Source of the DNA: Candidatus Hodarchaeota archaeon
GTDB taxonomy: Archaea; Asgardarchaeota; Heimdallarchaeia; Hodarchaeales; Hodarchaeaceae
Assembly: GCA_030589605.1 (NCBI GenBank)
Contig: JAUUVJ010000012.1
Span: 1-18,612, forward strand
Length of the DNA stretch: 18,612 nucleotides
Direction: 5' to 3'
Part shown: positions 1 to 18,612 of the stretch, piece by piece
Layout of the letters: every line of letters begins with the position of its first letter
Numbering within the stretch: position 1 is the first letter of the stretch
Notes under the pieces: generated by a model
What the model saw: only the letters and a program-made list of their open reading frames with translations
Told to the model about the DNA's origin: nothing
Database searches by the model: none
Program-made: the position numbers and the translations under genes

Positions 1-665
1 AAATTACAGGAATAGTCGGGCCATCTGGAAGTGGGAAGACGACTTTTTTACGACTAGTGAACAAACTCATTTCCCCTACTCAAGGCGAGATTAGTTTAAA
101 CATAAATTATCATTATTCCACTTTGTCATCACGTGGATTGCGTAGAAAAATTGGCTTTCTACAACAACTCCCCTCTCTTTTTCCAGGAACAATTAAAGAT
201 AACATTGAATATGGTCCACAACTTCAGAATATTGATATTTCAGTTCAAGAAATTAATGAACTATTAACAAAAGTAGACTTGGATCCACAGATTTATTTAA
301 ACCGTAAGACATCAGAATTATCAGGAGGAGAGCAACAACGAGTGTGTTTAGCAAGAACTTTAGCAAATAATCCCTATGTACTATTATTGGATGAACCCAC
401 TTCATCATTGGATATTGTTTCTGAGAGTATTGTAGAAGAGACACTCCTTAAACTGGTGAATGAAGAAGGAATAAAAATCATTATCGTCACTCACAGTCTA
501 GAACAAACTAAACGACTAACAGATGAAATAATCTTCCTCAAAAATGGGACAATAGAAACACAAGCATCAACGAAAGAATTCTTTCAGACTTATTCTGAAA
601 ACCAAATAATCGATTTATTTAAAAAGGAGAAAAAAAATAATGGCAGAAATAATAAGTCAAACTGA
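1..665 (+). CDS. fetA: ABC transporter ATP-binding protein, FetA/YbbL-like (5' end cut by window edge)
   Basis: The frame is open from base 3. ITGIVGPSGSGKTTFLRLV is Walker A, LSGGEQQRVCLARTL is the ABC signature, VLLLDEPTSSLD is Walker B, and VTHS is the H-loop. TGA stop at 663-665. The track start at 57 (GTG) is therefore internal. The gene overlaps the downstream UPF0014-type permease by 26 nt, the FetAB arrangement. Confidence 0.9.
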   Translation, partial: ITGIVGPSGSGKTTFLRLVNKLISPTQGEISLNINYHYSTLSSRGLRRKIGFLQQLPSLFPGTIKDNIEYGPQLQNIDISVQEINELLTKVDLDPQIYLNRKTSELSGGEQQRVCLARTLANNPYVLLLDEPTSSLDIVSESIVEETLLKLVNEEGIKIIIVTHSLEQTKRLTDEIIFLKNGTIETQASTKEFFQTYSENQIIDLFKKEKKNNGRNNKSN

Positions 666-1437
666 ACTGTGGGAAACACTTATTCGGATTTTTCTTTCGG
701 GAATATTACTTCTAGTTATCCTCATAATATCATTCTGGCAACAACTACAGATGAGTAAAACGATAATTGTAAATTATATACGGGGGTTAATACAGATTGT
801 TATACTTGCTTTCGTTCTTGTTTTGATTTTTAACTTAAAGAATTTAATGGTAATTTACCTTTATATGTTTGGAATGGTTATTTTTTCAGCTTTTACCGCT
901 AGACAACGGTATAAATATATTGATGTTCTGAAAATGGAGGTCATTGCTATCTCTGCAGGTGGTTTAGGAGTAATGGGGTTTGTAACAATTTTAGGTATTA
1001 TCGAGCCAACTGGGGAGTACTTGATTCCTATGGGAGGAATGGTCATTTCTAATGCTATGATCTGGACTACTATGACCTCAGAAAGGTTAACTTCAGATTT
1101 CATTAAAAATAAAAACTTGATTGAAGCATCCCTTTCTCTTGGTGCAAGTCCTAGAATGGCAATTTATATTCTTCTTCGAGATGCAATTCAGACTCCTTTT
1201 AATCCATCCATTGATCGAATAGCTGTTTTAGGCATAGTTTCAATACCAGGTTTGTTAGCAGGTATGATCATTGGAGGAAAAAACCCCATTATAGCGGCAG
1301 TTTATCAGATAATAATATTTTTAATGATCCAAGCAGCGGGTCTTATTGCAGTGGTAATTATTACCTATTTATTGATTCAGAAATTTTTCAACTCTTTAGA
1401 GCAAATAAATTATGAATTATTTACCAATAATAAGTAA
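640..1437 (+). CDS. fetB: ABC exporter permease, FetB/YbbM (UPF0014) family
   Basis: 265 aa and polytopic. The block LSLGASPRMAIYILLRDAIQTPFNPSIDRIAVLGIVSIPGLLAGMIIGGKNPIIAAVYQIIIF aligns by eye with E. coli FetB LSLGATPKQA..LIRDSIRAALIPTVDSAKTVGLVSLPGMMSGLIFAGIDPVKAIKYQIMV. Translationally coupled to the upstream ATPase. Confidence 0.9.
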   Translation: MAEIISQTELWETLIRIFLSGILLLVILIISFWQQLQMSKTIIVNYIRGLIQIVILAFVLVLIFNLKNLMVIYLYMFGMVIFSAFTARQRYKYIDVLKMEVIAISAGGLGVMGFVTILGIIEPTGEYLIPMGGMVISNAMIWTTMTSERLTSDFIKNKNLIEASLSLGASPRMAIYILLRDAIQTPFNPSIDRIAVLGIVSIPGLLAGMIIGGKNPIIAAVYQIIIFLMIQAAGLIAVVIITYLLIQKFFNSLEQINYELFTNNK

Positions 1438-1450
1438 ATTACTATACAAG

Positions 1451-3367
1451 TTACATTTTTCGAGGTAATTCAATTGAAAAAGTTGATCCTGCTCCTGTCC
1501 CTTTACTGTGAGCTGTGATTGTCCCACCATGAGCATTCATAATTCCTATCGATAAGTATAGCCCTATTCCAGTTCCTGTAACAGAGTATTTAGTTTGAAT
1601 AGAAACGAATTGTTCGAATATTCGAGAAAGATTACCAGGTGCTATTCCCGCTCCATTATCGGTGAAATTTACCCGTATAACTGTAGATGATATTTCTAGA
1701 TCTATTTTAATAAGCCTAGTAATTGGATCTGTCTGTTTTACTGCATTATTCAAGAGATTGTCGATAACCTGTAAGAGACGATCCTGGTCTCCTTTGATAA
1801 TAAGAGGGGCTTTAATTTGAGGTTCATCAAATTTAATCTGATTTTCTAGCATATTTCGATAAGGTTCTAAAGCTTCATTGAGAAAAGTACAAAAATCAAA
1901 TTCTTTTTCAGTGATTTGAAATGTACCTTGCTTAAATTGCGCAATAAGCGAAACCTGATCAGTTAGTCTTTCAAGGCGATGTACATTTTTTCTAATGATA
2001 CCTAATATTTTTGTTGCTTGTGGATCATGGCTAATATTTTGAAAATTCTTTTGTAATAAGTCAATATAACCTAAAATAACTGTTAATGGGGTTCTTAATT
2101 CATGGCTAGTCATCCATACAAAATTATCACGTCGTTCTTCTAGATCTATTTTGAGTTTTTCAGTTTTTTTACGTTCAGTGATATCTTGTACAGTACCCAT
2201 TAACTGTGTTACCTTTCCAGTGTTATCCGTAATTGCCTCTCCTTTTGCCTGTACATATTTTAACGTTCCATCATCCAAAAGTAATCGATGTTCAATATCC
2301 CAAGGGGTCCCTTCTTCTAATCCTCTTCTAATATGGAATTGATCAAATTCTCTATCTTTAGGATGGACAACTTCAAGAAATTTTTCTAGCGTTGCTTCCT
2401 CACGACTTAAACTAAAAATACGAAATAATTCATCAGAACCAGATACTTCCATTGTATTAGGGTTAAGTCTCCAAGAGCCAATTTGAGCTATTGCTTGAGC
2501 CTCTCTAAGATAGCGTTCACTATTCTGGAGTGTTTCTTCTGTTTTTTTTCGTTCTGTTATGTCTACTCCAGAATTAAGAGTTCCTACAATTTTTCTATTT
2601 TCATCATAGAGAATTGTATAATTCCAAGCAATAATCCTTTCTTCTCCGTTTCTTATTACTATAGGAACTTCATAGTATTTTACATTTTCAATTTCTCCCT
2701 GCATCAATTGATTATATACAGGTTTAATTTCTTCTCGTAACCTTTGAGGAATAAAATTATCAAACCAGTTTTTTCCAATAATATCTTTCTCCTCATATCC
2801 TAGTAGTTCAGATCCTTTTCTGTTAATAAGAGTGACTATTTGTTTGTCATCCAGTGCCATTATTATGACTGCTACGATATCTAAATATAACTGTGTTAAA
2901 TTTTTTTCCTTAAGTTGTTTTTCTTCAGCTTTTATATGTTCTGTGATGTCTAATACAATACCTCTAAAACCTACTATGTCTGTACCGTGGAGAATGGGGC
3001 TAGAATGCACGAGGATAGGAAAAGTACTTCCATCTTTTCGTAATGCTGTGTATTTATTATAGCTAAGTTTTTCTCCTTGAAATAATCCTTGGATATTCTG
3101 TTTCACTCTTTCCCTATCATTTGGAATAACAAATTGTGAGGGATTCAATCCATCATCAAGATCCTCTTGTGTATAGCCCATTGATTCAAACAGATAATGA
3201 TTAGCATAGGTGAAATTTCCCTCCAAATCGAGTTCGAACACAATTTCAGGTAGAAAATCGGCTAATTCTCTAAAGCTTTTTTCCGCTAACTCGGATCTTA
3301 TGAGACTTTTGATGCTTTCGGGAATATTACTTCGTTTAAAGATACCTTCCATTGTATTCACCCTCAA
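1451..3367 (-). CDS. Cytoplasmic sensor histidine kinase with three PAS domains
   Basis: Three PAS modules, each ending in a D(I/V)TE(H/R)(I/K)K linker (LDITEHIKAEE, VDITERKKTEE, QDITERKKTEK). HisKA H-box WMTSHELRTPLTVILGYIDLL. HATPase_c motifs NLLNNAVK, DNGAGI, GTGIGL. No TM segment. The track start at 3367 is TTG; the in-frame ATG at 3352 (MEGIFKRS) is an equally plausible start. Confidence 0.95.
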   Translation of the reverse strand: MRVNTMEGIFKRSNIPESIKSLIRSELAEKSFRELADFLPEIVFELDLEGNFTYANHYLFESMGYTQEDLDDGLNPSQFVIPNDRERVKQNIQGLFQGEKLSYNKYTALRKDGSTFPILVHSSPILHGTDIVGFRGIVLDITEHIKAEEKQLKEKNLTQLYLDIVAVIIMALDDKQIVTLINRKGSELLGYEEKDIIGKNWFDNFIPQRLREEIKPVYNQLMQGEIENVKYYEVPIVIRNGEERIIAWNYTILYDENRKIVGTLNSGVDITERKKTEETLQNSERYLREAQAIAQIGSWRLNPNTMEVSGSDELFRIFSLSREEATLEKFLEVVHPKDREFDQFHIRRGLEEGTPWDIEHRLLLDDGTLKYVQAKGEAITDNTGKVTQLMGTVQDITERKKTEKLKIDLEERRDNFVWMTSHELRTPLTVILGYIDLLQKNFQNISHDPQATKILGIIRKNVHRLERLTDQVSLIAQFKQGTFQITEKEFDFCTFLNEALEPYRNMLENQIKFDEPQIKAPLIIKGDQDRLLQVIDNLLNNAVKQTDPITRLIKIDLEISSTVIRVNFTDNGAGIAPGNLSRIFEQFVSIQTKYSVTGTGIGLYLSIGIMNAHGGTITAHSKGTGAGSTFSIELPRKM

Positions 3368-3624
3368 AAGAATATCTATCCCTTCCTATATTAGGATTCT
3401 GAAATACAATATTTTTTTAGTTCAAAAAAGCTTTATTTTGGTTCATGTTTGAATAAACAGGGTGATTAATCCAGCTATTCATACTATTTTATTATTTGAA
3501 CGATTTCTCTTTTTTTTAAAGGCAAATCAGCTAGTATCCTGGATGTATTCTAATGTAATTCGAATAAAAAAGAAAAAAGTTTTTAATAATTAATCTGCAG
3601 ATTCCCTATTCAAAATAAGATAAG

Positions 3625-4515
3625 ATGATTTGTATGGCAAAAGAAAAAAGCTTCTGTGAATGGTGTGGTGAACCTAGATCTCAAGATGACATTTTCTGTG
3701 CTAGTTGTGGTCAACAACTGAAAGGAGAAAATGCTCTTAAAGGGCTTGTAGATTTACAATTGGACAACAATCAAATTTATGGTCTGATTGTAGCAGGTTT
3801 CGTTGTTCTAAATATTATAAACTTAATATTTGCGTTTGTTTTCCTTCCCGAAGGAATGGATGATTTTCTTCTACTAATATTAGTTATACCTACGCTTGTT
3901 ACCATTATTGCATTGGGTGTTATCTATGCAGGTATCAATAAAGAAGGAAGTCGTAAATGGTTTGGTAAACAAATCAATCCTTATAAAAAGATGAAAACCT
4001 CTGAAAGAGTAACAGAGCTAATATTTGGAGTGTTCTTTAGTTTTATCTGGTTAGGAATTTTAGCCATAATCTTTTTTGATGAAACAATTCCATTATTTAC
4101 GAGAACTGATACTTTTGCAATCCTAGTAATTTTCATTCCAGCAATATTTGGAATCTTCAAAAGTGTATTCAAAGGGTTTTTTGGGAATTCACCCCAAACT
4201 CGAGGTATGCTGATTTTATCTGATTTTGTAACCATGATTGGTTTTATTCTTCTTCTATCTAACTGGTTTTTAGATATTCCAGCTTTCATAGAATGGATAG
4301 GAACGATTTTTGGTGAAGGTGTAATTAATTGGATACCAATAGAATATCCTCTCATAGAACAGTTTGTTCAATTCGGGTTATGGATTGCGGTTGTCGTACT
4401 AGCTTTTGGAATACTGAAACATCTCTTTATATCGTTAATATGGATGGATATTCGTTTGAATACTTTTAATGGAATGCTTGCCGATATAGTTCCCTTTGAG
4501 GATGTCAAAAAATAA
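3625..4515 (+). CDS. Zinc-ribbon-containing polytopic membrane protein (unknown function)
   Basis: N-terminal CEWCG-x14-CASCG zinc-ribbon motif followed by about 6-7 hydrophobic helices. Start could be ATG 3625 or ATG 3634. No family recognised. Confidence 0.7.
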   Translation: MICMAKEKSFCEWCGEPRSQDDIFCASCGQQLKGENALKGLVDLQLDNNQIYGLIVAGFVVLNIINLIFAFVFLPEGMDDFLLLILVIPTLVTIIALGVIYAGINKEGSRKWFGKQINPYKKMKTSERVTELIFGVFFSFIWLGILAIIFFDETIPLFTRTDTFAILVIFIPAIFGIFKSVFKGFFGNSPQTRGMLILSDFVTMIGFILLLSNWFLDIPAFIEWIGTIFGEGVINWIPIEYPLIEQFVQFGLWIAVVVLAFGILKHLFISLIWMDIRLNTFNGMLADIVPFEDVKK

Positions 4516-4516
4516 C

Positions 4517-4548
4517 TCCTTCCCTCTTTTCTTTTCTCTTTTTTTCTT
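4517..4548 (+). terminator. Pyrimidine/oligo-T tract after the membrane protein gene (archaeal-type terminator candidate)
   Basis: ctccttccctcttttcttttctctttttttctt directly follows the TAA at 4513-4515 and contains a T7 run at 4539-4545. Confidence 0.4.
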
Positions 4549-4563
4549 AAAACAGTCCAAGAG

Positions 4564-5064
4564 TCAGGATCGAATCAAACGAATTTCAGAAGTAATAGTT
4601 TCAGATATGTTACTTATATAACTGAGAATCTCGTTTAAGTGAGCTTTGATAAGTTCTTCATCTGTAATATAAGGACACCAGGCAAAATAAAGAGCATTTT
4701 TTGCTTTCATGGTTATGGAGGTTCTTCTTGCAGGTCCGTACAGGATGGAAGCAAGCAATCCCTCTCCATCCTTAAGAATAACATCGTTTTGTTTTAATTT
4801 TTGTTCTTGACCATTTAACTTAAGATAATTTTCTCCTCCACTGGAGACATCAAAGGTTAGATTACCTTGGATTTTGTCTAGATCATGACCAGAAGTTAAA
4901 ATACAGCTATTAAGCTCAGCAAGAAACATAACATCGACTAACGCAGAAACTTTTGGAAATCGTCTGCCATCTTTAATCGTCTTGATCTGGAACTCGATAG
5001 GATATGTTTTTTTCCATTGCTTGAAATAAGAGTCATAATTCTTAATCATACTACTCCTTTCCAC
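4564..5064 (-). CDS. B3/B4 (PheT-like tRNA-binding) domain-containing protein, C-terminal 166 codons
   Basis: FPKVSALVDVMFLAELNSCILTSGHDLDKIQGNLTFDVSSGGENYLKLNG...VILKDGEGLLASILYGPARRTSITMKAKNALYFAW matches the stand-alone B3_4 family pattern (P.in.lVD.yN..sL......G.DLDki.G.l.l..a.GgE.f..lg...vvy.D..gvl.r......R t.it..tkn.l). The track start is a GTG that lies inside the family's conserved architecture; see the upstream fragment. Confidence 0.8.
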   Translation of the reverse strand: MERSSMIKNYDSYFKQWKKTYPIEFQIKTIKDGRRFPKVSALVDVMFLAELNSCILTSGHDLDKIQGNLTFDVSSGGENYLKLNGQEQKLKQNDVILKDGEGLLASILYGPARRTSITMKAKNALYFAWCPYITDEELIKAHLNEILSYISNISETITSEIRLIRS

Positions 5065-5115
5065 TTCTCCCTCACCTTCCTTAATTTTTCTCTCTAAATC
5101 TCGATTTCTCTCTTA

Positions 5116-5220
5116 CAAAGTTTCATGAGATTTTATATTAGCAAAATCTCTGATGATTAAACTACCAAATATCGATTCAGGATATAAATTTTTCAAATCA
5201 GAGGTTAGTTGTATTTGCAT
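5116..5220 (-). pseudogene. N-terminal 35-codon fragment of the same B3/B4 gene, separated from the rest by an in-frame TAA (5115..5113)
   Basis: On the minus strand, ATG at 5220 gives MQIQLTSDLKNLYPESIFGSLIIRDFANIKSHETL, then TAA, then 16 sense codons (ERNRDLERKIKEGEGE) running directly into the GTG at 5064. All are in one frame (5220-5064=156, 5115-5064=51). Joined length would be 218 codons, typical for this family. Confidence 0.6.
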
Positions 5221-5314
5221 TTTCTAGAACCACCAAAAAACTACAGTCTAATATTGTAGTAGGGCGTTTTAGAGATTCAATTTAGGAAATTATTAACTAT
5301 TATGGAGAAAAGAT

Positions 5315-6208
5315 CTAAGTCGTTCCTTCTATCCATTTTTTCAATTCATCAGGATGATATTGCAATAATCTGGAGAAAAATCTATTAGTTTTCGAATGTG
5401 AATCAGATGAAATATCTAATTTATCCAATGGAGTGTTAAACTTGCGTTTAATTATTTCAAAGAAGTACTTTTCTTGAATTAACATTTCAGTTTTAATAGC
5501 AGACATGATCTGTTTACTGATTTTATGAGCCGTTGAATAAAAAGAAGAGTCTGAATCACTCCATCCTTCTTTACGTGTGAATTTAGTGAAAGAAAGAGGT
5601 TTACAAAAGGAAATTGACATGAATGATTTGAATTTTGGGATAATTTTACCATGAGCGAGTGCTTCAAGAGAGCCATGGATATACATAGGCACTACAGGTA
5701 TCTTGCCATTGAATCTCAAAATTAATCGTCCCACTCCTGATTTAGTTTCTTGAATAAAGTTATGGTAATCATGGAAAGGATTACTGGGGATTCTTTTACC
5801 TTGAGGAGCCATAAGGACAGCAATATTTTCTTTGAGTAATCTAGCCGCGTAATCGAGAGCAGGAGCAGGATTTTGAGGATAGACTGGGAAGGCTCCCACA
5901 TACTTGACAAGGCCAAAGAGTCCTTGTTGCATTGCTTTTCCACTAGCCATTAATCCACACATAGTTCGATTTCCAAAGGGATAAACTATGGCACTAGCAA
6001 AAAGAAAAGAATCTAAATGAGATCGGTGATTAAAGCAATAAATAACAGGAATACCTTCAGGAAGCCTTTCAATGTGTTCTATACCATTAACTTCAAATTG
6101 AAAATATGTACGTATAATACGAGGGATAATTAACTTAGCAAACTGGTAGAATGACTTGCGAAGAAAAGACCAAGACAACAGGGTGTCTTTTGGAGGAGAA
6201 AGAACCAT
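5315..6208 (-). CDS. 1-acyl-sn-glycerol-3-phosphate acyltransferase family (PlsC/LPLAT) protein
   Basis: Acyltransferase motif I NHRSHLDSF (H-x4-D), motif III-like MAPQGKR, and motif IV-like IPVVPMYIHG. N-terminal hydrophobic segment and a ~100-aa C-terminal extension. Confidence 0.85.
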   Translation of the reverse strand: MVLSPPKDTLLSWSFLRKSFYQFAKLIIPRIIRTYFQFEVNGIEHIERLPEGIPVIYCFNHRSHLDSFLFASAIVYPFGNRTMCGLMASGKAMQQGLFGLVKYVGAFPVYPQNPAPALDYAARLLKENIAVLMAPQGKRIPSNPFHDYHNFIQETKSGVGRLILRFNGKIPVVPMYIHGSLEALAHGKIIPKFKSFMSISFCKPLSFTKFTRKEGWSDSDSSFYSTAHKISKQIMSAIKTEMLIQEKYFFEIIKRKFNTPLDKLDISSDSHSKTNRFFSRLLQYHPDELKKWIEGTT

Positions 6209-6594
6209 TTTGAGTACCTATTAACTTGTTGGTCCCCTTATTTGATTAAACAAATTTCGATTATAACAAATATGTCTATCAACTTTCTTAATTTAAGATT
6301 GTTTCGACTTTTTCTTGAGTGCTTCTATCATTGATATTTCAATTATTGCTAGAATAATTTGGATTTAGGTCTAAATCGAATCCCTTCAAATCATTTTGCA
6401 ATAGTGAACTACCCTGTCCTAAAGAACATGGCTTTCTACGAGTTCACTGAACCTAGCAACAATTTCCTACGAAAATACCAATCAAGGTAGCTTTCAAGAT
6501 ATAAATATGAAAAATGTGGGATAACTTTATTTATATGAATGTTCAAGGTATTCTCATCTTTAGCGAGAGTTATGTTAAAAATAGTGTTTTGTAG

Positions 6595-8655
6595 ATGAAA
6601 CAAATCATTAGAATAGTATCAACCTTAGGATTCCTCCTTATATTCAGTACAATTGTATTTTTCCCTCGATTGGATATCGTTATAGGTGAACCATTACTTA
6701 ATAATCCACAAAAATATATTTTTGAAACTTCAAGTGCACATCCAGCTTCAATTGATCCCGCAATTAATTATGTATCCTTTGGATCAGGGATAAATGAACT
6801 CATCTATGAAACGCTTGTTGATTATGTAGGCAATTCAGCTAATGAGTTAGAAGGAAAACTAGCAACTGATTGGATCATCTCTTCCGATGGTTTACAATAT
6901 ACCTTTAATCTAAGAAAAGATGTTACTTTTCATGATGGTACCCCTTTTAACGCATATATCATGAAGTATTCACTGGACAGGGTTGTAATTCTAAATGATC
7001 CCGGGGGACCTGCTTGGATGATCCAACATGTAGTTATTGGGGGTAACGAGATCAAATCATTGGAAGATGCCAATATTAGTGATGCCATTACATTCATCCA
7101 AGGAGAGGCTTTCAAGGTTATTGACGATTACACCTTCCAAATTAACTTAGAACGGCCGTATACTCCATTCATATATGTTCTAGCTAATCGAATGGGAGTA
7201 GCAGTCTCACCAAGAGCAATAGCAAAGAATAAGCCTTTTTATTATACAACTGATCAATATGATGACTTTTATGGCATGGTGTCATTACGTGATTGGTTTC
7301 CCGACCTTACAGATCAGGAAATTTGTACTAAACTGGGTCTAGAATCGAATTGGGATGTAGATATCTCAGGAGTCGTTCCCAGCTCCGCTGGAGATGAAAT
7401 GAATCGACATGAATGGATGAGTGTCCATGGCGTTGGTACTGGACCATATCAACTCATTGAGCCCTCACATTTTGAAAAGAACAGGGTTTGGTGGGGGTCA
7501 TTTGCACAATATTCCCCTGATGAGATTTTCATCGAAATTGTTGATGAACCCCAATTACAAATTTACGATATTAAAGATGGTAAGGTAGATGAGGCTGTAA
7601 TTCCCGTGTATCAGGCGTCTGAAATTGTGGATGTTGATGAATTTCCACTGAGTAGAGAACTTGAAGTTTTATCAACATTTGAAGGAATTCAGGCTTTTAG
7701 CACTCGTACTTTTAATCTAATATTTTTCGGTATGAATATGAATGACAATCTTTCACCCTATATCAATGAAGACCCCAACACAGAATATGTTGCCGATAAT
7801 TTTAACCGCTATAGCTGGGGTACAGAGAAGGCTAGCTCCAATAACCCCTTCACTGCGCTACGCTTTCGGAAAGCTTTTGTAATGTCATTTGACTCTGAAA
7901 GTATAATTCATTCTACACTCAATGGCTTTGCTGAACCGATGGAAGGCTGCATTCCAAATGGAATGCTGGGTCATCATGGAAGGTTAATCGAAGAAGGATT
8001 TATTCCAACATATAATCCCGCTGCTGCCATGGAACTCTTCAAAGAAGTAAAATGGAATGGATCAATTATTTTATCCTTTTGGGAAGAATTTAGGTTTCGT
8101 AAACAAGCACTAGAACTACTAAAGGATACAATTAATAATATGGACATTGGAATCGAGATAGTTCTCCAATCCCTTGATTGGCCTGATTATCGCGATCGCC
8201 GGTATAATCAATTATTAGTTCTCGATGGCGCTGGCTGGGTACCAGATTATGCAGATCCAGACAGTAATATTAGAGGTTTCTTACATAGTCAGGATGGCTA
8301 TTTTGGTCCACGAATCAATTATATTAATCCATCACTAGATGCTTTAATAGAACAAGCAGCAGAGGAAACAAGTTACACGAAGCGGGAAGAAAAATACTGG
8401 GAAATCGAATTAATGGTGGGTGAAGACGTTCCATTCATTTATGGATCTCAGGTACACCGTTTTACTGTTATACGTGATTGGATTCATGATTACGAAGAAT
8501 CGGGATCATTCAATCCAATGTCGTTTATGGTTAATGCGGAACATATCAATAAATATGAGGAACAGACGATAGTAATAACTCCAGGGTTTGATATAGGCAT
8601 CGTAATCGCAATTGTATTTATCTTTTCTTTGATTCAACGAAGAAAGAAACAATGA
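6595..8655 (+). CDS. ABC transporter substrate-binding protein, family 5 (peptide/nickel/oligosaccharide type), with N-terminal signal anchor and PGF-CTERM-like C-terminal anchor
   Basis: ETLVDYVGNSANELEGKLATDWIISSDGLQYTFNLRKDVTFHDGTPFNA is the classic SBP_bac_5 N-lobe signature. N-terminus MKQIIRIVSTLGFLLIFSTIVFF is hydrophobic. The C-terminus ITPGFDIGIVIAIVFIFSLIQRRKKQ is PGF + TM helix + basic tail. No permease or ATPase genes are adjacent. Confidence 0.9.
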   Translation: MKQIIRIVSTLGFLLIFSTIVFFPRLDIVIGEPLLNNPQKYIFETSSAHPASIDPAINYVSFGSGINELIYETLVDYVGNSANELEGKLATDWIISSDGLQYTFNLRKDVTFHDGTPFNAYIMKYSLDRVVILNDPGGPAWMIQHVVIGGNEIKSLEDANISDAITFIQGEAFKVIDDYTFQINLERPYTPFIYVLANRMGVAVSPRAIAKNKPFYYTTDQYDDFYGMVSLRDWFPDLTDQEICTKLGLESNWDVDISGVVPSSAGDEMNRHEWMSVHGVGTGPYQLIEPSHFEKNRVWWGSFAQYSPDEIFIEIVDEPQLQIYDIKDGKVDEAVIPVYQASEIVDVDEFPLSRELEVLSTFEGIQAFSTRTFNLIFFGMNMNDNLSPYINEDPNTEYVADNFNRYSWGTEKASSNNPFTALRFRKAFVMSFDSESIIHSTLNGFAEPMEGCIPNGMLGHHGRLIEEGFIPTYNPAAAMELFKEVKWNGSIILSFWEEFRFRKQALELLKDTINNMDIGIEIVLQSLDWPDYRDRRYNQLLVLDGAGWVPDYADPDSNIRGFLHSQDGYFGPRINYINPSLDALIEQAAEETSYTKREEKYWEIELMVGEDVPFIYGSQVHRFTVIRDWIHDYEESGSFNPMSFMVNAEHINKYEEQTIVITPGFDIGIVIAIVFIFSLIQRRKKQ

Positions 8656-8921
8656 TATTATCACTTAATATCGTGATTTTCCTCCCCCCCATAAGAAAAA
8701 CATATAGATAAGCCAAGAACTAATAAAAATAGATTGAAGGCCTCGGAACTAGGGTTTCAGTTTAATTTTGCTTCTTTATCTATTCTGATTTTACTTTATA
8801 CAATAAAGGTGATTGATGAAAAAGCGTTTATTGCTTTAACTGGGCCAATAATCGCGGTAGGAATCATTCTCTATTATTTTGGTTATTACAGTTTTGGGCG
8901 GAACTGATAAAGGGAAATTTT

Positions 8922-9122
8922 GTGAAAACTCGGATTAAAGAATTCAGAGCACGATATAATTTAACTCAGAAGGAACTTGCAGGCAAAGTTGGTGTTCGAA
9001 GATAAACAATTATGTTCCTAGAAAAAAGAAAGTACAATCCCTGTCTTAAACTAGCATATAATATCGCTCAGGTTTTCGAAACCTCAATTGAAAACATTTT
9101 TATCTTTGAGATTGAAGAATGA
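8922..9122 (+). pseudogene. XRE-family small HTH transcriptional regulator interrupted by in-frame TAA (9003-9005)
   Basis: GTG start, then [65 protein letters not shown]. This matches the ubiquitous ~66-aa regulator pattern (.LtQeeLA.kvGVsRQTI..iE.GKYNPSL.LA..IA.vF...ieeiF.fe). The stop sits where the conserved Gln (CAA) of RQTI is expected. Missed by the ORF track because each half is short. Confidence 0.8.
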
Positions 9123-9570
9123 AAACTTCCTAACTCTACTGTTAAAACTGAAATTTATTGTGCCATGGCTTATAGTTTTCAGGTATTTTAAACAAATTAT
9201 TCTGTTCAAATATATTTTTTTAAATATACAATACTTCTGGATTTGATGAACAAGAGATTTTACTAGCAAGGCTATCTAATTCTTCGTATAAAACTAGTTT
9301 CAGTTTTCTTTTTAGGTTTCAAATACCCCACATTTCCGAGGCAAGAACTTCTACCTTATTTGATCAGGAGAAAAATAACAGTAGGGAATATTTTACTGAC
9401 GATATACCATCTATCTTTAACCTTTGTGCTTATGATTACAGCCAAAGTAAAGTGGAAAAGAATTCGCTTATGAAATGACATATTAATCTGGTCAAGTTTC
9501 CTCAGGATTACCTAGAGAATACTCAAGCCTTAAATATTATTATGAAAAAGTAGATTCTGAGGATAAAAAG

Positions 9571-10872
9571 TTGGGAATTGAAAATCTATCTTCAACAGGA
9601 TTTCAGCCTGAATTAGTCAATTTAACTGAAATGAAAGAAGTTGTAGCTACATCTATCTTTATTGGAGACGGAATGTCTGGTAAAACTCAGATTCTAATTA
9701 CCCTTGGAAAATTATTATTGGAATATTTACAGAAAATCTATCAGATATCAAAAACGAATAATCCAAGCCTAGAGGCAGAATCACAGGAATTTTCAAAATC
9801 TCTTCGAACTTGGGCTGAAGGATATGGTTTTTTCTTAAGATATGGAAAGATAAAATGGAATATTATGGATGTTAGTCTTGATGCAGAAACTGTAGGATTA
9901 GAGGATTTTGAATTCATCTTTCCATATGTCTGGAAAGGACAAACGTACAAAATAAAACTTCAAGGAAATGATGTGGGAGGTCAAAATATATTCGATCATT
10001 TCAGAACTGTTCTAGGTAAGATTGTAAGCCCAGAAGATTTTTTAATTGTTGTTTTTGACAAATCTAGACAGTTATCATGTTTTAATAGTATTAACCAGAT
10101 TAAATCTATTATTGAGAATCGATCCGATTTTCCTCGAATAATCTATTGCGTGAACAAAATTGATTTAGAGGAACATATTCAAGCCACAACTTGGCGTGAG
10201 GGTGTATCTAAATCAATATTACAGGAGATTGAAAGCATAAGTTATTCTCATCAAGGAGAATACTCTATACCATCTTTAGTAGGAAAAGAAGAAAAAAGCA
10301 TTAGGTATAAAATTGAGAATAATAGATTGACTTTTCCTGACTTAGAAGCAATAATCTATAACTCGATTAGAAGTTCGGATAGCAAATATAAAACGCAACT
10401 GATGAGTGAAGTTAATACTAAAGCTCTTTCTCGGGAAATTGCTGCTCAAATATCCTATAGCAAAAAAGCAGATAACATTGGAAATCAAAATGACCATTTA
10501 GGGGAATTATGGAGTGATTTTAAAGACTTACTCTTTCAATATCGTCCTCTTGCAATACAATATTCAATAAAATCCGATTTAGCCCGAAAAGAAGAAGATT
10601 CTGATATTTATGGCCGAATACGAGAAAAATGGCTTTATTTTGCAGTCAATTTACCAATCCCTGAAGAATTAGTAATGTTAGCCATTGAAAAAGCGGGCAG
10701 TGCGGGAGATATTCTTTCGGAAATGGAAGCTGTTTTCGATACAAACGCTCTTATGGGAAGTGGAATTCTTAAGATAATAGATCATATAACCCAAGAAGCT
10801 TTGATCAAAATTGGAGAATCAAGTATTCAAAAAACAAAAGAACCAATCAGAAGACAATTCAGAAGATTTTAA
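9571..10872 (+). CDS. Divergent Ras-superfamily (Arf/G-alpha-like) GTPase with pre-switch-I insertion and long C-terminal extension
   Basis: G1 GDGMSGKT (nt 9664-9687), candidate G2 Thr in AETVGLED, G3 DVGGQ (9970-9984), G4 NKID (10153-10164). TTG start with GAGGA 8-9 nt upstream. The ATG at 9631 (MKEVVATSIFIGDGMSGKT) would give a more canonical N-terminus. Confidence 0.85.
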   Translation: MGIENLSSTGFQPELVNLTEMKEVVATSIFIGDGMSGKTQILITLGKLLLEYLQKIYQISKTNNPSLEAESQEFSKSLRTWAEGYGFFLRYGKIKWNIMDVSLDAETVGLEDFEFIFPYVWKGQTYKIKLQGNDVGGQNIFDHFRTVLGKIVSPEDFLIVVFDKSRQLSCFNSINQIKSIIENRSDFPRIIYCVNKIDLEEHIQATTWREGVSKSILQEIESISYSHQGEYSIPSLVGKEEKSIRYKIENNRLTFPDLEAIIYNSIRSSDSKYKTQLMSEVNTKALSREIAAQISYSKKADNIGNQNDHLGELWSDFKDLLFQYRPLAIQYSIKSDLARKEEDSDIYGRIREKWLYFAVNLPIPEELVMLAIEKAGSAGDILSEMEAVFDTNALMGSGILKIIDHITQEALIKIGESSIQKTKEPIRRQFRRF

Positions 10873-11033
10873 ATTTCTGCTACATGTTCTTAATCTATCC
10901 AAACTTCTCGTTCTCTGTTACAGTAATTGAATGAGGAAACCTTCATGCTATATGAGGAATAATACATTTCACAAAATTCCCTCAATTTATGTATTTTCCT
11001 ATTAAAAAGACTTCTTCTGATTGTTTATTACCC

Positions 11034-12596
11034 TTAATCCTGTAGTTTCGGCAAATTAATTGTTAATGTTGTACCTGTATCTCTACCCTCACTGTAAGCG
11101 TATATACTACCATTGTGGAGACTGATTATTTCACTAGAGATATATAGTCCATTCCCTGTCCCTGTAATATTGTATTCTGTTGGATAGGATACAAATTTAT
11201 CAAAGATTTTCTCCAAATTATCAGGTTCTATCCCAGCACCATTATCAGTAACAATTATCTGAACTTCAATATCAGAAACACTCAATTCTATAGAAATATT
11301 CCTGGTTTTACTTTGAGAGTTATTGATTGCATTTTCAAGAACATTGCCTAGAACATTTTTCAGTCTTTTAGGATCACCATTTATGATTATTTTTTCTTTA
11401 ACATTAAGGTTGATCCATCGTATTTGTCCTTGATATAATCTGATATATGGTTCAATGAAGGAGGTTAAAAACTCAATTATTTCCATTTTCTCTAAATTAA
11501 CTTCAAGTTTTCCTCTTTCTATTTTGTAAATGTCACTTACATCACTACTAAGATCTTCTAAACGATGTAAATTCTTCATTATAACATCTAAGAAATAAAT
11601 TTTTCTTTCATCTTCTTCTTGCTTCATTAAGAATTCTGTATACCCTTTTATAATAGTAATAGGAGTACGTAATTCGTGTGCGGTTTTGTCCATAAATTCT
11701 CGCCTTTTCTCAGCAAGTGATTCTCGTTCTTCTTGAGTCTTTTTTCTTTCTGTTACATCGCGAGCAACTAAGAAAAATCCTAAAGGGTGGCTTAACTCAT
11801 CTTTAATAACTGATGTACTTATTTCAGCACTGAATTTGCTACCATCCTTCCGAATCATTGTGTATTCAGTCTCATTAATTGCTCCTAGCTCAATGGTCTT
11901 TTTCATATTCTTAAGAGCATACTGGTGGTCATTGGGAATAATTAAATCATAAACACTCTTTCCAATTAATTCATTCTCTGTTTCATAGCTATACAACATT
12001 ACTGTTTGCTGGTTAAGGACAACAATGTTCGCATTAAGGTCTAATAAAAGTATAGCATCTGGTGACAGTTCCACAAGCATACGATATCGTTCTTCACTTC
12101 TGTGTAAAGCCTCTTCAGCTTTTTTACGCTCTGTAATGTCAGTAAAAATATAAACTATACTATTAGATCTTTCAGGCGTAGAAATAAGAGAAACAGTTGT
12201 TAAAAAAACAGGTACCCGATTACCATCTTTTGTTAAAAGATTACACTGAAATGAACTACTGATCCCCTCATGATGTTTTACAGAGTCCCTCTCGAATTTA
12301 TTAAGTTCCTCTGAGGGTATAATAATATCCTTTTGTTTTCCTAGCAACTCCAATTCAGTATATTTTAGGATCTCAGCAGCTCTAGGATTTACAAAAGTAA
12401 AATTTCCTTCTATACCTTCTAAGAGAATTCCTTCATTTAAACTCTTTACCAAAAATTCGTATCTTTCTTTATATTCGTTTAGATCATCATCTTTTTTTTT
12501 AATAAGAGAAATAATTTGTTGTTGAAAACTAGGAGGTAATGAACTGAGAATATCGCCTTTAATGAAATCTTCTATATCATTATTCTCCATATTCAT
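11034..12596 (-). CDS. Cytoplasmic sensor histidine kinase with two PAS domains
   Basis: Two PAS modules ending in FTDITERKKAEEAL and ARDVTERKKTQEE. H-box KTAHELRTPITIIKGYTEFL. HATPase_c motifs VLENAINNS, DNGAGI, GTGNGL. No TM segments. Confidence 0.95.
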   Translation of the reverse strand: MNMENNDIEDFIKGDILSSLPPSFQQQIISLIKKKDDDLNEYKERYEFLVKSLNEGILLEGIEGNFTFVNPRAAEILKYTELELLGKQKDIIIPSEELNKFERDSVKHHEGISSSFQCNLLTKDGNRVPVFLTTVSLISTPERSNSIVYIFTDITERKKAEEALHRSEERYRMLVELSPDAILLLDLNANIVVLNQQTVMLYSYETENELIGKSVYDLIIPNDHQYALKNMKKTIELGAINETEYTMIRKDGSKFSAEISTSVIKDELSHPLGFFLVARDVTERKKTQEERESLAEKRREFMDKTAHELRTPITIIKGYTEFLMKQEEDERKIYFLDVIMKNLHRLEDLSSDVSDIYKIERGKLEVNLEKMEIIEFLTSFIEPYIRLYQGQIRWINLNVKEKIIINGDPKRLKNVLGNVLENAINNSQSKTRNISIELSVSDIEVQIIVTDNGAGIEPDNLEKIFDKFVSYPTEYNITGTGNGLYISSEIISLHNGSIYAYSEGRDTGTTLTINLPKLQD

Positions 12597-12768
12597 GATT
12601 ATTCACCTATTTGGATATCAAAGTAAGTTATGAACTAGAATAAATAATCTTCTAAATAATTCGCAAGAATATTTATGAAAAAACTGAATTAGTTACGAAT
12701 ACCACTTCGAGTTTAATTTTAAAACGATTGTTCACAACAATTTTTAAGCAAGGATTATCTACATTTTT

Positions 12769-12972
12769 TTGGATAGAGGAGTATTTGTCATAGATCACAA
12801 ATCTCCAATATTAATTACAGATCTTTCTTTGGAACAAGCAATTAAAGAATTAGAAGAAAAATTATCGAAAAACCCCCTCCTTATCGATTTAACTGAAAAG
12901 AATTACCAAGAATTATGGGAGAGTTTTGCACAATCTCAAATAATACAGGAAGAAAAAAGTCAGAACAGATAG
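12769..12972 (+). CDS. Hypothetical small protein (67 aa, TTG start)
   Basis: Supported only by an open frame and plausible acidic/helical composition. No motif recognised. The frame continues beyond its TAG (see findings). Confidence 0.3.
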   Translation: MDRGVFVIDHKSPILITDLSLEQAIKELEEKLSKNPLLIDLTEKNYQELWESFAQSQIIQEEKSQNR

Positions 12973-12998
12973 AGAACCTATCGAAAAAAAGGAGAAAT

Positions 12999-13021
12999 GT
13001 TGTCTCAACGGATGAGACAAC
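12999..13021 (+). other. Perfect 9-bp stem / 5-nt loop hairpin
   Basis: gttgtctca-acgga-tgagacaac starts 27 nt after the TAG at 12970-12972. It is not followed by a strong T run, so its role as a terminator is uncertain. Confidence 0.3.
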
Positions 13022-13361
13022 TGCTAGAACATTAAATGAATCTTTTAAAAGTAAAAAGTTTCTTGGGATCAGGGAAAATGGACGATGATTCGGATAGATT
13101 AACGATTTCAGTGTTACACACCTTCAAGCAATATTGTCGTTTTAAAAAGCGCTAAAAAAATAAGTAGATATGAGTTGAAGACGCCTACGCAATTTTTTGT
13201 TACTTTCTTAGCTAACATTTGGAAAAAGCTTTTTTAATTAGTAATATCATAAATAATAGAAAAAGAATATTATCTCGATATTTCTTTGTTTGTTCGTCGT
13301 TGTCCATATTTGGAATATTAGTAATCAAAAATAAAGTCAAGTTCAGAAAAATGAGGAATGA

Positions 13362-15176
13362 ATGGAAAAAATCTGTTACTTAAGGGTTATAATGAGGATT
13401 ACGATTGTGGAGTCAAGATTAGAGAACAAGTTTCAGGAGCAGAAAGAATTTTTTCAGAAGACATTGGAATCTTTCGGTGTACCATTTTATATTATTAATA
13501 TCGATAACTATAATGTTAAACACGCAAGTATATCTTTCGATTTGGATCTCTCAAAGGATGAAGTAAAATGTTACTCTCTTCTTCATAGGAACCGAACACC
13601 CTGCAGAGGTGAAAATGAATCATGTCCAATTTCAGAGATTAGAAGAACCAAAAAAAGGGTGATAGTTAAACACATTCATTACGATAAGACGGGCAATTCT
13701 AGAGTACATGAGATTCATGCTCATCCAATTTTTAATGACAATGGAAATATCACACACATTTTTGAGTATCTATATGATATATCATCCAGGAGAGTTTTGA
13801 CTAAACTAGCTCCTCATTCACTAGTGGAACTACCAGACAAAAATTCAGCCTCTGATGAATCATATGAATTGATATCGGGTACTAATTTCGAGATGGGAGC
13901 ACGAAATATCTTTGATAGTTGCAAGGATGTAATTGGCGCAACTAGTGGGTATGTTGCATTGTTATCTAAGGATGGAACTCTGAACGAAGTTGTTTTTCTT
14001 GACTCAGGAGGTTTAACATGTAATGTAGATCCCTCTTTACTAATGCCAATCCGTGGTTTACGTGCTAAAGCTTATAAATCTGGTAATACTGTATTTGAGA
14101 ATGATTTTCCTGATAGTAGTTATACAGATTTGTTACCAGATGGACATGTCAAACTTAAAAATGTTCTCTTTGCACCCTTGAATATTAATGGTAAAACAGT
14201 TGGTATAATTGGCCTTGCAAATAAACCAGGTAATATTACCGAATATGATGCTCAAATAGCCTCAATGTTTGGAGATATAATTGCGAAAGCTCTAGATAAC
14301 TCCTATAATATTGATATATTTAGTATGACTGAAGATAAGATACAATCGAATTTAGAAAAGGGATCATTTCCTACTAAAAGTGAAATGGAAGAGTTTCTTA
14401 AAAGAACAAATGATCTTAAGGAGCGAATAATAGAATTAAATAGTTATCATGAAATTTCAAAGATTTTTTCAGAGCAAAAGCGATTACGTCTCTTACAAGA
14501 GCAATTTATAGCGGTTTCAACGCATGAATTACGTACACCTATGACTGTAATAAAGGGGTACATTGACTTTTTACTCCGGTATCCTGAGCTTACAATTGAT
14601 AAAATCACTCAAATTTTCAATATTATTAACAAAAGTGTGGATCGTCTGATTAAACTAATAAACAATGTTTCAGTTCTTTCAAAAATCCAAACCGATATAT
14701 TTAAAATTTATCCACAACCAATTAAGATAATAGATCTCTTATCTACTATTCAAGAAGAGATTCAGGTAGTCTATTCTCATAGAATTATCAATTTGAATTA
14801 TATTCCACATTTGAAAACGATAAATATGATAAATATTGACAAGGACGGGATAATACAAGTACTTAATAATCTAGTAAGTAATGCTGTAAAGAATTCGCCA
14901 AAAGGGAGTATTATAAATATTTCAGTGATTTTAAATCCTGAAAAGTTGGTTATATCAGTTCAAGATCAAGGCCCAGGAATCCCTACCCATATTCTCTTTA
15001 GACTTTTTCAACCATTTTCTCATTTTGACACTGAATATTCTTCAGGAGGCACAGGACTAGGTCTTTTCATAGTAAAAACTATCGTTCAAGAACATGAGGG
15101 GATAATTGAGGTTCATTCAATTGAAGATATTGGTTCGACATTTGTGATAACTTTACCAATAAAAATCGTAGATTAA
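13362..15176 (+). CDS. Sensor histidine kinase with Cys-rich PAS-like module and GAF-like domain
   Basis: N-terminal module KCYSLLHRNRTPCRGENESCPISE...HIHYDKTGNSRVHEIHAHPIFNDNGNITHIFEYLYDIS. Central GAF-like region GATSGYVALLSKDG...VLFAPLNINGKTVGIIGLANKPG. H-box VSTHELRTPMTVIKGYIDFL. HATPase_c motifs NLVSNAVKNS, DQGPGI, GGTGLGL. Confidence 0.9.
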   Translation: MEKICYLRVIMRITIVESRLENKFQEQKEFFQKTLESFGVPFYIINIDNYNVKHASISFDLDLSKDEVKCYSLLHRNRTPCRGENESCPISEIRRTKKRVIVKHIHYDKTGNSRVHEIHAHPIFNDNGNITHIFEYLYDISSRRVLTKLAPHSLVELPDKNSASDESYELISGTNFEMGARNIFDSCKDVIGATSGYVALLSKDGTLNEVVFLDSGGLTCNVDPSLLMPIRGLRAKAYKSGNTVFENDFPDSSYTDLLPDGHVKLKNVLFAPLNINGKTVGIIGLANKPGNITEYDAQIASMFGDIIAKALDNSYNIDIFSMTEDKIQSNLEKGSFPTKSEMEEFLKRTNDLKERIIELNSYHEISKIFSEQKRLRLLQEQFIAVSTHELRTPMTVIKGYIDFLLRYPELTIDKITQIFNIINKSVDRLIKLINNVSVLSKIQTDIFKIYPQPIKIIDLLSTIQEEIQVVYSHRIINLNYIPHLKTINMINIDKDGIIQVLNNLVSNAVKNSPKGSIINISVILNPEKLVISVQDQGPGIPTHILFRLFQPFSHFDTEYSSGGTGLGLFIVKTIVQEHEGIIEVHSIEDIGSTFVITLPIKIVD

Positions 15177-15228
15177 ATATACAATTTTAGAGAAATAATT
15201 CTGTTACATTAAAATGATCAATTTATTA

Positions 15229-15237
15229 TTTTTTTTT
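15229..15237 (+). terminator. Oligo-T (T9) tract downstream of the kinase gene
   Basis: Nine consecutive T about 55 nt after the TAA at 15174-15176. Archaeal RNA polymerase terminates at oligo-T. Confidence 0.4.
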
Positions 15238-15343
15238 AGATCTGGAAAACAAAAATAAAGGCAAAGTTTTTTTATACCAGATTTAGAAGCAGATTTCGAT
15301 AATTAAGCTTAAAAAATCTTATCAGTATTCTGACTGTAATGAA

Positions 15344-15640
15344 ATGGTGAAAAATTTGGTAAAACTAGATCAAGTAATTGGACAGGAGATTACTCTTACT
15401 GGATTTGCTAAAGTAGCCAAAGGAGGAACAGTTCTTATCACAGAGGATAACAATGTAGTTTATGTAAAAGGATCAGGATATTGGCCACTAGACCTGATAA
15501 ATAAACAAGTGAAAGTTCGGGGAGTGTTGAAAAAAGAGCAGTTTATCCCTGAAGCCACTATTGATGAGTATGGCGGTATTAGCAGCGGCGCTACAGGGAA
15601 ACAATATGTGCTGGAAATGATAGAGTATTCAAAGGTCTAA
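15344..15640 (+). CDS. Hypothetical protein (98 aa), beta-rich, unknown family
   Basis: ATG start and clean ORF in an otherwise stop-dense AT-rich region. The pattern G.EITLTG.AK.AKGG.VL......VYV.G...WP.DL..K.VKV.G.L...Q.IPE...D..G.IS.GA.G.QYVLE looks like a conserved small domain, but I cannot name it. Confidence 0.5.
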   Translation: MVKNLVKLDQVIGQEITLTGFAKVAKGGTVLITEDNNVVYVKGSGYWPLDLINKQVKVRGVLKKEQFIPEATIDEYGGISSGATGKQYVLEMIEYSKV

Positions 15641-15905
15641 GAAAAATATCATTTATTTTATCGGGGAAGAAAAGCATATTTCTTCGGAAGGAATAAAGGA
15701 GAAGAGAGAATATCAGATTTCCCTAGGGTCATTAATTCCTCTTTTCACCTTTCTAAATATCAGAATTACTAGAATTGGAAACACAATCACGATTCCAGTT
15801 ATACTGGGAGTTGTGGAAGATTTTTGGAGAAAATAATGCGAATTAATCTTCGAATTTTAATTAAGTATCTTTTTCATCCATCATTTGACAGATCTTTAGC
15901 GGTGA

Positions 15906-17096
15906 ATGATGAAGCCTAAAGAAAAAGAAATCATTGATACTAAAATAACAGATCAATGGGGTGTAAATTGGACACCCATGGAAATTGCAAGGGACTTTCT
16001 TCAAAATTTCTACGATGACAACAAAATAGATGATATTAAAATAGAAATTAAAAGAACATCTGTTGTTGTATCTGCTCCTAAGGTCTTTGATTATAAAGAA
16101 TTACTATATTTGGGTTCAGATAAAGAAAAAGGAAAAATTGGACAATATGGGGAAGGATTCAAAGCTGCAACGTTAAATGCTTTGCGAAACCATAATTGTA
16201 ATGTAATAGTTATAATCAGGGATATTAAATTAGATTTCTTCTTTACTTCTGAAAAAATAGGGAGGACGGAAAAAAAAGTGGTGAAATGTAAGAAAACAAC
16301 TTCCAGCAAAACTCCAGGAACTAAGCTTATACTTGAAAATTGTCCTGAAGAATTACTAAACGAATTCAGATTTGGTCTAAAGCATTTCTACTATGATAAC
16401 AATCCTCTATTTGGGGAAATTTTAGCGAGTACATATGAACAAGATATTTTTGTGTATAAATCTACAGATAATAATGGTTATGTTTTCTATAAAAATCTCT
16501 TACGGGCGAGAATAGGTGTCCCACTTGTGTTAGTTTGTAATCGAGCGTACTCCTCAGTGGATAAGGTAATTCAATTCGACCGAGACCGAAAAGCATTTGA
16601 TACTCATGTTCTAGAGAGCATTTATGAATTCATTTTTAGACCACTTAATAAAATTAGTCCTATAGTGGAATTTCTACAACCTTGGTGGTCTGATGGTCAC
16701 AAAATGCTTTCAACGATAGCTAAATCTGCCACTTACTTCCAAAAAATGCAATTTCCAGAGAAGTATTATGCTAAACACTCCACAAAAAAAATTTTCAATC
16801 CACAGATGAAAAAAGAAATAGAACAAAAACAAAAAGAACTATATGAGAGCGATTACATAGAATGTCCACATTATATGTCCAAATTAGGAATGAAAAATAT
16901 AATTACGATTATAGAAGAACAGAGAATAAGAGCAAGAAAACAACAGCAAGAAGAACCAGAGATTAGATCACTTATTCATGTAATTATCGATAAACTTTCA
17001 GAGGAGCAAAAATCCAGACTTTTAAAGAATATTCCAGAGGAGCAGCTACTAAAAATCCTCCAAAAAGAGAATATTTCACTTAAAGACTTTCTCTAA
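15906..17096 (+). CDS. GHKL-superfamily (sacsin/Hsp90/MORC-like) ATPase-domain protein, function unknown
   Basis: N-box-like ARDFLQNFYDD (compare ELLQNADDA / ELISNSSDA) at nt 15993-16019. Glycine motif LGSDKEKGKIGQYGEGFKAATL (compare sacsin iG.S.K....iGrFGiGFnS and Hsp90 IGQFGVGFYS) at nt 16137-16160. The remainder (~300 aa) is unrecognised, with a charged helical C-terminus. Confidence 0.6.
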   Translation: MMKPKEKEIIDTKITDQWGVNWTPMEIARDFLQNFYDDNKIDDIKIEIKRTSVVVSAPKVFDYKELLYLGSDKEKGKIGQYGEGFKAATLNALRNHNCNVIVIIRDIKLDFFFTSEKIGRTEKKVVKCKKTTSSKTPGTKLILENCPEELLNEFRFGLKHFYYDNNPLFGEILASTYEQDIFVYKSTDNNGYVFYKNLLRARIGVPLVLVCNRAYSSVDKVIQFDRDRKAFDTHVLESIYEFIFRPLNKISPIVEFLQPWWSDGHKMLSTIAKSATYFQKMQFPEKYYAKHSTKKIFNPQMKKEIEQKQKELYESDYIECPHYMSKLGMKNIITIIEEQRIRARKQQQEEPEIRSLIHVIIDKLSEEQKSRLLKNIPEEQLLKILQKENISLKDFL

Positions 17097-17195
17097 AAAA
17101 AAGCTTGATTCCTCTTCAAGTTTTTTTGCCCTAGCTTTTGCTTCTTCATTCCCTCTCAATAGAGAGATCATTAAATCACTATCCAAACAGATCAT
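17076..17195 (-). pseudogene. vapC: vapC (PIN-domain toxin) N-terminal remnant
   Basis: Minus-strand ATG at 17195 overlaps the end of vapB and reads MICLDSDLMISLLRGNEEAKARAKKLEEESSFFLEKVFK*. M.(L)D(S/T)..(L)I.LLRGNE.A...L is the typical VapC/PIN N-terminus with the first catalytic Asp. The frame closes after 39 codons, inside the terminator hairpin and the 3' end of the convergent gene. A full PIN domain is ~130 aa. Confidence 0.55.
17097..17127. terminator. A-tract / hairpin / T-tract structure (bidirectional terminator-like) between convergent genes
   Basis: aaaaaagcttga (17097-17108), a 7-nt loop, then tcaagttttttt (17116-17127), giving a 12-bp stem with one G-U pair. An A8 run lies on one side and a T7 run on the other. 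It begins right at the TAA of the GHKL gene. Confidence 0.5.
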
Positions 17196-17406
17196 TGAAT
17201 TGTCCCTCTAAATCATTTAAGGCCGTCTTCATCATTTCTAGTTCATCTGACGAGAGTTTCCATGTTCCAGCGAAACTTAGTAAAGATTTTCGTTTCATAG
17301 GACGTGTTAATCGTTTAACCACATCAGAAAACGACTCATTACCATTTTTTTCTTTTTTCAACCTTCGATATGCTTCATCATCTAAACTAATGTTTTTACT
17401 ACCCAA
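17179..17406 (-). CDS. vapB: VapB-type antitoxin (archaeal PF02697 / former DUF217 family)
   Basis: MGSKNISLDDEAYRRLKKEKNGNESFSDVVKRLT...KSLLSFAGTWK matches the family pattern tIslsDevYerLkklK..gESFSDvI.rL....k.l..faG.w. TTG start. Its 3' end overlaps the vapC remnant start. Confidence 0.75.
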   Translation of the reverse strand: MGSKNISLDDEAYRRLKKEKNGNESFSDVVKRLTRPMKRKSLLSFAGTWKLSSDELEMMKTALNDLEGQFNDLFG

Positions 17407-17648
17407 TTTGATTCACATATGCATATAAACACACAGAATATATATGGATTATCTTCTTTGAGTTAACCTAATTATAGATGAAACGAGCACATCCTAAAAA
17501 CCTAACGGAAGCAGATGAACTGAAAGCAAGAATTTTAATAGTTCTATTTACAAGAAGAAAATTCTAAAGGATCAAGGAAAGCTTTTTATTTTATTGAATA
17601 ATAAATGGTACTCACTCTATAATTTCATGAATGAGAACTATATAATAT

Positions 17649-17664
17649 TTGGTTGATCATCCAA
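17649..17664. promoter_or_regulatory. Imperfect 16-bp palindrome just downstream of a TATA-like element, upstream of the NYN gene
   Basis: ttggTtgatcaTccaa has 14 of 16 positions symmetric around tgatca. It abuts ctatataatattt (17638-17650) and lies about 45 nt upstream of the ATG at 17707, a position typical of archaeal repressor operators. Confidence 0.25.
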
Positions 17665-17706
17665 CTGGATTGAGATACACAATTTGTTAATTCTATTCAT
17701 GGAATT

Positions 17707-18612
17707 ATGGATACCCTTTTGGGAGAGACTACAATGGTCAAGGATTCTCTACATTTTGAAAGGCAAAATTTTCCTGCAAAGGCTGCAGTTGTGGTTGATG
17801 GAGGATATTGGAGAAAAATTATTGAAGAAATTGGAATTAGTTCAGTTGATTTGGTGTCTTTAACAGATTTTATTTGTTATCCTGCTTTTAGGATACGGAC
17901 ATATTTTTTTGATGGAAAAACCCAAGAATCGCAGTCTTTTCATGATGGACTCCAATTATTAGATCGATTTGAAGTCTATTTAGGAGAAGTAGTTCCGAGA
18001 ACCTTTTTTTGCCCTTCTTGTCAAGAAACAGTTCAAGTTCTAGCTCAAAAAAGAGTTGATGTGGCCCTTGCGGTCGAATTAGTCCATTTAGCTACCACAC
18101 AACAGATTGATCTCATTGTTCTTATCGCAGGGGATCGGGATTTTATTCCTGCTATAGAAACAGCAAAACATGCTGGTGCAATTTTACGCTTAATTCATGG
18201 ACATCCGAAAACAGTCTCAGATACTTTATTTAAGCTTGTTGATGAAAAAATGGAACTATCCGTGGATTTTTTCAAACAGAATAAGATCAATTATCAAAGA
18301 AAGGAAGCAATCAGTAAGGAGCTAAGGGAAAAGCAAGAAGAAGAGAAAATAAAGGAAGAAACGGAAATTGAAGCAATCACAACCATGATAGAATCAATAG
18401 TGGTTGATTTAATCTCAAAAACCTCAAAAAAATATGTTCCACTAAGTAGAATAGGAATAGAACTCAATAGAATTGAACCTAATTGGAAAGAGAAAACAAA
18501 AAAGAAGCATCTGAAAGATCTCATTGGAATGGTTGAAGAGAAATTTAAAATCAAGGTCCGGACGAAACACTATTATGATTCAACCACAAAGAAAGTCCCA
18601 ATTGTAAAGAAA
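17707..18612 (+). CDS. NYN-domain (LabA/limkain-b1 type) RNase-like protein with C-terminal OST-HTH/LOTUS-like domain (3' end beyond window)
   Basis: Not in the ORF track because it has no stop. Hand translation from ATG 17707 gives 302 sense codons to the window edge. AAVVVDGGYW...CPSCQETVQVLAQKRVDVALAVELVHLATTQQIDLIVLIAGDRDFIPAIETAKHAGAILRLI is the NYN signature (D at strand 1, QKgVDv, GDsDF.P). After a charged linker, ITTMIESIVVDLISKTSKKYVPLSRIGIELNRIEPNWKEKTKKKHLKDLIGMVEEKFKI resembles OST-HTH/LOTUS. Confidence 0.85.
   Translation, partial: MDTLLGETTMVKDSLHFERQNFPAKAAVVVDGGYWRKIIEEIGISSVDLVSLTDFICYPAFRIRTYFFDGKTQESQSFHDGLQLLDRFEVYLGEVVPRTFFCPSCQETVQVLAQKRVDVALAVELVHLATTQQIDLIVLIAGDRDFIPAIETAKHAGAILRLIHGHPKTVSDTLFKLVDEKMELSVDFFKQNKINYQRKEAISKELREKQEEEKIKEETEIEAITTMIESIVVDLISKTSKKYVPLSRIGIELNRIEPNWKEKTKKKHLKDLIGMVEEKFKIKVRTKHYYDSTTKKVPIVKK

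Follow-up and report, generated by a model that had tools for sequence, protein, structure and literature searches.

A Heimdallarchaeia GTPase of the Ras superfamily with a G domain split by two insertions

The locus and its gene

The stretch of DNA analyzed here (hereafter, the window) comprises 18,612 nucleotides of contig JAUUVJ010000012.1 from Candidatus Hodarchaeota archaeon (assembly GCA_030589605.1). On its + strand, at 9571..10872, it carries the gene of a split Ras-superfamily GTPase of 433 amino acids, as delineated from the open reading frame, its translation, and homologues. The gene starts with TTG, and a GAGGA sequence 7 nt 5' of this codon (9559..9563, +) might serve as a ribosome-binding site. 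The TTG is taken as the correct start instead of the ATG at 9631, because a 'GFQP' stretch N-terminal to Met21 is kept in the alignment of homologues; this motif lies within a poorly conserved extension that constitutes the N-terminus of the family. The clade assignment places the gene among the 'A-type' members. The full-length protein has no match in NCBIfam, and the window contains no tRNA and no Rfam family.

Convergent with the GTPase gene is a gene for a PAS histidine kinase (11034..12596, − strand; Pfam domains PAS, HisKA, and HATPase_c), whose product is a possible partner. An earlier note on this DNA, made from the sequence alone, had placed the gene among PAS kinases, with no Roadblock, longin, or recognizable GAP or GEF domain adjacent; three PAS kinases are indeed encoded in the 18.6-kb window, and the Pfam searches agree on the absence of the other domains there.

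Guanine nucleotide-binding boxes

The window protein contains the boxes of the Ras superfamily in their usual order, i.e., G1 (GxxxxGK[ST]), the G2 Thr, G3 (DxxG), G4 (NKxD), and G5 ([ST]Ax). The P-loop GDGMSGKT (aa 32–39; 9664..9687, +) is invariant in an alignment of 62 sequences and aligns with the P-loops of RhoA and Rab28. Switch I, SLDAETVGLED (9874..9906, +), includes the G2 residue Thr107, present in 85/85 family sequences; Glu106, Thr107, Gly109, and Glu111 are invariant. In G3, DVGGQ (aa 134–138; 9970..9984, +), the Asp, both Gly residues, and the catalytic-type Gln138 are invariant, and the motif aligns with DIGGQ of Rab28. G4 is represented by NKID (aa 195–198; 10153..10164, +) with invariant Asn, Lys, and Asp. 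The true G5 follows strand β6 within VFDTNALMGSG (aa 388–398; 10732..10764, +; AlphaFold2 (AF2) strand 368–370), which aligns with 'CSAKTGYG' of Rho. Its Thr and two Gly residues are invariant in the 62-sequence alignment, where the Asn and Ala are conserved in at least 90% of sequences; among the 85 distinct family sequences, the Ala occurs in 83 and the Asn in 78. The equivalents of Ras K16, T35, Q61, N116, and D119 are invariant throughout these 85. The earlier description of an atypical GTPase with all nucleotide-binding boxes thus holds, as do the positions given then for G1, the switch-I Thr, G3, G4, and TNALMGSG.

In Ras, 19 residues separate the G1 Lys from the switch-I Thr, 22 separate this Thr from the G3 Asp, and approximately 25 lie between the G4 Asp and the G5 Thr. 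The first distance amounts to 57–104 residues across the family (69 in the window protein), the second to 23–29, and the third to 186–205 (193 in the window protein).

Large inserts, together with the tight operon formed with a giant partner in other loci (see below), recall scaffolding subunits, and the protein might accordingly be viewed as a pseudo-GTPase or a purely structural component that does not cycle nucleotide. This is extremely improbable given that the nucleotide-contacting residues are invariant or nearly so in the 85 sequences, down to 23% identity; for the same reason, both binding and hydrolysis are likely to be retained.

A Ras-like core interrupted twice

Compared with Pfam at full length, the protein matches only Ras and Roc, both weakly; the Ras match is partial (E = 4e-4) and, at 20.4 bits, remains under the curated cut-off of 21.6 bits. 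The picture changes once both insertions are excised in silico. In spliced sequences prepared in this way for 19 family members, Pfam Ras is matched in 19/19 with E-values from 1e-7 to 1e-13 (best 9.9e-14), ahead of Roc (best 2.4e-9) and Arf (best 1.5e-8); Ras scores above Arf in every member, and in the spliced window sequence Arf falls behind both Ras and Roc. The spliced profile aligns end to end with residues 1–180 of RhoA, with TNAL falling on the Rho G5. Its best solved relatives in a PDB profile search are Rab28 (PDB ID: 2hxs, E = 1.7e-9, the best match), RhoA, Rab27, and Rab6, and the 60 best PDB matches listed include no Arf or Gα chain.

The AF2 model of the full-length protein (pLDDT 82, pTM 0.83) contains, in order, β1, a long α1, β2–β5, an insert, α4, β6, and α5, and its comparison with the PDB returns only Rab and Rho G domains (TM ~0.5). 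Helix α4 (approximately aa 365–382; 10663..10716, +) corresponds to AF2 helices 345–355 and 358–362 (numbered from Met21) and falls on RhoA α4 after splicing, while the C-terminal helix α5 (10765..10821, +; AF2 helix 379–397, numbered from Met21) is aligned with RhoA α5. The protein is thus shown to possess one complete Ras-like G domain, with boxes G1–G5, six strands, and five helices, which is interrupted twice. The reading of the gene product as a complete GTP switch of the Ras type, with its core split by two insertions, is well supported.

The earlier note had left G5 ambiguous between IESISYSHQGE and the C-terminal TNAL, the latter implying a G4–G5 gap of ~190 aa. TNAL proved to be the real G5, so the gap stands, and IESISYSHQGE belongs to the second insertion. 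One could instead imagine a two-domain protein, in which a truncated or degenerate G domain ends with 'IPSL' or 'IESISYSHQGE' as G5 and a separate C-terminal domain carries TNAL by coincidence. Residues P234, S235, and L236 (ORF numbering) are in fact nearly invariant and come after a helix and a strand, with approximately canonical spacing from NKID. Against such an arrangement, which appears highly improbable, the C-terminal motif combines its conserved Thr, Asn, and Ala with a following GxG and coincides with the Rho CSAKTGYG before as well as after splicing (the unspliced profile already places TNAL.G.G on the G5 of Rho1). Moreover, the excision of aa 199–364 raises the Pfam Ras match to the E-values given above and extends the alignment over the full length of RhoA, and the C-terminal strand and long helix of the AF2 model correspond to β6 and α5.

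With G5 assigned to the C-terminal TNAL, what was previously described as a 200-aa unknown tail is no tail: the region consists of a ~160-aa insertion between NKID and α4, at the Rho-insert site, followed by α4, β6, G5, and α5 of the same G domain.

Insertion 1

The first insertion (approximately aa 51–100; 9721..9870, +) lies between α1 and switch I and is delimited by AF2 secondary structure, pLDDT, and variable, indel-rich alignment columns. According to the model, its ~50 residues comprise an extension of α1, a low-confidence loop of 8–13 residues that varies in length, a single short helix, and short strands. The variable columns are flanked by invariant F87, Y91, G92, and W96 (ORF numbering). 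Both the alignment and the model agree with the previous suggestion that the insertion lies at the topological point where Gα carries its helical domain. In Gα, this domain consists of six helices and spans ~120 aa. A helical lobe of the Gα type is not supported, since the insertion is short, is partly a disordered loop, and lacks the arginine finger: at the position of the Gα arginine (Thr minus 3), Asp is found in 70/85 sequences and Arg in 0/85.

Insertion 2

The second insertion (aa 199–364; 10165..10662, +) is an α/β domain of ~160 aa, located after NKxD-LEEH and before α4, i.e., at the position of the Rho insert; its removal restores the end-to-end alignment with RhoA 1–180. Modeled on its own, it reaches a pLDDT of 82.4 and a pTM of 0.80 (AF2). 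The majority-residue fraction is 0.54, compared with 0.51–0.73 in the core segments, and the invariant positions are (numbered within the excised insert) H4, W10, D59, E61, Y65, N84, R90, E91, R127-P-L-A-x-Q132, R153, and W156. Foldseek searches with the predicted fold returned no significant match in the PDB (best E = 0.89) or in BFVD (best E = 0.39); likewise, there is no match of its profile to PDB sequences, nor of 25 members to Pfam. In terms of conservation comparable to the core and of predicted independent folding, insertion 2 is a real domain, with no relative detected in the PDB, BFVD, or Pfam. A 370-aa small GTPase (P0090) was considered as a relative with insertion 2 but without insertion 1; the hhalign probability is only 19.6%, and no relationship is claimed.

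Comparison with known GTPase families

Several features recall Gα, namely an insertion between α1 and switch I and the DVGGQ form of G3. Gα also has an extra element, αG, after NKxD. It differs from the present family in its ~120-aa helical domain, as opposed to ~50 partly disordered residues, in its switch-I arginine finger, which is replaced by Asp here, and in its G5 (TCAT instead of TNAL). The Rho proteins share the GDGxxGKT P-loop and, in the alignment of the profile with RhoA, an insertion at exactly the same site; the Rho insert, however, is a 13-residue helix unrelated to the ~160-aa α/β domain, and the family additionally has the pre-switch-I insertion, DVGGQ in place of DTAGQ, and no CAAX box. 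Rab28 resembles the family in its GDGASGKT and DIGGQ motifs; it lacks the inserts, and the similarity is low and confined to G1–G4.

The protein had previously been labeled Arf/G-alpha-like, in part because DVGGQ was regarded as a G3 form of these two groups. In its full form, this reading entails a helical lobe over the nucleotide and an unrelated C-terminal domain in the last 200 aa. The insertion point, DVGGQ, and the Pfam Arf matches of the spliced sequences (best E = 1.5e-8) all speak in its favor. On the other hand, DxGGQ is also present in Rab28 (as DIGGQ), the spliced core matches Ras best, with Ras above Arf in all spliced members, and its closest structures are the Rab and Rho proteins named above, with neither Arf nor Gα among the 60 best matches listed. 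The full-length protein has no match to Pfam G-alpha (PF00503), the insert amounts to ~50 aa with a disordered middle of variable length and Asp at the arginine position, and the supposed tail holds the last elements of the G domain itself. The Arf/Gα-like reading is largely refuted and must be regarded as very unlikely.

Membership of the Arf, Rag/Gtr, or ROCO families is not supported either. Arf is not the best profile, and the N-terminus is the poorly conserved 'GFQP' extension. The C-terminal region, which in a Rag/Gtr protein would be a separate roadblock domain, is the G domain itself, and the window protein gives no roadblock or Gtr1_RagA match, either full-length or spliced. A weak Gtr1_RagA match (E = 0.0014) was observed in one of the 18 other spliced members. 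As for ROCO proteins, in which a COR dimerization domain comes after a complete Roc domain, the Roc match spans only G1–G4 and is followed by the in-domain insert, and no COR match was obtained in Pfam with the full-length protein or insertion 2. Translational GTPases of the EF-G/RF3 type offer a precedent in that they carry a sizeable folded insert, the G' subdomain, between G4 and G5; they belong to another GTPase class, and no sequence or fold similarity to insertion 2 was detected in the PDB searches.

Extent of the family and its relation to Rup3

The homologue search yielded 71 clusters, all from Asgard archaea of the Heimdall/Hodarchaeales groups. An exhaustive profile search of 1.84 billion proteins gave only 15 representatives at E < 1e-30, and a large gap in scores separates family members (E ≤ 1e-54) from ordinary small GTPases (E ~1e-4 to 1e-8). 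Deep members with 23–29% identity retain both inserts and the tail. Nearly all homologues with a named source, and all the loci, derive from metagenome-assembled genomes (MAGs) labeled Heimdall/Hodarchaeales or generically Asgard. The exceptions are three matches that NCBI labels 'Thorarchaeota' and, within one cluster, two members labeled 'Hermodarchaeota'; both labels are considered unreliable. The bin Dive96_bin3.136, according to Vargova et al. (bioRxiv 10.1101/2024.02.28.582541), belongs to Hodarchaeales.

In the same preprint (Vargova et al. 2024), Rup3 is named as a Heimdallarchaeia-specific GTPase group of unknown function with no eukaryotic relatives, clearly apart from the Rab-, Ras-, Rho-, Arf-, and Rag-like groups, and the legend of its Fig. 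S2 ascribes to it unique expansions between G1 and G2 and between G2 and G3. The window family displays the same restriction to Heimdall lineages and both expansions. Judged by this published description, the family is very probably Rup3; the architecture, which was not recognized in the earlier note, would belong to a group with unusual insertions that already bears a name. Some differences concern the available description: the legend names the two expansions only, with no ~160-aa insert between G4 and α4, the description mentions neither the C-terminal motif nor an operon shared with a ~1,300-aa protein, and the matches found here, most of which come from Hodarchaeales, do not demonstrate a distribution 'across the class'.

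C-terminal tail

The protein ends with a basic tail (…RRQFRRF; 10825..10869, +), which has a pLDDT below 50 and is predicted to be disordered, possibly forming a short amphipathic helix. The terminal residue is Phe in 74/85 sequences, with [KR] at positions −2 and −3, so that the motif reads [KR][KR]F-COOH, and the median net charge over the last 20 aa is +6 (85 sequences). The helical hydrophobic moment reaches 0.83–1.0 in the window protein, and the family mean exceeds that of shuffled sequences by 1.2–1.4 SD. A PIP-box (PCNA-interacting) motif was considered because the family is linked to PolB in other loci; with no conserved Gln and a strongly polybasic character, this interpretation is unsupported.

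Genomic neighborhood

In eight loci, deep clades included, a family GTPase is encoded directly after an orphan protein of ~1,300 aa. In 7/8 loci, the distance between the end of the orphan gene and the start of the GTPase gene is −14 to +3 nt; the deep clades L017 and L018 and the A-type L010 are among these seven. Complete copies measure 1,264–1,327 aa; the L010 copy (779 aa) is cut by the contig end. In one such pair, the B-type GTPase UCG01857.1 has the 1,302-aa protein JSW11_19905 upstream of it. No Pfam match, no PDB match, and no hydrophobic transmembrane segment was found in this protein, and its homologues occur only in Hodarchaeales/Heimdall MAGs. The direct succession of the two genes in eight loci suggests that their products form a complex. 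A search with PADLOC gave no match for the GTPase, this partner, or the neighbors, and a role as a defense system was not retained.

The ~1,300-aa partner is not encoded on the window contig, and the window lacks every one of the neighbors conserved in other genomes (PolB, DUF8156, a Rad51-like gene, a 376-aa gene, and the partner). The copy described here is a stand-alone paralog beside the PAS histidine kinase. This kinase is a full-length ortholog of one in locus L006 (47% identity over 482 aa without gaps), which is arranged head-to-head with an A-type GTPase, an orientation that differs from that in the window.

Such recurrence raises the possibility that the GTPase is a switch in two-component signaling with the neighboring PAS histidine kinase(s) in place of the ~1,300-aa protein. 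Clade-8 paralogs share their gene clusters with histidine kinases, response regulators, and GTPases, a 7TM histidine kinase is located upstream of the partner–GTPase operon in L004, and Rup GTPases were reportedly linked to two-component systems via genome context by Wuichet and Sogaard-Andersen (2014). We nevertheless consider this reading unlikely: the linkage to a PAS kinase is seen in only two of ~7 A-type loci, the A-type loci L001, L002, L003, and L011 have no adjacent kinase, no operon contains the GTPase and kinase genes in the same orientation, and PAS kinases may simply be abundant in these genomes, as the three in the 18.6-kb window indicate.

Proposed mechanism

While the architecture of the GTPase is well supported, its function we infer as follows. 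Judging from its motifs, the protein would bind guanine nucleotide and cycle between GTP and GDP by means of the invariant switch-I Thr and G3 Gln. As no built-in arginine of the Gα type is present, stimulated hydrolysis would require an arginine supplied by a partner or by an invariant Arg of insertion 2. Both inserts appear to exit the core on the side of the nucleotide base, where they probably pack as one accessory lobe that would offer a surface to effectors or regulators. Docking to a membrane or to a partner is probably mediated by the basic amphipathic tail. The family's ancestral partner would be the soluble orphan protein of ~1,300 aa, whose gene directly precedes those of other paralogs; the window paralog may cooperate in trans with this protein, or else with the PAS histidine kinase next to it.

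A more elaborate version can be envisaged, in which the inserts form a convergent, Gα-like 'clamshell' lobe beside the nucleotide pocket, with one of the invariant arginines of insertion 2 (R288, R325, or R351) as its built-in finger or nucleotide lid. Together with the ~1,300-aa protein, the GTPase would then constitute an undescribed Heimdallarchaeia GTPase machine, perhaps membrane-bound via [KR][KR]F and tied in some lineages to a PolB/Rad51-like operon. This proposal is speculative and rather unlikely.

Significance

Overall, the gene likely represents a small, Heimdallarchaeia-restricted group of the Ras superfamily, very probably Rup3, characterized by a split G domain, a switch function, and an ancestral partner of ~1,300 aa. 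A caution for annotation follows from its anatomy: inserts that split a domain can lower the score of a genuine Ras-like protein below the Pfam thresholds, and its C-terminal half can then pass for an unknown domain.

Eukaryotes have their closest known relatives among the Asgard archaea, especially in Heimdallarchaeia, and the expanded GTPase repertoires of these archaea are interpreted as forerunners of the trafficking and signaling systems of eukaryotes. A group without eukaryotic descendants would thus be informative about lineage-specific cell biology instead of eukaryogenesis. For this named but uncharacterized group, the analysis provides a testable anatomy, consisting of a folded domain at the Rho-insert site for which no relative was detected, ancestral co-encoding with a giant orphan protein, and a conserved basic motif at the C-terminus.

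Gene, start codon and motifs

The ORF at 9571..10872 (+) is present and its translation is as described in the earlier note. The identical 433-aa product is on record at NCBI, where the window is an entire MAG contig, so TTG is the annotated start. This start is also favoured because homologues conserve an N-terminal 'GFQPxxxxL' upstream of Met21 (the internal ATG at 9631); GAGGA lies 7 nt upstream of the TTG. The motifs occupy the positions first reported: G1 GDGMSGKT (aa 32-39), the switch-I threonine (Thr107), G3 DVGGQ (aa 134-138), G4 NKID (aa 195-198) and TNALMGSG (aa 391-398), the true G5. Residues that contact the nucleotide vary little or not at all, both in the 62-homologue alignment and among all 85 distinct sequences. 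The nucleotide-binding and catalytic set, including the Gln of DxxGQ, is complete and conserved among the 85 sequences, and Gly occupies the site equivalent to Ras G12. Judged on sequence, such a motif set is far beyond chance.

Two insertions in a single G domain

The intact protein yields deceptively weak profile matches: Pfam Ras and Roc align only over G3-G4 (E ~4e-4, short of the curated threshold), and nothing in NCBIfam matches. Against PDB sequences, the unspliced family profile aligns to Rho1 in three separate pieces (P-loop, G4 and the extreme C-terminus), with the C-terminal '..stnalsGeGi..' placed on Rho1 'ECSAKTGYGV'. After in-silico removal of aa 51-100 and 203-362 (31-80 and 183-342 in Met21 numbering), the spliced profile covers RhoA 1-180 end to end, G5 included. 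All 19 spliced members tested match Pfam Ras (best E 9.9e-14), with Roc (2.4e-9) and Arf (1.5e-8) scoring lower, and the nearest solved structures are Rab28 (1.7e-9), RhoA, Rab27 and Rab6; the proposed Arf/G-alpha affinity is thus not borne out. In the RhoA alignment the second splice junction falls exactly at the position of the Rho insert, so that insertion 2 (aa 199-364, between G4 and α4) and the Rho insert occupy the same site.

With the 62-sequence alignment as input, AlphaFold2 gives a confident model (pLDDT 82, pTM 0.83). In Met21 numbering, its elements run from β1 through a 25-residue α1, a low-confidence loop (45-52), a short helix and short strands to β2-β5 with α2 and α3; a long helix, a β-hairpin and six further helices then precede α4 (345-362), β6 (368-370), α5 (379-397) and a disordered tail. 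Taken with the end-to-end RhoA alignment, this order indicates a single Ras-like G domain that two insertions interrupt. The supposed 200-aa tail accordingly dissolves into insertion 2 plus α4, β6, G5 and α5 of the same domain, and the C-terminal TNAL, offered earlier as an alternative G5, falls on the G5 of RhoA.

Insertion 1 (approximately aa 51-100, between α1 and switch I) lies, as had been proposed, at the topological point where G-alpha carries its helical domain, but it is short by comparison. The distance from G1 to the switch-I Thr is 69 residues in the window protein and 57-104 across the family, and the middle of the insertion, which differs in both length and sequence between members, is modelled with low confidence. 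At the arginine-finger position of G-alpha (Thr minus 3), 70 of the 85 sequences have Asp and none has Arg, which together with the shortness and the variable middle argues against a G-alpha-like lobe. The β2-β3 hairpin is slightly expanded, with 23-29 residues from Thr to G3 in the family against 22 in Ras.

Insertion 2, on the evidence of its sequence and model, has the character of a true domain. Its conservation is similar to that of the core, with invariant residues including LEEH, W208, FPDLEA, Y263, N282, R288-E289, R325-P-L-A-x-Q330 and R351..W354, and modelled alone it gives a confident fold (pLDDT 82.4, pTM 0.80). Foldseek found nothing significant in PDB (best E 0.89) or BFVD (best E 0.39), and sequence searches against Pfam and PDB sequences gave no match. 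P0090, a 370-aa small GTPase from a JGI metagenome, lacks insertion 1; between G4 and G5 it bears a weak resemblance to insertion 2 (motifs FEAxxY and NxKxLxRE; probability only 19.6% by hhalign), and it might represent a distant intermediate.

Distribution and genomic context

Clustered at 90% identity, the family forms 71 clusters, every one of them from Asgard MAGs that carry the label Heimdall, Hodarchaeales or, generically, Promethearchaeota. When 1.84 billion representatives were searched exhaustively with the profile, only 15 proteins reached E < 1e-30, followed after a gap by ordinary small GTPases (E ~1e-8 to 1e-4). Deep members (23-29% identity) retain both inserts, TNAL and the basic C-terminus. 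Identity clustering places the window protein in the A-type clade.

In the window the GTPase gene stands alone. Other genomes carry a second paralogue (B-type) directly 3' of a gene for an orphan protein, 1,264-1,327 aa in complete copies. Orphan and family GTPase genes are paired in eight loci (L001 15123-20417, L002 6982-12256, L003 15244-20443, L004 5961-11404, L010 3-3704, L015 5977-11266, L017 1644-6953 and L018 124-5298), spaced -14 to +3 nt apart in seven of them; the pairs include deep clades (L017, L018) and one A-type member (L010). Because the arrangement reaches deep clades, the orphan protein is probably the family's ancestral partner, and such tight, ancient coupling suggests a stoichiometric complex. 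The orphan has no match in Pfam, PDB or PADLOC; no hydrophobic transmembrane segment was found in it, and it is predicted to be soluble. Its homologues occur only in Hodarchaeales/Heimdall MAGs.

One sub-lineage of Hodarchaeales has a PolB / DUF8156 / Rad51-like operon between its A-type and B-type GTPase genes (L001 11290-14556, L002 3239-6622, L003 11329-14720, L004 1-2021, L006 11323-16293, L015 1-4792), tail-to-tail with the A-type gene and head-to-head with the partner-plus-B-type operon. The linkage is absent from the deep clades examined and may be mere synteny. PolB in L004 and L006 holds an intein with a LAGLIDADG domain.

Downstream of the window GTPase, and convergent with it, is a PAS histidine kinase gene (11034-12596, -). 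Its product is a full-length orthologue (47% identity, gap-free over 482 aa) of a kinase encoded at L006 (8288-9892, -) head-to-head with an A-type GTPase. Such adjacency occurs in two of about seven A-type loci; a functional link is weakly suggested. Another clade of the family lies within a conserved gene cluster beside SMC-ScpAB (L005 1-17657, L014 1-11150), together with PAS histidine kinases, response regulators and four or five further Arf/Rag-like GTPases of ~460-470 aa.

Upstream of the window GTPase are genes for a family-5 solute-binding protein (Pfam SBP_bac_5), a 57-aa hydrophobic ORF (8734-8907) and, just after it, a small XRE/Cro-type HTH regulator (8922-9122, +). An in-frame TAA (9003-9005) breaks the regulator gene where relatives usually have Glu; read through, the gene yields 66 aa matching Pfam HTH_3 (E 2.5e-9), and the stop could reflect pseudogene status, a faulty assembly or recoding. 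A 396-aa ORF (15906-17096, +) has no Pfam or PADLOC match, and ORFs of 98 aa (15344-15640) and 96 aa (17138-17428) are likewise unannotated. In the region 57-1437 (+), an ABC ATPase gene is followed by one for a UPF0014 membrane protein; the two resemble a FetAB-type exporter pair and are unrelated to the GTPase finding.

C-terminal tail and possible mechanism

A [KR][KR]F ending is found in 74 of the 85 sequences, and the net charge over the last 20 residues has a median of +6. The tail also has a high helical hydrophobic moment, 0.83-1.0 in the window protein and, on average across the family, 1.2-1.4 SD above shuffles. Together these features fit a short amphipathic helix that might dock on a membrane or a partner; similar targeting helices occur in other membrane-associated NTPases. 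The protein would act as a GTP/GDP switch, and stimulated hydrolysis would require an arginine, supplied in trans or else by one of the invariant Arg residues within insertion 2. Both inserts would leave the core beside the base-binding side. The long α1 extension is modelled at pLDDT >90, which suggests packing against insertion 2 to form a single accessory lobe.

Relation to Rup3

Rup3 was defined by Vargova et al. (bioRxiv 10.1101/2024.02.28.582541) as a Heimdallarchaeia-specific group with expansions between G1-G2 and G2-G3, with no known eukaryotic relatives and no known function. Compared by description, the present family agrees in both expansions and in its restriction to Heimdall-type archaea and is very likely the same group; the window protein is best assigned to this recently named, functionally uncharacterised group. 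The preprint text consulted contains no mention of a ~160-aa domain at the Rho-insert site, a conserved operon with a giant orphan protein, or the C-terminal motif.

The original observation is confirmed, and its interpretation holds for the insertion point and the alternative G5, not for the Arf/G-alpha affinity, the G-alpha-like lobe or the tail. The architecture is unusual and limited to one lineage, and Rup3, as far as the preprint describes it, is already catalogued, without eukaryotic descendants.

Follow-up and report, generated by a model that had tools for sequence, protein, structure and literature searches.

The right-hand 3.3 kb of the window analysed here (18,612 nucleotides, one whole contig of a MAG with a completeness of 74.6%) raises the question whether its GHKL ATPase and NYN-LOTUS nuclease genes, separated by a toxin-antitoxin remnant, form one conflict system. 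The region is very likely a recombination mosaic within a variable part of a Hodarchaeales (Heimdall-group Asgard) genome rather than a single system. The mosaic would comprise at least four independently inherited units: a 98-aa small gene, a GHKL module of 1.25 kb that consists of a single gene and its own upstream region, a vapB antitoxin orphaned by the acquisition of the GHKL gene, and a separate gene module for an NYN RNase with two LOTUS repeats. All listed ORFs were confirmed at their given coordinates, and the four features that an earlier note on this DNA had described (the 98-aa ORF, the GHKL ATPase, vapB with a dead vapC, and the NYN-LOTUS gene) were recovered. Its description of the region as accessory and variable held as well: every element was patchy in relatives, near-identical copies of each in other assemblies had different surroundings, and the modules were flanked by toxin-antitoxin remnants. 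The GHKL ATPase proved to be the more interesting piece, as it is a shortened representative of an uncurated family that joins an Hsp90/sacsin-like ATPase to a metalloprotease, and the family behind this protein is the new result.

Units of the variable region

The 98-aa ORF (15344–15640, forward strand) had no match in Pfam, NCBIfam, PADLOC, PHROGs or PDB. In one further genus of the same class, 7 of the 11 genomes had homologues (E 1e-12 to 1e-18), and judged by this conservation it is a real gene. The near-identical contigs L003 and L028 also carried it, none of 21 congeners did, and it was treated as an independent element. For the neighbouring histidine kinase, a full-length orthologue was found in none of the congeneric genomes, which are too divergent for a 'core' flank to be defined.

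The limits of the GHKL module (about 15848–17099, approximately 1.25 kb) were set by homology shared with two other contigs. The copy in L002, 89.8% identical and in an unrelated context, shared only about 15846–17099 with the window, its homology stopping at 17099. The left limit fell at approximately 15846–15849 both for L002 and for the right-hand part of L003, a contig with a 1.2-kb insert exactly at 15836/15842 and with the 3' end of the GHKL gene replaced beyond position 16829. Thus delimited, the self-contained module comprises the ORF, preceded by approximately 58 bp that are AT-rich and followed by 3 bp past the stop codon. Terminal repeats were looked for and none were found, and neither repeats nor a recombinase were found at the module ends in general. 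The gene was found in none of 60 relatives; of 400 genomes from the phylum, only 1 had a full-length match. Sequence comparison indicates that the module moves as a unit; it would have arrived horizontally, its right-hand junction removing vapC codons ~31–132.

This junction coincided with the truncation point of vapC. The antitoxin gene vapB (17179–17406, reverse strand; PF02697, E 9.7e-17, 62 bits) was intact, encoding 75 aa, and its region showed 85% nucleotide identity to the vapBC locus of congener G013. In congeners G013 and G018, vapB is adjoined by an intact 132-aa VapC (N-terminus MICLDSDF[ML]ISLLRGN...). By comparison, the PIN toxin frame in the window was a 39-codon stub (17076–17195, reverse strand), of which the first ~29–30 residues were homologous to intact VapC, with DNA homology to the congener vapC beginning at approximately 17107. 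The earlier reading of vapC as dead was correct, because after these ~30 of 132 codons the frame is read-through antisense to the 3' end of the GHKL gene. As the vapBC pair of G018 also adjoins an NYN homologue (46% identical), the vapBC-NYN adjacency may predate the GHKL insertion, or be recurrent.

The NYN-LOTUS module (17539–18612 in the window) begins approximately 167 bp before the ATG and extends 253 bp past the window; in L028 its end is equivalent to position 18865. That contig is 99.8% identical to the window with an identical gene arrangement, represents the same strain and provided the full-length NYN sequence. L029 (92.7% identity), G012 (86.7%) and L059 (87.8%) had only 17539–18865 in common with the window, each in a different context. 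The gene itself (17707–18612, forward strand) encodes a LabA/MARF1-like NYN nuclease domain (PF01936, 38.5 bits, cutoff 24.2) with a Cys-x2-Cys insert, followed by the first LOTUS/OST-HTH repeat. As the earlier note had recognised, the window ends inside this gene: the contig end, which is the assembly end, leaves 302 of 381 codons, and the full-length proteins of 381 aa carry two LOTUS-like repeats, of which the window covers only the first. The LOTUS assignment stood at the level of the family, with PF12872 (OST-HTH) matched in 18 of 33 homologues (best E 1.1e-5) and reaching only E 0.033 in the window's own orthologue. Of the NYN Asp set, D118, D143 and D145 were invariant and D31 was at least 90% conserved. 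Because this set is intact, the protein most likely cleaves RNA, acting alone; its LOTUS domains would serve to bind RNA. The gene was present in 9 of 21 congeners, and copies in sister strains and species lay in unrelated neighbourhoods that were often rich in toxin-antitoxin genes.

A short-form GHKL ATPase and its zincin-bearing family

The 396-aa protein (15906–17096, forward strand) is a sacsin/Hsp90-like GHKL ATPase in a short form without the HExxH domain, laid out as a GHKL ATPase domain, a transducer-like domain and a C-terminal tail of three helices. It had no Pfam match and no sequence-level match to Pfam HATPase_c models or to any PDB chain. The assignment as a GHKL ATPase was nevertheless sound at fold level, because the top Foldseek matches in the PDB to its AlphaFold2 model (pLDDT 91.5) were GHKL proteins only: the N and M domains of TRAP1 (E 1.6e-5), HtpG, Topo VI-B and MutL LN40; MORC2 was likewise among the matches. 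The NCBIfam sacsin ATP-binding domain reached only E 0.11 for this protein and was matched by 32 of 57 family members, with a best E-value of 6e-4.

Invariant residues of the family were Q33, N34, F35, D37, K73, G79, Y81, G82, E83, G84, K86 and D225–R228. In an alignment of 96 members, the equivalent of GHKL motif I (N-box), D30-x3-N34-x2-D37 (RDFLQNFYD; 15993–16016, forward strand), had N34 and D37 invariant and D30 at least 90% conserved, and was located in model helix 24–38. The glycine-rich ATP-lid motif G79-Q-Y-G-E-G-F-K86 (16140–16163, forward strand), invariant in the same alignment except at its Q and F, lay within the segment matching the sacsin ATP-binding model. After the transducer-like sheet follows a D-R-D-R-K loop (residues 225–229; 16578–16592, forward strand) with K229 at least 90% conserved; its analogy to the transducer Lys/Arg of GyrB, MutL and Hsp90 makes it a candidate for supplying the basic residue that senses the gamma-phosphate.

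The family comprised 1,696 cluster representatives at E ≤ 1e-3 and had no model of its own in Pfam, NCBIfam or PADLOC. Its usual architecture consists of a sacsin-like GHKL domain, a transducer, a zincin with a nearly invariant HExxH, and a variable tail, either short and helical or, in subsets, EAD11, TPR or WD40. In the window protein, the zincin-like domain was removed at an in-frame junction (16941–16946, forward strand), visible as a clean alignment gap of approximately 130 codons against all 515–580-aa homologues; in the models, helices 332–351 and 460–482 of the full-length form were fused into a single helix 332–363. Because the short-form clade is nested among HExxH-bearing clades, the absence of the zincin is, on this tree, a derived loss by clean in-frame deletion. 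Comparison with the L002 copy gave a dN/dS of 0.18 (51 non-synonymous and 60 synonymous differences), and by this measure the short form is under purifying selection. The protein would be an ATP-driven clamp carrying just the helical tail; since the zincin was excised yet selection retains the gene, it is probably a binder or regulator that depends on ATP and has no catalytic effector of its own.

The layout of the family resembles the single-protein combination of sensor, switch and effector of conflict systems, and we infer a conflict role from architecture and context only. Integrase, AbiEi and AbiEii genes lay directly upstream of family members in six Akkermansia/Verrucomicrobiota loci, and some homologues were located among ordinary genes. 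The family had no conserved neighbour gene, and searches of sequenced plasmids, phages and IMG/VR viral contigs yielded no members.

One system, a defence island or a decaying gene

The earlier note had raised the idea that the GHKL and NYN proteins might act together. As a two-gene conflict system, the GHKL ATPase would be the sensor or switch and the NYN-LOTUS nuclease the effector in trans, comparable to MORC/paraMORC-nuclease operons and to eukaryotic LOTUS-Tiamat fusions. The genes share a strand with 610 bp between them, a trans effector would be convenient for a short form lacking its own effector domain, and the Tiamat preprint (bioRxiv 10.64898/2026.09.30.754977) reports, for aquatic eukaryotes, fusions of LOTUS domains with GHL ATPases of the sacsin clade, as well as effectors encoded by neighbouring genes. 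The arrangement recurs identically in L028, but as that of the same strain. No conserved linkage was found, and such a pairing is very improbable: GHKL was absent genome-wide in 9 of 9 congeners having the NYN gene, the L002 short-form copy (90% identical) had no NYN gene within 3–4 kb on either side, and a check for co-occurrence yielded no cross matches in 45 related loci, neither for the NYN profile in 30 GHKL-family loci (390 kb) nor for the GHKL profile in 15 NYN loci. The two genes are not an operon, because the opposite-strand toxin-antitoxin remnant intervenes, as do two independent recombination junctions.

A genuine defence island, in which functionally independent anti-virus or anti-mobile-element genes (a GHKL single-gene immune protein, a HEC-09-type NYN RNase and toxin-antitoxin modules) gathered in a hotspot, is a possible but doubtful reading. 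The match of the NYN protein to PADLOC HEC-09 (E 4e-15) favours it, although HEC-09 protected against none of the phages tested (preprint 10.1101/2024.01.29.577857); the toxin-antitoxin-rich surroundings of the NYN gene in L029, in G018 and just past the window point the same way, but other close NYN orthologues lay among metabolic genes. The GHKL family, extremely patchy and with signs of horizontal transfer, has members with EAD11, TPR or WD40 tails and members beside integrase and AbiE, yet it is in no defence database, and neither CRISPR, R-M nor any other recognised defence system was found in the window or 7.9 kb downstream. That the 396-aa gene is instead functionless and decaying, on its way to becoming a pseudogene since it lost the catalytic zincin, appears improbable. 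It lacks a nearly invariant domain, has many broken genes around it (the vapC stub and an MNT/HepT remnant beyond the window) and has its 3' end replaced in L003; the ORF is nevertheless intact in three divergent lineages at 89–93% identity, the low dN/dS and the retention of all invariant ATPase motifs speak against decay, the deletion is domain-precise with a remainder that folds confidently, and other family clades also kept the protein after losing the HExxH residues. The mosaic of independently inherited units remains the preferred reading.

Comparison with known systems

Hsp90/TRAP1/HtpG, Topo VI-B, MutL and MORC were the best structural matches to both the short-form and full-length models, sharing the Bergerat fold and the domain after it, and the N-box Asn/Asp and glycine-rich lid of these classical GHKL ATPases were conserved in the family. 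In contrast to them, TM-scores were only 0.2–0.3 with the sequence-level matches lacking as described, Asp takes the place of Glu four positions before the Asn, a clear DxGxG box is missing, and so are the partner domains for chaperone, topoisomerase or mismatch-repair functions.

Like Tiamat (TmtA) and Tiamat-like sacsin-clade GHL ATPases, the window protein combines an Hsp90/sacsin-like GHKL ATPase at its N-terminus with a transducer-like domain after it and behaves as a stand-alone gene that is rare and patchy in prokaryotes, and its relatives have a downstream metalloprotease-type module and exchange C-terminal modules. Apart from the sacsin ATP-binding model, TmtA was the only GHKL-type library model giving a signal in the family (1 of 57 members), and the PADLOC TmtA model did not recognise the 396-aa protein. 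Unlike Tiamat, the proteins are much smaller (396 or ~525 aa) and lack the DUF3684/TPR core and the PD-(D/E)xK NOV_C nuclease; the Wss1-like fold of Tiamat is inactive, whereas the zincin of the parent family keeps HExxH and the window protein has no zincin. The viral family phrog_6077, of uncharacterised function, was compared by profile match alone: residues 9–367 matched profile positions 3–344 of 366 (E 4.6e-11), and it is near the short form's length and without zincin. No member of it was recovered from phage, plasmid or IMG/VR collections with GHKL-family queries.

As in type II VapBC modules, vapB overlaps the start of the PIN-toxin frame, an arrangement matching the congeners' intact pairs; unlike these, the module is dead and the antitoxin alone remains. 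The NYN-LOTUS protein resembles LK-nuclease/LabA-type proteins with OST-HTH domains (bacterial DUF88-OST-HTH, eukaryotic MARF1/limkain b1) in having an NYN-type RNase with the Asp set, followed by LOTUS repeats. Weak PDB profile matches were obtained to 2qip and 2kpm, the bacterial representatives whose structures were used by Anantharaman et al. 2010 (PMC2848206), and MARF1 chains gave none at E ≤ 1. Archaeal OST-HTH domains were very rare in that survey. In contrast to these proteins, the NYN family of the window is Asgard-wide; its NYN domain contains a Cys-x2-Cys insert, and the number of LOTUS repeats is exactly two.

Module boundaries and gene content of the variable region

The source MAG comprises 3.6 Mb in 438 contigs (74.6% complete), and the window is its contig C438 in full. 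GC content was approximately 32% along the whole window and showed no shift at 15.3 kb. The left 15 kb codes for an ABC transporter, a solute-binding protein, an acyltransferase, three soluble PAS/GAF histidine kinases and a Ras-like GTPase. The ORFs named in the earlier note were all confirmed in place, and its description of the stretch 15344–18612 as accessory-looking was borne out: the region is variable and not a syntenic core locus. The GAF/PAS histidine kinase adjoining this patch (13362–15176) had no full-length orthologue in the 21 congeneric species genomes, in which only its kinase core found matches (38–48% identity). Poor conservation thus reaches to the left of the reported start of the patch, and the species-level genomes are too divergent for a precise island border to be drawn. 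The 98-aa ORF at 15344–15640 (+) could not be placed in any usable family by Pfam, NCBIfam, PADLOC, PHROGs or PDB sequence searches. Among the 11 genomes of a different genus within the same class, 7 had clear homologues of it, as against none of the 21 congeners; judged by homology, it is a genuine gene with a patchy distribution.

The ends of the module carrying the GHKL gene (15906–17096, +) were delimited by comparison with two contigs. L002, a Logan contig, contains a GHKL gene copy of 89.8% identity, and the stretch held in common was window positions 15846–17099 alone, the rest being wholly different and devoid of an NYN gene. L003, an ENA contig 97–98% identical to the window, was collinear with it to position 15836 and resumed at 15842 after a 1.2-kb insert (L003:5507–6725) with two NosD/beta-helix gene fragments, whose position coincides exactly with the GHKL module's left junction. 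The GHKL gene of L003 also diverged past residue ~308 (L003:7712–7870, after window-equivalent 16829), resulting in a 350-aa product. Two independent comparisons thus agreed on ~15848 as the left boundary of the unit, with 17099 as the right one; the insert and the 3' divergence in L003 indicated that the same hotspot was rearranged again in a sister strain.

To the right of this module lies the toxin-antitoxin remnant. The vapB assignment (17179–17406, −) was confirmed (PF02697, 62 bits vs. a cutoff of 27.9), and the adjoining vapC (17076–17195, −), which had been called dead, is a 39-codon frame overlapping vapB that corresponds to the first ~30 residues of an intact 132-aa VapC, followed by read-through. 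The intact protein adjoins vapB in the congeners G013 and G018; relative to these copies, ~30 of 132 codons are left in the window, so that the stub did not qualify as an intact VapC, and no PIN domain was matched in it by Pfam. Since its frame continues antisense to the GHKL gene, vapC is dead. The window aligns with the intact congener vapBC loci from ~17107 onward, and the alignments place the right junction of the GHKL module at the exact point where vapC is cut. The same divergent layout was observed in G018 (G018:C181:5493–8302; L009, L022), where vapC–vapB and an NYN gene of 46% identity flank an additional RHH–PIN pair, and where vapC is intact. The vapBC–NYN neighbourhood may be older than the GHKL insertion, or recurrent.

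The NYN module (17539–18865) consists of the NYN gene, which starts at 17707 (+) and is cut by the contig end at 18612, plus ~167 bp upstream. It is the sole stretch common to the window, the contigs L029 (92.7%) and L059 (87.8%), and the relative's genome G012 (86.7%). Its right end was visible in L028, a JGI metagenome contig 99.8% identical to window positions 9282–18612 that continues 7.9 kb beyond. Directly after the NYN module, at L028:9584–9940 (window-equivalent 18865–19221), follows a fragment in which the final ~13 codons of an MNT (Polbeta-type nucleotidyltransferase) antitoxin are joined in frame to a HepT/HEPN toxin lacking its N-terminus and retaining the RNIVSH motif (Rx4H). Here too, just past the window end, a toxin-antitoxin pair is disrupted at a module junction, the second such case. 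Further 3' are genes for a methyltransferase, a 488-aa protein with weak HTH signals, two small or weakly annotated genes and a C25 peptidase. Further partners, which the earlier note thought might lie downstream, did not appear in this extension: it contained neither another partner for the GHKL gene nor a helicase, a pair of methylases or any recognised defence system. In the MAG itself, the locus resumes on contig C354 (G000:C354:2–5054, equivalent to L028:12154–17206) after a 2.8-kb gap starting within the NYN gene; that the assembly breaks at the NYN module, itself known from several settings, suggests that the sample contained heterogeneous strains. Repeats, terminal repeats, tRNA genes and integrase or recombinase genes were searched for at the module ends and none were found.

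The earlier note had raised the possibility that the GHKL ATPase and the NYN protein act together in a conflict system. This was not supported, as no conserved linkage was found in profile cross-searches, in L002 or in congeners with the NYN gene only. The NYN profile was run against six-frame translations of 30 GHKL-family loci (390 kb) without a match, the GHKL profile matched none of 15 NYN loci, and the neighbourhoods of the closest full-length GHKL homologues had nothing in common with those of close NYN orthologues. The GHKL gene was not detected in any of the 60 relatives, including the 21 congeners; in a search of 400 genomes of the phylum, the window's own genome gave the single full-length match, alongside two marginal partial matches. 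The NYN gene was detected in 9 of the 21 congeners and 14 of the 60 relatives, every one of which lacked the GHKL gene. The arrangement was not operon-like either, with a gap of 610 bp between the two genes that holds vapB and the vapC stub on the opposite strand, and two independent homology breakpoints. Across the genomes compared, there was no two-gene linkage of the MORC/paraMORC-like ATPase plus nuclease type. At the sequence level, the junction analysis shows that a sacsin-like ATPase stands beside a LOTUS protein through a strain-level accident, a striking coincidence. The hypothesis of a "GHKL plus nuclease" system can be dropped, and it is very improbable that the NYN-LOTUS nuclease next to it has come to serve the 396-aa protein in trans. 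At base resolution, the patch exemplifies the construction of variable regions in Asgard archaea, in which single-gene modules with their own upstream regions swap contexts and break toxin-antitoxin pairs.

The NYN-LOTUS protein

The NYN assignment was upheld (PF01936, 38.5 bits vs. a cutoff of 24.2). The catalytic Asp set is kept: across 33 sequences, D118, D143 and D145 were invariant and D31 was at least 90% conserved. Full-length orthologues have 381 aa and two LOTUS-like repeats, the window ending after the first. PF12872 (OST-HTH) was detected in 18 of the 33 homologues (best E-value 1.1e-5); its match to the window's NYN orthologue was weak (E-value 0.033; 14.5 bits, under the cutoff of 23.8), as was the PDB profile match to the OST-HTH structure 2kpm (E-value 0.12). 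The protein appears to share the LK-nuclease plus OST-HTH architecture described by Anantharaman et al. (2010; PMC2848206). Its weak PDB profile matches were to the bacterial representatives 2qip and 2kpm only, and a eukaryote-like (MARF1-type) affinity was rejected on this basis. PADLOC returned HEC-09 (E-value 4e-15), with a match covering the NYN core alone (residues 58–198). HEC-09 is an Hma-embedded candidate that gave no protection in the original screen (10.1101/2024.01.29.577857), and no Hma genes were found near the NYN gene.

Proteins with an NYN domain and two LOTUS repeats (the window gene and P0112–P0168) were observed in MAGs labelled Hodarchaeales, Heimdallarchaeota, Thorarchaeota, Odinarchaeota and Promethearchaeota. 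The family is widespread in Asgard archaea, whereas LOTUS was once thought to be nearly absent from archaea; archaeal occurrences of OST-HTH were very rare in its 2010 description (PMC2848206). The genes tend toward toxin-antitoxin-rich variable regions, and the protein is probably a stand-alone RNA-binding endoribonuclease.

The 396-aa protein and its GHKL-zincin family

The 396-aa protein had been called a GHKL ATPase, and this held at the level of the fold, though no curated sequence model recognises the protein. Its AlphaFold2 model, built with 96 homologues as input, reached a pLDDT of 91.5 and a pTM of 0.81, and its best Foldseek matches in the PDB were all GHKL proteins: TRAP1 N+M domains (E-value 1.6e-5), HtpG, Topo VI-B and MutL LN40. 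The model of a full-length homologue (pLDDT 90.5) additionally matched MORC2 and GyrB 43K, and a Bergerat ATP-binding fold was recovered in both models by Foldseek against the PDB. Among the 96 sequences, motif I (N-box) was present as D30-x3-N34-x2-D37, with N34 and D37 invariant and D30 at least 90% conserved; D30 places an Asp at the general-base position, where Glu is usual. A G2-like lid motif, G79-Q-Y-G-E-G84, was invariant (stretch G79-Q-Y-G-E-G-F-K86). The canonical G1 box, DxGxG, was absent from the protein, which has an S71-x-K73 motif ahead of the G2-like motif instead, and an invariant D-R-D-R-K loop lies downstream of the transducer-like sheet. These invariant residues fit a predicted Bergerat ATP site. 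Pfam, its HATPase_c-type models included, gave no match to the protein even at E-values up to 10, PDB and PADLOC sequence searches returned no usable family, and the sacsin ATP-binding domain model NF047352 of NCBIfam stayed below threshold (E-value 0.11; 13 bits vs. a cutoff of 50). The viral family phrog_6077 (function unknown, 366 profile positions) aligned with nearly the whole protein (E-value 4.6e-11). With the 51-aa C-terminal tail as query for a homotypic partner in the window's own genome, the gene itself was the sole match.

Homologues of the protein numbered 111 in the clustered protein collection, and a profile search extended the family to 1,696 cluster representatives (E-value ≤ 1e-3). 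The 111 homologues came from Planctomycetota, Verrucomicrobiota (including Akkermansia), Latescibacterota, Treponema, Chryseobacterium, Anaerolineae and a few Asgard MAGs. Nearly all members have 515–580 aa and carry a ~130-residue block missing from the window protein, with a nearly invariant HExxH motif, LLHEWxHIxGxDGSRxFTDALT. Out of 57 members, 2 matched the M6 metalloprotease domain model and 32 the sacsin ATP-binding model (best E-value 6e-4). No curated model is dedicated to this GHKL-zincin family of ~1,700 cluster representatives; it is widespread but rare. Its C-terminal tails vary between short helical, EAD11, TPR and WD40 types. In the EAD11-tailed clade (P0021, P0022, P0030, P0032 and P0033, with PF19964 detected in P0021, P0030 and P0032), the zincin-like domain is kept and the HExxH residues are lost by substitution; the longer members P0241, P0245, P0249 and P0260 have WD40 or TPR repeats in place of the tail.

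The window protein is a short form without the zincin block. In the AlphaFold2 models, helix 332–351 and the helix after the ~130-residue block are merged into one, and the three-helix tail is retained. An assembly artefact was ruled out, as the short form was found in four independent assemblies. That it could be the ancestral architecture was excluded by the maximum-likelihood tree, in which the short clade (the window protein, P0001 and P0002; SH-aLRT 100) is nested among HExxH-bearing clades, so that the deletion of the zincin is derived. A dN/dS of 0.18 was calculated between the short-form copies of the window and L002, and on these codon comparisons the short protein is maintained by selection.

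The idea that the family has a conserved partner was also rejected: its only recurrent neighbours were an integrase, AbiEi and AbiEii, confined to a single subclade of Verrucomicrobiota. A tyrosine integrase lies directly upstream of the full-length GHKL-zincin gene in L034, L035 (7028–9773), L037, L048, L051 and L053, loci from MAGs of Akkermansia muciniphila and other Verrucomicrobiota. The AbiEi/AbiEii toxin-antitoxin pair also precedes the gene in all of these but L034, and this context suggests carriage on an integrative element. GHKL proteins searched by tblastn against plasmid and phage collections gave nothing even at E-values up to 1, and a pattern scan of IMG/VR viral contigs found no family member; thus, the family could not be tied to known mobile elements.

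Possible function and comparison with Tiamat

The full-length family members would combine sensor, switch and effector in a single protein, in which ATP-driven dimerisation of the GHKL domain would be coupled via the transducer to the zincin and the variable tail would bind a ligand or partner. In the short form, only clamp and tail are left, and it would probably act as an ATP-dependent binder or regulator without a catalytic output of its own. The swapping of EAD11, WD40 and TPR tails is the same kind of modular architecture as in STAND-type immune sensors. It is possible, if rather doubtful, that the parent family, which has an active-looking HExxH zincin, constitutes a class of immune sensors not described before, each a single protein with an ATP-gated protease, the short form being a protease-less but working derivative; on the immune-sensor reading, the Hodarchaeales short form would be naturally protease-less and might work, for example, as a sensor or decoy. 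What remains of interest at the locus is the uncurated GHKL-zincin family, together with the derivative that naturally lacks its effector. The latter is a natural experiment in which the effector domain was cleanly deleted from a lineage still under purifying selection, and the small proteins of the family are tractable for studying how GHL ATPases couple to effectors.

[quoted passage not shown] The window protein does not qualify as TmtA: it had no PADLOC match to that profile, matched by 1 of 57 family members (E-value 0.012), and neither it nor six full-length homologues contained a DUF3684 core or a C-terminal PD-(D/E)xK (NOV_C/DUF3883) nuclease according to Pfam. At 396–580 aa, the GHKL-family proteins are too short for both. 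The GHKL-zincin family has the same kind of ATPase as Tiamat, but its own metalloprotease module still carries the HExxH motif, and it looks like a compact Tiamat relative. Were the family to consist of immune sensors, it would represent a compact, catalytically intact counterpart of the inactive Wss1-like module of Tiamat. The combination of a sacsin/Tiamat-like ATPase with an intact metalloprotease motif bears on the origin of Tiamat's inactive metalloprotease fold.
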